Shown one piece after another: positions 1-64,000 of a DNA stretch of 64,000 nucleotides. The notes under the pieces are model-generated. The model was given only the letters and a program-made list of their open reading frames with translations. It did no database searches and was not told the origin of the DNA. Numbering within the stretch: the first letter of the stretch is position 1; each line of letters begins with the position of its first letter. This DNA comes from Vulcanimicrobiota bacterium (GTDB lineage Bacteria > Vulcanimicrobiota > Vulcanimicrobiia > Vulcanimicrobiales > Vulcanimicrobiaceae), in contig CAVRQT010000002.1 of NCBI GenBank assembly GCA_963723515.1, forward strand, positions 608,001-672,000. The letters run 5' to 3'. The position numbers and the translations under genes were made by a program.

Positions 1-960
1 CGTGCCGCGCCTGAAGCGTTGGTTGCAGATCTTCACACACCCGGTGAGCGGGTGCTGGCGGCTCGCGGGGGACGCGGCGGATTAGGAAATCAGCATTTCG
101 CGACCAGCGCTCGCCAAGCACCGCATTTTGCCGAGAAAGGCGAGCCAGGCGCATCGTGCAGGCTGCGGCTGGAATTGCGGCTCTTGGCCGACTGCGGCAT
201 CGTCGGTGTCCCGAACGCTGGGAAGTCGACGCTGCTCTCGGCCGTCTCTTCGGCGCATCCCAAAGTCGCGGATTATCCTTTTACTACACTCGAACCACAG
301 CTCGGCGTCGTGCGCGTATCGGATGATGAGTCGTTTGTCATGGTCGACGTTCCCGGCCTAATCGAAGGAGCCCATCTCGGCGCCGGTCTTGGAGACCAAT
401 TCTTACGGCACGTCGAGCGCACGCGCGTGCTGATCCACCTTCTTGATGGGGCGAAAACCGCCGCCGGCGTGATGCACGACAAGGCGACGATCGAAGCTGA
501 ACTCCGCGCTTGGAATCCAAAATTGCTCGAGCGCCCGAGTGTGCCAGTGCTTTCGAAGCTCGATCTTCCTTCGGCGCGCGAGACGCTCGATGAACTTCGC
601 CCGCAGATTCCCGGCCTGCGAGGTATCTCGGCAGCGACCGGGGAGGGCGTCCAAGAGCTGATCTATTCGGCCGCCCAAATCATTGCCTCCGCGCCCCCGC
701 CGCAAATCGCAACGCCGCACCCACGCATCATTCTGACGCCGAAAGAAGCATTTCACGTCGAAAAGCAAGCCGGAGGCTTCGTCATCACGGGCGAACGGGT
801 CGAGCGCCTCGCCGCGATGACGAACTTCGATTCCGATGAGGCGCTCGTTCGATTCGAGCAAATCCTCGCGAAGATGGGCGTTGAGCGCAAGCTGCGGGAG
901 CTAGGCGCCGTGGAGGGGGATACCGTTCGCATCGGACCCATCGAGTTCACCTACTCATGA
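1..960 (+). CDS. obgE: GTPase ObgE/CgtA, 5' end outside the window
   Basis: GGRGGLGN Obg fold end, GVPNAGKS P-loop, YPFTT, DVPG; C-terminal [15 protein letters not shown] extension typical of Terrabacteria Obg. Confidence 0.97.
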
Positions 961-1571
961 AGCTTGGCGTTTTCGGCGGCACGTTCGATCCGATTCACAA
1001 CGCGCATCTCTTCGTAGCGGAGGCGGCGCGCACGCTCGAAGAGCTCGATCGGGTGCTTTTTGTGCCGACCAACGCCGTGCACTACCGCGCGCAGGCGATT
1101 GCGAGCGCTTCCGATCGTTGCGAGATGATCGCCGCGGCGATCGCCGGCAATCCGTACTTCGCGCTCGATCGCAGCGAGCTCGAACCTGACGCTACCGGCT
1201 TTACCGCCGATCTGCTGCCGGGTCTGCGCGAGCGTTATCCAGAGGCGCGCTTTACCTTTATCCTCGGCGCCGATTCACTGGTGAACGGTAATTGGGTGCG
1301 CTTGGATGAGATCATCGAAGCACTCGAGCGCTTCGTGGTCGCGCCGCGAGCCGGCATTAGCGATGACGTTCTCACGCGAACGATTTCGGCGATCCCGACG
1401 ACGCTTCGAACCCGTGTCGCGACACTGAACCTCCCCGAGCTGCCGGAATCCGCATCGCTGATTCGCAAGCTGATCGGTGAAGGCAAGACGTTTCGTTATC
1501 TCGTTCCGGAGCCCGCGTGGCGCTACATCGTCGAGCGCGGTTTGTATGGTACGGCAGATGAATCGCGATAA
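957..1571 (+). CDS. nadD: nicotinate-nucleotide adenylyltransferase
   Basis: [14 protein letters not shown] motif, ILGADS, SASLIR, and position after obgE. Confidence 0.93.
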
Positions 1572-1956
1572 AACGATCTTGCTTTCGGTCGCAATGGCCC
1601 TTTCAGGCTGCCAAGCCGCCTCATCAACACTCGCCGACGCCCAACGCGTTTGCGCGAGCGGCGCCTCGCATACCGAGGTGCACATTTCCGGAACGGTTGC
1701 GCGCTATCTGGGAACGCGTTCCTCCGAAAGCGGCGAGCACGAGGGTTTCTTAGTGCGAGCAGCCGGCTCAACGACGAACGTGCTCATCGAAGACAACGTC
1801 GACATCACCGGCTTCATTCCGATGCGCCGCGGCGATCTCGTGGAGTTGCAAGGGCAATATGAATGCAACGACGGTGTCATCCATTGGACGCATCACGATC
1901 CGTCGGGCCGCCACGCCACTGGTTACCTTGTTATCAATGGGCGTCGATTTCAGTGA
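1558..1956 (+). CDS. DUF3465-like putative lipoprotein
   Basis: ATG at 1558, lipobox-like LSGC, C-terminal GVIHWTHHDPSGRH motif. Confidence 0.7.
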   Translation: MNRDKTILLSVAMALSGCQAASSTLADAQRVCASGASHTEVHISGTVARYLGTRSSESGEHEGFLVRAAGSTTNVLIEDNVDITGFIPMRRGDLVELQGQYECNDGVIHWTHHDPSGRHATGYLVINGRRFQ

Positions 1957-2552
1957 AAAGAGAAATCGTTTTGGCAAGCGCATCGCCGCGTCGCTTGGAA
2001 TTGCTGCGCTCTATTGGATTTGAGGTGCGTGTCGTGCCGAGCCGTTACGATGAACCGGCACGCGATGATCTCACGCCGCGCGAGCTTGCGATCGTGCATG
2101 CGCGGGAGAAGGCGCGCGACGTTGCGCTACGTTTGCCCAAAGCACTGATCGTTGCTGCCGACACCGTCGTGGACCTCGACGGGAAAGCGCTCGGGAAACC
2201 GAAGGACGCCGCCGATGCGCGGCGGATGCTGCGCGCGCTCTCCGGTCGCGCCCACGACGTCCATACCGCCTTCACCGTGATCGATCCGACATCGACGATG
2301 CCGCAACATGGGATCGAAACGACGCGGGTTTGGTTCTACGATCTGAGCGCTGAAGAGATCGAGACCTATGTCGCTACCGGTGACCCGCTTGACAAAGCAG
2401 GCGCCTACGGCATCCAAGGAACCGGCGCAACACTCGTCCGGCGAGTGGAAGGCGATTTTTACACCGTGATGGGCTTCCCGCTCGGACGTTTCACGCGCAT
2501 GCTCTCGGGGTTGGGTTTGTCACCGAACGGAGCGAAACAGACTAGTTCTTAA
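1953..2552 (+). CDS. maf: Maf family nucleotide pyrophosphatase
   Basis: GTG at 1953 overlapping the upstream stop; LASASPRR, ADTVV, DKAGAYGIQG motifs. Confidence 0.95.
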   Translation: MKREIVLASASPRRLELLRSIGFEVRVVPSRYDEPARDDLTPRELAIVHAREKARDVALRLPKALIVAADTVVDLDGKALGKPKDAADARRMLRALSGRAHDVHTAFTVIDPTSTMPQHGIETTRVWFYDLSAEEIETYVATGDPLDKAGAYGIQGTGATLVRRVEGDFYTVMGFPLGRFTRMLSGLGLSPNGAKQTSS

Positions 2553-2573
2553 CCAGCGACTTTAGCGAGGCTG

Positions 2574-3380
2574 ATGTTTACCTACCGGGAAGAACGCCGT
2601 CTCTTTGCGATCCTGAGCCTGATCATCGTCGCGGCGTTGGTCGCATTGATTCAGGTTGGTGCGGCCCGCAACGGCACGGTCAGCCCCCTTTCCGCAGTCG
2701 TCGATTCAGTTGGCGCGCTCTTTGAGGCGACGATCGGTTCTGCGGCGATCGCAGCGCGTGGTGGTATGGAAACGCTCGCGCGAACGCCGCACCTGCTGCG
2801 AGAAAACACGCAGCTAAGAGCCCAAAACGCCCATCTGAACCGCGAGAATGCGCAACTGCACGAAGCGCTGGCCGCGGCGGTTCAACAACAGAAAATGGCG
2901 CCGCTTCTCTCTGCTGAACCACATGCGATCTCCGCGCGCGTTATCGGCTTTCCCCCTGAAAACGAGGTACAAAGCGTCACGATCAACCGCGGCGCGCGCG
3001 ACGGTGTCCATCGCGACGACGGCGTCGTCAATGGAGACGGCGTCGTCGGCAGAGTTGCAGAAGCCACGCCGTTCGTCAGCAAGATTGTCTTGATCAGCGA
3101 TTATACGAGCAGCGTGCCTGCGATGATTGAAGGCGGCCGTTGGTGGGGCATTGCCAAAGGAAACATCTCGAGCGTGCGCATGGAGTACATCGCGCAAGAC
3201 GCACCGATTCAGGTCGGCGACCGCGTCGTCACCGGAGAAGCGCGATCGTTTCACTCCGGTCAACTGATTGGAACGATCGAGCGGATCGAACGCAGCCCGA
3301 CCGGACTCTATCAAACGGCGATCGTTCGTCCGGCCGCAGACTTAAATAGTCTTGACCGTCTTGCAGTTATCCCGAAGTAA
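2574..3380 (+). CDS. mreC: rod shape-determining protein MreC
   Basis: N-terminal TM helix, coiled coil, INRGARDGV...GVVGRV beta domain; maf-mreC-mreD-mrdA order. Confidence 0.92.
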   Translation: MFTYREERRLFAILSLIIVAALVALIQVGAARNGTVSPLSAVVDSVGALFEATIGSAAIAARGGMETLARTPHLLRENTQLRAQNAHLNRENAQLHEALAAAVQQQKMAPLLSAEPHAISARVIGFPPENEVQSVTINRGARDGVHRDDGVVNGDGVVGRVAEATPFVSKIVLISDYTSSVPAMIEGGRWWGIAKGNISSVRMEYIAQDAPIQVGDRVVTGEARSFHSGQLIGTIERIERSPTGLYQTAIVRPAADLNSLDRLAVIPK

Positions 3381-3897
3381 GTCGAACGCATCTGCGTACG
3401 ACGGCCCTTCGTGGCAGCGGGCGGCGCTCTATCTCGCCCTTGCGCTCGTCGCGCAAGTCACGCTCTTGCATTTTTTCACGTTTCGCGGGGCGTCCGTCAG
3501 CGTCGTGCTCATCGCGGTCATCTGGTTTGCGATCTTGGCAGACGCGCGGCGCGCGACTATTTACGGCTTTTCCGCCGGCTTCTGTGAAGACATGCTGTCG
3601 TGGGGAACCGGGGGAGCGTGGACGATCTCAACAACGATCACCGCCCTTGTCGCCGCCACGCTTTCGCGCGCATTCTTCGCGGACTCGATTCCCCTCGTCA
3701 CCGGAATCGTCGTCGTCTCAACGCTCGTGCGCGAGCTGATTTTCTGGACCGTGATGAAGTTGCAGGGATTTCCGTCAGGTCTCGGAGTGCTGCATTTTCA
3801 TCAAGCCCTTTGGCAAGCGATGCTCAACGCAATCTTCGTCATCGCCGCCATGCTCATCTATCGCTATAAGGAGCATCTCAAGCTCCGAACTGCATGA
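3352..3897 (+). CDS. mreD: rod shape-determining protein MreD
   Basis: Hydrophobic multi-TM protein between mreC and mrdA with GFSAGFCED motif; start uncertain. Confidence 0.85.
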   Translation: MTVLQLSRSKSNASAYDGPSWQRAALYLALALVAQVTLLHFFTFRGASVSVVLIAVIWFAILADARRATIYGFSAGFCEDMLSWGTGGAWTISTTITALVAATLSRAFFADSIPLVTGIVVVSTLVRELIFWTVMKLQGFPSGLGVLHFHQALWQAMLNAIFVIAAMLIYRYKEHLKLRTA

Positions 3898-5729
3898 TAA
3901 ATCAGCCCGCGTACGATGCGCCATGGCGCGCCGTCGCCTTCATCATCGTGGTTATCGTTATCGTCTTTGCTTTGATCGGCCGGCTGATTGCGGTGCAGAT
4001 CGTTCAAGGCGAAGAGTTCCATCGGCTGGCGACGCTCAACCAGATCCGGCTCATTCCCGTGCCTGCGCCGCGCGGCATCATCTTCGATCGTAACCATCAC
4101 GTACTCGTGCGCAATCGCCCATCCTTCGTCGTTGGCCTGATCCCATCAGAGGTGACGGACGCGGACCGCGAGTTAAACGCGATTGCGGCATCGCTCGGCG
4201 TTCCGGCGATGCGGTTATGGGCTCACGTATTGCATCATCGCGGCGTAAATTATCGGACGTTCGCCGAGGTCGCGGCGTACGAGCCGTATGGCCCCGTGAT
4301 TCTGGCGTCGGATCTCTCTGTTGCGCAAGCCGCCAAGATCGCTGAGTTGCAAAACGACTTGCCGGGCGTTGATCTCGAGGCGCAAGCGGTGCGTTCCTAT
4401 CCAATGGGAACGCTCGGTTCGCACCTCTTCGGCTTCGTTGGGCAAATTGCCGAAAGTGAGTACCGCGAGTTGCGCGCGGAAGGCTACTCACCGAACGACG
4501 TGATCGGCAAAGACGGGCTTGAAGCGAAGTACGATCGGTATCTGCGCGGCTCGCCGGGCGGAGAGCAGATCGAGGTCGATGCTTCGGGGCAAGTATTCAA
4601 ACATCTCGCGCGGCGGCCGTACGTACCGGGCGATAGCCTTATCCTTTCAATCGATTGGCGCTTGCAAAACATCGCCGAACACGCGCTTGCGAACGGCCTT
4701 CGTTCGTGGGGCGGTGGGCGGCGTTTGGGAGGCGCCGTCGTTGTCGAAGATCCCTGGAACGGCGGAATCTTGGCGCTTGCGAGCTTTCCGAATTTCGACC
4801 CGAATGATTTTGCCGTTTCCATTTCGCCGATCAAGTTTCAGCACTACATCAGCGATCCGAAACGGCCGCTCTACAACCGCGCGATCGGTGCGGCGACGCC
4901 GACTGGTTCGACATTCAAGATGGTGACCGGGTCGGCGGCGCTTTCGGCACACGTCGTGCGCGTCAACGAGGTCGTGTATGACAGCGGCGCATGGAATTGC
5001 GGCGGTGCGCTGTTTCAAGATCTCGCCGCCGGCGGTCTCGGCAGCACGACGTTCATTCCGGCGCTGGCCGCTTCAAGCGATGGCTACTTCTATCAGATGT
5101 CATGGCGCTTGGGCAACGCGCGGCTGCGAAAATACGCGCTCGAATACGGCCTGAACAAACTTTCCGGTGTTGACCTGCCGGGTGAGTATGAGGGAAACTG
5201 GCCGACGGATGCGTGGTCGCGCAAAGCGTTCGGGGTTCCCATGGAGCCCAGCGACGTCTGCAGTTTAGGGATCGGACAAGGCGCGATGCAAGCCACACCG
5301 CTGCAGATGGCCGACATCGTCTCGACCGTGGTCAACGGCGGAACCTTGTTCCGGCCGCATGTCGTCAACGAGATTCGCGATGCTGCCGGACATCTTGTGA
5401 AGAAGATCGAGCCAGTCGTCAACAATCATGTCCCAGTCACCGCAGAAGCGCTAAGCGCGGTTCGCGCCGGCATGGCAAAGGTGACCGACCCCGGCGGAAC
5501 AGCGTACGGATTAGCGATCGATGGGCTGCCCTTCGGCGGAAAGACGGGAACGGTCGAAACCGACAACGGCCGCGGTCCGAACACAACGTGGTTCGTTGCG
5601 TACGCGCCTGCGGCGCATCCCAAAGTGGCCCTCGCGGTCTTCGTTGAGCGCAGCGGCGGGTACGGCGCACAAGTCGCGGCGCCGATCGCACGCGAGATCA
5701 TGGTGGAATACTTCGGAAAGAAAGGCTAG
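3894..5729 (+). CDS. mrdA: penicillin-binding protein 2
   Basis: APRGIIFDRN dimerisation domain; STFK (SxxK), SSD and KTGT transpeptidase motifs. Confidence 0.95.
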   Translation: MINQPAYDAPWRAVAFIIVVIVIVFALIGRLIAVQIVQGEEFHRLATLNQIRLIPVPAPRGIIFDRNHHVLVRNRPSFVVGLIPSEVTDADRELNAIAASLGVPAMRLWAHVLHHRGVNYRTFAEVAAYEPYGPVILASDLSVAQAAKIAELQNDLPGVDLEAQAVRSYPMGTLGSHLFGFVGQIAESEYRELRAEGYSPNDVIGKDGLEAKYDRYLRGSPGGEQIEVDASGQVFKHLARRPYVPGDSLILSIDWRLQNIAEHALANGLRSWGGGRRLGGAVVVEDPWNGGILALASFPNFDPNDFAVSISPIKFQHYISDPKRPLYNRAIGAATPTGSTFKMVTGSAALSAHVVRVNEVVYDSGAWNCGGALFQDLAAGGLGSTTFIPALAASSDGYFYQMSWRLGNARLRKYALEYGLNKLSGVDLPGEYEGNWPTDAWSRKAFGVPMEPSDVCSLGIGQGAMQATPLQMADIVSTVVNGGTLFRPHVVNEIRDAAGHLVKKIEPVVNNHVPVTAEALSAVRAGMAKVTDPGGTAYGLAIDGLPFGGKTGTVETDNGRGPNTTWFVAYAPAAHPKVALAVFVERSGGYGAQVAAPIAREIMVEYFGKKG

Positions 5730-6127
5730 TCGATCAGTGAGAGGAGTTCCAGCAACTCCTTAGAGCGCTCGGCATCGGCGGCCGATGCCGCATAAGACTG
5801 AACATCGGCAATGTGGCCGGATCGCGCGAGTGCATGCGCGGCGGCGAGCGAGACGGTTGCCGAGGGATCCGCTAGCGCATTCACGAGCAGGCGGCGCGAA
5901 CGTTCGTCGCCGAGCTGCCCTGCGGCGAAGATCAGATCGCAGCGCGCCGGTTCGTTCAGATGACCGAAATCGTCGCCGGCTTCTTTGATCCAATCGACGC
6001 TGACCCCAGGCGAACGATCCAAGAGGCCGCCGCACGCAGGGGTTTGCGGACGACGACGGACCATCATGAAAAGGTAGAGGCACGCAAGCACGGCGATCAG
6101 CAAAATGAGCGCCGTGAGCTCGAACAT
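5726..6127 (-). CDS. membrane-anchored HEAT-repeat-like protein
   Basis: N-terminal hydrophobic helix; LVNALADPSATVSLAAAHALAR resembles a HEAT/PBS repeat. Confidence 0.6.
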   Translation of the reverse strand: MFELTALILLIAVLACLYLFMMVRRRPQTPACGGLLDRSPGVSVDWIKEAGDDFGHLNEPARCDLIFAAGQLGDERSRRLLVNALADPSATVSLAAAHALARSGHIADVQSYAASAADAERSKELLELLSLID

Positions 6128-6138
6128 CAGTTAGCTTC

Positions 6139-9100
6139 TTAGACGGCGGCGGTAAGACCGGCTATCGCATCTTCGAAGGCGGCGTCCAGACGGGCATCCG
6201 TTTGAGTGAGCGCCTGACGGAAGCTTTCCGGCGAGAGCGACGCAAGACGCTCAAACTCTTCGACCAACGCCGACCGGTAGGCGCGCAGAGACGGTGGCCC
6301 TTCCGGCATCATGAAGGCGAGTAATTGCCAGGGTGGCGCCGTGCACAGCTGCGCTTCGCGAACCTGCGCTGCGATTTGCCGTGCACCGCCAACATCAATC
6401 GTGCCGGAGAGCACGACCTCGCCCTCCGCCGGCGGTGCGCCGGATGAGCCATCGTGAAATTGGTCGACTAACTCGAGCAAGGCGCGGCGCATAGGCATTG
6501 CCTCGATGTCACGCGCTGCCACGCTATAGAGCGGCAGCCGCAACTTGATGAACAATCGATCGAGCGTATCGCGTAACTGGATGCGTTGATCCTCGAGTGC
6601 GTTGCGCAGCAGTTCTCCGCCGGAGATCACAGTCGGAAAGAACGCTCGAATCGCAAAGAGATGCGAGAGGAGGCTACCGAAGCGCGCCTCTTTCAGAAAA
6701 CGGAGCGTCTTTTCGAAGCGCTCGGCACGAAAGACACAGGCACTCGCGAGCTCCTCTTGTTCGCCGTGCGACTCCGTCGTAACGCTGCCGTTGGGCCGCA
6801 ATTGCACCTCGTGCGTTTGCGTCGCCGAGCCGTCTTCTAGACTGTGCTGCGCGGCGGTCAGCCAATAGGTTTGCTCGGAGACCGGCATCGCGGGCGGAAG
6901 TTGAACGAAACCTTCGCCGCCATCCGGCAGCGCACGCACGCCGCCGCTCGCGGTCGGGCCCAAGATGCCGGTCAAGCCGAAGGGCAGCCCCGAGATATTG
7001 TCGGCAAAGACCGCGGTTGCTCGCACCTTGAGTTCGCCGGAGGAAAATTCATCATGCCGTCCGTTGTCGTAACGAACGTGGGCGATCCGCACAATCGACT
7101 CGCCAGCCGGCAACCCGTTGTGGACGACCTCGCGCCAGGTAATGTGCGCCTCGACGCCCGGCTCCGCCTCATTGAGAACGATGCCGTCATCGCTCACCAA
7201 CGGCGATACACTGCCCACATCGCGCACCGGAACCCCGCTGACGGCGGTACTGTTCGGCACGTAAATCAATGCGTCCGACGGCTCGACACTAACTTGGACG
7301 CGTCGGGCTGTTCCATCGCCGCCGTTATGGACATGCAGCACATATTCGACTGTCTCACCAACGTCGGCCAGGTCCGAAGGCACGGAGCGCAGGACGCCGA
7401 CACTAAAGTCAGGCTCGGACGCCGTGGCGATCTGCACGGTTTGCAACTGCACCGGCAAGATGCCCGCGGCGGACAGTACCGCATCCAAACGCATGCGATC
7501 TTCGCGCGCAAAGGTGCGCAAGAGACGCAAGCTCAGCCGCGCCTCAACGGATCGCCCAGCAGCAATCTCGCCGAAAAACAGTACATTCTTTTTCCGCGTT
7601 GCGCCGTCGACGCTATCGATTCGTAACTCCGGCGACATGACGAGGCGCAAGCGAACGTCGTGAGCGGTATCGGTTCCTTCATTTGCGATCCGTACGTATG
7701 CATCGGCGATCTGATTTGGCCGCAAGACCTCGTCATTCACTAATGCGATCGTCGAGCGCTGATTGCTGAACCGCGGATGTGAATCAACGCGGAATGCCGC
7801 CGTGCCGAGCGATGTTTCACCGAGTTCGAGGGTGTGCAACGTCGCCGAGAGTTCAATCGGCACGCCATCCGCATATGGTGCACGAACGCGTCCTCGCACA
7901 CCAAAGCGACGGCTCGCGTACGCCTCGACGCGCTCGATCTCAAGCATGTTGTTCTCAAGCGCGAGATTTTCGCTCTTCTCTGAAAGCTCGATCCCCTCCA
8001 ATGCCGGATCGACCTGCAACTCTAAAACGCAGTCGGTGGCGGCGGCCGGTCCATCGTTTTGCAGATCGATGAGCGCTTCGATTTCCTGTGCGGGCTGAAC
8101 GCTTGGTGAACCAACGCGCTTTATATTGGCGCGCCGGGGATCGAAATAGGGTTGTGAGCGCACGGTGAGTATCCGCTCGAAACTTCGCTCGCCGCCGTCC
8201 CAAGCGAGCGTTACGCGAACCGGAAGCGGCTTCGCGTTCTCCTGCGGGGACACGACGGTCACTTCGGCCATAAAATCGACCGCCGCTTCGGGTTCGACCG
8301 GCCCCAGTTCGTAGGAGCCAAGCTCTTTACGGCGGTCCCGGAGGGGCCGGCCGTCCAGCCGCCCGGAGCCTCGAACCAACAACAGACCTTCCGGCAGCTC
8401 AAGCGTAATTTTCGCCCATCGCGTTCCCGTCGTGCCGCAGTTGGCAGCGTGCATGTGAACGCCGACCCGTTGTCCGGGCTGAACTTCCGTAGGCGGTTCG
8501 ATTGTGAGTTGTGTTTGGTCGTCGTCGAACCGCGGCGCCGAAACGACTTGGAGCGATGCGGCCTCGAGATCGAAGCCAGGCGTCTCTTGCGATGCGACTG
8601 AGGCACGCGCGACGATCATCGTACCGTTTTGCAAATGTTCGTCCATGCGCACGCGATAGGTCAGCGTTGAAGTCGCGCTCGCTTGCAGAAGCGGTGCAAT
8701 GACCGGAGCGTGAATGCGATCGAACGGCACGCGCAAGTCGGGCTCGATTTCATGACCGTTGAGGCGTGCAGAATTTGGAACGTACGTCGCGTGCGCGGGA
8801 ATCGGGGCTACGACAACGACATCATGCGCGCTCGATTCGCCTGCGTTATGCAAACGTAAGGTGACAACGGCTTCCGCGCCCGGACGCGGTTCGTGTCGCG
8901 GCTCGATCGCGATCTTCGTCGTCGGGTTGTCGAGCACCGGACGAGACCGGACGAGGAGGCGCACGATGTTGGACCCGACCGGCGGAATCTCAAATGCGGC
9001 CACCGCGGCTTGCAAGTCGATGGCCGTGCCGTTTTCAATTGCACCGGTGATAATATAAGAGAGATCCACGCGCCGCTCTTCACCGGGCGCAACGTCGCCG

Positions 9101-9381
9101 ACATGTGCACCGTTGCGTGATAGTAACGGACAACTGGCCTGCTCTTCGGGCAACTGCTGTCCATCGATTCGAGCGCTACCCACCAGATAGACCAGTCCGT
9201 CAGGAGCATTCATGCGCACGCGCACGCCGCTGGCAACTGCGCCGCCTTGATTGCGGAACGTGAAGGTTGCGCGTACTGTCGTTCCAGGTTCAACTTCGCG
9301 TTCAGGAGAAACGACGAGCGTCCGAATACCTTCAGGAAGAGTCGGTGCTCCGGGCGTGAAAATTTCCGTCAGCGTTCGCAT
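6139..9381 (-). CDS. large protein with six DUF11/Ig-like repeats
   Basis: Six repeats of P-G-x-V-x(5-6)-N-x-G-x3-A...YVPNS type; likely ATG at 9381 because the longer ORF start overlaps the divergent gene. Confidence 0.75.
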   Translation of the reverse strand: MRTLTEIFTPGAPTLPEGIRTLVVSPEREVEPGTTVRATFTFRNQGGAVASGVRVRMNAPDGLVYLVGSARIDGQQLPEEQASCPLLSRNGAHVGDVAPGEERRVDLSYIITGAIENGTAIDLQAAVAAFEIPPVGSNIVRLLVRSRPVLDNPTTKIAIEPRHEPRPGAEAVVTLRLHNAGESSAHDVVVVAPIPAHATYVPNSARLNGHEIEPDLRVPFDRIHAPVIAPLLQASATSTLTYRVRMDEHLQNGTMIVARASVASQETPGFDLEAASLQVVSAPRFDDDQTQLTIEPPTEVQPGQRVGVHMHAANCGTTGTRWAKITLELPEGLLLVRGSGRLDGRPLRDRRKELGSYELGPVEPEAAVDFMAEVTVVSPQENAKPLPVRVTLAWDGGERSFERILTVRSQPYFDPRRANIKRVGSPSVQPAQEIEALIDLQNDGPAAATDCVLELQVDPALEGIELSEKSENLALENNMLEIERVEAYASRRFGVRGRVRAPYADGVPIELSATLHTLELGETSLGTAAFRVDSHPRFSNQRSTIALVNDEVLRPNQIADAYVRIANEGTDTAHDVRLRLVMSPELRIDSVDGATRKKNVLFFGEIAAGRSVEARLSLRLLRTFAREDRMRLDAVLSAAGILPVQLQTVQIATASEPDFSVGVLRSVPSDLADVGETVEYVLHVHNGGDGTARRVQVSVEPSDALIYVPNSTAVSGVPVRDVGSVSPLVSDDGIVLNEAEPGVEAHITWREVVHNGLPAGESIVRIAHVRYDNGRHDEFSSGELKVRATAVFADNISGLPFGLTGILGPTASGGVRALPDGGEGFVQLPPAMPVSEQTYWLTAAQHSLEDGSATQTHEVQLRPNGSVTTESHGEQEELASACVFRAERFEKTLRFLKEARFGSLLSHLFAIRAFFPTVISGGELLRNALEDQRIQLRDTLDRLFIKLRLPLYSVAARDIEAMPMRRALLELVDQFHDGSSGAPPAEGEVVLSGTIDVGGARQIAAQVREAQLCTAPPWQLLAFMMPEGPPSLRAYRSALVEEFERLASLSPESFRQALTQTDARLDAAFEDAIAGLTAAV

Positions 9382-9466
9382 AGAATAAGGGTCCACAAAA
9401 TTCGCCGGAGAGGATGCCCTACCTTGACGCCCGGCGGTCTCTCTTGACGGTACATAAAGGAAGATT

Positions 9467-10665
9467 ATGGCAGCCATCGCCCCCTCCGCCGACCGGATTT
9501 GCGAAGCCGTATCACGCCTCGGAAGCGAAACGGCGTTCGAAGTACTCGCTCGGGCTCGTTCACTCGAAGCGCTTGGCCGCACGATCGTGCACATGGAAAT
9601 CGGTGAACCCGACTTCGATACGCCCGAACATATCAAGGAAGCCGGCGTCGCTGCGATCCGCGAAAACTACTCCCACTACACGCCTTCGGCGGGCATTCCT
9701 GAGCTGCGCGATGTGATCGCCGGATACGCATCACGCTTTCGCAAAATGCCTGGCGCGTTCAAGCGCGAGAACGTCGTTGTTGGCCCCGGCGCAAAGCCGC
9801 TGATTTGGAACACGCTGTGCGCGCTCTTAAGTCCGGGCGACCAACTGGTGTACGCTGATCCGGCGTATCCCGCATATGCCTCATGTGCCAGCTACTTGCA
9901 AGCCGAGCGTGGCGCCGGTTCCGCTCCTCGAGAGCACGAACTTCCGCCTCGATCTCGACGAACTCGAGCGCAAAGTTTCCGATCGTACGAAAGTGCTCGT
10001 CGTCAATACACCGCACAATCCGACGGGCGGCGTGCTTTTGCGTTCAGACCTTGAACGAATTGCCGCCCTCGCGAAGCGCCATGATTTTCTCGTCCTCTCA
10101 GACGAGATTTACAGCCGCAATTTCTATCAAGGCGAATTTCTTTCGATCTCCGAGCTTCCCGGAATGCGCGACCGAACCGTGATCGTCGATGGATTTTCGA
10201 AAGCATACGCGATGACGGGGTGGCGTCTTGGTTACGCGATCATGCCGGAGAACTTGGCGCCGGTCGTGACGCTCTTCAACAACAACACGTTTTCGTGCGT
10301 CGCGACGTTCGTGCAGATGGCCGGCATTGCGGCGTTGCAAGGCCCCGACGATCCGGTGCAACGGATGAATGAGACGTTCCGCGAACGGCGCGATCGCTTG
10401 GTAAACGGGCTGAATCGGATTCCCGGTGTTTCGTGCAAGATGCCCGAGGGCGCTTTTTACGCCTTCCCAAACATCAGCGAAGTAAGCCGCGACGATAAGC
10501 GCCTCGCGCGCTACATGCTCGAGGAGGCCGGGCGTCGCCTGTTTAGGCGGCTCTTCGTTCGGGAAGGCCGGTGAAGGTTATCTGCGGTTCAGCTACGCTA
10601 CCTCGATCGAGCAGATCGACCTCGCGCTGGAGCGCATCGCCGAACACCTCCCCCGCTTTGAATAA
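9467..10665 (+). CDS. PLP-dependent aminotransferase class I/II, with two apparent frameshifts near 9905 and 10530
   Basis: IGEPDFDTP, NTPHNPTG, SDEIY, GFSKAYAMTGWRLG and GYLRFSYA motifs spread over three frames. Confidence 0.9.
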
Positions 10666-10693
10666 CTCAACGCTTCATGAGATAAGGTTACAT

Positions 10694-11044
10694 ATGCAAG
10701 TTCGCGGAATCGACGCCACCTATTACACGGTCAAGAACCTGGATCGAGCAACAGACTTCTACAAGAAGCTCTTGGGTACCGAGCCCACAATGCACCAGCC
10801 GAACTTCGTCAGTGAATGGACGTTCGGCGGTGGAGAGACGTTCGGACTCTATCAAACGACGGCGGAAAATTTCGCGCCTGGCGGCAGCGCGATGTTTGCG
10901 GTCGACGATGTTGCGGCAGCAGTGAAAGATGCGCAAGCGCACGGCTTCAACGTGAACAGCGAAGTCACCGATACGCCCGGCTGCCACATGGCCTTCGGCG
11001 AAGATCCCGAAGGCAATCAGTTCATCTTACACAAGCGCAAATAG
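10694..11044 (+). CDS. VOC/glyoxalase family protein
   Basis: VKNLDRATDFY, FAVDDV, DPEGNQF motifs. Confidence 0.88.
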   Translation: MQVRGIDATYYTVKNLDRATDFYKKLLGTEPTMHQPNFVSEWTFGGGETFGLYQTTAENFAPGGSAMFAVDDVAAAVKDAQAHGFNVNSEVTDTPGCHMAFGEDPEGNQFILHKRK

Positions 11045-11102
11045 GGAATAGGTTCAGGCGGTAGTCCCCGCTCTCACACTGGGACGGTCGCAAATTTCTA
11101 GA

Positions 11103-12107
11103 TCACGTTAGCTTCATGGCGCGTTTCACGTCGCGCAGTGTGTCAAGCGCGACCGCCCGCGCTTTTTGCGAGCCTTCGTCGATGATCCGTTCAACGTACC
11201 GCGGATCGTTTGCGATCTCCGTACGGCGCGCGCGAATCGGGCCTAAGAACTCGTTGAGAGAGGCGGCAAAGTCCGTCTTGTCTTGCACGCACCCAAGCTC
11301 TCCCGAACGGCAGTTTCGATCGACCCATGCAACGTGATCCGGGTTCGCGATTCTCCACAGCGCGAAGACGGGACAAATCTCCGGCCGCCCCGGATCGTGC
11401 CGCCGAATCTTTAAGGGATCGGTCACCATCGATCGCACTTTTTTCACCGTCGTTGCTTCATCGTCGGCGATGAGGATCGCGTTGTCGTACGATTTCGACA
11501 TCTTGCGGCCATCGGTGCCGGGAATCTCCGGAAAATCCGAGAGCGTCGCCTCCGGTTCGATTAAGATTTCTTTACCGTCGCCGTAGAGGAAGTTGAACCG
11601 CCGCACGACTTCTCGGCCAAACTCCAAGTGCGCGAGTTGATCTTTGCCGACCGGTACGCGTTGACCGCGAAAGATCGCAATGTCGCACAACTGCAAGAGC
11701 GGGTAGCCCAAAAATCCGTATGTCGCAATGTGCTGGCCCAGCTCACCGATCTGACTCTTCCATGTCGGGACTCGTTCAAGCCACGACAGCGGCGTGATCA
11801 TTGCTAACAAGACGTGCAACTCGGAAATCTCGGGAACCGCGGATTGCAAGTAGATCGTGCAGCGCTCCGGATCGATGCCGGCCGCAAGCCAGTCGATCAC
11901 CATGTCGTTGCGCGCATCTCGGATCGTTTGCGGATCGCTGAAGCTGGTCGTATATGCGTGCAAATCGGCGATCTCGAAATACGGATCGGCGGTTTCGCAA
12001 TATCGCACCCATTGTTGCAGCGCGCCAACCAGGTGGCCGAGATGAATTCTGCCGGTCGGCCGCATCCCCGACATCACGCGTGGACGCTTTTTTTCTAGAA
12101 CTTGCAT
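11103..12107 (-). CDS. trpS: tryptophanyl-tRNA synthetase
   Basis: SGMRPTGRIHLGH, VPVGKDQ, KMSKS. Confidence 0.97.
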   Translation of the reverse strand: MQVLEKKRPRVMSGMRPTGRIHLGHLVGALQQWVRYCETADPYFEIADLHAYTTSFSDPQTIRDARNDMVIDWLAAGIDPERCTIYLQSAVPEISELHVLLAMITPLSWLERVPTWKSQIGELGQHIATYGFLGYPLLQLCDIAIFRGQRVPVGKDQLAHLEFGREVVRRFNFLYGDGKEILIEPEATLSDFPEIPGTDGRKMSKSYDNAILIADDEATTVKKVRSMVTDPLKIRRHDPGRPEICPVFALWRIANPDHVAWVDRNCRSGELGCVQDKTDFAASLNEFLGPIRARRTEIANDPRYVERIIDEGSQKARAVALDTLRDVKRAMKLT

Positions 12108-12170
12108 GCGTTAATCGTGCCGTGCTATAAGGAACCTCTGATGAAGTCCAGCGCGTAAGGAGTCACGGCT

Positions 12171-12482
12171 TTGTACACGGATGAAACGCTGACCTGCACC
12201 GATTGCAGCAACACATTCACCTTTAGTGCAGGCGAACAAGAGTTCTTTGCCAGCAAGGGTTTTGCAAACAAACCGAACCGCTGCCCTGATTGTCGAGTCG
12301 CTCGCAGAGCGGGGCGCAGCTCCGGCAATCGCAGCTCAAACGTCAGCGGCACGCGCGAAATGCATCAGGTCGTCTGTTCTGAGTGCGGACGTGAAACCGA
12401 GGTGCCGTTCATGCCGCGCGGCGATCGCCCGGTCTACTGCCGCGAGTGCTTTGAGAAAGTCCGGCAAGCGCCACTGCGATAG
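12171..12482 (+). CDS. zinc-ribbon / CxxC-x17-CxxC domain protein
   Basis: CTDC...FSAGEQEFF...RCPDCR and CSECG...VPFMP...PVYCRECF; AGGAG upstream of the TTG start. Confidence 0.88.
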   Translation: MYTDETLTCTDCSNTFTFSAGEQEFFASKGFANKPNRCPDCRVARRAGRSSGNRSSNVSGTREMHQVVCSECGRETEVPFMPRGDRPVYCRECFEKVRQAPLR

Positions 12483-12486
12483 CACA

Positions 12487-13242
12487 TTAGGGCTTGGCTT
12501 CTTCCAAAGATAACGTAATTTTGCGGCGGACATAATGGCGCGCCGCGATGACCCCTTCGAGGAGCGATCTGCCGGTGGCCAATTCGCATGCGAGCGCAGC
12601 AGCCAGCGTGTCGCCGGTGCCCCGCAGGTCGTTTTGCAACCGGTCGTCGCTGAAGATTTCCACCGATTCGTTCGTGGCCAGAACGTCGACCGGGTCACCG
12701 GCACGATGACCGCCTTTTAAGAGCACGGCAACCGGTCCGCGTGATTGCAATTCGCGCGCCGCATCAACCATCGCTTCTACCGTGGGAATGTCGCGCTCGA
12801 GCAGACGCCTTGCTTCCGGCAAATTGGGCGTGAGCACGCTGCGCAGCGGCAAGATAATGTCGCGGAACGACTCAATCGTGCGAGCGTCGGCAAAATCCGA
12901 GCCGAAGGTGTCTGAGAACACCGGATCGATAACGAGCGGCGCATTGCGATCGCGTTGCAGGAACCGAGACACTTCGGCGATATTTGCGGCGTCGAAAAGC
13001 GCGCCGATGCGTATCGCAGCCGGATTCGGCGGCAGAGTTTGCAGCTGCGCCCGCACCGCATTGGGCGGCAGCGCAAAAGCGCCACGCAAGCCCCGCTCGT
13101 CTTGAGCCGTTACGCCGACGAGCGCAATCGCCTGACGCAATCCATACTCGTAAGCAACTCCGGCGTCGATACCGATTCCGGCGATGTTCCATGGGTGCAT
13201 CGCGCCAATTGAGATCAAGAACGTTCCGCTCACCGTTTCCAC
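12487..13242 (-). CDS. thiD: hydroxymethylpyrimidine/phosphomethylpyrimidine kinase
   Basis: VTAQD, VIDPV, LTPNLPEA, LLKGGH, GTGDTLA; adjacent to thiE. Confidence 0.88.
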   Translation of the reverse strand: METVSGTFLISIGAMHPWNIAGIGIDAGVAYEYGLRQAIALVGVTAQDERGLRGAFALPPNAVRAQLQTLPPNPAAIRIGALFDAANIAEVSRFLQRDRNAPLVIDPVFSDTFGSDFADARTIESFRDIILPLRSVLTPNLPEARRLLERDIPTVEAMVDAARELQSRGPVAVLLKGGHRAGDPVDVLATNESVEIFSDDRLQNDLRGTGDTLAAALACELATGRSLLEGVIAARHYVRRKITLSLEEAKP

Positions 13243-13862
13243 CGCGCGATCAGTTCACTCGCCACGCCACGCGGATCGGCACTAAGGGCGACCGCCGAAA
13301 GCACCGCAGCCATCGCGACTCCGCTTTCGGCGACTTGCGCGATGTTGCTCAAGTTGATGCCACCGATCGCCGCGACAGGCAGCGACGTAGCCGCCGCAAT
13401 GCGCCGTAAGCCGGTTATTCCAATCGGCTCGCCGGCATCGCTCTTGGAGGTTGTCGGGAAGATGCACCCGACGCCGATGTAATCAGCGCCCGCCTCTTCC
13501 GCGGCGCGCGCTTCCGTCAGGGTCCCGCAAGAGAGGCCGAGAATTCGCCCGCGCACCGATTGGCGAATTTTCGGTAGGTCCTTCGGCTGCGCATCATCCG
13601 GACCCAAGTGCACGCCGTCCGCATCGAAGATGTCTACGGCACGCCAATCGTCATTCAGAATGAAGAGCGCATCGCGCTCATTGGTCAGCTCACGCAGTTC
13701 ATGCGCATGGCTTTCATTTATGCCGCTTTTGGCCCGATACTGAACGATCCGGATTCCGCCGTCTAAGAGCTGCCGCGTCAACTCGACCGGATTTGCCACA
13801 GCTGCATCGACGATCGTATAGATACCGCGCAAGCGGTGCGCCGCGGCGCTTACGCGCGCCAT
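13230..13862 (-). CDS. thiE: thiamine-phosphate synthase
   Basis: VQYRAK, ILNDD, DGVHLG, FPTTSK, AIGGI. Confidence 0.95.
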   Translation of the reverse strand: MARVSAAAHRLRGIYTIVDAAVANPVELTRQLLDGGIRIVQYRAKSGINESHAHELRELTNERDALFILNDDWRAVDIFDADGVHLGPDDAQPKDLPKIRQSVRGRILGLSCGTLTEARAAEEAGADYIGVGCIFPTTSKSDAGEPIGITGLRRIAAATSLPVAAIGGINLSNIAQVAESGVAMAAVLSAVALSADPRGVASELIARWKR

Positions 13863-13866
13863 GCGC

Positions 13867-14730
13867 TCATGTATTAGTCGAGCCGTCTCCTAACAGAATG
13901 TCGGCCACGCGCATCAAGTCTTTATCGTTTGAAAATTTGATTTCGATCTTGCCGCCGTCGCCGGCGCGGCGCAACGCAACGTGGGTGCCGAGTCGAAATC
14001 GCAACCGCGATTCAAAATCTTGTTCGTCCGCCGTCAGCACCGCGCCATCGCTTGCGGCAGCCTTGCTCTTTTTCATCGACGTAGCGCCGGCGAGCCGCTC
14101 GAGCTGCCGAACGGAGAGTCCTTCGTCGATCGCGCGCTGCGCTAGGGCAAAACGCTCGCGTTCGGGTGCTGACAATAACGCCCGCGCCGCTCCCGCGCTC
14201 AATCTCCCATCTGCGACGAGCGCCTTGATGGCGTCGGCCAAGGTCAAGAGTCGAAGCGCGTTAGCGATTGCCGGACGGCTCTTTGCGAGACGCTCCGCCA
14301 GTTGCTCTTGCGTATAGCCGTACATCTCAATCAACTGTGCAAAGCCTGCCGCTTCTTCGAGCGCGCCGAGATCTTCACGCTGCAGATTCTCAACGATCGC
14401 CACTTCTAAGCTTTCACGGTCGTCCGACGACCGGACGATCGCGGGAATCGTCGTCAGGTTGAGCGCGGCGGCGGCGCGCCATCGCCGTTCGCCGGCGATC
14501 AGTTCGTAGCTCTCGCCTCGTTCGCGTACGATGATTGGGATCAACACACCGTATTTTGCGATCGAGTTTCGCAACTCGCGCATCGTCGAATCGTCGAAGC
14601 GCTTGCGCGGCTGAAACGGATTGGGACGGATGCGATCGACCGGGATCGCGTCGAGGTCACGTTCGGTGCGTTTCGGTTCACCGAACAACGCGTCGAGACC
14701 GCGCCCGAGTCCTCGCCTCTGCGGACTCAT
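13867..14730 (-). CDS. parB: chromosome partitioning protein ParB/Spo0J
   Basis: GLGRGLDAL N-terminus, NPFQPR, GERRWRA, ENLQRED, HTH KSRPAIAN. Confidence 0.97.
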   Translation of the reverse strand: MSPQRRGLGRGLDALFGEPKRTERDLDAIPVDRIRPNPFQPRKRFDDSTMRELRNSIAKYGVLIPIIVRERGESYELIAGERRWRAAAALNLTTIPAIVRSSDDRESLEVAIVENLQREDLGALEEAAGFAQLIEMYGYTQEQLAERLAKSRPAIANALRLLTLADAIKALVADGRLSAGAARALLSAPERERFALAQRAIDEGLSVRQLERLAGATSMKKSKAAASDGAVLTADEQDFESRLRFRLGTHVALRRAGDGGKIEIKFSNDKDLMRVADILLGDGSTNT

Positions 14731-15521
14731 GCGACGCGGACCGTCGCGTCAAGCAACTCTTTCGCCAGTGAAAGATATGCCTGAGCGCCGCGGCTCTTCA
14801 CGTCAAAGAGAATGATCGGTTTGCCGAACGATGGCGCCTCGGAAAGGCGAATGTTCCGAGGGATTTGCGTCTTGAACATTTGGCGCGGAAAGTAGGCATT
14901 GAGTTCTTCCAACACTTCCACCGCCAATTTCGTGCGGCCATCAAACATCGTAACGAGAACACCGGAGATTAACAACTCCGGATTGAGCGCTTCTTTGACC
15001 CGCCGAATGATCGTCGTCAATTGCGAGAGGCCTTCTAAGGCATAGTATTCCGCCTGCACCGGGATGATCAGTTCTTTGGCGGCCGTCATCGCATTAACGG
15101 TCAAGAGACCGAGCGACGGCGGACAGTCGATCAACGTGAAGTCGTAGCCACCGGCAATCGACGCAAGGACACCCTTCAGGCGATTCTCGCGTGAAAGCGC
15201 CGTCACAAGTTCGATCTCCGCGCCCGCGAGATTGATTGTGGCCGGAATGACGAAAAGCCCAGGCACCTCGGTTTGCCGCAGCACATCCTCAATCGGCGAG
15301 TGATGCAAGAGCAAATCGTAAATATCGCGTTTCAACTCGCTTCGATCGATGCCGACGCCGGTCGTCGTGTTCCCCTGCGGATCGATGTCAACGAGCAAAA
15401 CTTGCTTGCCTAAAACCGCTAAGGCGGCGGCGAGATTGACCGCCGTTGTGCTCTTGCCGACGCCGCCTTTTTGATTGACGACCGCGATCGTGCGCGCCGT
15501 GCCGTTATGCGAGTTGTGCAT
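14727..15521 (-). CDS. parA: chromosome partitioning ATPase ParA/Soj
   Basis: NQKGGVGKST deviant Walker A, DIDPQGN, DCPPSLG. Confidence 0.97.
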   Translation of the reverse strand: MHNSHNGTARTIAVVNQKGGVGKSTTAVNLAAALAVLGKQVLLVDIDPQGNTTTGVGIDRSELKRDIYDLLLHHSPIEDVLRQTEVPGLFVIPATINLAGAEIELVTALSRENRLKGVLASIAGGYDFTLIDCPPSLGLLTVNAMTAAKELIIPVQAEYYALEGLSQLTTIIRRVKEALNPELLISGVLVTMFDGRTKLAVEVLEELNAYFPRQMFKTQIPRNIRLSEAPSFGKPIILFDVKSRGAQAYLSLAKELLDATVRVA

Positions 15522-16899
15522 CGAAATACTCGTCGAGAAGCGCCAGCAAACGCGAGCGCTCGTTATGTTCGGGTCGATCGGTCACCTGTTCGAAAAGCCA
15601 CTGCAGCGCTTCCCCGACGCGCGCGTCACCGCGAAAGCCGTGCGGCGCCAAGCCTTTGCGAACCATGACCTCCATGACGTCGCTGCCACTCACCGCCACG
15701 TCGCGCAAACTAAACGCCGGCTTACGCGCGATCTCACTCCACACGCGGGCTTCAAATTCTGCATTGCCGCCTTCGCGCCGCGGCAATCCGCTGCCGATGG
15801 CATCGGCAAGCCGCAATGCAAATTGGCGTTGCAGATGCTCCGTACCGATGCGCCGGATGAAGCGCCGTATACCGGCATCCGTGATGTCGGGATCCGCACT
15901 GTACATGTGCTGGCGAACAAGATGCGCAACATCATCGATGATCTGATTCGCAAACCTCAGCCGGAAGAGCATCGATCGAACGAGCTCTTCGCCGACGGCC
16001 TCATGCCCGTAAAAGCGCGGCCCTTCCTTCGTGCGCGGCTTGCCGATGTCGTGAAAGAGCCCCGCGAGGCGCAAAACGAGATCACCGGGCGGCACCGCAT
16101 CGACCGTTGCCAGCGCGTGGTGGTAGACGTCGTAGGCGTGCCACTCGTTCTGCTCGACGCCGTAGCCCTCAAGCAACTCGGGCCACAGCGCTCCCAACAA
16201 TCCCGTCTCCCGCATTAACTCGAGTCCAATCGACGGGCGCCGTGAAAGCGTCAACATCTTCGAAAGCTCTTCGGCGATGCGCTCCGCAGAAACGGTCTTG
16301 ATTTCCGGCGCCATCGTTTTCATCGCCCTGAGCGTCGGCTCCGTTGGCGAGTATTCAAAGCGCGCCGCAAACTGCGCTGCGCGCAGCATGCGCAGCGGAT
16401 CCTCCGCGAAGGCCTCCTCGCGCAAAATATCGATGCGCCGCGCGCGTACGTCGTCTTCTCCACGGAACGGGTCGACGAGTGTGGCACTTGGCAATGCGCG
16501 CGCGATCATGTTCATCCGAAAGTCGCGACGCCGCAAATCCTCTTCTAATGGAACGTGCGCGCCTGCCTCAACGTCAAATGCACGATGACCGATGCCCGTC
16601 GATCGCTCCCGCCGCGGCAACGCAACGTCAACCGTCGTGCCGTCAAAGGTCACCTTCAGCACCGAAAAAGATGCGCCGACCAAATCAACGCGCGTAGCAT
16701 TTTTGAGGCGCTGCTGCAACGCATCCAACGTGATTCCGGTGACAACGTAATCCAGATCTTTGGTCGGCAATTCGATTCGCTCCGCGTGGGCGCGCAGCTC
16801 GTCACGAACTCTTCCGCCGACTGCGAAAAGCGAGTCGCGCGGCAACAGCGCGGCTAGCTGCGCATCTACCGGGTGCGGTCGATACCTGCGATCGCTCAT
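15505..16899 (-). CDS. cca: class II tRNA nucleotidyltransferase with HD domain
   Basis: VGGRVRD, DLD, EEDLRRRDF, EDPLR, HDIGKP; ATG at 16899 overlaps the upstream stop. Exact specificity (CCA, CC or A adding) not determined. Confidence 0.85.
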   Translation of the reverse strand: MSDRRYRPHPVDAQLAALLPRDSLFAVGGRVRDELRAHAERIELPTKDLDYVVTGITLDALQQRLKNATRVDLVGASFSVLKVTFDGTTVDVALPRRERSTGIGHRAFDVEAGAHVPLEEDLRRRDFRMNMIARALPSATLVDPFRGEDDVRARRIDILREEAFAEDPLRMLRAAQFAARFEYSPTEPTLRAMKTMAPEIKTVSAERIAEELSKMLTLSRRPSIGLELMRETGLLGALWPELLEGYGVEQNEWHAYDVYHHALATVDAVPPGDLVLRLAGLFHDIGKPRTKEGPRFYGHEAVGEELVRSMLFRLRFANQIIDDVAHLVRQHMYSADPDITDAGIRRFIRRIGTEHLQRQFALRLADAIGSGLPRREGGNAEFEARVWSEIARKPAFSLRDVAVSGSDVMEVMVRKGLAPHGFRGDARVGEALQWLFEQVTDRPEHNERSRLLALLDEYFDAQLA

Positions 16900-17288
16900 C
16901 GGATGCCGTACCGCTCTTTCATGGCGCGATAACGGTCGTAGGAATAGCGATCGATTCGTTCCCACGGCAACGCATCGAGCAGCGGAATCAAATCCCGTCG
17001 CAAAGCGTCGCCGCGAATCATCAATTGAAAATACCGGCGTCCGCCGTGAAAATATGGCCCATACAAACGTGCATTGTGAATCGCGGAGAGCAAATGCCGC
17101 AGCAGCGGCTCATGGCGCACGTGCAGCTTGAGCGTGATTTGCGGCTGTCGCCCGTCTCCGCCAAAATGGGCGCCGGAAATGAGAACGCCCAAGAGCAGCC
17201 CGCGCTCGAAGTCAGGCAATCGACGCGCCGTCGTTGTTTCACCGAGAGATTCAGGGTAGATTGCCACTGCCGCGTTCTTCTGTTTCAC
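16896..17288 (-). CDS. small LAGLIDADG-fold-like protein (start may be TTG at 17219)
   Basis: FERGLLLGVLISGAHF helix, then QITLKL, LLRHL, RLYGPY, YFQLMIRG pattern of single-motif LAGLIDADG domains; stop overlaps the cca start. Confidence 0.55.
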   Translation of the reverse strand: MKQKNAAVAIYPESLGETTTARRLPDFERGLLLGVLISGAHFGGDGRQPQITLKLHVRHEPLLRHLLSAIHNARLYGPYFHGGRRYFQLMIRGDALRRDLIPLLDALPWERIDRYSYDRYRAMKERYGIR

Positions 17289-17947
17289 CGGGAAGTTTCC
17301 CGTGAAACGGTCGCCAGCCGAGCGGCCGCTTTTCCGGGATCCCAGCCCTGCGCGGGAAGCGCCCGGGCGTCATGGCGACCTTCTCCGCCACGATAATCTG
17401 CCGCCCCGCGCCAGCCTGGCGCTCCTCCGCAATTCGACCGCCTAAAACCAGCAGCGCATCTTGGAGCGCCTCACGCTCCTGCCCGCTGACTTCGCCGCGC
17501 TGCAGAATCGCCCGGCCGCCCAACTTTAGGAACGGGAACATGAGTTCCGCGACGACGCGAGGAGTTGGCAACGGCGCGCGCCGTCGCCGTCGAAAATGCT
17601 TCTCGATACGTCGGATCTCGCCCGACGTTTTCCGCGCGCTCTGCCACAACGTTCAGTCGCAGGCCGAGTTCGCGTGAAAGATCGCGCAGAAAAGCCGCCT
17701 TCTTCGCCCGAGACTCGATCAGCGTCATACCGGGCGCCGAGATGATCGCCGCGGGAATCGCCGGCAGACCTCCGCCGGACCCGACGTCCACGTGCTTCTC
17801 TCCAATCAACGGTACGATCGTTAAGGAATCAAGCAGTTGCGGCAGGAGCGCCTCGGGCGTCTTGGCACCAGTCAAATTGAGTCGTTGGTTACGCTCTAGC
17901 AAGATGTCCGCGTAGCGCGCTATCAGCTCGGCTTCCGCCGGCGCCAC
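17251..17947 (-). CDS. rsmG: 16S rRNA m7G527 methyltransferase, apparent frameshift near 17565
   Basis: NLTG, DVGSGGGLP, TARAV in one frame, then AELMFPFLKLGG...FPRRAGIPEKRPL in another; follows mnmG. Confidence 0.9.
17294..17309. promoter_or_regulatory. parS-like site
   Basis: AGTTTCCCGTGAAACG versus consensus TGTTTCACGTGAAACA; lies about 1.8 kb upstream of parA. Confidence 0.7.
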
Positions 17948-17994
17948 TCCCCGCGCGACTAAGGCGTCGGCGAGATTTCCGTTACCGAAGTTGT

Positions 17995-19857
17995 CTATGC
18001 CGAGCGTTGTTGAGGATGGCGCAGATGAACCGAGAGGACCGCAACGTCTGCTGCGCTCACGCCCGGTATCCGGGAGGCGGCGCCGAGCGTGCGGGGCCTT
18101 TGCCGGCTCAGTTTTTCGCGCCCCTCGCGCGAGAGCGCCCTCAGGCTCGTGAATTCCAGGTGCTCTGGGATCTCAAGATGTTCTTCACGGGCGGTGCGTT
18201 CGATCTCTCGTTCTTGTCGGCGGACGTAGCCTGCATACTTGATTTCAATCGCTGCTCGCTCGCCTATTTCGGGCTCTACCGGCGGCAGAAATGACGCCAC
18301 GTCCGGAAATCGCACTTCGGGCCTTCGCAGCGCCTGCCCAACAGTCGTGCCGGCCGAGATTCTCTGTGCGCCAAGTTCGCATTCGGCCAATCGGCGTCTT
18401 CGCGCTGCTCTCGATCGTCCGGTTAAGTGCGCGCTGCCGCTCTTCGAAGGCCTCAAAATCGTCGTCGCCGATGAGACCGATGCCGACGGCCGACGGGCGT
18501 CAATCGCGTGTCCGCATTATCGTGGCGCAGGAGCACGCGGTGCTCGGCGCGCGAGGTCAGCATCCGGTACGGCTCGTCGACGCCCTTGGTGATCAAGTCG
18601 TCGATCATCGTGCCGATGTACGCTTGGTCGCGCGTAAGAGAGAGCTGCGGCTGCCCCTTCGCCCTCAAGGCGGCGTTGATGCCCGCGATCAGACCCTGCG
18701 CAGCCGCCTCTTCGTAGCCTGATGTTCCATTCAACTGGCCGCAGTGATACAAGCCGGCGATGCGACGCGTCTCCAGCGTCTCTCGGAGCTCGGTCGGCGG
18801 CACCATATCATACTCGACGGCATAACCTGCGCGCAGCATCACGCAGTCCTCAAGCCCCGCCAGGGTATGCAGCATCTCAAGTTGGACTTCCGCCGGAAGC
18901 GACGTCGAGAAGCCACCGACATAGAGCGTCGGTTCATCCCAACCTTCAGGCTCGATAAAAATTTGGTGGGTTGGGTTGTGCGCGAACTTGACGACCTTAT
19001 CTTCGATCGAGGGGCAGTACCGCGGGCCGATCCCCTTAATCAAATCGAGTCCGTAAAGCGGCGAGAGATGCAAATTCTCCCGCACGAGTTGATGGGTCCG
19101 AGCGTTCGTGAGCGTGATGAAGCAGGGCAACTGAGGACCGGCAAATCGCGGGGCGTTCCGATACGAAAACGAAAGGGGGACGGGACTGGGCGGCTGCATC
19201 TGCATGCGCGTCGTATCAGCGGTCGCTCTGTCGATCCGGGGCGGCGTACCGGTCTTCAGCCGCCGCGTCCCAAAGCCAAGGCGGCGCAGTGCCGCGGATA
19301 ACCCGATCGCCGGCGGCTCGCCGTGACGCCCTTCGGCTTGGACCGTCGCGCCCCGAAAGGTCTTTCCGCCCAGGAAGGTACCCGTCGCCAACACCACTTG
19401 CCGGGCGCGATATACGGAACCGTCCGCGCAGATGACGCCACGCGCTTCGCCGGCGTCCACAATTACGTCCTCGACCAAGCCCCGCTGGATCGCAACGCCG
19501 GGCTGAACGCGTAATGCTCGGGTCGCGCAATGCATATAGGTGGGTTTATCCGCTTGGGCCCGCAAGGCACGCACGGCCGGTCCTTTTGACTCGTTGAGCA
19601 TCCGCACGTGCAGCTCCGACGCATCGATCAAGCGCCCCATCTCGCCGCCGAGCGCATCGATCTCGCGCACGAGTTGACCTTTTGCGCTGCCGCCGATGGA
19701 CGGATTGCATGGCAGCGTGCAAATGCGCGCCGGGTCGCCGGTCACTAAAAGCGCTTCGACACCCAGCCGCGCCGCGGCTAACGCCGCCTCAAGGCCGGCA
19801 TGTCCGCCGCCAACGATAATGACGCGCGGCATCGTCCTCGCGCATAACACGAGTCAT
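17995..19857 (-). CDS. mnmG: tRNA U34 modification enzyme MnmG/GidA, apparent frameshifts near 18480, 18395 and possibly the 5' end
   Basis: [64 protein letters not shown]. Confidence 0.95.
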
Positions 19858-19886
19858 GCGGTTATCTTACCAGACGATGTTGCGCT

Positions 19887-21242
19887 CTATTTTCCGATGC
19901 AGAAGCGGGAGAAAATTTCGCCGAGCAACTCCTCGGTAACCGTATCGCCGGTCAGCTTGCCGAGAGATGCAAATGCGCTCTGCAAGCCGGGCGCGATCAG
20001 ATCGAGCGGCATCCTTTGCCCTACCGTCTCCCTCGCATGGCGCAAAGCATCGCGCGCACCCGATACCGCATCAAGCTCGTACAGCGCTCCGAGCGTCGGG
20101 CGTTGCAGATCCGGTTCGCTCGCATCCCAGCCATGCTTTGCGATTGCCTTCCGTATCGCAGAGAGCGTTTCAGCATTGTAGACGCTTCCGGGAATCGCGT
20201 CGTTCAGCTCGTCTGCACGCTCGTCGTAGGCGGTCGTGCCAACATCCGCCTTGTTGAAGTAGACGATGCGATCGATTTCGCGCGTTCTCGCGAGAATATC
20301 TGCTGCAGCTGCGCTTAACGGAACCGATGCATCGATCACCACGATCGCTAACCGCGCCGCGGCGAGCACGCGCCGTGTGCGCTGGATTCCAGCAGCTTCT
20401 ACCGTTTGCGCCGCTTCACGAAGACCGGCTGTATCCGTCAGCCGCACCATCACGCTGCCGATCGTAATTGCTTCCTCAATGGTATCGCGCGTTGTCCCGG
20501 GCAGTTCGGAAACGATCGCGCGATCTTCACCTAAGAGCGCATTCAGCAGCGAAGATTTCCCGGCGTTGGGCGGACCGACGATCGCTACGTCGAGGCCTTC
20601 GCGCACGAGCCGCCCCACTTCGGCGTTTGCAAGCAACTCGTCGAGACGGCTTTCGATTCGAGCAAGCGTTGTTGTTACGCGGAAAGGATCGGGTTCGGCA
20701 ACTTCATCGGAGAAGTCGATTGAAGCGGCAAGTTCTGCGAGCATCTCGGAGAGTACGGCCCGAATCTCGCGGACTTCATTAGCAAGGGCGCTTCCCATGT
20801 TGGCCACGGCTGCACGCGCTGCGGAGCGATGCTCCGCGTTAATCAAATCTGCGACCGACTGCGCCGCATGCAAATCCAGTTTACCGTTGAGGAAAGCCCG
20901 TTTTGTGAATTCGCCCGCGGCGGCGAGTCGTGCACCACTTGCAATCAGAGCGCGCAAGACCTCACGGGTAACGACCGGGGAGCCATGGACCTGCAGTTCA
21001 AGGGTGTCTTCACCCGTGTAGCTGTGCGGCGCATGCGCCAAAATCGCGACACCGTGGTCGACGACGTCACCGCGCTCGTCTAGAAGTTCTCCGTACGTCG
21101 CACGATGCGGTTCCAATGGACGGCCACGAAAATGTTGGCGCGCCAGCGCAATTGTTTTCGGGCCGCTGAGGCGCACGATCGCAATTGCGCCAAATCCCGG
21201 CGGCGTTGCAATCGCCGCGATCGTATCGGCAGTATTGTTCAA
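19887..21242 (-). CDS. mnmE: tRNA modification GTPase MnmE/TrmE
   Basis: [28 protein letters not shown]-terminal FCIGK. Confidence 0.97.
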
Positions 21243-21263
21243 GCTCGCCGCCCGGGAGAGCCG

Positions 21264-21860
21264 CTATGAAACCGGCGGCCCCTCATTGGAAACGGGGAAC
21301 ACCACCACGCGCCGTTCCGGCTCGATGCCTTCGGATTCCGTTCGAACGTACGGGCTTTCCGCCAGCGCCAAGTGGATGATTTTGCGCTCCGAAGGCAACA
21401 TTGGATCGAGCGCCTGCGGCTTTTTTTCGCGAATGCAGCGCTCCAGCGACACGAGCGCGATGTTCTTTAACTGATCCGCGCGACGCGCGCGATACCCCTC
21501 GGCGTCGATCGTGTAGTATTTGCGGTTATTGCGAACGCCCAAGTTCAAAATGTTGTTAAAGACCAGATTGAGCGCTTCCAGCGTATTGCCGTGGCGACCG
21601 ATTAACGTCGCTAAGTCCGGACCCGTGATTTCGAAGTATTCGCCTTCGCTGCGCGGCAAATACGCAACCTCAACGTGCGTCAAGCCCATCTTTTCAAGGA
21701 TCTGTTCCAGCAGATCGCGCGCCGGTTTGACGGATTCCGGTTCTTTGGTTGTGGTGCGCGTTGTCTGCACTCGCGGCTCGGGCCGCCGCCGTCGTTGCGC
21801 GCGAGAGGTCGCGCGGTCGCGAATGCTGTGCGGCTGGTCGAGCGGAAACTCTTCGTCCAT
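21264..21860 (-). CDS. jag: Jag/KhpB RNA-binding protein (KH plus R3H domains)
   Basis: LIGRHGNTLEAL KH motif, ERKIIH R3H motif; located between yidC and mnmE. Confidence 0.9.
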   Translation of the reverse strand: MDEEFPLDQPHSIRDRATSRAQRRRRPEPRVQTTRTTTKEPESVKPARDLLEQILEKMGLTHVEVAYLPRSEGEYFEITGPDLATLIGRHGNTLEALNLVFNNILNLGVRNNRKYYTIDAEGYRARRADQLKNIALVSLERCIREKKPQALDPMLPSERKIIHLALAESPYVRTESEGIEPERRVVVFPVSNEGPPVS

Positions 21861-21872
21861 AACTTCCTTCGT

Positions 21873-22730
21873 CTAGCGGCGGGAACGTCTGCGCCGGCGA
21901 TTGCGCCGCGAGCTCGAGCCGTTCGGACTCGGCTTCAATTTGACCGGCGTTTCAGGTTCTGCGGTGACGCCTTCAGTGATCGCATGCTCGGAATCCAAGA
22001 CCGAAAGCGGCTGATGGTATTTTCGCAAGAGATAGAGCTGCTGCGCCATCGTGAAAACGTTTAATGCGGTCCAGTAAAGGATCATCGCGGACGGCCAGCG
22101 CGCGCGAAATCCGAAATACGCAATCATCGCGGGCGAGAGAATCGCCATCATTTTCTGTGTGCGCGCCTGCGCCGGATCCGTCGCTGGCATAGTCGTGTAG
22201 CGCATGCTAAGGTACATCGTTACGATATAGACTAGCAGCAATATGAGGTCGGACTCTTTGAGGCTCGTGGCCATAATCGGCCAGTGGGCATGCGCATTGA
22301 TCGCATACGAGAGTGTCGACCCGATCCAAGCCCACGTCGCCGCAGCATACGCGCCAATGTGATCCTTATTTGTGACTGCGTAGTAGACGCTGATGATGAT
22401 CGGCATCTGTATAAGCAGCGGCAGACAACCCGCCATCGGATTGACGCCGGCTTCTTTATAGAGCGCCATCTGTTCGCGTTGCATCGCTTGCGGATCCGGC
22501 TTGCTCTTGTACTTCGCCTGAAGCGCTTTGATACGGGGCGCGATCTTCTGCATGCCGACCATCGTCTTGAATTGCGATGTGTTCAGCGGCCAAAATGCGA
22601 GCCGCACGAGCAGTGCAAAGATAATCAGGCTCCAACCGAGGTTGTGAACCGGGATGTTGATCGCGTTGATGATGTTGCCAACGAGCGTGATAAGCGGGAC
22701 GAGCGGGTTGGCGAACAACAAGATGTGCAA
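21873..22730 (-). CDS. yidC: membrane protein insertase YidC (short form)
   Basis: GWSLII, NPMAGCLPLLIQMPI, LYW, basic C-terminal tail. Confidence 0.95.
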   Translation of the reverse strand: MHILLFANPLVPLITLVGNIINAINIPVHNLGWSLIIFALLVRLAFWPLNTSQFKTMVGMQKIAPRIKALQAKYKSKPDPQAMQREQMALYKEAGVNPMAGCLPLLIQMPIIISVYYAVTNKDHIGAYAAATWAWIGSTLSYAINAHAHWPIMATSLKESDLILLLVYIVTMYLSMRYTTMPATDPAQARTQKMMAILSPAMIAYFGFRARWPSAMILYWTALNVFTMAQQLYLLRKYHQPLSVLDSEHAITEGVTAEPETPVKLKPSPNGSSSRRNRRRRRSRR

Positions 22731-22764
22731 GTAAGAGATTCCTTAGCGTAGGCGGCGCAACAGG

Positions 22765-22974
22765 TTAGGGCACGGGGTCAAAACCGCTCGGACCCCACGG
22801 GTGACACCGAAGCAGTCGCCCGGCGGCAAGCGATACTCCGCGAATTGCACCGTGTTTCGCGATTGCCTGGGCGGCGTACTGCGAACACGTGGGCTCGAAG
22901 CGGCAGGCGCTGGGCAAGAGTGGTGAGATCAGCAGCTTGTATCCACGCAGAATTGCCATAAGCAAAGATCTCAT
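22765..22974 (-). CDS. yidD: membrane protein insertion efficiency factor
   Basis: [29 protein letters not shown]. Confidence 0.96.
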
Positions 22975-23297
22975 CGCATGCCCTGCACAGCATGCATCAA
23001 TTCAATTTTCAGTTGCTCGAACTGCGCCCCGGCCGCCGCAGGCCGGGCCTCGATCAGAAGGCGCTGCGGCAAGCTCCCTTGGCGCGAGATTTCATCGAGG
23101 ATCGCTAAGAGACGGCGGCGCACGCGATTGCGGGTCACGGCATTCCCGACGGAGCGGGCCGTCGAGATTCCGACCAGCGCCTGGCCCAGGGGAGAGTCGG
23201 CACGATAGACCGTGAGTGCGCCGGTTGCCGTTCGCCGGCCAGCGCGGCGCAGTCGCGAGAAGTCGCCGCGGCGCCGCAGGCTGGCAAACGTTCGCAT
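22971..23297 (-). CDS. rnpA: ribonuclease P protein component
   Basis: [17 protein letters not shown] motif; synteny. Confidence 0.93.
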
Positions 23298-23431
23298 CAG
23301 ACCGCTAGGCGCTTGCGCCCTTTTCGCCGGCGTGCCGAAATCACGCGTCGTCCGTTCTTCGTCGCCATCCGCTTCAAGAAGCCGTGCACCCGTTTGCGGC
23401 GGCGGTTGTGCGGCTGAAAAGTGCGCTTCAT
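23297..23431 (-). CDS. rpmH: 50S ribosomal protein L34 (not in the ORF track)
   Basis: Manual translation [44 protein letters not shown]. Confidence 0.97.
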
Positions 23432-23432
23432 G

Positions 23433-23632
23433 CTAGAAGGCGCTCCGCTCTAAGCGCAGCTTGTCCTGAGCGCCGTCGAAGGACGCCCCCCAGCCGAGCT
23501 GGGGCCCCCCGGCCATAGCTCCCTCACGCGTGACGACCCGCCACGATTCCCCGCGGGGTCGCTTAACTAACATCATAAACCTCCACAGCTCCCGCACGAT
23601 CATCGGCACGCCAACCTCGCGAGGTCGCATAA
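23433..23632 (-). repeat. composite leader element, copy 1 (upstream of rpmH)
   Basis: Same modules and overall length as 28728-28926; contains a 65-codon ORF at 23433-23630. Confidence 0.85.
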
Positions 23633-23689
23633 ACTAGCATACACTAATGGAAAGAGGCGGCCGCTTCGCGCGGCCGCATACAGCCACCT

Positions 23690-23719
23690 AGTATAGGGGT
23701 CCGCGTCAGCAAGCGTCAA
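23690..23719 (-). promoter_or_regulatory. sigma70-type promoter for the rpmH operon
   Basis: Minus strand TTGACG-18 nt-TATACT. Confidence 0.7.
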
Positions 23720-23724
23720 GGCCG

Positions 23725-23900
23725 CTTTCCACACGTGTGGACAACGCTGTGGACAACGGTCGGTTTGGTGCGTGACATACGGTGTCGGAAGGCGCATGAA
23801 CAGTACGTTATCGCGCATGTCAAGAGGCAAAAGCGGCCTGCGAAAAATGTTTGTTTCGGGCGATAAAACCGTCATTTTCGGGCTGTGGATAAGTGGATAA
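23725..23900. promoter_or_regulatory. DnaA-box cluster upstream of dnaA
   Basis: CTTTCCACA 23725, TGTGGACAA 23736 and 23748, perfect TGTGGATAA 23884, AGTGGATAA 23892. Confidence 0.85.
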
Positions 23901-24030
23901 ATCCGTGCAAAAAACCCGCAGGATACGCCCCTGAAAGCGCAAACGTTTGCGCTCCGCTGCGACGGTTCATTAACGTCAAAGCCTTAAGAACTCGGCGCGC
24001 AAATACTTTCAAAGGACGGTACCTCCGGCT

Positions 24031-25393
24031 ATGGCGCTTGCGTTCAGCAACTCCGACATTTCGAATGAGCTGTGGCAATCTGCGCTCGTCGCATTAGAGC
24101 AGCGCTTTTCCAAACCGGTCTACGAGATGTGGATCAAGCCGATCAGATTCGTCAGTCTGTCGGGCAGCGAACTTACACTCGCCGTTCAATCAAACTTCGC
24201 CCGCGATTGGGTCGAGAACCGTCTAAAGCCACAGATTCGTGACATCCTTACCGAGGTGTTAGGGGCAGAACTCGAACTGCACTTCACGGTCGCCCCGGAC
24301 GCCCCCGACGCTGCGGCTGAGGCGCCGGCCCCGGAGCCCCAGCCCAAGGCCCCGGACGAGTACCGGCCCGGCAATCTGAACTCTCGCTACACCTTCGAAG
24401 AGTTTGTCGTCGGAAACAGCAACCGCTTTGCCCACGCGGCCGCGCAGGCAGTGGCCGTTACCCCGGCACGCGCCTACAACCCGCTCTTTATCTATGGCGG
24501 CGTCGGCCTCGGGAAGACGCATTTGATGCATGCGATCGGCCATCGTGTCATGCAAGAGAATCGGAGCGCGAACGTCGTCTATGTTTCAAGCGAGAAGTTT
24601 ACCAACGAATTCATCATCGCGATCAAAAACAACCAGACGCCGGAGTTTCGCAACAAGTACCGCCATGTCGACGTGCTGCTGATCGACGACATCCAATTCC
24701 TCGAAGGCAAAGAGCAGACGCAAGAAGAGTTCTTTCATACCTTCAACTCGCTGCACGAGTCCGGGCGGCAGCTCGTGATCTCGAGCGACCGTCCACCCAA
24801 AGAAATCCAAACGCTCGAGAATCGTTTGCGCTCGCGATTCGAATGGGGTTTGCTGACCGATATTCAATCGCCGGACTTAGAGACACGCGAAGCGATCTTG
24901 CGCAAGAAAGCGGAATCAGAAAAGGTTCCGGTTCCCGACGAAATCACAACGTTCATCGCCCGCGTTATTCCTTCGAACATTCGCGAACTTGAAGGCGCAT
25001 TGATTCGCGTCGTTGCCTTCGCATCGCTGACCAAATCCGCGATCACGTTGGAGCTTGCAACCGAAGTGCTCAAGAGTGCCGTGGCACAAGTTCCGTTGCG
25101 TCGCGTTACGATTCTGCTTGATTAAAGAGCGCGTCTCTCGCGCCCACGGCCTGACCGTAAAAGAGATGGATTACCAGCGCCGCGATCAGCGATTAGCAGC
25201 GCCGCGCCAGATCGCCATGTACATCGCGCGCGAGCTCACCGACTGCTCTTTGCCGCAGATTGCCCGCGAGTTCGGTAAGAAAGATCATACGACGGTGATG
25301 TACGCCTATAACAAAGTTAAGGATCAGATGCAACGCGACGAGGCGTACCGCAACAAGGTTCGCTCGCTGATCACGCTGTGCCAAAACGAGTGA
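24031..25393 (+). CDS. dnaA: chromosomal replication initiator DnaA, apparent frameshift near 25117
   Basis: [34 protein letters not shown]; domain IV PRQIAMY...KDHTTV in the next frame. Confidence 0.97.
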
Positions 25394-25635
25394 TCATCGC
25401 CCTCCACAATTTCGGTTACAAGGCCTATACGAAAACTGCGGATAACGGCGCCTTGGACGCCGGGCGGGTAAAAGTGCAGAGCTCACCGCGACATCTGCAC
25501 AGTTTGTCCGAACCGAAAGTCCAGCGGCGGCGCGGTATCGGGCACTTGTACGCAGAATACACCGCCTTACTACTATAGACCGTTACTCATTTATTTATAT
25601 CTGGAAAAACGGCGCAGTTTAAAAACGGTGGATGA
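25394..25635. other. probable oriC unwinding region (dnaA-dnaN intergenic)
   Basis: Degenerate DnaA boxes (25400, 25437, 25493, 25546, 25555), TTACTACTAT trio-like run and an AT-rich tract at 25583-25625; gene orientation switches across this region. Confidence 0.75.
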
Positions 25636-26751
25636 ATGAAGTTCACGTGTAACACTAAGGACATCTCGGCCGCCGTCGGCGCGGCAAGCAAGGTCGTCAA
25701 CGCGCACACGACGGTTCCGATCCTCTCAAACGTGCTGTTGACGGCCAATGGTGAGCGCATATCGGTGCGCGCGACGGATCTCGAACTGACGCTCGAGCAC
25801 GCTTTTCCGGCGGAAATATCGGAGCCGGGCAGCGTGACGGTGCCGGCGCGGCTTTTCTCCGGCTATCTCGGAAATCTGCCGCCGGGACTGCTCGAGCTCA
25901 AAGGCACGCCGACACGCGCGACCGTCAAATGCGAGCGTTCGAACTACGATTTTCACGCGTTGCCGGCCGACGAATACCCGCCGCTTCCCTCCGCGCAAAA
26001 GGGCCAGACATTTACGATCTCCGCGAAGCGCTTTCGTGCCGGCGTCGCCGGCACGATCTTTGCCGCCTCCAGCGAGGAAGCGCGCGGCGCCGTCTTGATG
26101 GGGACGCTGCTTGAAGTCGATGGCGACTCACTGACGATGGTCGCCACCGACGGCTACCGCCTTGCGAAGTTTCAAACGAATTTGGAGAGCGGCATCTCCG
26201 GTGCCGAAAAATACATCATCCCCTCGCGCGCTCTCGCTGAGGCGGCACGCAACCTTGGCGCAACCGACACGATAACGATCAGCGCGCTCGGTGCACAGAA
26301 CAATCAGCTGGCGGTCGCAGCGGGAGACACGTCGATCATCGTGCGGCTCGTCGACGGGCAGTATCCGAATTACGGGCAGGTTATTCCCGAAAAATTCGAT
26401 CGCTCGTGCGCCGTCAATACGGCGCAATTGATTGCCGGACTCAAACGCGCGGAGTTAGTGGCCGGCGATCGCGCTTCGATGGTCAAGCTCGCGATCTCGA
26501 ATCAGACACTGATTCTCACGGCGTCATCCGACATCGCCGGCAACGCCTACGAGGAACTGGAAGTCGAGCAAACCGGTGAGGACTTAACGATCGCCTTTAA
26601 CGCGCGCTATCTCGTCGAGATTCTCAACCACATCGAAAGCCCGCAGACCGTCATGGAGTTCTTGGGTCCGCTCTCGCCGACGGCGATCAAACCGCAAGAA
26701 CAATCGGAGGATGGCACGCAGCTGTATGTCTTGATGCCGCTGCGGCAGTAA
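25636..26751 (+). CDS. dnaN: DNA polymerase III beta clamp
   Basis: PILSNVLL, ATDLE, VATDGYRL, GQYPNY, FNARY, VLMPLR. Confidence 0.97.
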   Translation: MKFTCNTKDISAAVGAASKVVNAHTTVPILSNVLLTANGERISVRATDLELTLEHAFPAEISEPGSVTVPARLFSGYLGNLPPGLLELKGTPTRATVKCERSNYDFHALPADEYPPLPSAQKGQTFTISAKRFRAGVAGTIFAASSEEARGAVLMGTLLEVDGDSLTMVATDGYRLAKFQTNLESGISGAEKYIIPSRALAEAARNLGATDTITISALGAQNNQLAVAAGDTSIIVRLVDGQYPNYGQVIPEKFDRSCAVNTAQLIAGLKRAELVAGDRASMVKLAISNQTLILTASSDIAGNAYEELEVEQTGEDLTIAFNARYLVEILNHIESPQTVMEFLGPLSPTAIKPQEQSEDGTQLYVLMPLRQ

Positions 26752-26767
26752 AGCGTCCGAAGCGATC

Positions 26768-27871
26768 CTGCGCCTGAACCACGTCGCGCTTTCGAATTTA
26801 CGAAACTACTCGAATTTGGAGCTCGAGCCGCAGCCGGGCTTAAATGTCTTTATCGGTGAGAACGCGCAAGGCAAGAGTAATCTGCTCGAAGCGATCGCGC
26901 TGCTCGGCACCGGAAAATCGTTTCGCACGAGCCGGGAAGCGGATCTGATCAAGCACGGGTTGTCGATCGCGTCCATTTCGGGGGAAGCGCAGATGCGAGC
27001 CGGTACGGTTCGCTTGAGTTGCACGATTGCGAACACCGGTCGTGGCATTCGCAAAACCTATACACTAAACGGCGAGCCGGTCCGCTACGCGCGGTTCCTC
27101 GGCTCGGCAAAAATCGTGACCTTCACACCCTGGGATCTCCAACTCGTTACCGGCGCGCCGAGCCTGCGACGCGCGATGCTGAACGGTGCTCTCTCGCAAG
27201 CTCAGCCGATGTACTACAGCCATCTTTTGCGTTATCAAAAGGCACTCGCGCAAAAGGCGGCATTGCTGCGTGGCGCGATCGAACCCGACGCGGAACTCAT
27301 ACGCGTATATAACCAAACGCTCGTCGATCACGGTGCCGGATTGATGGCGGCGCGAGCGCAGTTTGTCGAAGCGCTCAATACGCCTGCGCACAATGTCTAT
27401 CGCAAGTGGACGGGCGGCGACGAGCGCTTAACGCTATCCTACGAGCCGAACGTGCCCTTTGAGGCTCGCACCCAAGACGCGATCGAGGCGGCGTTACATG
27501 CGCGCTTGGCGGCGGTCGCGCAATTGGAAGCACAGCGGAAGATGTGCATCGCGGGGCCGCATCGCGATGACGTTACGCTCTTACTGGACGGCATGTCGCT
27601 GGCCGCGTTTGGTTCGCAAGGGCAGCATCGGATGGCGGTACTCGCACTCAAAGTTGCCGAATACATCGTCATGCAAGAGCGCGGCGCGGAAGCGCCATTG
27701 CTATTTCTCGACGACGTGCTTTCCGAATTGGATCATCGCCGCGCCGCGGCGTTCCTGAGCGGCATCGGCAATTACGAGCAGGCGTTCATGACGGCAACGA
27801 GCGTTCCAAACGGTATTCCGGCCGCGGCGCAATATCGGATCACGCAAGCGGCGCTGGAGCGCATCGCATGA
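26768..27871 (+). CDS. recF: DNA replication/repair protein RecF (probable CTG start)
   Basis: RLNHVALSNLRNY N-terminus, GENAQGKSNLLEAI, GPHRDD, GSQGQ, LDDVLSELD. Confidence 0.95.
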   Translation: MRLNHVALSNLRNYSNLELEPQPGLNVFIGENAQGKSNLLEAIALLGTGKSFRTSREADLIKHGLSIASISGEAQMRAGTVRLSCTIANTGRGIRKTYTLNGEPVRYARFLGSAKIVTFTPWDLQLVTGAPSLRRAMLNGALSQAQPMYYSHLLRYQKALAQKAALLRGAIEPDAELIRVYNQTLVDHGAGLMAARAQFVEALNTPAHNVYRKWTGGDERLTLSYEPNVPFEARTQDAIEAALHARLAAVAQLEAQRKMCIAGPHRDDVTLLLDGMSLAAFGSQGQHRMAVLALKVAEYIVMQERGAEAPLLFLDDVLSELDHRRAAAFLSGIGNYEQAFMTATSVPNGIPAAAQYRITQAALERIA

Positions 27872-28710
27872 GCTTGCTGCGGCTTTCAGATGCTTGCCGT
27901 AATTGGGCACCGCTGCAGGATACGCATGTCCAGCCGCTGGTCGCGATTGCTGCGGCGTGGCCGGCGATCGTAGGAACGCAGGTCGCCGCAAATTCACAGC
28001 CTCTTGAAATACGCGGTGATACGCTGATCATCGCAACGCGCTCGCATTCATGGACGCACCAGCTCAGTTTCATGACCGAACAGGTCATCGCCGCCATTAC
28101 GCGAGATGCGCCCGTCGCAAAAATCGAACGCGTGCGTTTCCGTGTCGGGCGCGTTACGCCGGCGCGTGCGACTGCCGTGCGCCATACCCAAAGACGTCCT
28201 CAGCCAAAGGGGCTTCCCGAAGATCGGCCACCGGTAAAGTCGCTAAACGACGTGCTGACGCGCTTTCGTGAAGACGTTCGATCCGCGCGCGAAGCGCGGA
28301 TCGCAAGTGGGGCGCGGCTATGCCGTGGTTGCGGCATTGCGATGGCGCAAGGGCGGCCCGCATGCTGTGCGCCATGTTTGCAAGCCGAAACCGACCAACG
28401 GCATCGAGCGGTCGCGCGGCTGCTCTTTGAGGCGCCGTGGCTTGGCTTTGCCGGCATCTCAGCACTGGTCGACGGCCTGACCGAACGTGATTACGGAGTC
28501 GTACGCCTGAAGTTGTTGCGCCGGTGGTGGGAGACGCTTTTGAAAGCGCAGCGGGCCGGGCGGCTTTCACCGGATCGTCGCGAGAGATTGATCGCCAGTT
28601 CTTACGTTATCTTAAGGAGCGGGCTCGATCCCGAGCACATCGTTCCGCCGGTCGTGCGCAATTTGCTCGGTGACGAACTGCACGACTTAATCTACGGAAT
28701 CTCGAACTAA
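27868..28710 (+). CDS. DUF721/DciA-like protein with zinc ribbon and C-terminal extension
   Basis: WPAIVGTQVAANSQP...W..QLSF...IERVRFRVG pattern; located between recF and gyrB; CRGC...CAPC. Confidence 0.8.
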   Translation: MSLLRLSDACRNWAPLQDTHVQPLVAIAAAWPAIVGTQVAANSQPLEIRGDTLIIATRSHSWTHQLSFMTEQVIAAITRDAPVAKIERVRFRVGRVTPARATAVRHTQRRPQPKGLPEDRPPVKSLNDVLTRFREDVRSAREARIASGARLCRGCGIAMAQGRPACCAPCLQAETDQRHRAVARLLFEAPWLGFAGISALVDGLTERDYGVVRLKLLRRWWETLLKAQRAGRLSPDRRERLIASSYVILRSGLDPEHIVPPVVRNLLGDELHDLIYGISN

Positions 28711-28720
28711 AAAAGAAGAT

Positions 28721-28926
28721 ATGTCACTTACGCGACCCCACGGGGAATGCTGCTTCGCGAATTATCGTGAGGGAGCGAAGAATAGAATTGTTGTTACGCG
28801 ACCCCGCGGGGAATCGAGGCGCTTCAAAAATGGTGATGGAGCGATAGTCTTGGGCGCCCCAGCTCGGCTGGGGGGCGCCCTTCGACGCGCTCAGGACAAG
28901 CTGCGCTTGGAGCGGAGCGCCTTGTA

Positions 28927-28927
<1 letters not shown>
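28721..28927 (+). repeat. composite leader element, copy 2 (upstream of gyrB)
   Basis: Shares modules with 23433-23632; contains a 68-codon ORF whose TAA overlaps the gyrB ATG. Confidence 0.85.
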
Positions 28928-30826
<1,899 letters not shown>

Positions 30827-30903
30827 TGGAGTCGCGGAACGCCGCTGCCACCAGAGCCGTTTTCAAGGGTACAAGAGAGCCGCGTAGGCTAGGCCGCGGT
30901 TTA

Positions 30904-31148
30904 GGGACCCGCGCGCGATAGTTTGCGCGGAGGCGTATGAGGCGAGTTTCTGCCGCATCGTGGCGAAGATGAACGCAACGTTGCGCGAAGTGCAACGCGT
31001 ATCGGGACCCGCTGCGCGAAGTTTGCGCGGGGGCGTGTCGAGTTGGGGACCCGCGCGCGATAGTTTGCGCGGGGGCGTGTGAGGCGAGTTTCTGCCGCAT
31101 CGTGGCAGAAGGGAGCCGAAACGCCGAACGTTGCGCGAAGTGCAACGC
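30904..31148. repeat. mosaic cluster of short palindromic repeats
   Basis: Three copies of GGGACCCGC..GCGA(T)AGTTTGCGCGG, two of GAGGCGAGTTTCTGCCGCATCGTGGC and two of AACGTTGCGCGAAGTGCAACGC. Confidence 0.9.
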
Positions 31149-31166
31149 TGTCTAAAGGAGAGCGCT

Positions 31167-34100
31167 TTGCGACCAAAACGTCTGTGGGTTGTGATCGGGA
31201 CGCTCGTAGTGGCCGCAGGCCTGATCTTTGCCGGCCGCCACGCTATCGCGCGCGTTTTGACCGAGCAGATCCTTAGCGTCGCGAGCGGTTACCACGTTCG
31301 CATCGGCGAGATGCATTTGCAGTCGGATCACGGCGCCTTTCTTGATGTTCATGTTTCTAAGGACGCCGATCCGGTGCTTGGATGCGGATCGGATTGACCT
31401 CTACTACAACTTGCGCGACCTGCTCCCGGGAAGCAAGCATCGCTTCGGCTTTCGCGGCGTGACAATCGCTCGGCCGCAGCTCACGATCGTCCACCATAAA
31501 GACGGCTCCTACAACATCAGCCGCGGACGGCCAAGCGGCAACGTTGCACCTGGTCAGACCCGCACCGCCGGCACGCCGCTCGACTACTTCGCGCGCATGC
31601 GCGACGGCAGCGCGAAGCTGATCGACCAATACACCTATTATAAGGAAGCGCGGGTTCAGACGGTCCGCCATATCAATGCCGTCTTGTCGGTCAAGTCCGA
31701 CGAAAGCACGCACTACGTCGTCGCAGGCGACTTCGTTGAGCAGACCGATCAGCCGCTCGAAGCGGTCGGGACGATCGACTACATCCGTGGCTTCGCAATG
31801 CATCACGTCACGGCAAAAGCCGTGCCAATCCGTACGATCGCGAATTATTTCATCAACTCGCCGGCGGCACGATTCCTCGGCGGCAACGCACGTAACTTCG
31901 AGGCGCGAATGTATGCGCTCGACGTTCGTCCCGGTATGCCGATTGCATACCACATCGGTGGGCGAGCCGATCTCACCGACGGCGCCATTTCAATTAAAGG
32001 CCTTGCCCAGCCGTTGGAGCGGTTGCGCGGCGTCATTCGCATCTTTGACGGAGGCTTGTCGGCCCGTTCGCTCGGCGCGACGCTGGCGGGTATGCCGCTC
32101 AAAGTCGCGGGCGGCATTTACGATTTCTCCGATCCGCAATTCTACTTCGGCGTTCAAGGCACAGCCGGACTCGATCGGCTGAAATCCTTGCTGCCGGTCG
32201 CCGCACATTATCCAGTCACGGGCAGCACGCGGCTGCGGACGCTGATCGAAGGCCCGGTAGCCGGCCCGCTCGTTTTGATCGGCTTCTCATCGGCCTTAGC
32301 GCGGTATCAAGGCATTCCCGTGCACGACGTGAGCGGCGTCGCGGCGCTCTACAACAACGCAGTTTCCATTCTGCCGCTGCGCGCGCATTACGGCGGCGTT
32401 GACGTGAACGCGCACGGGCAAGTGCTCCTTGGCAAGTCTGTGAACTCTCAAGTCGCGCTTCACTTCTCAACGAACTCGAACGACGTGCCATATTTGGGCT
32501 CGTTAGCGCCGCACACACCGATTGTCGGCGACGCGATCCTGCGTGGCAGCGACCAATATATCGGCGCCGACGGCTACCTCGCGAACGCGCAGCGTGCAAC
32601 GGCGCTTAGCGCTTTCTACAACGTGACCCCGCGCGGGTACAGCACCTTCGGACCGATTGCCATCGCAACCGGGAGAGGGACGCTCTACGGCGCACTCGTC
32701 GTCGATCGTCCACGCGGCGACAGCGCCTTCTGGATCTCCGCGGATCATTTTCCGCTCTCGTTGGCCAGTGCGGCGGTGCTGCCGGGCGTGCCGCTCCCGA
32801 CGTTGCCGCCGCTGCAAGGCGGAATCGACACCGCGAATATTGCGGGCGGCGGAAGCCAGAAAAACGTCGTTTTGGCCGGGCACATTCTTGCGCGAGACGC
32901 GCAGGTACAGGGCGTTCCAATCGATACGCTCGACGCGTCGCTTGCGGGTCCGCTTGCGAACCTCGCAATCTCTCACATCCTGGTCCATGCACCATGGGGT
33001 CGCTTTGACGGCAACGGCGGCTATGCGCCAAACGGTTTGATCGCGCGCGGTACGTTTGACGGCCGTCTCGAATCGTTGGCGCGGTTTGTGCCGGTCGGAA
33101 ACGCAAGCGGAGCCGCTCACGGAACCGTTGCGCTTGCCGTCGGCGGAAAAGGCATTACGGTGCAAGCGCAAGACCTGCGCTTGAGCGGCGCGCAGATTCG
33201 CGGCCTTCCAATTGAAGCGGCGAACGGAACGCTCGCAATCAACGGCAATGCCGTGCACGTGTACTCTGCAACCGCGACTGTCGGCGGAGCCCAAACCGTT
33301 GCCGCCGGTTCATTTGGAAACGGCGGGCAGTTAGCGGTCGAAGCGATCGACGCCGGCTCGCAAACCGCCGCAGCGCTCGGTCTTCCTTTACAAGCGGGAC
33401 ATGTCTCGGTTGCCGGAACCGTCGGCGGCACGATGTCATCTCCTACCTTCAACGGCGGCGTTGCGCTCAGCGGCGGCCGAGTTGCCGGATATCCGCTTTC
33501 AGGGACCTCGGAAGTGAACTTCAACGGCGATGCCGTGCAGTTATCCGATGCGACGCTCACGACCGCTGGGATGTACGGTGCGGTTGCCGGAACGGTTGGC
33601 GGTATCCGATCGGGATCGCCATCGTACGATTTGAATGCAAACGTGCCCGCCGGTGACATTGCAAGCATTGCGCAAGCGTTGCATCTGCCGACATACGGAA
33701 CGACCGGCAGTTTTGGGGCCAACGTTCACGTCGGCGGACAGGGCGCCGCTCCGAACGTGCAGGGGCCATTTACAGTGGCCGCCGGTCAAATCAACGGTTT
33801 GAATTTCTTGAACGCGGCGGCGCTCTTGAGCGCGAGCCCATTCGGCGTTTCAGTGGAAGGCGGCCATGTCGACGTCGGGTCGACGTCGGCGCAATTTAAC
33901 GCTTCTGTCGCAGCGGGACGCAGTTACGTTTCCTTAAATGCACCGCACGCCGACCTCTCGGACTTCAACGACTACTTCGATACGGGCGACACGCTCGCCG
34001 GAAAAGGAAGCGTCGCGGTCGCCTTCACGCACACGCAGAGCGCGATCTCGAGTTCCGGAGATCTCAACGTTCGAGATTTCCGGTACCGGCGTTTGCCGAT

Positions 34101-36421
34101 AGGCGATACGCAAGCGCATTGGTCGAGCCACAATGACGTCGCCCGCGGAAACGTTCGCGTCGGCGGTGAGCATGGAATCCTCTCCGCCGCCGGTAGCGTG
34201 GCGCTGGCGCCGGCGACATCCGGTATTCGGCAGATCGTCGCCGATTCGCGCTACAATCTCTCGGCGCACCTGCGCTCCTTAGATCTTGGAACGTGGCTAG
34301 CCGCGCTCGGCTATCCGACGCTGCCGGTTACCGGGCGTGTCGACGGCGACGCGTTCTTTAGCGGACGCTATCCGGCGCTCAGTCTGCGCACGACGGCGGA
34401 CTTGCACAACGGAACGGTCGGGCGGGTGCCGATCGATCGGCTGCAACTAGCCGCGCACGCCGCCGGTCCCCGGATCGCGATTTCTGCGAATTCAAGCGCA
34501 AATTCCAGCGCTGACCGCGAGCGGATCAGGCACTTTCGGTCTCGGGTCGCGCGACCCGATCGCGTTCGACATGAATGCGAGCAGCTCGAACATTCCGATG
34601 TTCTTGGCGAACTTTACCCATGCGTCCGTACCGGTATCGGGCGCACTCGAAACGACGCTTCGCGTCCGCGGCACTTTCGCGAAACCGTCGATGACGGCGG
34701 GCATCGATTTTACGAAAGGCACGATTCGCGGCGTCGTGATTCCGCAGCTCGTGGCCGAAGTTTTTTATGCCGGGCGAGACATTCAATTGCGCAGCGCCGA
34801 GCTCACGCTGCAAAAAGGACAGATCACGATCGCGGGCGCGTTGCCATTTGAGATTTCACCTTTGCAAATCGGTCCGCCGAACGCACCTTTCGCAATGGAT
34901 TTCTTTTCGCGCGGCGTTGACGTCAGCGACTTTCAATCGCTCTTCCCAGCGGGCACGAAGGTCAGCGGTCTGATTGACGGCCGCGTCGGCGTGAACGGAG
35001 AAGTTGCGCGCCCGCAAATTCGAGGCGGTCTCCGGCTACAGAACGGCAGCTACGTCAGCGACTTCGAAACGATACCGGTCACGCATACCGTCGGCGACTT
35101 GACGTTTGCATCGACGAGCGCGACGCTCACCGGCGTGCACGCGCAAGTGGGAAGCGGGACGCTGGACGCAAGTGGACGGCTCAGCTTTGCGGGCGCTCCG
35201 CAACGGCCCGTCGAGTATTCGCTCGATGCTGCAACAAAACGTGCGGGCTTGCGTTTTCCGGCGTACGGGTCGGGAACCGTCGACTCGAACGTGCATCTCG
35301 TGAAGACGACCGGGCTCGCGAAAGTTTCGGGCGCCGCGAGCGTGAGTGATGCGGTCATTCCGTTCGCGACGTTGATTCGTGGTGGGGGCGGCGGCAGCAG
35401 CGAGCTTGGGGATGGCGGTGCGGATACCGGCGCGGACACTGCGGCGGCGGTCAGCGGCCTGCCGTTCAACCTCGCCTTTAACGACTTTCACGTCACGGCC
35501 GGAAAGAACGTCGCCGTACGCGCGAACGCGCTCGGCTTTGGAGTCGATATCGGTGCGCGCGGCAATGCGATCTTAGGCGGGACGCTTGCGCAGCCGACTC
35601 TTGACGGCCGATTTGACGCATCGGGCGGTACGCTCACCTTCGTCGATCACGCGTTTAAGATTCGCGAAGGCAACGTCGTCTTCAATCCGCGCAACGGCAT
35701 CGTCCCGGAACTCTACGCGGTTGGAACAACGCACGTTTTGAACCCCGATCCGAATGGCGCTCGCAATCCCTCGGGCTCCGCGGACATCACGATTACCGTG
35801 ACGGGTCCAGCCACAAGTCCGCAACTGGCGTTCAATTCCAATCCGCCCGGTTATTCACGCGATCAGATCATCGGCATGTTGACGCCGCTCGGGGCCGTGA
35901 CCGGCATCCAATTCGACGAGTTCGGCAATCCCGTCCCTGAAGGACAGCTTGCCGGCGCGCCCCCGCCGGGCAACGCACAACCGCTGCCGCCGGGCGCTGT
36001 CTTGCGCACGAACGGTCAGATCACTGTTGGTCAGGAAGCGTTCAACATTCTGAACGCGCAATTCGCGCGCAGTTTGTTCACGCCGGTGGAAAACGTTCTG
36101 GGAAGTGGACTCGGGCTCTCCGACGTCAACGTCACGCTCGATTACTCGGGCGCCGTCGGCCTGAACTTCCGCAAGCCGATTTCTGAAAAGTTTTACGCCG
36201 TCTATGCGACGACGTTCGGCTATCCGTCACGTCAGACGTACGGCTTTGAGTATGAACCAAACGCGTTGACCGCGGCGCAGCTCGCGTTCTTCTCACAACA
36301 GCAGCCGGTCGGGTTCTTCAGCAGCGCCACGGTGATCTCGTCAAACCCGCGGATCACCGCCGGTCAGCCGCTATACGGCTCGAACGGATTCACACTGACG
36401 GTACAACGCCTCTTCTGGTGA
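31167..36421 (+). CDS. tamB: TamB/AsmA-like translocation and assembly protein, apparent frameshifts near 31380 and 34490
   Basis: AAGGAG then TTG start, N-terminal TM helix, very long Gly-rich beta-taco repeats, DUF490-like C-terminus (GTLAQPTLDG, SNPPGYSRDQI); precedes an Omp85 gene. Confidence 0.8.
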
Positions 36422-36565
36422 GCGCGGCACGCAGAGCGAGCGAGCCAAGAGGTGGCGTTTCCGGGGGCGCGAACCTGCGACCGGACCGAAACAACGTGCG
36501 GTTGACGCGCGTTATGAAGCTGAAACCGTCCGCGAAGTTGTTCGAAGGGAAGAAGGACCACCGGG

Positions 36566-38818
36566 ATGACCTATAGCCTCTGGCCTGCGCCCCGCGCGCT
36601 TGTCCGGTGTGCCGGATGTTTGCTCGCCATAAGCTTGATCGTGGCGCTCCTGCTGCCGCCGGTCGCCGCTGCGCCCGCTCCAACGATTGTCTCCGTTGAC
36701 ATTTCGGGCAACGTGCATGTTCCGACCGACCGGATTCTCGCGGTCGTGCAAGCGCATCCCGGCGAGGCGTACAATCCACGCGTCATTCAGGGCGATTTGC
36801 GCAACATCTTCGCGCTGGGCTACTTCGCACAGGTTGCGCCGCCGCTGATCCGCCAGCGGCCGGGTGGAATTGCCGTCACCTATCGGGTGATCGAAAATCC
36901 GGTCATCACGCGAATCACCTTCACCGGCAACGCACACGTGCCATCAGATTCACTGACGGCACTCATGGACACGTCGGTCGGGCAAGTGCTCAACACGAAC
37001 ACGTTTCATCAAGACGTGTTGAAGGTCAACTCCTATTACGACCGCATCGGCTATGGCGGCCAGGTGCCGACACACGTCAAGGATCTCAATATCGATCCGC
37101 GCACGGGCGCACTCAATCTCGTCATTCAGGAAGGCTTGACCGTCAATCAGGTGCTGATCGGTGGCGATCCGCTGCTTCCGCCGCCGATCATCTTGCCGGT
37201 TCTTTCCGTCAAGTCCGGCACGACGTACTCCGATGACGCGCGCGATAAGGATATTGACGCCGTCAAGAAACTTTACGACAAGTACGATTTGATTCTCGGC
37301 GATTTTGAAGGCGGGATCGATCCGTCCTCAATTGACCTCAAGAACGACACGGCAAACGTGCGTTATGACATCCACGCGGCGAAGGTCGGTGCGATTGAGA
37401 TCACCGGCAATACCCGCACGAAGGATGAAGTGATCCGCCGCGAGCTGCGCCTGCGACCTGGGATGTACATCACGAACACGGGGCTGCGCAGGGATTACGA
37501 GCGTCTTCAGGCGACGCAATTTTTCTCTAAGGTCGATCCGCAAGTCAAGCCGGGTCCTGATCCCAAGAATCCGGCTGTCGTCACGATCGACTGGAATGTC
37601 ACCGAGCAGCGCACGGGTACGGCGACGATCGGCGCCGGCTATACCGGCGGCCTCACCGGTCAAGGTCTTTACGGAACGCTCGCATTTTCAAACAGCAATT
37701 TGAACGGGACGGGTAACGGCGCCTCAATTCAGATCGAGCGGGGTGCGCGCAACTATGTCGCTTCGGCGTCCGTCACGATTCCTTACGTCGGTCACACGCG
37801 GAATTCCCAAAAGTATAGTTTAGGCGCGACCCTCTTCACGAATGGGCAGACGAACTACTATCCAATCTATGGCGTAGCGACCAATCCATTCGCCACGCCG
37901 GCACCCGGCGGCGGAATCGTTCCGGTTCCGGTGACGCTTTTTCCAACCGTTGGTCAAGCGCCGATCTCCGGCGTCAACTCGACAAGCACCGCAAAGTCGG
38001 CTGGTGCCAGCGTTACAGTCGGCAGGCGGTTGACGGATTATGCGCGCGCGAGCGTCGGTGTCTCGGTGCAGCGCGTTTCGACCAACACGACGGTTCCAGT
38101 ACCGTACTTCTTCCAGACCACGCAACCGAACATTCTCGTCGGTCCGACGCCGAATCCGTTCGGCAATCAAAACAACGGCAGCTTCGGTATCAGCGCGCCA
38201 TCGATTGCAAACGTCAACACGGGCATTCCGTATAAGCTGAATACGGTAACGCTCGGACTTTCGACCGATACGCGTGACGACGTCTTCAATCCGCATCGCG
38301 GCGGCACGGGCTCATTCGGCTCGGAAGTCAGTGCACCGGGCATCGGCTCGGACTTCAGGTACAGCAAGAGCACGCTCGATGCGACGCGTTTCTTCCCGTT
38401 TCGAAATGCAATTACGCTGGGGCTGCACGGACAATTAGGCCACTCGACCGGAGCGCTGCCCCCCAATTCGCTCTTCACGTTTTCGGATCAGCAGCTCCGC
38501 GGCTACAACTCAGTCTTTTACGGGACCGATATCATGCTCGGACAGATCGAGGCCCGAAAGCCCGTCTTCGCGGGCGGCAAACTCGTCTTGGCCGCCTTCA
38601 TCGACGAAGGCGCCTTCCGAATCCGTGGCGCTCAGCCGCTTCTGGATCCGTACACGAATCGTATCGTCGGCTATCCCGGTAATTGGACGTATCGCGGGGA
38701 CTTCGGCGTCGGCATACGGTTCGACTTACCGCAGTTGAACCTTCGGACGATTCGCATCGACATCGCGCACGGAGTGAACGGCACGCACACAAGTTTTGGC
38801 ATCGGGCAGAGTTTTTAA
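36566..38818 (+). CDS. bamA: Omp85/BamA family outer membrane assembly factor
   Basis: Signal peptide, POTRA repeats (ISGN, FTGN, ITGNTRTKDEVIRRE), LRGY, C-terminal FGIGQSF. Confidence 0.88.
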   Translation: MTYSLWPAPRALVRCAGCLLAISLIVALLLPPVAAAPAPTIVSVDISGNVHVPTDRILAVVQAHPGEAYNPRVIQGDLRNIFALGYFAQVAPPLIRQRPGGIAVTYRVIENPVITRITFTGNAHVPSDSLTALMDTSVGQVLNTNTFHQDVLKVNSYYDRIGYGGQVPTHVKDLNIDPRTGALNLVIQEGLTVNQVLIGGDPLLPPPIILPVLSVKSGTTYSDDARDKDIDAVKKLYDKYDLILGDFEGGIDPSSIDLKNDTANVRYDIHAAKVGAIEITGNTRTKDEVIRRELRLRPGMYITNTGLRRDYERLQATQFFSKVDPQVKPGPDPKNPAVVTIDWNVTEQRTGTATIGAGYTGGLTGQGLYGTLAFSNSNLNGTGNGASIQIERGARNYVASASVTIPYVGHTRNSQKYSLGATLFTNGQTNYYPIYGVATNPFATPAPGGGIVPVPVTLFPTVGQAPISGVNSTSTAKSAGASVTVGRRLTDYARASVGVSVQRVSTNTTVPVPYFFQTTQPNILVGPTPNPFGNQNNGSFGISAPSIANVNTGIPYKLNTVTLGLSTDTRDDVFNPHRGGTGSFGSEVSAPGIGSDFRYSKSTLDATRFFPFRNAITLGLHGQLGHSTGALPPNSLFTFSDQQLRGYNSVFYGTDIMLGQIEARKPVFAGGKLVLAAFIDEGAFRIRGAQPLLDPYTNRIVGYPGNWTYRGDFGVGIRFDLPQLNLRTIRIDIAHGVNGTHTSFGIGQSF

Positions 38819-38819
38819 T

Positions 38820-39623
38820 ATGAAACGGCGGCCGCCGCGCGGGCTGGCTGCGATCTTCATCCTCATCGCTCTCGTTTGCGCTCCACTTGCTCTGGCCGCG
38901 GATCTGAGCGACATCGGCTTTATCGATCAAGCCGCGATTGGAAGTTTGCCGCGTTTCGTTGCGGCGAACCGCGATCTCGCGACATACAAAGGGACGCTTG
39001 ACCGCCAATTCCAGGCACGCATGCGCGGCGCACACTCGCAAGCCGATCAGCAGAGAATCATCGTTGAATTTCAGCAGAAGATGGCACAGCGGCAACGTGC
39101 CGTTTTGGCGCCGCTCTTTCTGCGCGCGCAGACCGCTATAGCGTCGGTCAGTTCGAGTCGCAACCTCTCCGTCGTCGTCGATCGACGGATCGTGATATAC
39201 GGCGGCCAAGACATCACGAAAAGTGTGACGGATCTCTTAGAGAGTCCCGGCGATGTCGCGCCGCCGGTCAGTACGCCGCCGCCCTCCGAAATCGGCTACG
39301 TCGATCAAACGCAGATCGATTCGCTGCCGAACTTTAAGTCGGCGAGCGATCAATTTAACAAATTTGCCGACGACCAGAAGCTGCTTGCGCAGCAGAAGCT
39401 TGGCAAAGTGAAGACCGCTGCCGATCGGCAGCAGGTCCTCAAAGACTATCAGACGGCGGTCAACGGCAAACAAGATGAACTGCTCAAACCGCTCGTCGAT
39501 CATACGAAGCAAGCGATTGCGGATGTCGCCGGGAAGCGCAAACTGATCCTGGTTATCGATCGCGGCGACTTAATTTACGGCGGTACGGACATCACCTCGG
39601 ATGTCCAAAATGAACTCAAGTAA
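38820..39623 (+). CDS. skp: Skp/OmpH family chaperone with two tandem OmpH domains
   Basis: IGFIDQ...VIYGGQDIT and IGYVDQ...LIYGGTDIT; follows bamA. Confidence 0.8.
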   Translation: MKRRPPRGLAAIFILIALVCAPLALAADLSDIGFIDQAAIGSLPRFVAANRDLATYKGTLDRQFQARMRGAHSQADQQRIIVEFQQKMAQRQRAVLAPLFLRAQTAIASVSSSRNLSVVVDRRIVIYGGQDITKSVTDLLESPGDVAPPVSTPPPSEIGYVDQTQIDSLPNFKSASDQFNKFADDQKLLAQQKLGKVKTAADRQQVLKDYQTAVNGKQDELLKPLVDHTKQAIADVAGKRKLILVIDRGDLIYGGTDITSDVQNELK

Positions 39624-40923
39624 AGAGCCGCGCGCCGCGGCCAAAGCCGCGCTGGCCGCCCTCGCGCTGCTGGCGATCGTTGCATGCAGCCGTCAGCCCG
39701 ATGTCAACTCGCCGCAGGTGCGCGGCATCGGTTACGTGCGCCTCGATGATGTCGTTAAGAAGCATCCGCTGTACCCGCAACTCGCACAGATTGACGCCAG
39801 CATCGATGCGCTAAACCTCCGGACGCTCAGCCCAAGCGTGCCGCGCACCGGCGCCGAGATTTCTAGCGAGACGGCCGAACTCAATCGCGAACTCAATGCG
39901 GCTCGAACGCGCGCGAATATGCTCCTGCAACAGAAACAGCGCGACTATGCGGTGCGCGAGCAGCAGGCGATTCGTGCCGCAATCGTCGCCAGCGGGGAAA
40001 ATCCGGGGCGGCCGCCGGCGCAAGCGATGCAGCAGGCTGCAGCGCAGCAAGGTGCCGCTGCGGCGCAGCAAGCGAGTCAAGGTTTTGCGCAATACCAACA
40101 GCAAGTCGTTTCGCAAGATCGCAGCGCCGTGGATGCGCTGTCGCACCAACTCTCTTCGCGGGCCGAGCGCGAATATCGGGCCAAGGCCGATGAACTTACT
40201 GCACGGGAGTCACAAGCATCGCTCGATGCCGCGAACGCCGATTCAGCACAACGCCTCGCGCTGCGCACAAAATTGAACAATCTTGCGCTCGACGACGCGA
40301 CGCGAGCCCAAGTGAAATCTCAACTTGCGGCGCTCGACCGCAAAGAAGCCCAAACCGTTGCCGGGATGCGCGCCCGCGACACCGCGGAACTCGCAGCCTT
40401 TCAAGCCCAACTGCGCAGCCAGACCGCCGCCCAACTGAGCGCGCAAGCAGGCGCGATCCACGCCCAAACCTCGGCGAAGCTCAAGGCGCGCGGCAATGCC
40501 GTCAGCCAGCAGATTTCGACGCAATTGCAGAATGTCGGACCGGCGCCGGGAACGAGCGGTCTCTCGCCGGCGACACGCGCGAAGATCGAGCAGATCGATC
40601 GCGATTACAAGAGCCGCTTTCGCGCCGATGTCGCGAAGACGATCGACGACTTCAATCGAGCGCGCAGCGAACTGGACACGCGCTTTGCAGCGCTTCATGG
40701 CGTCGACGTTGGCGCGCAGGGGACGCTCGGTAAACAACTCGATGCGCTCCACCGCCAACGCGACCAACTGTACAATCAAATCGTCGCGCAGATCCAACGG
40801 CAGATGCAGGGTATTGCCGCTCAGCGCGGTTTGAAGGTCGTCTTCATCAACATCGTCGTTCCGGCGGGTGGAATTGACTTGACCGATGATGCGATCAGAG
40901 CCGTTGAAAGCGTGCATGAGTAG
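39601..40923 (+). CDS. Skp/OmpH-like putative lipoprotein with a long coiled coil
   Basis: IVAC lipobox, IGYVRLDDVVKKHP start and GGIDLTD end, Gln/Ala-rich helical middle. Confidence 0.65.
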   Translation: MSKMNSSKEPRAAAKAALAALALLAIVACSRQPDVNSPQVRGIGYVRLDDVVKKHPLYPQLAQIDASIDALNLRTLSPSVPRTGAEISSETAELNRELNAARTRANMLLQQKQRDYAVREQQAIRAAIVASGENPGRPPAQAMQQAAAQQGAAAAQQASQGFAQYQQQVVSQDRSAVDALSHQLSSRAEREYRAKADELTARESQASLDAANADSAQRLALRTKLNNLALDDATRAQVKSQLAALDRKEAQTVAGMRARDTAELAAFQAQLRSQTAAQLSAQAGAIHAQTSAKLKARGNAVSQQISTQLQNVGPAPGTSGLSPATRAKIEQIDRDYKSRFRADVAKTIDDFNRARSELDTRFAALHGVDVGAQGTLGKQLDALHRQRDQLYNQIVAQIQRQMQGIAAQRGLKVVFINIVVPAGGIDLTDDAIRAVESVHE

Positions 40924-41356
40924 CCCTTCGGCCGTAGGCTTGGCGTTCGCCAAGCATAGGCTCAAGGTGACAGTCTTGTTGACCGCCCTCTTGTTTGTCG
41001 CGTGTTCGCACAAGCAAAGTCCGGTCGGGATCGTCGACACGCAGCGCCTTTCGCAATATTGGCCAAAGTTTCAGAATTACAACAATCAATTGAGCTTCGA
41101 CATGCAGACGATTGACAAGTCGAACGCATCGGCGGACCAGAAGGCGCGTGAGCGGGCGGCATTGCAGCAAAAGTACGGTCAAATTCAAAGCGAGCTAACG
41201 CAGGAAGTGCGCAATGCGGTCACTCAAGTGGCGAAGGTGAAGAATTTTCAGCTCGTTGTGACGCGCCAGTACGTGGGCTATGGCGGGACGGACATCACCT
41301 CCGACGTCGAGCAGATTCTGAAGATCACGGAAACGTCGCCCGCACCGAGCCCCTAA
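40916..41356 (+). CDS. short Skp/OmpH-like putative lipoprotein
   Basis: FVAC lipobox, VGIVD...YGGTDITSDV. Confidence 0.7.
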   Translation: MSSPSAVGLAFAKHRLKVTVLLTALLFVACSHKQSPVGIVDTQRLSQYWPKFQNYNNQLSFDMQTIDKSNASADQKARERAALQQKYGQIQSELTQEVRNAVTQVAKVKNFQLVVTRQYVGYGGTDITSDVEQILKITETSPAPSP

Positions 41357-41364
41357 GCGCGCAG

Positions 41365-42378
41365 ATGCGCAAGACGCTGGCCGAGTTCGCATCGATTGCC
41401 GGCGGTCGGGTTATCGGTGACGACTCCGTTTCGATCGAGCGCGTGGCCGCAGTCGACGATGCAGGCAGCGATGCGCTGACCTTCGCGACGGATGAAACAT
41501 ACTTAAAGCGTGCACTCGGATCGAATTGCGCCGCCGTCTTGACGGAAGAACAGCTTGCCGCGCTGCTCGATCGTCCCTCTAAACCGCTACTCGTCGTCTC
41601 CGATGTCCGGCGCGCATTGGCAAAACTCTTGCGCGATTTCGAGCGGCCGATTACGCGCGGCCACTTTCGCCATCCGACCGCCGTTCTGGAATCATCTGCA
41701 CAGATCGGCGAAGAGGTCTACGTCGGCGCGCATGTTTACGTGGGAGAACGCGCTAGAATCGGATCTGGCTGCACGCTGCTGCCTGGCGCGGTTGTCGAAA
41801 ACGACGTGCATCTTGGCGAAGACTGCGTTCTTTATCCGCACGCAACGGTGCTCGACGGTTCGCGCATCGGCAAGCGCGTGGTCATCTATGCCGGCGCAGT
41901 CATCGGCAGTGCTGGTTTCGGCTGGGCGTTTGCTGACGGCCGGTTGGAACGCATCCCGCAAGTGGGCAATGTCGTTCTGGAAGATGATGTCGAGATCGGC
42001 GCAAACACCTGCGTCGATCGCGCGCAAACGGGAAGTACGTCGATCGGACGCGGCACGAAGATCGACAATCTGTGTCAGATCGGCCACAACTGCCGAATCG
42101 GAGAACATACCGCGCTTGCCGGTCAATGCGGGCTCGCAGGATCGACGATTATCGGCGATCACGTGCAAGTCGGCGGACAAGTTGGTTTCATCGGTCATTT
42201 GACGGTTGGTTCGCGCGTAAAGATTGGCGGCGGAAGCGTCGTTTGGGGTGACATTGCAGATGATTCGTTTATCAGCGGTCGTCCCGCGCGGCCGCATAAA
42301 GACGAATTGCGGCGGGAGGTCATGGTCCGCAAACTGCCTAAGCTGTTCGCCCGTGTGGACGCGCTTGAACGCAAATAG
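41365..42378 (+). CDS. lpxD: UDP-3-O-acylglucosamine N-acyltransferase
   Basis: Hexapeptide repeats, GFGW, IPQVG, EIGANTCVDR, KIDNLCQIGHN. Confidence 0.95.
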   Translation: MRKTLAEFASIAGGRVIGDDSVSIERVAAVDDAGSDALTFATDETYLKRALGSNCAAVLTEEQLAALLDRPSKPLLVVSDVRRALAKLLRDFERPITRGHFRHPTAVLESSAQIGEEVYVGAHVYVGERARIGSGCTLLPGAVVENDVHLGEDCVLYPHATVLDGSRIGKRVVIYAGAVIGSAGFGWAFADGRLERIPQVGNVVLEDDVEIGANTCVDRAQTGSTSIGRGTKIDNLCQIGHNCRIGEHTALAGQCGLAGSTIIGDHVQVGGQVGFIGHLTVGSRVKIGGGSVVWGDIADDSFISGRPARPHKDELRREVMVRKLPKLFARVDALERK

Positions 42379-42391
42379 TCCGCCGACGGTG

Positions 42392-42423
42392 ACGCACCGC
42401 AACAGCGGTGCGTTTCTTCTTTT
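42392..42423 (+). terminator. intrinsic-terminator-like hairpin between lpxD and lpxC
   Basis: Perfect 9-bp stem ACGCACCGC-AACA-GCGGTGCGT followed by TTCTTCTTTT. Confidence 0.6.
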
Positions 42424-43275
42424 GTGAAGACTTTACAGTATCAAGCCACGCTGCGCAGTCCGCTGCGCTTTGAAGGCGTCGGCGTTCACACCGGCGCAAA
42501 GTCGCAGGTCGAAATCATGCCGGCGCCGCCAGGAAGCGGCGTCGAGTTTATCCTTGACGGAAACGTGCGCGTGCCGGCGACGTCCGAACATGTGACGGAA
42601 ACGGCGCGTGCGACGGTGATCGGCCGCAACGGTGCATCCGTTTCGACGATCGAACATCTGATGGCGGCGCTCTTTTCAATGGGCGTGGACAACGCGAGCA
42701 TCCACGTCAGCGGCCCTGAAATTCCCGTCATGGACGGAAGCGCGAAAGCCTTCGCCCAAGAGATCGCTCAATGCGGCGTCGCATCGCAGAACGAAGTGCG
42801 CAGCCGCCTTGTGATCACGGAGCCGCGTTTTTTTCGGGATGGCGACCGAATGCTGGTCATGCTGCCGGCAGCGCATCTGCGGATTCAATTTTTGGCGGAT
42901 TTTCCGCCGCCGGTCGGCACGCAATTCTTCGCCTCGGCGATAACTCCGGAGGTCTTTCTCAACGAAATTGCAGGCGCGCGAACGTTCGCGTACCTGCATG
43001 AAGTTGAAGCCCTGCGCAAGCGCGGCCTCGCGCAAGGCGGAACGCTGGAAAACGCGATCGTCTTCGGTCCCGACGGTCCTTTGGCGCCGCTGCGCTGGCC
43101 GGATGAGGTCGTGCGTCACAAGGTGCTGGATCTGCTGGGCGATCTCTCGCTGATCGGCGCCTATCCGCAGTGCGAGGTGATCGCCGTGAAGAGCGGGCAC
43201 CGGCTGCACTGCATCGCGACGCGCGAACTGCGGCAGATGATCGCGTCGCCGCTGCCCTCTGCGAAAGTGCAGTAG
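42424..43275 (+). CDS. lpxC: UDP-3-O-acyl-GlcNAc deacetylase
   Basis: GVGVHTG, STIEHLMAAL, EIPVMDGSA, ARTF, HKVLDLLGDL. Confidence 0.96.
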   Translation: MKTLQYQATLRSPLRFEGVGVHTGAKSQVEIMPAPPGSGVEFILDGNVRVPATSEHVTETARATVIGRNGASVSTIEHLMAALFSMGVDNASIHVSGPEIPVMDGSAKAFAQEIAQCGVASQNEVRSRLVITEPRFFRDGDRMLVMLPAAHLRIQFLADFPPPVGTQFFASAITPEVFLNEIAGARTFAYLHEVEALRKRGLAQGGTLENAIVFGPDGPLAPLRWPDEVVRHKVLDLLGDLSLIGAYPQCEVIAVKSGHRLHCIATRELRQMIASPLPSAKVQ

Positions 43276-43280
43276 CCGCA

Positions 43281-43754
43281 TTGGCCGAGCTCGACATTCG
43301 GCAGATCATGCAAGTGCTGCCGCATCGCTATCCGATTCTGCTGATCGATCGGATCCTCGAGCTCGAACCCGGCAAACGCGCTCTCGGCTACAAGAACGTC
43401 ACCAACAATGAGCCGGTCTTCAGCGGACATTTTCCTGGAAATCCGCTTTTGCCCGGCGTTTACATGATCGAAGCGCTTGCGCAACTCGCAGGCGCCATCG
43501 TGCTAGAACCCGGCGAGTTTCATCTGAAAGTGCCCTATCTCGCCGGCATCGATAAAGTGAAATTTCGGCGCCCCGTCATACCAGGTGATTGCCTGATGAT
43601 GGAAGCGACGGTGTTGCGCGTTCGCAAGAACATCGGATGGATCAGCGCCATCGCGAAAGTCGACGACCAACTCGCGTGCTCTGGGCAATTGATGTTCACG
43701 ATCGTCACTGATGCGCGCCCCGTCGGCTACGACGCGGCTGTCTTTCACGCTTGA
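43281..43754 (+). CDS. fabZ: 3-hydroxyacyl-ACP dehydratase
   Basis: LPHRYPILLIDR, GHFPGNPLLPGV, FRRPVIPGD; TTG start at 43281 inferred. Confidence 0.95.
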   Translation: MAELDIRQIMQVLPHRYPILLIDRILELEPGKRALGYKNVTNNEPVFSGHFPGNPLLPGVYMIEALAQLAGAIVLEPGEFHLKVPYLAGIDKVKFRRPVIPGDCLMMEATVLRVRKNIGWISAIAKVDDQLACSGQLMFTIVTDARPVGYDAAVFHA

Positions 43755-44518
43755 TTCACGGCACCGCGATCGTTCATCCGAATGCAAACGTCGAACGCGG
43801 CGTCGAAATCGGCCCTTATTGTTTGGTGGGCGCGAACGTTTCCGTCGGCCGCGGCACGGTTTTGCAGGCGCACGTCGTCGTCAACGGCTGGACGACGATC
43901 GGCGAAGATTGTCGCATCTATCCTTTTGCGACGATCGGCAGTGCGTCGCAAGACCGCAAGTATGAAGGCGAACGCGCGTACACGACTGTCGGCAACCGCA
44001 CGACGATCCGCGAGTATGTCAGCGTCCAGCGTGCGACGGGGGAGGGCGAAACGACATCGATCGGAGACGACTGTTTGTTGCTTGCGTACGTGCACATCGC
44101 GCACAATTGCAAGCTTGGCAACGGCGTCACGATGAGCAATCTGGCGCAGCTGGCGGGCCACGTATCGATCGACGATAACGCGGGTTTCGGGGGAATCGTG
44201 GGCGTTCACCAATTCGTGCGGATTGGGAAATACGCGTTCATCGGCGGATACACGCGCCTGACACGGGACGTTCCGCCCTTTTTCTTGTGCGAGGGAAACC
44301 CGGCGCGCGCATACGGTTTGAATAGTCCCGGACTCAAGCGTGCGGGCTTTTCTGACGGCGACATCACCGAGATCAAACGGTTTTACAAGTTGCTCTACGG
44401 TTCGAAGTTGAAGTTTTCGGCCGCGCTCGAGGAGATGCAGAATACCGTGCAAACGCAAGCCGGCCGCGAACTGATCGCGTTTTTGGAAGCGGACTCCGAC
44501 CGCGGCATTCTAAAGTAG
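43751..44518 (+). CDS. lpxA: UDP-N-acetylglucosamine acyltransferase
   Basis: Hexapeptide repeats, QDRKYEGE, HIAHNC, LAGHV, VHQFVRIG. Confidence 0.96.
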   Translation: MIHGTAIVHPNANVERGVEIGPYCLVGANVSVGRGTVLQAHVVVNGWTTIGEDCRIYPFATIGSASQDRKYEGERAYTTVGNRTTIREYVSVQRATGEGETTSIGDDCLLLAYVHIAHNCKLGNGVTMSNLAQLAGHVSIDDNAGFGGIVGVHQFVRIGKYAFIGGYTRLTRDVPPFFLCEGNPARAYGLNSPGLKRAGFSDGDITEIKRFYKLLYGSKLKFSAALEEMQNTVQTQAGRELIAFLEADSDRGILK

Positions 44519-44573
44519 TGCGCCGGCGCACAGATGCGCCCGCGCGCCAGCGCACCGTGAGCGGCCGACGCTG

Positions 44574-45674
44574 ATGCGTTACTTCTTTTCGACGGGCGAG
44601 CCGTCCGCGGAATTGAGCGCGACGCTCTTAGCAACGGAGATAGCAGCCCGCGATCCCAGCGCTCGGTTCGAAGGGATCGGCGCACAGCGGATGCGGAACG
44701 CTGGATTCGAGCTCTGGGCGCGCAACGATGGCTGGAGCGCCATCACGCCGCTCTCAGTTCTGGCTAAAGTGCCGCGGGTATATTTAGTGTGGTTGTGCAC
44801 GCTGCGCCGGTTGCTGAACGATCCACCCGAACGCATCGTGCTGGTTGATTTCGGCGCGTTCAACCTTCGCTTATCACAGGCGTTACGAAAGAGAAACTAT
44901 CGCGGCAGCATTACCTACTATTTCCCGCCCGGCGCATGGTTTGATACCCCAGATCAAGCTCGTGCCGTGGCGCGCACAACGAGGCCCGTACCGGCATTCC
45001 TCCACCAGTACGAGTTTTATCGCCGTCTCGGCCTCAACGCGCATTATTTCGGGCACCCACTCGCGAGTCGGTATCAACTCGGCGATCCTCGGCCGGCGCC
45101 GCCGCGCGATGGTGGCGTTGTCGCGCTTCTTCCCGGGAGCCGCGCCGCGGAGCTCGAGCATCACGTGCCGTTGCTGTTCGATTCACTGCAGCGCTTGCGA
45201 GATTTTCGTCCCAATCTGCGGGCGCATGCCGTTGCAGCGGATGACGCCGCGGCGAAGATTTTGACGCGCATGATTCGTAAGCGGGATGCCGGCGTCGAGA
45301 TCGTGCGGGAAACGGAAGATGCGCTTCGAAGCGCCGATGCCGCTTGGATCGCATCGGGTACGGCCGTCTTAGAAGCGGCGCTCCTTGGCGTGCCCTCGGT
45401 CGTGTTCTACCGCATGACAGCGTCTCAGATACGGCTCGTACGCCGGCTTTATCGCGGCCGTTATATGGCGCTTCCCAATCTGATTGCGGAACGGGACATC
45501 GTTCCCGAGTTTGCGCAAGAAAGCGCGCGGCCGGACGTCTTGGCGCGAGCGATGGATTCCGTCTTGAGCGATCCGCTGCCGCAATTCAACGCGTTGCGTG
45601 AGTTGCGCAACCAGATCGGCGGAAGCGACGCGTTGCCGCGGATCGCCGAGTTGGTCGTCGGAGAGCGCAGCTGA
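44574..45674 (+). CDS. lpxB: lipid-A-disaccharide synthase
   Basis: STGEPSAE, VDFGAFNL, GHPL, LLPGSR, ASGTAVLE, LPNL. Confidence 0.9.
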   Translation: MRYFFSTGEPSAELSATLLATEIAARDPSARFEGIGAQRMRNAGFELWARNDGWSAITPLSVLAKVPRVYLVWLCTLRRLLNDPPERIVLVDFGAFNLRLSQALRKRNYRGSITYYFPPGAWFDTPDQARAVARTTRPVPAFLHQYEFYRRLGLNAHYFGHPLASRYQLGDPRPAPPRDGGVVALLPGSRAAELEHHVPLLFDSLQRLRDFRPNLRAHAVAADDAAAKILTRMIRKRDAGVEIVRETEDALRSADAAWIASGTAVLEAALLGVPSVVFYRMTASQIRLVRRLYRGRYMALPNLIAERDIVPEFAQESARPDVLARAMDSVLSDPLPQFNALRELRNQIGGSDALPRIAELVVGERS

Positions 45675-46408
45675 TGCGCATCTACCACACCTCCGATCTC
45701 CACGATAGACGCGACTTTGCCCAGCCGCTGATCGCGCTTCGTAACCGCGCTCCCGGCTGGTATTTCGATTGCGGCGATTCTTTGCGCGGCAGCCAGACGA
45801 TCTACCACCGCGACGAGCCCATTCAACGCGCGCTCGACAGCGCGGGCTGCGATGCGCAAGCGATCGGCAACCGCGAGTTTCACTATCTCTTCGGCGCGCT
45901 TAGCGCACGGGCAAGCCGTGCGGGCCACCCGCTCGTCTGTTCCAACTTAATCGACGTTCACGGACGCCAGCTGCCCTTCATCGATCATCTGCGGCTTTCG
46001 AACGAGCACGGCGCGGCATATCTTACCGGTCTGCTCGTCATGCAGTATCCGACCGGCAGCCCCTTGGAGCGCATTTTCGGTTGGCGCTTCTTAAATCCGG
46101 CCGCGGTCATCGGGGAACACGAACGCAAGGTCCGCGATGACGAATATTTCGTCGTCCTCTCACACCTTGGTTTGCAAAGGGATGAAGAGCTGGCAACGAC
46201 CCATCAGCGCATCGATCTGCTGTTGGGCGGACACAGCCATGATACGCTTGCGGAGCCGCGCATGGTCGGGCGTGTGCCAATCGTGCACGCGGGGCCGTAC
46301 GGCCGCTTCGTCTCGGTAAGCGAGTTGCAGCGGGAGAACGGCAAGGCGAAGCTTGAGCATTTTTCGCTGTTGCCCCTGATTGGCCAATCGCCGCATGAAA
46401 GCCGATGA
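45674..46408 (+). CDS. calcineurin-like metallophosphoesterase (catalytic domain only)
   Basis: SDLH, DCGD, GNRE, LSHLG, GGHSH motifs; start overlaps the lpxB stop. Confidence 0.85.
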   Translation: MRIYHTSDLHDRRDFAQPLIALRNRAPGWYFDCGDSLRGSQTIYHRDEPIQRALDSAGCDAQAIGNREFHYLFGALSARASRAGHPLVCSNLIDVHGRQLPFIDHLRLSNEHGAAYLTGLLVMQYPTGSPLERIFGWRFLNPAAVIGEHERKVRDDEYFVVLSHLGLQRDEELATTHQRIDLLLGGHSHDTLAEPRMVGRVPIVHAGPYGRFVSVSELQRENGKAKLEHFSLLPLIGQSPHESR

Positions 46409-47559
46409 AGCAGTTGCTCTTCGTGACGAACGGGCACGGTGAACAAGCGATTGCCGCTCGCATTGCGGCGGAGCTCGACGCGCTCGATGACTTCAAGATC
46501 GATCATCTCTCGCTTGTCGGCGAGCAGCTGCCGCCCTCCGATTCGTTCCATCCGGTCGGGCCGGCCCGAAGCCTGCCAAGTGGCGGGCTCATCGCGATGG
46601 GAAATCTGCGCAATTTGCTGCGGGATCTGCGCGCCGGCTTGTTGACGCATACGATTGCGCAATTGCGCTTTTTGGGCAGCGTAAAAGGGCGTTACGATCT
46701 CGCGATTGCCGTCGGCGACACCTTTTCGTATCTCATAGCGCGCCGCGCGCGGGCGAAGCGGACCGCTTTTGTCGGCACCGCGAAGAGCGTGTACGTCGCG
46801 CGATATGGACCGGGCGAAGTTCGCGTCCTGCGCTCGGCGAATGCGATCTTTGTCCGCGATCAAAAAACCGCCGCCGATTTGCAGGCTCGTGGCCTTCGCG
46901 CTTGCGCGCCGGGGAACGTCATCGTCGACCTCTTTGCAGATGCTGCCGACAATCCGGCCGCACTTGCAGGGAAGCGCGTAGCGATCTTTCCCGGCAGTCG
47001 TGAGGGCGCATACGCCGATGCGGTCTTCGCGTGCGCGATCGTACGCCGCCTTTGGGAGAAGCGTTCGGCAATCGAGGCATCGCTTTCCATCGCGCCGCGA
47101 CTTGATCCACTGCGTTTCGCGCAGGTTCTTCGCGACGCTGGTTGGGATGTCACCGCAATGGATGTGCCCTGCGTTCCTTTCGTGCTCGTCATTGGGGATC
47201 GGCCGCTGATCACGGCGTGGAACGGTTCGGCCGGCGCGATGTTGCGCGACGCGCAAATTGTTCTAGGTCAAGCGGGAACAGCGAATGAAGCGGCCGCTGC
47301 GCGAGGCATTCCGATTGCGGCGTTCGACCGAACGCGCCGTTCGGCGGGCAACTGGTATCGGCAGCGTCAACGTGGTTTGCTTGACGGCGCATTGACGATG
47401 CTGCCAAGTTCGGTCGATCAAGCGGCGGACTCCCTTGCGGCGCTGCTTTCAGATGAAGCTCGACGGCACGCGATGGGCAGGATCGGGCGGGAACGGATGG
47501 GTGCTCCCGGCGGCGCTCGCGCGATTGCAATGCAACTGACTGAGATGCTGCAATGCTGA
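46405..47559 (+). CDS. lipid-A-disaccharide synthase-related protein (LpxB paralogue)
   Basis: TNGHGE, LPSGG, AVGD, GTAKS, PGSR, AGTANE, RMGAPGG; resembles the LpxB-related family known from cyanobacteria. Confidence 0.8.
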   Translation: MKQLLFVTNGHGEQAIAARIAAELDALDDFKIDHLSLVGEQLPPSDSFHPVGPARSLPSGGLIAMGNLRNLLRDLRAGLLTHTIAQLRFLGSVKGRYDLAIAVGDTFSYLIARRARAKRTAFVGTAKSVYVARYGPGEVRVLRSANAIFVRDQKTAADLQARGLRACAPGNVIVDLFADAADNPAALAGKRVAIFPGSREGAYADAVFACAIVRRLWEKRSAIEASLSIAPRLDPLRFAQVLRDAGWDVTAMDVPCVPFVLVIGDRPLITAWNGSAGAMLRDAQIVLGQAGTANEAAAARGIPIAAFDRTRRSAGNWYRQRQRGLLDGALTMLPSSVDQAADSLAALLSDEARRHAMGRIGRERMGAPGGARAIAMQLTEMLQC

Positions 47560-48752
47560 TGCGTACGCTTCCTGCGGTAGGCGGATTCATGTTTTTTATC
47601 ATCCCGCTTTTTCCGCCGTTCATCACGTTGACGAGCGTTTCAGTTCCGGGAGTTTCACTGCTTCCAATTCCGGTCGCGATCGGGCTCTTAGCGTTGATGG
47701 CCCTCATTGCGATCTACGGCATCGTGCTGAACGTCAGGGAAACCGGCGATGACGTGCCGACGCTCGGTCCGCTTCTTGTGTGGCTCGCTGCGGCGATCGT
47801 GAGTGCGGCGCTCGGCTTCGATCCCGCAGCCGGTGCGATTTTCTTAGCGATCTTCGGCTTCGGGATCGTTTGGCACGTATCGGTCATGCGCTACTATGTG
47901 AAGCCGGGGTTTGCGCCGGCAATCTACTACGGCTTTCTGCTTTCCGGCATCCTTGCGTCGCTCGCGGCTCTGCTCATGGTCGTCATGCAGACGCCGGCAT
48001 CACAGTATGCGATTGGCCACGGGCGCGCAATCGGCACGTTCATCCTGCCCGGCGAGCTGGCCGGATACTTGATCATCTATCTTTTGCTCGCGTTCGCCGT
48101 GGCGCGGACGGCCCATCGTATGCTGATGCGCCGGCTCGCGGTCGTAGGCTTGCTGTGTGGGATGCCGGCGTTCGTGCTGACGTTTTCTCGAGCGGGCGAA
48201 GTCGGTCTGGCTGCGGCGATCGCGGGGTTCGTCTTTGCGCAGCTGCATCGCTTTCGGCTGCGCACCGCCGCCGCAATCGTCGTCGTGGCCGTTATTGCGA
48301 TCGGGTTAGTCTTTAACTCGCACCATAACCCGTCCGAGAACTATACGCGCCTTTCCATTTGGCAGGCAGGGCTCGGAATGGTGCAACGTTTTCCGTTTAC
48401 CGGCGTAGGACCATTTGTGTTTGCGAAGATCTACCCGCTCGTGCGGCTGCCCGATGGTGAGGCGACGGCATTTCACGCGCACAGCTTTTTGCTGACGACG
48501 GCTGCGGAAACCGGCATCGTCGGGGTCGCGGCTGCGCTCTTCGCGTGGTGGCGGTTTATCGTGATTCTTCGCGACCGAATGCGCACCGCGAGCGCCGGGA
48601 ACGCGTTGCTTGCGTCGGCGATCGCAGCCGGACTCTTGGGAACATGGGTTCAAGGTCTGATCGATACGGTGAGCGTTGTTATTTTTGGATTGTGGCTGCC
48701 GTTCATGGCGGTTGCACTGTGCTGCGCGCGATATGGGCTGGTGGAAGCATGA
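47553..48752 (+). CDS. O-antigen ligase family membrane protein
   Basis: Many TM helices, TFSRAG, RLSIW...PFTGVG, HAHS...ETGIVG. Confidence 0.82.
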   Translation: MLMRTLPAVGGFMFFIIPLFPPFITLTSVSVPGVSLLPIPVAIGLLALMALIAIYGIVLNVRETGDDVPTLGPLLVWLAAAIVSAALGFDPAAGAIFLAIFGFGIVWHVSVMRYYVKPGFAPAIYYGFLLSGILASLAALLMVVMQTPASQYAIGHGRAIGTFILPGELAGYLIIYLLLAFAVARTAHRMLMRRLAVVGLLCGMPAFVLTFSRAGEVGLAAAIAGFVFAQLHRFRLRTAAAIVVVAVIAIGLVFNSHHNPSENYTRLSIWQAGLGMVQRFPFTGVGPFVFAKIYPLVRLPDGEATAFHAHSFLLTTAAETGIVGVAAALFAWWRFIVILRDRMRTASAGNALLASAIAAGLLGTWVQGLIDTVSVVIFGLWLPFMAVALCCARYGLVEA

Positions 48753-49288
48753 AGTATCCGCTCGTCGCGGCCCTCTGCGCGTTGCTGTTGAGTTCGTGCG
48801 CGTCGCGGCATGCTATGACACAAGCGACTGCGCCGGCCCAAGCCTCTCCGACGCCGTTCCCAAAACTTCACATTCAGAGCCGCGGCAACGCTTCGCAACC
48901 CGTTAGCATCGTTCAACAAGTCGGCAACCGCAAGGTCTACCAATTGATTGCGCGCTCGAGCGACTCGACGATGCAGTCGCAGACCAATTCAACGGGTGTG
49001 TTCCACCAAACACGAGTAACATTTTTTAGTTCCGACGGCTCGAGACTTTCCGGAACGGCGCCGCTGGCGACGATCGACACCGCGGCGGAGACGATCACGC
49101 TCGAAGGCGGCGTTCATGCCAAGAGCTCCGATGGCGTAGCGCTCGATTGTGACCGATTGCAATACGCTCGCAAGAGCGGCCAATTATTTGGCAGCGGCAA
49201 CGTACGGGTCGTCAATCCGTCGGGCGAAGCGCTCTCCGGCGGAAGCTTCCGCAGCGATCTGCGTCTCTCACACGTGCACGTCGAATGA
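48749..49288 (+). CDS. lptC: LptC-like beta-jellyroll protein
   Basis: ITLEGGVHA...LDCDRLQY...GNVRV...SDLRL pattern; directly upstream of lptB; LSSC lipobox. Confidence 0.7.
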
Positions 49289-50034
49289 ACGCTGAACGTC
49301 CGCGCAGCATCGAGATGCAGCATCTGACGAAGCAATACGGGGAACGCACCGTCGTCAACGATGTTAATGCCGAGATTTCAGTCGGAGAAATCGTAGGGCT
49401 GCTCGGACCGAACGGCGCCGGCAAGACGACGACGTTTTACATGGTCGTTGGGCTCGTGCGTCCGGATAGCGGGTGCGTGCTGTTGCGTGACGGAAGGCAA
49501 GACGTCGATCTCAGCGATGCGCCGATGCATTGGCGCGCCCGCCGCGGCATCGGTTACCTCTCACAAGAGAACTCGATTTTTCGCAAGCTGACCGTCGGCG
49601 ACAACATCCGGCTGATTTGGGAGATGAACAACGTGCCCGCCGAGGAGCAGGAACATCGGCTGCCGGTGCTCTTGGAAGAGTTCGGCTTGCTGCGGTTCAT
49701 CGACGCCCGCGGCGACAGCTTATCGGGCGGAGAGCGCCGCCGCGTCGAAATCGCGCGCGCAATCGCAACGGAGCCGGACTTTCTACTGCTCGATGAACCG
49801 TTCACCGGCATCGATCCGATCGCAGTCGCCGATATTCAGGCGATGATTCGTCAGCTCCGTGAGCGGGGACTCGGGGTTCTGATCACCGACCACCAGGTGC
49901 GCGAAACGCTGGCGATCGTCGACCGAGCATACATCCTCAATGATGGGCGCATTGAAGTCTCGGGCACCGCGCAAGAAGTTTTGGATAGTCCAGTCGCGCG
50001 CCGGTTCTATTTGGGCGAGGCATTCCGGCTGTGA
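49285..50034 (+). CDS. lptB: LPS export ABC transporter ATPase
   Basis: [47 protein letters not shown]. Confidence 0.95.
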
Positions 50035-51173
50035 GCCGAGCCGCAGTCATCGCGCAAAGGGCGCCATTGCGCGTGCATCTGCTCATTCTCGATCGATACA
50101 TGCTGACGGAGCTGAGTGGACCGTTTCTCTTCGGTCTTTCCGCCTTTACGCTGATCTTTGCCGCAGCCAACATCCTCAATATCGGCAAGCTCGTCTCGAA
50201 CGATCATGCGCCGCTTTGGGCCGCGATAGAAGTCTTTCTCTGGTCGCTTCCAAGCACGGTCGTGCTCGTCATTCCGATGGCGCTGCTGCTCGGAACGCTC
50301 TTAGCGATGCAGCGGCTCTCCGGCGAAAGCGAGATCACCGCGATGAAGGCGGGCGGCATCGCGCTGCTGCGCATTTCCGCGCCGTTCTTGATCGCAGGCC
50401 TCGTGATGTCGTTTGTGATGCTCTTTCTTCAGGAAGAACTCGTTCCAATCGCACAAGATCAAGAGTCCTATCTCGTCGACCAGGTGATCAACAGTTCGAG
50501 CGCGTTCGGGCGCGACGTCACCGTCCATGCACCGCTGCCCGGGGGCGGCCAGCAGGTGACCGTGGCGACAGGGTACGAGCCGCACTCGCAGGCGCTTTTG
50601 AACGTAACGTTGATCCAATACAATCGTCAGAATCAGCCGACGCAGGTTGTCTTTGCGGATCGTGCGACGTTCGACGCGCAGCGTTGGCTGCTCGAAGGCG
50701 TGAACACGTACCGTTTCAATCCGAACGGCACGACCTATCAAGAGCACGCCGCAACAACGGAGGTTGACATCGGGCAGACGCCCACCGAGATCGTCAAACG
50801 GCTGACGCACGGTGATCCGGAACAGATGAGCCGCGCGCAGATCCTCGATCTGATTCGCTCCCGGCAGTTAAGCATCGGCGACCTGCGCAAATACACCGAG
50901 GCGTACCAAGAGAAGCTCGCGCGACCGTTTGCATGTTTTGTCTTCACCCTGATTGCACTGCCTTTCGGTCTTCGCGCGGCCCGTAGCGGCGGAAGCACGA
51001 GCCTCGGCTTTGGTATGGCCGTCGCAATCGTCTTTGTGTACTACATCGTCGCAACGATCTTCTCATATATCGGGGATGCGCTCTTATTCTTGGCACCGAT
51101 TGCGGCGTGGATGCCGAATTTGATCTTCACGTATCTCGGAATTCAGCGCCTTCGCAAAGTAGCGGCCGCATAG
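50031..51173 (+). CDS. LptF/LptG family permease
   Basis: [31 protein letters not shown]. Confidence 0.9.
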
Positions 51174-52097
51174 ATGGGCGACTTTATCCGCGGAACGCTG
51201 CTCGTTATCTTCATCGTGCTGGTCGCCGGCGGGATTGCCTACATCGGCGACCGAGTCGGGCATCAGGTCGGTCGCCGCCGTCTCACATTGTTCGGCATAC
51301 GTCCGCGGTATACGTCAACGATCATTGCGGTGGGCACCGGCATGCTGATCGCGCTCTTCTTGACGATCGTAACGTTGATCGCTTCGAATACGGTCAAGAC
51401 GGCTTTCTTCCATTTGAATGCGGTCAACGCGCGGATCACGCAGTTGCAGGCGCAAGCCGACGAGCTGCAGCGGCACGTTCGCAACGAACAGGTTGTCGTC
51501 GGCGTCGGCGATCAGATGTATCCGGATATCGCGCTCTTACCGCAAAACGATCCGATCCCCGATCGGTATACGCGCTTGCGAAGCTACTATCAACGCGTGG
51601 CCGCCTTTGCGAACGCAGAATACGTCCCGCGCGGGCTGAAAAAGTTCGTCTCGCCGCCCGATACGGACAAGAAGCTGCAGGATTATTCGGGCGCCTACGA
51701 ACTGACGGCTGCCCTCTCACAATCGCCGGTCGTGATCATCGCGCTCGCCGACGAGAACCTCTTTCGCAACGATCCGATTCACTTCGACTTTCGCTTCTTG
51801 CGCGATCTGCTGATCTTTCCCGCAGGCTCGCCCATCGCTTCGTTCGTCGTGCCGGCAAATCCGAACAACGACGTGCGCTTCATTTTAGTGCAGTTGGAGC
51901 AGCTCGTGACGGAGAGCGCCATCCGTAACTTGATGCCGGTCTACTTCGCGCAGCGAATTGCTATCGTCGGCGGGCCGCCGAACCTGCAGCGGCTCCTTCA
52001 AGGCCGCGGCAACTATCGGATCACGGCGCGAGCGGCCGCGAACATCTATCCTCACGTGCGCGGGATCCCGATCGTCATTCAGCTCAATCGCGTGTAG
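51174..52097 (+). CDS. DUF3084 family protein
   Basis: GGIAYIGDRVGHQVGRRRLTLFGIRPRYT signature. Confidence 0.88.
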   Translation: MGDFIRGTLLVIFIVLVAGGIAYIGDRVGHQVGRRRLTLFGIRPRYTSTIIAVGTGMLIALFLTIVTLIASNTVKTAFFHLNAVNARITQLQAQADELQRHVRNEQVVVGVGDQMYPDIALLPQNDPIPDRYTRLRSYYQRVAAFANAEYVPRGLKKFVSPPDTDKKLQDYSGAYELTAALSQSPVVIIALADENLFRNDPIHFDFRFLRDLLIFPAGSPIASFVVPANPNNDVRFILVQLEQLVTESAIRNLMPVYFAQRIAIVGGPPNLQRLLQGRGNYRITARAAANIYPHVRGIPIVIQLNRV

Positions 52098-52107
52098 CTC
52101 TTGTGTG

Positions 52108-52509
52108 GTGAGCGACGCCGTTCTTGGAATTGACCCCGGCACGCAGAAGGCCGGCTTCGCCGTCGTCGAGCAGATCTCGAAGACGCCGCTGATCGTGGGA
52201 ATCGAACGGCTCGACCACCTGATCGACCGCGTTCGGCAACTGCTCGCGAGCTACAAAGTGCACGCCATCGCGTTAGGCCGTGGGACGCATGCATCCGAGG
52301 TCGCGCAGATGCTCGACTCGGTCGAGGTTCCCGTCCATCTGATCGACGAGCACGAAACGACCTGGCGCGCCAGGGCGCTCTACTTCGCAGACCATCCGCC
52401 GCGCGGTTGGCGGCGGCTGATCCCGCTGGGCCTGCTGCTTCCGCCGCGGCCGATCGACGACTACGCGGCCGTCTTGATTGCCCGCCGCTTCATAGAAGAA
52501 GCGCATTAG
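52108..52509 (+). CDS. YqgF/RuvX-like RNase H-fold nuclease
   Basis: LGIDPG, IDEHETT, PIDDYAAVLIARR; GTG start inferred. Confidence 0.8.
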   Translation: MSDAVLGIDPGTQKAGFAVVEQISKTPLIVGIERLDHLIDRVRQLLASYKVHAIALGRGTHASEVAQMLDSVEVPVHLIDEHETTWRARALYFADHPPRGWRRLIPLGLLLPPRPIDDYAAVLIARRFIEEAH

Positions 52510-52551
52510 AACTTTTAGCCGGGGTGCAACCAAGGGTACTGTCGTATTGAG

Positions 52552-54384
52552 ATGAGGGTGAAACGCCCGCTTTGCATTGCGTCGGCGGCCGTGCTTTTGA
52601 CCGCCCTGCCGGCGTTTGTCAACTCCGCTCCGCTGAGCGGTGTCGCACCCACAGATTGGGCTGCCCATTCGGTCGCCTCGCTGGCGTCTCGCGGCATCAT
52701 CCGCGGCTACCCGGACGGGCTTTTTCACGGCGACCGTTTGGCGACGCGCAACGAGATGGCGGCGGTCGTCTCTCGCGTGCTGGCGCAAGCTGAAGCTGAG
52801 GCCGCGCCAAAATCGGACCTCGATCGAACCGGGCAGTTGATCGATGCGCTTAAAGATGAGGTCGATGCGCTCAGCATGCGCGTTTCGCGTCTCGAAGAGC
52901 GCCTCCGTATGCCCCAGGAGCAAAGCTTTGGGCAGCAGCCAGCAATACGCCGCGCCCGCAGAGCGGAATCTGCGTCTGCTTCGAGAACTGCGGCGCGGCT
53001 TTCGAAGCCGATCACTCGAAACGAGGTTGCCGTCTTAGCTGACGGGGCGCTGCGCGAGCTGGGCGCGCGAGATGCGTCGAAGAACGACCTCGAAAACGCA
53101 CATCGTCGAATCGGCGCGGTGAGCGATCGGCTCGATCTCTTGAGCGCTCGAATTGCGCGCTTTGATCCGTTGCCCAGTGAGGAACATCTGGAGCCGATGG
53201 TGCGCATCCGGCGCGGCGGCCCACTCGTTGAAGTCTTCGATGAGTCGGCGCTGCGATGGGCCCGGCTTGAACAGACTGTTCAAGGATCGGTTGCCGGCAT
53301 CGCGTTTCATCCGGTTGAGGAAATTGCGACGCCGGCGCGCTTTAGCCTCATCGGGCAAGCGATCTTCGGCGTCAAGTCGATCGCGACGCTGCCGCCGGAG
53401 CTCGCGGTTCAAACGATTGCCAACCCGCAGGTCGCGCTTTCGCTCAATCGGTATTTGCCGAAATCGTTTCCCGTAATCGCGTTCAGCGCGCCGTTGGGAA
53501 CGCCGCTTGAGCTGCCCAATGTGACGAAGCCGGCGTCCTTTGGCAGCGCCTTGCTGTCTTCTGGTGTCCCGCGGTTAAACGCGCCGAACGGTTCGGCCGA
53601 TGCGCAGATCAGCGTCCCCGCGGCAACGATTGCTTTGCCGGCACTAGGTCGATCGACGCCGTTCTCCGTTCCAACGATTGGCTCGCAAGCGTATGGTTCC
53701 AATGGACAGCCGGTGGCGCCGCTCAACGTTCCGCAGCTTCGCGTGAATTTCACAATTCCGGCCCGTCTCGGCGATATCGCGACGCGAAATAATTTCGGCC
53801 TAGCGCATCTGCAAGGGCTCGATCGCAACGGATCAACGCAGTCGTGCTCGATCTTGCCTGCGCTTTGCGCCGCCGCATTCGGAAGCGGCTCCTTCGCGAC
53901 GCAACTGACGGCCTCAAGCGGATTTGACGTCCGTGCGTTGGGCCGCAACGTCTCGCTGAACTTTGGCGGGTCGTACGAGCAACTGCACCGACCGGCCGGT
54001 ACGGCTTTGCCATACGTTCCATACGATCCAGCCACCGACAATCGCGACTCGACGCTGATGAACTTCACGCCCATGACGTTCGATCCGAATTACGTTGACG
54101 TCTTGAAGCGTACGCTTAACGCCGCTGCGGCGGTGCCGCTCGCGCACGATCTAACGCTGAACCTGCAATATGATAAGGAGTATTACACGACTTCGTATCA
54201 GTCTTTTGGCCAGAACATCGATGAGCGGCGCGATTCGTATCTCGGAAATTTGACGTATACGTTTCCGAATACGTCGAGCACGATCGTCGTTTCCGCGAAA
54301 CAATACCGCTATCGCGATGCCTTTCTGCCGACCTATAATCAGACGCAAGACCGAGCGGATTTAAACTTCACGATCAAGTTCTGA
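52552..54384 (+). CDS. SLH-domain outer-membrane tether protein (OmpM-like)
   Basis: Signal peptide, DWA...GIIRGYPDG...TRNEMA SLH domain, coiled coil, amphipathic beta strands ending LNFTIKF. Confidence 0.75.
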   Translation: MRVKRPLCIASAAVLLTALPAFVNSAPLSGVAPTDWAAHSVASLASRGIIRGYPDGLFHGDRLATRNEMAAVVSRVLAQAEAEAAPKSDLDRTGQLIDALKDEVDALSMRVSRLEERLRMPQEQSFGQQPAIRRARRAESASASRTAARLSKPITRNEVAVLADGALRELGARDASKNDLENAHRRIGAVSDRLDLLSARIARFDPLPSEEHLEPMVRIRRGGPLVEVFDESALRWARLEQTVQGSVAGIAFHPVEEIATPARFSLIGQAIFGVKSIATLPPELAVQTIANPQVALSLNRYLPKSFPVIAFSAPLGTPLELPNVTKPASFGSALLSSGVPRLNAPNGSADAQISVPAATIALPALGRSTPFSVPTIGSQAYGSNGQPVAPLNVPQLRVNFTIPARLGDIATRNNFGLAHLQGLDRNGSTQSCSILPALCAAAFGSGSFATQLTASSGFDVRALGRNVSLNFGGSYEQLHRPAGTALPYVPYDPATDNRDSTLMNFTPMTFDPNYVDVLKRTLNAAAAVPLAHDLTLNLQYDKEYYTTSYQSFGQNIDERRDSYLGNLTYTFPNTSSTIVVSAKQYRYRDAFLPTYNQTQDRADLNFTIKF

Positions 54385-55230
54385 TTGCGCACGCGTAGTT
54401 TGCTCGTCGCCGCAGCGCTCGTTTTGAGCGCTTTTGCGATCTTGCAATGCGCATCGGGCGCAATTTTCTCGCAAGCCGCCGCCCCGTTTTCGCTGCCCGC
54501 GCATCTCAGCTCGCAGTTCGGCGTCAGCGTCTATAGTGCGTTGGAACATTTCTGGGCGCCGGCATACGTCGAATCGATGCTGGCGCGCGCAGCACTCGCT
54601 CACGGCGATATCGCGGCAGCGCGCAACCACGTTGCAAAGATGCCCCCATCGAAAACACGCAGCGCGCTCGAAGGTCGAGTCGCCCTGGCGAGCGGTCAGC
54701 ATGCAGCCGCAGTCGCAGATTTCATTGCGGCGCTGGATATCGATCAGTTGCAAGCTGAGGTCGAGCGGTTGCAAAGCCGCGGCGACTTGATGCGCGCGTA
54801 CGAGCTGGAGAACCTAACACGCATGCGTCTCGCACAGGCCGGTACGCATCCCGACGCCGTAGCGGAGAGCTACTACCTGTCGGGCACCATTGCGCGCGCG
54901 CTCGCAAATCGCGCGCGACCGGCTGACGCACGGTGGTTGCGGGTTGCGTTGGCTGATTACCGTCAGGCGTACTCGCTTGCGCCGTGGTCCGGCAAATACT
55001 GGCTCGAGGCCGGCACGGGAGCGCTCGTGATCGGTCAATACGGCGACGCTCAGCGTTACTACCAGCATGCCGTCGAAGTCGATCCCCAGATGGCGGACGC
55101 GTACGCCGGCCTCGGCGTGATCGCTCTGCACGAGGGCAATCGCCAAAGCGCGCTTTACTATGCAGCGCGAAGCCGGTCGATCAATCCGGAGTCGACGATG
55201 TTGCGGCGTCTCGACCGCAGTTTGTACTGA
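54385..55230 (+). CDS. exported TPR-repeat protein
   Basis: Hydrophobic N-terminus; GQYGDAQRYYQHAVEVDPQMADAYAGLG TPR. Confidence 0.75.
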   Translation: MRTRSLLVAAALVLSAFAILQCASGAIFSQAAAPFSLPAHLSSQFGVSVYSALEHFWAPAYVESMLARAALAHGDIAAARNHVAKMPPSKTRSALEGRVALASGQHAAAVADFIAALDIDQLQAEVERLQSRGDLMRAYELENLTRMRLAQAGTHPDAVAESYYLSGTIARALANRARPADARWLRVALADYRQAYSLAPWSGKYWLEAGTGALVIGQYGDAQRYYQHAVEVDPQMADAYAGLGVIALHEGNRQSALYYAARSRSINPESTMLRRLDRSLY

Positions 55231-55258
55231 GCGTGGTCGAAGTAGCGTGGTCGAAGTA
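55225..55258. repeat. CTGAGCG-nn-GTCGAAG motif with a 14-nt tandem duplication
   Basis: TACTGAGCGTGGTCGAAGTA followed by a second AGCGTGGTCGAAGT. Confidence 0.7.
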
Positions 55259-55274
55259 TGAACGCGCTCGGCAT

Positions 55275-56306
55275 ATGAAGGTCGCGATTGACGCGCAGCT
55301 CACGGTCGGCAGCGCAACCGGAATCGGGGAGTATGTAGCCGGACTGATCGGCGCGCTGCAACTGAGAGGGTTCGACGTCGCAATGTTGCGTGAACCGCGC
55401 CTTGACCCTTGGCGCTTCGACCGGCGACTGCTTTGGGATCAATTTCTGTTGCCGCGGGCGGCATCGCGTTCGGATGCCGACCTGCTGCATTGCGCCTCCG
55501 GCACGATGCCGCTCATGCATGGTTTGCCGTCGGTCGTCACGGTCCACGACGTCGCATGGCTTCGCGCACAAGGCCATGCGCGGCCGTATGCGCGTTATTA
55601 CTTCGGAAAGTTTTCGGCTGCGCGGTACACGCACGCCACGCGCGTCATCGTCGACAGCAGCTTCTCACGCGCAGAGTTGCTTGCATGCACGGCGGTGGAT
55701 CCGGCCTCGGTGGACGTCGTGCATCCCGGCGTGGCGAGCGATTACTTTTCGATCGTGCGCGCGAGAACAAATTATCCGTTCGTGCTGGCAGTCGGCACGG
55801 TCGAGCGGCGTAAGAACCTCGAGGTGCTCATTCGCGCGCTTGCAGGTCTGGAGCGTAACGTTCGGCTTGTCGTCGTAGGCCCGGGAACGCAATATGAAGT
55901 GGAGTGCCGGCAGCTCGCTTCGCAGATCGACGTCGCGGATCGCATCGATTGGCGCGGCTACATTGCGCGCTCTCAGTTGCTCGATCTCTTTGCGGGGGCG
56001 GCCGTCGTGGCAGTCCCGTCGCTTTACGAGGGCTTCGGGTACGCGGCTGCCCAAGCGCTCTGCGCAGGCACTCCCGTGATCGTTTCCGATGCACCGTCGC
56101 TGGTTGAAGTGGTCGACGGACGCGCGCCCGTCTTGGCTGCCGATGATGCAACTGCATGGACCGAGCAGCTGCGCGCAATCATTTCCGACGGCGATACCGC
56201 AGAAGAGCACGCGCGATCCATTCGAGATGATGCGATGACGCGCTTCAACTGGCGCGTCGCTGCCACGCAAACGTGTGAGGTTTACGAAAAAGCGCTCGCC
56301 GCCTAA
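55275..56306 (+). CDS. glycosyltransferase family 4 (GT-B fold)
   Basis: VVTVHD, VGTVERRKN, PSLYEGFG. Confidence 0.9.
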   Translation: MKVAIDAQLTVGSATGIGEYVAGLIGALQLRGFDVAMLREPRLDPWRFDRRLLWDQFLLPRAASRSDADLLHCASGTMPLMHGLPSVVTVHDVAWLRAQGHARPYARYYFGKFSAARYTHATRVIVDSSFSRAELLACTAVDPASVDVVHPGVASDYFSIVRARTNYPFVLAVGTVERRKNLEVLIRALAGLERNVRLVVVGPGTQYEVECRQLASQIDVADRIDWRGYIARSQLLDLFAGAAVVAVPSLYEGFGYAAAQALCAGTPVIVSDAPSLVEVVDGRAPVLAADDATAWTEQLRAIISDGDTAEEHARSIRDDAMTRFNWRVAATQTCEVYEKALAA

Positions 56307-56318
56307 GCACTTTGCGGT

Positions 56319-57965
56319 TTAGTAAATGGGGGAACCGGGCGCGCCCGGAGCGACGCTGCCGTCGTCAGGCGCAAAGACCAATCGCAACGGATAACTCGAC
56401 CCCGCTTCCGGCATCGTATCGATCGAAACGCGAATGTAACCCTTGGCGGGAACGGTATACTGTCGCACTTTGTAGCGCGAGAACGCCGGAACACCATGCG
56501 ATTGCACGAGCACGCCGTCGATCAAGAACGTGCCCGTCGCACGGCCGCCACGCGGATTTTCGTAGATCGCGATTTGTTGCGGGCTGCGCGTCGGGTTGAC
56601 GATTTTAACTTGAAATGACTGTTGCACGCCGTAGTCGCCCGATAACGCTTCACCATGCAGCATGTTAGGCAAGGGCAGCTGACCAACGGGCAACTCCAAA
56701 TACGGGTCGGTCGTACTCCAGAGCGTCTCACGTGAGAATCGGGGCACCCGATAGATGCCGCGAGCGTGATGCACGCTGCTGATCAAGAGATCTTCGCTCG
56801 CAAGCGAAGCGTCCGGCGAATCGTTCCCATTCTGCGCGAAGAGCGTCAAGTGGACGGTCGAGCCGTTCAGCACGCGCAGCTGCAGAATGTTGCTGACGAC
56901 TGAGTGCGCCGGCATCGACTGCTCGATCAAGTTGACCGTCGAGTTCGCCGGTATGCTCACCAGCGCGCCTTCATTTTGAGCGACATGCGAGAGAAACCGC
57001 TGCGTGGCGATATGGCCGACCTCCATCTCATTGGTTCCGGGGCCGGCGCTGCCGCTGATGAACTGCACGACGGACGGCGCGCCCGACGTATTTTGCGCGC
57101 GAAGCACGATGCGCCGGTCGACCTGTCCGGGCGGATTGTAGTGGAAATAGAGAAAGCGCGAGGGAACGTCGCGCTGCAGATCGGCGGTGAAGAGCACGCC
57201 ATTCTCCAGCAGCGTCTCCGGGTAGTCGCTGACCATCAACGAATCCGGCAAAATCGGGGGCGCAGCATCGTTGTAGACGCGCACGTGCGTCCTGCCGGTA
57301 ACGCTGATCATGCCTTCGCCTTGCAAGATCACGGGCACGTCAACGTTCGTCACATTGTCCTGCGGCAAGGAGCCGTTCACGACGAGATCGTCGGGCGGCG
57401 CGATCACGGTTACGCCGGCTCTCGGTCTTGCAACTCTAGCCGCTGCCGCCGCTGCAATATCCCGGACGAAGCCAACGCTCGCCGGATTGCCGGTGATATG
57501 CACCGACGTTCCGTCGGCGATGTCGCCAGCCGTGTACGCAATGCGCACCGGAATGTCGCGCGTTACGCCACGGCCATCCTTAACTGTGACGGTCGTCGTC
57601 CCGATCGCCTTTCCGTTGACTGTGATGATGCGCGACCCTTGGTCGATGCTCGCCGCCAGCAGATTCGGATCGGCAACCGTCACGGTCGCTTCGCCGAAGA
57701 CGCCGTAGGCGTGCACTTGCGTAGTGCCGCCGACCGCCACCCCGGCTGACGGCGGGTCGGCGGTGATCGGCACGGGCGTTGCGGTTGTCGTCGGCGTCGC
57801 GGTTGGCGCGACTGTGGCGGCGGGTGACGGATTGGGCGCCGGTGCCGGCGCGGGCTCCTGCGCAAATGCGGACGCGCCGCCGATGAAAAGCCCAATTGCG
57901 AAAAGCCCGCCGAGTAAACTCGCGCGATTTCCGTTTGCATGACGCCTGATACTTTGCGGGTTCAC
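56319..57965 (-). CDS. secreted protein with a Pro/Thr linker, an Ig/pilus-N-like domain and an unknown C-terminal domain
   Basis: Signal peptide ending AFA-Q, PAPAPNPSPAATVAPT linker, VNGKAIGTTTVTV. Confidence 0.6.
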   Translation of the reverse strand: MNPQSIRRHANGNRASLLGGLFAIGLFIGGASAFAQEPAPAPAPNPSPAATVAPTATPTTTATPVPITADPPSAGVAVGGTTQVHAYGVFGEATVTVADPNLLAASIDQGSRIITVNGKAIGTTTVTVKDGRGVTRDIPVRIAYTAGDIADGTSVHITGNPASVGFVRDIAAAAAARVARPRAGVTVIAPPDDLVVNGSLPQDNVTNVDVPVILQGEGMISVTGRTHVRVYNDAAPPILPDSLMVSDYPETLLENGVLFTADLQRDVPSRFLYFHYNPPGQVDRRIVLRAQNTSGAPSVVQFISGSAGPGTNEMEVGHIATQRFLSHVAQNEGALVSIPANSTVNLIEQSMPAHSVVSNILQLRVLNGSTVHLTLFAQNGNDSPDASLASEDLLISSVHHARGIYRVPRFSRETLWSTTDPYLELPVGQLPLPNMLHGEALSGDYGVQQSFQVKIVNPTRSPQQIAIYENPRGGRATGTFLIDGVLVQSHGVPAFSRYKVRQYTVPAKGYIRVSIDTMPEAGSSYPLRLVFAPDDGSVAPGAPGSPIY

Positions 57966-57975
57966 CGCAATCGAA

Positions 57976-59598
57976 TCAGGCGATCTTCGCTTCCGGACGA
58001 ACGGCCGAAGCGAGCAACGTCTTATAGCCGACGCTTGGAAAGAGCACCGTGACCAGATCCTTTTCCGCTCGCTCCACGGTCCCTTGCCCCCACTTCGGAT
58101 GGTAGACGGTGTCCGCGATCCGGTAGCTCGAATCGCTCACTACGCTCAGCCCGTGCAGGCAGTTGTCGCACGCTCCACAGTTGCGCGACTCAAAATCCTC
58201 GCCGAAATAATTCAAGATGAACCGCCGCCGGCACGAGGTCGTCTCTGCGTACTGCAGCATCATCGCGAGCTTGCTCTGATCGTACGATTTCTTCGTTTCG
58301 TAATTCGTGAGATTTAGGACGAGGTCGCGGTTCTTCAGCGCCGCCTCGGTCAACGCGTATTTCGAGCGCGCGCGCGTTTCGATGAAGCCCGACTTCTTGA
58401 GGAGCGCCAAGATCACTTTGAGCTTCGTAAGCGGCAACTGCGAGATCTTTCGCAGATCGGTCAGTGAGACACCGTCGCTTTGGCCGGCGAAGTATTCGAG
58501 CGTTCCGAAGATCTTCTGAACCTCTTCAACGTCCGGATATTTGCCGGTCAAGAAGTAATTTTGAACGCGTGTGTCGCTCATCCGGTAAACGAGTACGCAA
58601 CGCGAGGGCAATCCATCGCGTCCTGCACGGCCGGCTTCTTGAGTATACGCTTCGATAGAGCCCGGCAGATCGTAATGGACGACGAAGCGGATGTTCGGCT
58701 TGTCGATCCCAAGACCAAATGCGTTGGTCGCCACAACTGCGCGGATCTTCTCGTCCATGAAGAGCTCGTGAACGTTGATCCGTTCGTGTTTCTGAAGCTT
58801 AGAGTGATACACCGCAGCCGGCACGCCGAGTGATTCTTCGAGATACCGCTGTACGTCGAGCGCATTCTTAATCGTGGCCGTGTAAATGATGCCGGTGCCC
58901 TCGAGCGCATGTTCAAAGAGCGCCTTGAGCAGCTTCAGTTTGTGCGCCTCACTTTCAGCGCGCCGTACCTCGTAGCGAAGATTTGGTCGGTCGAATCCTT
59001 TGACGACCGGCTTGACCTGTGGAATGCCGAGCTGATGCAAGATGTCTTCGCGAACCGCGGGCGTCGCCGTCGCCGTTAATGCGAGGACGGTGGGATGCCC
59101 AAGGCGTTCGATGATCGCGCCGAGCGCCAGATATGCCGGCCGAAAATCGTGCCCCCAGTGGCTGATGCAGTGCGCTTCGTCGACGACGAAAAGCGGGACG
59201 CGCAGCGAGCGCAGAAGTGCGACGAAGCCCTCATCCTCAAGCTTCTCGGGCGTGACGAAGGCGATCTTGATTTTGCCGCTGCCCAGGCGTTCCAGGGAAG
59301 CCGCTTCCTGGTCTTCCGAGAGCGTCGAATTGAATGCGACGACCTCTTTGATTCCAAGCTCGCGCAGCATGTCGCATTGATCTTTCATCAGTGCAATCAA
59401 AGGACTGACGACAACGGTCGTCCCATCCAGCAGCAATGCCGGGAGCTGGTACGTTAAACTCTTGCCGGCCCCGGTCGCTAAGATCGCAAGGCAGTCCTGC
59501 CCCGCAACGACCCGGCGCACGACCTCTTCTTGGCCCGGTTGAAAAGAGTCAAAACCGAACTTGTCGTGAAGAGCAGCTCGAAAATCCAATGAAACCAT
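57976..59598 (-). CDS. recQ: RecQ family helicase
   Basis: ATGAGKSLTYQLP, DEAHCISHWGHDFRP, ALTATA, QEAGRAGRDG, CRR...YFGE...CGACDNC. Confidence 0.93.
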   Translation of the reverse strand: MVSLDFRAALHDKFGFDSFQPGQEEVVRRVVAGQDCLAILATGAGKSLTYQLPALLLDGTTVVVSPLIALMKDQCDMLRELGIKEVVAFNSTLSEDQEAASLERLGSGKIKIAFVTPEKLEDEGFVALLRSLRVPLFVVDEAHCISHWGHDFRPAYLALGAIIERLGHPTVLALTATATPAVREDILHQLGIPQVKPVVKGFDRPNLRYEVRRAESEAHKLKLLKALFEHALEGTGIIYTATIKNALDVQRYLEESLGVPAAVYHSKLQKHERINVHELFMDEKIRAVVATNAFGLGIDKPNIRFVVHYDLPGSIEAYTQEAGRAGRDGLPSRCVLVYRMSDTRVQNYFLTGKYPDVEEVQKIFGTLEYFAGQSDGVSLTDLRKISQLPLTKLKVILALLKKSGFIETRARSKYALTEAALKNRDLVLNLTNYETKKSYDQSKLAMMLQYAETTSCRRRFILNYFGEDFESRNCGACDNCLHGLSVVSDSSYRIADTVYHPKWGQGTVERAEKDLVTVLFPSVGYKTLLASAVRPEAKIA

Positions 59599-59639
59599 CC
59601 CGCTTACTCATAAGCGCTATTGCTGAGGCGTTTCTTCGT

Positions 59640-59648
59640 TGTGGATAA
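59640..59648. promoter_or_regulatory. perfect DnaA box in the recQ leader
   Basis: TGTGGATAA (TTATCCACA on the minus strand), downstream of a minus-strand TATAAT at 59669-59674. Confidence 0.55.
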
Positions 59649-59908
59649 CGAAACGCAACTCCAGCACGATTATACCCGCGCCCTATTCCAATAAACGTCC
59701 GAAGAAAGCTGCCGGTTGCACCCCAAAGAAAGGCCCGGCGAATATTCTAAGCAACTTTCAGGGTTGTAGTGCACCGCCTCAGCCATAGCTTTATAGTCAT
59801 GCCGCCGCTTCGTCGCCGCTGCGTCGTGCCCCTCCTAAGCGAGCCCCCGGACCGCCACCAAAACGGCAATTTGGTGCAAACCTATGACTGAGTCGGTATA
59901 CTGAAACG

Positions 59909-61462
59909 ATGTCGCTTTATCGCACCTGGCGTCCCAAGACATTTGGGGAGCTCGTCGGCCAAGACGCCGTCGTTCGCACCCTCACCAGCGCGCTTGAAAC
60001 GGGCCGGCTCTCACACGCCTACCTCTTTTCCGGACCGCGCGGCTCCGGTAAGACTTCGGCTGCGAAAATCCTCGCGCGCTGCTTTAATTGCGTCCACGGA
60101 TCCACGCCGACGCCGGACAACACGTGCGAGAATTGCCTTGCGATCCTCAACGGCAGAGCGATGGACGTCGTCGAATTGGATGCCGCAAGCAATCGCGGCA
60201 TCGAGCAAATTCGCGATTTGCGTGAAGCCGTACAATTCGCGCCGGCGATGATGTCCAAGAAGATCTACATCATCGATGAAGCGCACATGCTGACCAAAGA
60301 AGGCGCGAACGCGTTCCTGAAGACGCTCGAGGAGCCGCCGGAGCATGCCGTCTTCATTCTTGCCACGACGGAGCCCGAAAAGCTTCCGCCGACGATTCTC
60401 TCGCGTTGTCAGCGCTATGCGTTTCGCCGCATTTCCGTGCCCGTGATGATCGAACGGATGCGTGAAATCGCAGCGGGAGAGAAGATTGAGATCGACGATG
60501 CGGCGCTTGGGGCGATCGCGTATCGGGCGGACGGCGGCTTACGCGATGCCTTAACGATGCTTGAGCAAGCCGCTGCCTTTGCCGATGGGCGCGTCACCGC
60601 CGAGACGATCGACGTGGCCTTCGGCATCACGGGCCGCGCCTATGCGGGTCGAATTTTGGACCAAATGTTAGCGCGCGATGCAGGCGCCGCGCTCAAGGCC
60701 ATCGATGAGGCCAGCGAGGCTGGCGTCGATCTGCAGGTCCTGAATCGAACGTTGATCGGCGAAATGCGCAACCTGCTTGTCGCGCGGATCGATCCGGATC
60801 TGCTCGCGCAAGATCTGCCGGCGGATGATGCCGAAGCTGCGATACGCCGCGCCGCTCAGACGACCCAGGTGCAGGTCATTCGCGCATTACGCCTGATGAC
60901 CGAAGCGCTCGCGACGTCGCGCGCTTCCGGTCATCCGCGGCTCGAACTCGAGAGCGCGCTGCTGCGCTTCATCCTGATTGCTGAGGATCCAACGCTCGAC
61001 GCTTTGTCCGCACGCGTCAGCGCGCTCGAACAAAGGCGAACTCAACCGCCGCCTGCGCATGCGGCTTCCGAACCACCAAGAAGCGCTCCGGTCGCCGTTG
61101 TGAAGAAACAGAATGCCTCGGCGACATTGCAAAAAGTCAAGGCGAGCTGGACCGCCGTTCGTACGCGAATCGAAACCGAACGCCAATCGCTGGCCATCCC
61201 GCTCTCGCATGCCGCGCTGGAGTCCGTCGAGGATAATGTCTTGACGATCCGCTTGAGCAAAGATTACGAGGCGGAGATCCTGCGCGAACATCAAGCGCTG
61301 ATCGAAAGCGCACTCGATGATGTGCTCGGCGCCTCAACGCGCGTCAATATTGTCGGACAGCGCAAGGCCCGCGGTCCGGCTCCGGCGCCGGAAGATACTG
61401 CGGCGAGCGAACCTGAGGCGCCGGTCGATCTGCTGCAATACGCGAGCGAACGGATACGATAA
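59909..61462 (+). CDS. dnaX: DNA polymerase III subunit gamma/tau
   Basis: LYRTWRP, GPRGSGKTS, ELDAASNRG, IIDEAHML, LKTLEEPP, SRCQ. Confidence 0.97.
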   Translation: MSLYRTWRPKTFGELVGQDAVVRTLTSALETGRLSHAYLFSGPRGSGKTSAAKILARCFNCVHGSTPTPDNTCENCLAILNGRAMDVVELDAASNRGIEQIRDLREAVQFAPAMMSKKIYIIDEAHMLTKEGANAFLKTLEEPPEHAVFILATTEPEKLPPTILSRCQRYAFRRISVPVMIERMREIAAGEKIEIDDAALGAIAYRADGGLRDALTMLEQAAAFADGRVTAETIDVAFGITGRAYAGRILDQMLARDAGAALKAIDEASEAGVDLQVLNRTLIGEMRNLLVARIDPDLLAQDLPADDAEAAIRRAAQTTQVQVIRALRLMTEALATSRASGHPRLELESALLRFILIAEDPTLDALSARVSALEQRRTQPPPAHAASEPPRSAPVAVVKKQNASATLQKVKASWTAVRTRIETERQSLAIPLSHAALESVEDNVLTIRLSKDYEAEILREHQALIESALDDVLGASTRVNIVGQRKARGPAPAPEDTAASEPEAPVDLLQYASERIR

Positions 61463-61466
61463 GGCG

Positions 61467-61772
61467 ATGAATCAAGCGCGGTTGATGCAGCAGATGCGCA
61501 AAATGCAGCAAGAGATGAGCAAGGCGCAAGAAGAGCTTGCAAACACAGTCGTCACGGGTGCAGCGGCTGGTAACGCGGTCACAATCGAAATGACTGCCGA
61601 CTACCACGTTAAACGGGTGACCCTCTCAAAGGATGCCATCGATCCGGACGATGCTGAGACGCTCGAAGATCTGATCGTCGTGGCCTTCAATGATGCACTG
61701 CAGAAAGCGCGCGCCGCGTCGGAAAGCCGCATGGGCGCCTTAACGGGCGGTCTGGGCATCCCGGGCTTGTAA
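61467..61772 (+). CDS. ybaB: YbaB/EbfC nucleoid-associated protein
   Basis: DPDDAETLEDLIVVAFNDA; between dnaX and recR. Confidence 0.93.
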   Translation: MNQARLMQQMRKMQQEMSKAQEELANTVVTGAAAGNAVTIEMTADYHVKRVTLSKDAIDPDDAETLEDLIVVAFNDALQKARAASESRMGALTGGLGIPGL

Positions 61773-61775
61773 CCT

Positions 61776-62429
61776 TTGGCATTATCGAGCGAATCGCACA
61801 CCGAGGCGGCTGCCGAGCCTAAGCGGCGCGCGGGTTCGCTCGCCGGTCCGGTGCTGTCGCTTATCAATGAGTTCAGCAAACTGCCGACCGTCGGTCCAAA
61901 GACTGCAGCGCGATTGGTGTTTTATCTCTTAAATCGCCCGCGTGCAGAAGCGCAAGCGTTGGCGGATGCGATCGTCGCGGTCAAAGATCGCGTGCGAATC
62001 TGCTCCCGATGTTTTTCCATCACCGAAGAAGATCCGTGTCCGTTTTGCACGGATCCGCGCCGCGATTCGCGACTGATTTGCGTCGTCGCGGAAGCCAAAG
62101 ACATCTTTGCGTTAGAGCGGACGTCCGCGTACAGCGGGCGCTACCACGTGTTGGGCGGCTTGATTTCGCCGATGGACGGTATCGGGCCGGCGCAACTGCA
62201 TGTCAAGGAACTGGTGGAGCGGATCGGCTCCGAGACGCCGCAGGAGATCATTCTTGCCACCAATCCGAATGCGGAAGGCGAGGCGACTGCCATTTACCTG
62301 GCGCGTTTGCTGGGACCGCTAGGGGTCAGCGTGACGCGGTTAGCCTATGGGTTGCCGATCGGCGGCGATTTGGATTACGCGGATGAGCTAACGTTGGCGA
62401 AGGCGCTCGAGGGCCGCCGGGCGCTCTAG
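61776..62429 (+). CDS. recR: recombination mediator RecR
   Basis: LPTVGPKTAARL, C4 zinc finger, YHVLGGLISP, ATNPNAEGEAT. Confidence 0.97.
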   Translation: MALSSESHTEAAAEPKRRAGSLAGPVLSLINEFSKLPTVGPKTAARLVFYLLNRPRAEAQALADAIVAVKDRVRICSRCFSITEEDPCPFCTDPRRDSRLICVVAEAKDIFALERTSAYSGRYHVLGGLISPMDGIGPAQLHVKELVERIGSETPQEIILATNPNAEGEATAIYLARLLGPLGVSVTRLAYGLPIGGDLDYADELTLAKALEGRRAL

Positions 62430-62448
62430 CGGCTCGACGCCGGCTTTC

Positions 62449-62463
62449 CTTTGTGATACAAAG
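62449..62463. promoter_or_regulatory. palindromic operator candidate
   Basis: CTTTGT-GAT-ACAAAG immediately upstream of a membrane protein / winged-helix regulator gene pair. Confidence 0.5.
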
Positions 62464-62468
62464 TTATC

Positions 62469-63068
62469 GTGACTGAACTCGAACGTGCGCTCGCGGACAT
62501 CGCGGAGGTGCGGGAGCGACTTGCCGCCGCCCAGCGCTTTCGCGGGTACTCAGCGCTCGCGGCCGCGATGAGCGGACTGTTTGCGCTTGTCGCCGGGGCG
62601 GTTCAAGCGGTTCTCATCGGAACGCCCACGACACCGCGCGAAGGAAGCGTCTATTTTGCGATTTGGTTCGTCTGCTGCACGGCATCTATGGTAGTCAATT
62701 ACGGCGCGATCGCACAGTGGTTCGTGAACGACGCGTCGGCGCGTGAACGCTGGCAGACGCGAACGGTCGGACTTTCAATTTTGCCGGCAATCATTCTCGG
62801 CGCCGCGCTTTCGTTCGCGCTCTTGCGCGTGCAGGAGTTTGCACTCTTGCCCGGAGTGTGGTTCGGATGTTACGGCGTCGGTCTGTTCGCATCGCGTTTA
62901 ACGGTCCCCCGCGGGGTTCTTCCGATCGCCGGCGGTTTCGTTACAATCGGTGCCTTGCTGCTCTTCGTCCCGGCAGCAATCAGCTTGCAATGCTGGATTC
63001 CAGCCGCCGGCTTCGGCATTGCCCAATTGATCATCGCCCTCTTGGTCGCTCGTGATCGCGTTCACTAG
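62469..63068 (+). CDS. hypothetical multi-pass membrane protein
   Basis: About six hydrophobic segments; overlaps the downstream regulator gene. Confidence 0.75.
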   Translation: MTELERALADIAEVRERLAAAQRFRGYSALAAAMSGLFALVAGAVQAVLIGTPTTPREGSVYFAIWFVCCTASMVVNYGAIAQWFVNDASARERWQTRTVGLSILPAIILGAALSFALLRVQEFALLPGVWFGCYGVGLFASRLTVPRGVLPIAGGFVTIGALLLFVPAAISLQCWIPAAGFGIAQLIIALLVARDRVH

Positions 63069-63403
63069 TCTCGAGAAAGTTTTTCACGAGCGCGGCCGGC
63101 TCGCGATCTGCAGCGCACTCGTTGCAGAAGACGATGGACTTTCTTTTCGTCAACTTCAGTCCGCATGCAGATTAACCGACGGCAATCTCAATCGGCATCT
63201 CCATGCGTTGGCCGAACTCGGCATTATCGAGATGTCGCGTAAGACCGGCAAAGGGCGGCCGCAAACGATCGTCCGCATTACCGGACGCGGCCGCGATCGA
63301 TTCCTGGCGTACATCGATGCGTTGGAGGAAATCGTGCGAACTCGTTCAGGCGGCCGATGCCGAGCGATCGAAAGTGCGCCCGGCACAACTGCTTACGGAG
63401 TAA
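63052..63403 (+). CDS. winged-helix transcriptional regulator, apparent frameshift near 63340
   Basis: HERGRLAI...LSFRQL...LTDGNLNRHL...ITGRGRDRF; fusion to the next gene in the ORF track is probably an artefact. Confidence 0.8.
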
Positions 63404-63408
63404 GGCTG

Positions 63409-63849
63409 ATGTGGCGCTCGCTGGCCTTGATCGTATGTGGGCTGGTCATCTGTTCGTGGTTATTTGCGGAGGCGCAAGTGCGTACCGTGCCTCGCGGTAC
63501 CACGATCGTCCATGACGACTTCACGTACACCGTGGAAAGCGTAAAGAAGTACGAAAATCGGTCCGCCACAATTTATGAGGTCGCGTTGCGCGTCGACAAC
63601 CGTGCGAAGCGCGTGTCGTATGTTTGGAGAGACGGGACCGCCTACATTGTTGATGAGCGCGGGCGCACCTACCGTCCTTTCTCGCATGATTCGATCGAGT
63701 TGGAGGCCGGAACAAGTGCGTTGGCGCATCCGCGCTTTCGTCTGCCGCGCAACGCCGAGAGAGCATCGCTTCGTTTCTGGGACACCGTTTTTATGGGAGA
63801 TGTCTTCGACGGTTTGCGCTACGCGCGCACGGCCGTTGCACTCTACTGA
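63409..63849 (+). CDS. hypothetical exported beta-sandwich protein
   Basis: ATG at 63409 after GGAG/TAAGG, signal-peptide-like N-terminus, YIVDERGRTY. Confidence 0.6.
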   Translation: MWRSLALIVCGLVICSWLFAEAQVRTVPRGTTIVHDDFTYTVESVKKYENRSATIYEVALRVDNRAKRVSYVWRDGTAYIVDERGRTYRPFSHDSIELEAGTSALAHPRFRLPRNAERASLRFWDTVFMGDVFDGLRYARTAVALY

Positions 63850-64000
63850 AGGTCGATCGAGTCGCCGATCGCGAGAGAACCAGGCCGCGTGACATCGCAG
63901 TAGATGCCCAGGCAGGCGGCGCGACGATCGGTGATGGTACGCAAAACATTCGGATCGGATTCCCCGGTGCGCAGATCGTAGGTCGGCGTGACGCAGCGTT
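63843..64000 (-). CDS. MOSC domain protein, C-terminal fragment
   Basis: Manual translation RCVTPTYDLRTGESDPNVL...CLGIYCDVTRPGSLAIGD. Confidence 0.8.
   Translation of the reverse strand, partial: RCVTPTYDLRTGESDPNVLRTITDRRAACLGIYCDVTRPGSLAIGDSIDLQ

Follow-up and report, generated by a model that had tools for sequence, protein, structure and literature searches.

Small, structured, transcribed intergenic repeats of bacteria include ERIC/IRU and the pneumococcal BOX. To our knowledge, neither these two nor REP/BIME have a fixed start-codon register or supply a ribosome-binding site (RBS). We know of very few bacterial repeat families that sit exactly on start codons and replace the RBS of the host, MIRU being the main example, and of no explanation, after almost 30 years, for how MIRU spread. 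In the sections of the sources used here, MIRU (Supply et al. 1997) are described as a 40-100 bp class lying in transcribed intergenic regions of operons, co-directional with the flanking genes (PMC12548453, PMC3184786). The ends of their ORF overlap the stop and start codons of the neighbours, including an ATGA (-4) overlap; filled and empty sites are reported between relatives, as are tandem units and G+C-rich internal inverted repeats, and the repeats are described without an attached known transposase (PMC12548453, PMC3184786). One of these sources, in the part consulted, also places REP among the small structured transcribed intergenic repeats, and describes the Neisseria REP2 and Borrelia IR-A/IR-B repeats as carrying a promoter as well (PMC3184786).

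Elements at rpmH and gyrB

The DNA analysed here is a 64,000-nt stretch (the window) of a 2.11-Mb genome, G000. Its host lineage is one family of uncultured soil bacteria. A sequence-only reading had described two 199-nt elements of X-X-Y architecture, at 23434-23632 (minus strand) and 28728-28926 (plus strand), and we found both coordinates and architecture to be as described (Table 1). The X starts are 66 nt apart in both loci (23632/23566, minus; 28728/28794, plus), Y is near-identical with 4 differences (3 substitutions and one 1-base indel), and each element ends at a start codon (rpmH ATG 23431-23429, gyrB ATG 28927). When aligned, the two 199-nt stretches share a mean column identity of 83%. 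The rpmH copy scored E=4.5e-39 in nhmmer (X2-Y) and 118 bits with the covariance model, its X1 unit matching weakly (E=7.7); the gyrB copy scored E=1.3e-40 and 125.8 bits, and its flanks are DciA and HATPase_c by Pfam. The helix drawn for rpmH X2 is based on CG/GC/AU exchanges among the P1 pairs.

The near-identity of Y stands, but Y as read at these loci is a long form, containing a 24-29-nt nested hairpin (CCTTCGAC..GCTCAGGACAAGC) that is missing in 5 of the 9 copies in the genome. This hairpin belongs to a separate, more abundant repeat family: 50 genome sites have a TTCGAC..GCTCAGGACAAGC-like pattern. The placement of the two loci on opposite sides of oriC is reasonable, because 4 of the 10 DnaA-box-like matches in the window (4.5 expected) lie at 23736-23900, between rpmH and dnaA; the consensus used is what we take to be that of the DnaA box. 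GC skew across the window was too noisy to be informative on oriC. A promoter-like site upstream of the rpmH element would place that element in a 5' UTR, and the same hexamers are found in the same-genus genome G001, upstream of an rpmH that has no element. ARAGORN predicted 0 tRNA-like genes over 23300-29100. The dnaA and gyrB genes of G000 have apparent frameshifts, and single-base indels in element copies may therefore be assembly errors.

Table 1. Features of the rpmH and gyrB elements and their surroundings (window positions).
Feature	Position	Strand	Description
DnaA-box-like cluster	23736..23900	.	4 sites; putative oriC between rpmH and dnaA
Promoter-like site	23690..23719	-	TTGACG-18-TATACT, 5' of rpmH element; 10/12 matches
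rpmH copy	23434..23632	-	X1-X2-Y(long), 199 nt, in rpmH 5' leader
rpmH X1 unit	23567..23632	-	66 nt; divergent X, then GGAGG + TTTATGATG, without Y hairpin
rpmH X2	23518..23566	-	helix P1 (GCGAC../..GAGGGAGC, tandem G.A) around CCCCGCGGGGAAT and variable loop
Y hairpin, rpmH copy	23488..23504	-	CCCCAGC-TCG-GCTGGGG; helix 4; inverted repeat I5
GGAG, rpmH copy	23443..23446	-	Shine-Dalgarno-like, 3' strand of terminal helix; 11 nt 5' of rpmH ATG
Mini-ORF, rpmH copy	23433..23630	-	open, 65 codons, across copy; end TAG-C-ATG at rpmH start
rpmH ATG	23431-23429	-	L34, Pfam E=1.9e-22; element ends at start codon
gyrB copy	28728..28926	+	X1-X2-Y(long), 199 nt; dciA stop 28708-28710, gyrB ATG 28927
gyrB X1 unit	28728..28793	+	66 nt; X then AAGAATAGAATTG, without Y hairpin; E=1.3e-7
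gyrB X2	28794..28842	+	
Y hairpin, gyrB copy	28857..28873	+	CCCCAGC-TCG-GCTGGGG; inverted repeat I2
Nested short hairpin	28878..28905	+	CCCTTCGAC..GCTCAGGACAAGCTGCG, long-Y insert; in 4/9 genome copies
GGAG, gyrB copy	28914..28917	+	in 3' helix; 9 nt 5' of gyrB ATG
Mini-ORF, gyrB copy	28721..28927	+	open, 68 codons; ATG 11 nt past dciA stop; end TAATG on gyrB start

Family distribution and empty sites

The family extends beyond the rpmH and gyrB loci described in the sequence-only reading: nhmmer found 9 full family loci in the genome (E 1e-8 to 2e-42), so the likeness of the pair is far beyond chance, and 8 of the 9 adjoin a start codon. By Pfam the loci are rpmH; dciA>gyrB; pheS>pheT; HTH>nifU; hisS-like>BCCP; atpA; rplD>rplW; infB>rbfA; and sucD>(49 nt)>TonB-receptor-like. 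The X-X-Y(long) form is limited to the rpmH and gyrB copies; these two are mutual nearest relatives (82% alike), and one was therefore probably copied from the other. The covariance model matched 27 of the 61 genera of one family, with 1-32 copies each (32 in G014, whose genome is 95% complete), and no copy was found in the other 34, complete genomes among them; a covariance-model search of 57 genomes from 19 other families of the phylum gave 0 genomes with the element. We read the repeat as non-autonomous and lineage-specific; it is about 125 nt long, with 66-nt X-only and longer X-X-Y/long-Y forms, and our searches placed it in a single family of Eremiobacterota (WPS-2) only.

Copies cluster by genome rather than by target gene: the nearest neighbour lies in the same genome for 9/9 copies in G000 and 19/20 in G014, while likeness among the atpA copies from three genomes is just 60-67%. 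Within a genome the conserved parts are nearly invariant (27 nt of Y are identical in 8 copies), and the X loop is different in every G000 copy. Purely selfish decay would not lead one to expect this pattern, which suggests either selection acting once a copy has inserted or gene conversion.

Orthologous leaders were compared with those of G001, as the sequence-only reading had proposed, and the element was absent from both rpmH and gyrB; all three sites tested in that genome (rpmH, gyrB and pheT) are empty, and the breakpoints fall at the start codon. Between pheS and pheT, G001 has a GTGA stop/start overlap and G000 has 131 extra nt; dciA and gyrB are joined via TAATAAAT in G001, with 212 extra nt in G000; and rpmH of G001 has its own AGGAG 8 nt before GTG, compared with 213 extra nt in G000. 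The protein N-termini are the same at filled and empty sites, and the G001 genome has 1 element copy only. By comparison with this genome of the same genus, the data show the element to be an insertion. Gain in G000 is supported by the outgroups, since G005 and G007 are copy-free genome-wide and the gyrB site of G016 is just 59 nt.

No mobilising enzyme was found, so the case for mobility is made by the three sites that are empty in G001, by a patchy distribution and by copies that group by genome. The Y1 transposase/RAYT domain PF01797 was found in 0/5 genomes (G000, G001, G014, G053, G069; assemblies 77-97% complete), the same search matching 6/14 reference genomes as a control; the TnpB zinc-ribbon domain PF07282 was found in 0/5 (G000, G014, G053, G005, G007; 77-97% complete) and the reverse transcriptase RVT_1 in 0/5. 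IS110 occurs in 1/5 genomes, which is neither G000 nor G014. As the sequence-only reading had noted, terminal inverted repeats were not found, the inverted repeats seen being internal stems, and no consistent direct repeats flank the copies apart from NTG at both ends; in the rpmH copy alone the flanks pair over 7 nt (ATGCTAG/CTAGCAT), no more than chance would give. A classical MITE was rejected for want of terminal inverted repeats or a target-site duplication.

One alternative is that the element derives from an IS200/IS605- or REP/RAYT-type single-stranded DNA element (PATE/REPIN-like), which a Y1 HUH transposase would move in trans, inserting it 3' of an ATG-containing target. Several features fit such an origin: the copies are rich in hairpins, strand-specific and free of terminal inverted repeats and target-site duplications, have NTG at both borders, occur in tandem arrays (three units at a 123-nt period in G006, and another array in G045), and share the orientation of the genes on both sides of oriC. 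Nevertheless, we consider this origin very unlikely: the Y1 and TnpB searches were negative in five genomes each, even in G014 with its 32 copies, the G006 array has no NTG at its unit junctions, and starts at filled sites (ATG, TTG) against GTG at empty sites mismatch a simple target model.

Folding, start-codon register and mini-ORF

We found that the sense strand folds into three covarying helices. Across 1986 cells 96.4% were paired, as against 38-63% in slid controls, counts that are favoured by the fitting of the alignment (A3) to the structure of the model. Double changes occur in 13/21 helix pairs, 0/500 shuffles matched the observed score, and the pairs of highest mutual information are exactly the three helices; the Y hairpin (helix 4) is 96.8% paired, with double changes at 4 pairs. 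Folded singly, the sequences hardly exceed shuffles in stability (z = +0.3 to -2.4), and the X loop has no pairing specific to its own locus. Single-stranded motifs are kept across genera, namely CCCUCGGGGAAU, UGGGGG and two facing GGA motifs in the 3' internal loop, one of which is the Shine-Dalgarno (SD) sequence. This GGAG, conserved as GCGGAGCGCC in a 102-copy consensus, lies in the 3' helix 9-11 nt before the start codon.

A long-ORF start lies 5-9 nt past ..AGCGCC in 95/164 copies (mode 6 nt, n=56), compared with 13/160 on the opposite strand and 73/820 at random positions (8-9%). This class is the telling one, because a permissive test, a same-strand ORF start within 60 nt, gives high controls (98/160 and 565/820, against 143/164 copies). 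In G000, 5/9 copies start 0-6 nt from the stop of the upstream gene, and the gyrB copy starts 13 nt past it. The element is sense-oriented and directly against the start codon, with many copies exactly at an operon stop/start junction. Neither an Rfam match nor random position or orientation of the copies, the outcomes that the sequence-only reading had named as contrary to its view, was found: cmscan with Rfam 15 over 22500-30000 (E<=10) gave nothing on the elements, in agreement with the earlier view that this is no described riboswitch, T-box or ribosomal-protein leader, and its single, unrelated match (sR-tMet, 28383-28442) had E=6 and reached 20 bits, where the gathering score is 50.

A mini-ORF runs through most start-adjacent copies and stops on or next to the start codon. 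A stop codon lies at -8..+1 of the start codon in 92/95 such copies, in 40 of them as ATGA, and a start-to-stop mini-ORF of at least 99 nt ends at the start in 77/95, being missing or short in 18/95; in 32/57 the upstream gene stops no more than 5 nt from where the mini-ORF begins. Of the frames terminating at the start codon, 95/117 stay open across the body, as against 72/168 of the other frames, a difference that Fisher's test overstates because the copies are related. Composition alone leaves about 40-60% of frames open. The 5' ATG is not kept across genera (consensus nanGgt), with ACG in many copies.

If the peptide itself were the functional product, the copies would form a family of small-protein genes of 40-68 aa. 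Most copies do have an open frame with start and stop codons in place, and in the G000 nifU copy indels of -1 and +4 jointly keep the frame. We regard this as exceedingly improbable, however, because the frame differs by subfamily (..TRPHGE..WGPQLGWGA.. vs ..GAPSGD..GGPSSAGGR..), compensatory stem changes rewrite the peptide, the 27 nt shared by eight copies show no synonymous variation, and the 5' start codon is unconserved across genera.

The downstream genes are a housekeeping mix and no coherent regulon. Of 75 downstream proteins, 62 could be named, with roles in translation, respiration, replication, chemotaxis, cell wall and catabolism; they include atpA, L3, L6, L14, S3, S19, DnaJ, GyrA, GyrB, PheT, ValS, AlaS, LysS, Nuo subunits, AccC, PurC/D, ArgR, NifU, CheA and FliG, together with PHB depolymerase, gentisate dioxygenase, peptide permease and glycosyltransferase. 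This bears on the cis-regulatory RNA family that the sequence-only reading had considered, of which the conserved, covarying leader structure stood, whereas a coherent regulon did not emerge and the sites are insertion-polymorphic. In its fullest form this alternative holds that a single trans-acting protein or small molecule, reporting growth state, gates the SD helix of a leader RNA, and that spread is secondary. It draws on the strong covariation, the single-stranded motifs conserved across genera, the fixed position before the start codon, the invariance of conserved parts beside a drifting X loop (which suggests selection after insertion), and a majority of growth-related targets (ribosomal proteins, aminoacyl-tRNA synthetases, ATP synthase, Nuo, gyrase). 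It is made unlikely by the lack of an Rfam match, by targets as incoherent as CheA, FliG and the catabolic, transport and glycosyltransferase products above, by absence from 34/61 genera of the family, by a same-genus relative with one copy and empty rpmH, gyrB and pheT sites, by the lack of locus-specific X-loop pairing, and by stem sequences common to all copies within a genome, a likeness that ligand binding by an RNA would not require.

A proposed initiation cassette and its known counterparts

The reading that we favour, with a probability of roughly 0.68, is that of a MIRU-like mobile intercistronic element that supplies an RBS and preserves translational coupling. The sequence-only reading had offered a similar proposal, a non-autonomous element directed to translation-initiation regions and bringing the RBS with it, which is supported by the 3/3 empty sites, fixed register and GGAG. 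The element would act as a portable cassette for translation initiation. Ribosomes leaving the upstream gene at an operon junction would re-start at the 5' ATG of the element, which often overlaps that stop, and melt the helices as they read through the mini-ORF; on reaching the downstream start (ATGA, TAATG or TAA-ATG) they would terminate and then initiate again, keeping a translational coupling that insertion would otherwise break. In a 5' leader such as that of rpmH, the role of RBS would fall to the GGAG that the internal loop of the 3' helix exposes. Mycobacterial MIRU repeats are believed to act in this way.

A bolder and rather doubtful version is that this is a transposase-less, RNA-structured cassette that homes to start codons by a new kind of mechanism and is kept there by selection. 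GGGGAAU, UGGGGG and the paired GGA loops, single-stranded and strictly conserved, would form a putative binding site for a family-specific factor that either mobilises the cassette or jointly adjusts translation of dozens of housekeeping genes inside operons. If true, an essential gene would depend on the cassette for its translation after insertion, and the element would be more than a tolerated parasite.

Under the MIRU-like reading, this second, unrelated-looking start-codon repeat family, from an uncultured phylum, offers an independent system, with more than 100 diverged copies and clear covariation, in which to ask how start codons are found and how insertion is kept harmless before rpmH, gyrB, pheT and atpA. 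In annotations of these metagenome-assembled genomes, the mini-ORFs will be listed as hypothetical proteins, and many core genes probably have their true RBS inside a repeat. Bicistronic design is a means of context-independent translation initiation in synthetic biology, and the element appears to be its natural counterpart.

Like the riboswitches and ribosomal-protein leaders of Rfam 15, the element has a conserved, covarying 5'-leader structure with the SD inside a helix; it differs from them in having no Rfam match, heterogeneous genes, insertion-polymorphic sites and stems shared across a genome. BOX is modular (A-Bn-C), much like the X(n)-Y of the element. REPs, in the part of the source consulted, are linked to RAYT Y1 transposases, none of which was found with the element (0/5 genomes). 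Compared by description with the excerpted accounts of Neisseria REP2 and Borrelia IR-A/IR-B, the element has the rpmH promoter-like site outside it, and many of its copies are operon-internal. With MIRU, within what the excerpted sources describe, it shares the features by which we judged likeness (a co-oriented intergenic position, internal ORF overlaps, and filled and empty sites) as well as tandem units, G+C-rich internal inverted repeats and the lack of an attached known transposase. The tetranucleotide direct repeats reported in those sources for MIRU were not seen in the element, and its copy number, 9 here and up to 32, is below that of MIRU. The host belongs to a different phylum, and the two are likened by description and functional class, not by sequence descent. 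Unlike MIRU as described there, the element combines three helices, strongly covarying over 27 genera, with a conserved GGAG that lies 9-11 nt upstream of the start.

Paired leaders at rpmH and gyrB and their relatives in the genome

The sequence-only reading had described two look-alike leaders, one ahead of rpmH and the other ahead of gyrB. We found that these two copies align over their full length with a mean column identity of 83%, and that they are mutual nearest neighbours (82%). The details claimed for them were borne out: the two X starts are 66 nt apart at both loci (23632 and 23566 at rpmH, 28728 and 28794 at gyrB), which is also the exact length of the X-only unit in both copies; their Y parts, said to differ at four positions, are distinguished by three substitutions and one single-base indel; and each copy ends at the start codon of its gene. 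Four DnaA-box-like sites, judged by the DnaA-box consensus, have rpmH on one side and dnaA on the other; therefore, as had been proposed, the likely origin lies between the two copies, which point in opposite directions. Across the window, GC skew was too noisy to bear on origin position.

Searches with BLASTN and nhmmer identified nine element loci in the 2.11-Mb, 4-contig genome of the window (G000), so the rpmH and gyrB copies are not a private pair. A single X followed by Y is present at seven of the nine loci. In eight copies, the 3' end ..GAGCGGAGCGCC is followed by 5-8 nt and then by ATG, GTG or TTG. Y occurs in two forms, as four copies (rpmH, gyrB, rplW and rbfA) contain an extra 24-29-nt hairpin, CCTTCGAC..GCTCAGGACAAGC, which is a fragment of a different, commoner repeat. 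This second short family (..CTTCGAYGCTTCGAC-NNN-GCTCAGSRCAGGCTRAGCTCAGGGTGACA..) has about 50 sites in G000 by a loose pattern, some of them in tandem arrays.

Several observations concern individual loci. Directly 5' of the full atpA copy lies a degenerate extra unit, consisting of a mini-hairpin (GGCACC-GGGGAAC-GGTGCC) and then GGGGAGCGCC..ATG, which makes this locus, too, an array of two units. The rpmH copy is flanked exactly by a perfect 7-nt inverted repeat, ATGCTAG/CTAGCAT, for which the chance expectation is about 1-2 pairs per 241 nt, and which has no counterpart at the gyrB copy. As 82% identical inverted repeats around oriC-dnaA-dnaN-recF-dciA, the rpmH and gyrB copies could in principle recombine and invert the intervening 5-kb segment. 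Both dnaA and gyrB are split into two overlapping ORFs; the splits look like single-base frameshifts and are probably assembly errors of a long-read MAG, which calls for caution over single-base indels elsewhere in G000, element copies included. The gene between recF and gyrB encodes a 280-aa protein whose DciA domain is limited to residues 20-91 (Pfam E=2.2e-14) and is followed by a long unassigned C-terminal part.

Locations of element copies and associated features (window positions unless a genome or accession is named; C1, C2, C3 and C108 are contigs)
Feature	Location	Strand	Remarks
rpmH copy	23434-23632	minus	ends at rpmH ATG 23431 (Ribosomal_L34, E=1.9e-22)
gyrB copy	28728-28926	plus	ends at gyrB ATG 28927; upstream gene dciA (Pfam)
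pheS, element, pheT	G000		Pfam
HTH protein, element, nifU	G000		Pfam
HisS-like gene, element, biotin-carrier protein gene (BCCP)	G000		Pfam
element, atpA	G000		Pfam
rplD, element, rplW	G000		Pfam
infB, element, rbfA	G000		Pfam
sucD, element, 49 nt, TonB-receptor-like gene	G000		Pfam
Degenerate unit 5' of atpA copy (locus L004)	G000:C2:570187-570240
Four of nine copies (atpA, BCCP gene, rpmH, gyrB)	G000:C2:570059-636926		within 67 kb around putative origin; includes window 23434-28926
DnaA-box-like sites (four)	23736-23900
7-nt inverted repeat at rpmH copy	23430-23436, 23634-23640
dnaA ORFs	24031-25125, 25055-25393		together 24031-25393
gyrB ORFs	28927-29652, 29543-30826		together 28927-30826
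recF-gyrB interval gene	27868-28710
X loops (examples)	28812-28832, 23528-23548
Second repeat family (examples)	G000 C3:373715-374300, C2:752300-752630; window 23455-23483, 28878-28905
Tandem whole-unit array (L040)	G006:C1:1216270-1216545
Tandem whole-unit array	G045:C108:3026-3272		genome flagged unpublished
Otherwise-titled loci L110, L123, L148, L156	DATNIC01		among matches listed
Otherwise-titled loci L143, L159	DATJOM01		among matches listed
Otherwise-titled locus L154	DATJHK01		among matches listed
Otherwise-titled locus L131	CAVUZI01		among matches listed

RNA structure and start-codon register

RNAalifold predicted three helices from the nine G000 copies: P1, a 5-7-bp helix enclosing CCC-NN-GGGGAAU and the variable loop of X; a hairpin CCCC..GGGG that is the core of Y; and a terminal stem, GGCGC / GGA / GCY-URG-RGC / GGA / GCGCC, with GGAG in its 3' strand. 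Variants of P1 with full compensation occur in the atpA and rbfA copies (GGAGCGC/GCGCUCC and GGGGCGC/GCGCCCC). We then aligned 102 matches from other genomes to a covariance model of the element. Standard pairs occupied 96.4% of 1986 cells, versus 38-63% when the 3' partners were slid, and 13 of 21 pairs had changes on both sides (278 cells), values equalled in 0 of 500 shuffles; these pairing counts carry the caveat that the alignment is fitted to the model. In a blind mutual-information scan of the same alignment, the top well-paired pairs were the three known helices, and nothing else convincing emerged as an extra helix or pseudoknot. Folded singly, six copies hardly surpassed shuffles in stability (z from +0.3 to -2.4), and thermodynamic stability alone does not make a convincing case for structure. 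Consistent with the earlier impression that this is no described riboswitch, T-box or ribosomal-protein leader, no Rfam 15 model matched the elements at E<=10, and ARAGORN found no tRNA or tmRNA on them. To interpret the G-rich motifs as K-turn-like or as G-quadruplexes is speculation, for which we make no claim.

The register of the element against genes was assessed in a pool of 164 distinct copies, made up of the best match per genome, 20 copies of G014 (the genome richest in copies), loci from a pattern scan (among the matches listed) and those of G000; the scan pattern contained no start codon. The first long same-strand ORF starts 5-9 nt past ..AGCGCC in 95 of the 164 copies, with a mode of 6 nt (n=56). 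Read on the opposite strand from the far end of the element, the same test gives 13/160, and at random positions in the same loci it gives 73/820. For about 30 further copies the start is 11-31 nt downstream, and several of these have a separate SD. The proposal that the element targets translation-initiation regions is supported by this position, and the ribosome-binding site that it was also said to supply is a predicted function. The possibility that the element marks a regulon was rejected, as the downstream genes are diverse: the 62 of 75 downstream proteins that could be named include ribosomal proteins, tRNA ligases, AtpA, Nuo subunits, GyrA/GyrB, DnaJ, SMC, CheA, FliG, ArgR, PHB depolymerase and gentisate dioxygenase.

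At its 5' edge, the element in G000 often has an ATG that overlaps the upstream stop, as TAATG (pheS, infB) or TGATG (rplD, the HisS-like gene). This 5' ATG is not universal across genera, but most copies have a frame that leads from it through the element to a stop directly before or overlapping the downstream start; this mini-ORF has 65 codons in the rpmH copy and 68 in the gyrB copy. In the copy between the HisS-like and BCCP genes, the frame from the 5' ATG closes after 14 codons, and the frame used by the remaining copies does not begin with an ATG and extends into the downstream gene. Of the 95 copies that adjoin a start, 92 show a stop at -8 to +1 of it (40 as ATGA), and in 77 a start-to-stop ORF of 99 nt or more ends at the start; its commonest size is 37-46 codons, the length of the element. 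Of 57 mini-ORFs of 99-200 nt, 32 begin no more than 5 nt from the stop of the upstream gene. The element body was free of stops in 95 of 117 frames that end at the start codon and in 72 of 168 other frames, a difference whose p-value overstates because the copies are related. Conservation does not extend to the peptide: subfamilies differ in frame, and stem compensations rewrite the product. The kept feature of the mini-ORF seems to be its translatability, not its product.

Insertion, spread and divergence within genomes

Comparison of orthologous leaders in a same-genus genome (G001, 77% complete), which has a single reduced copy 5' of an MFS transporter gene, revealed empty sites at rpmH, gyrB and pheT, all three that were checked. 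The pheS-pheT junction of G001 reads ..CAGCTCGCGTGAAAGTTCCG.., with a GTGA stop/start overlap, and G000 is longer there by 131 nt; dciA-gyrB reads ..AACTAATAAATATGGAA.., and G000 is longer by 212 nt. At rpmH, G001 has a TTGACG..TATACT promoter-like site and a 5' hairpin as in G000, then ..TTTAGGAGCACCCTCGTGAAG with its own AGGAG; G000 is 213 nt longer and has lost this AGGAG. At all three genes, the length of the protein N-terminus is unchanged between filled and empty sites. Other genomes favour a gain in G000 over three precise deletions in G001: two complete genomes (G005 and G007) have no copy anywhere, the gyrB site of a third genome (G016) is just 59 nt long, and in G014 the model finds nothing close to gyrB.

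A classical MITE was rejected: in line with the sequence-only reading, which saw no terminal repeats, the element has no terminal inverted repeats, and there is no target duplication beyond NTG, since the nucleotides ahead of the 5' NTG and 3' NTG mismatch within copies. Nor is the element obviously a REP or IS200/IS605 derivative. Profile searches did not find Y1_Tnp, RVT_1 (reverse transcriptase) or TnpB domains, with Y1 transposase sought in five genomes, including G014; among the genomes searched, IS110 was found in G053 only.

Of 61 genera in the family to which the window belongs, 27 (counting G000) gave a match to the covariance model; among good-quality genomes the figure is 17 of 43. 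Four genomes flagged unpublished (G020, G022, G045 and G046) are included in this tally, in the 102-match alignment and in the pooled counts. Copies number 1-32 per genome (G014, 32; G053, 19; G069, 15; G073, 11; G075, 10). A phylum sample gave the element in 4 of 23 further genomes of the family and in none of 57 genomes from 19 other families. Pattern matches covered at least 119 stretches, in records titled Eremiobacterota, WPS-2 or Vulcanimicrobiota (Baltobacteraceae, Vulcanimicrobiaceae and others), with a few labelled otherwise. Among the matches listed, the otherwise-titled contigs are named Binatia, Acidoferrum, Limnocylindria or Acidimicrobiaceae; they could be mislabelled or mis-binned MAGs or real spread beyond Eremiobacterota. 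Four soil DNA sequencing runs contain 0.04 of the sequence words of the locus, and no RNA run is listed for it. Tandem arrays of whole units occur in G006 and G045. The G006 array comprises three units with a 123-nt period ahead of rplF, and has no NTG at the unit joints.

By sequence comparison, copies group by genome and not by target gene: the nearest neighbour lies within the same genome for 9/9 copies of G000 and for 19/20 of G014 (20 of its 32 copies compared), and the atpA copies of G000, G014 and G041 are a mere 60-67% alike. Stems and motifs hardly vary inside a given genome, whereas the 16-20-nt X loop is different in every copy, with only a weak ..YCG-AAUGAUGA tail in common. A role for the loop as locus-specific antisense was rejected, as in 105 copies its duplex energy was about the same with its own flanks as with flanks from other copies (downstream, -17.75 versus -17.57, p=0.62; upstream, -17.69 versus -17.16, p=0.12). 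The invariance of stems and motifs beside the divergent loop points to gene conversion or to selection acting once the element has inserted, and it leaves a regulatory or factor-binding role of the element as a live alternative.

Proposed mechanism and comparison with MIRUs

Together, these results provide good support for a real, new repeat family in an uncultured phylum, with unusually clear structural conservation. The element inserts at start codons, has GGAG within a covarying helix at a distance of 9-11 nt ahead of the start, and contains an open frame whose stop falls on that start. We propose that, where the element separates two genes of an operon, ribosomes that have finished the first gene would re-initiate at the element's ATG; while translating the mini-ORF they would open the helices, and on reaching the downstream start they would terminate and initiate once more. 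Coupling of the type found at the empty G001 site (GTGA) would outlive the insertion. In leaders such as that of rpmH, the GGA of the SD, in an internal loop of the 3' stem, may itself serve as the ribosome-binding site.

We found no paper in open-access full text on repeats of this kind in Eremiobacterota and, for coupling, repeats and start codons combined, nothing there closer than a review of MIRUs. Passages of that review describe MIRUs in terms similar to those used here for the element, and place Neisseria REP2 and Borrelia IR repeats immediately 5' of genes, carrying a promoter, RBS and ATG (PMC3184786). The VNTR-like behaviour of MIRU loci is likewise seen in the tandem arrays of the element (G006). 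Judging from these descriptions of MIRUs, the element would work alike, a likeness for which we claim no kinship.
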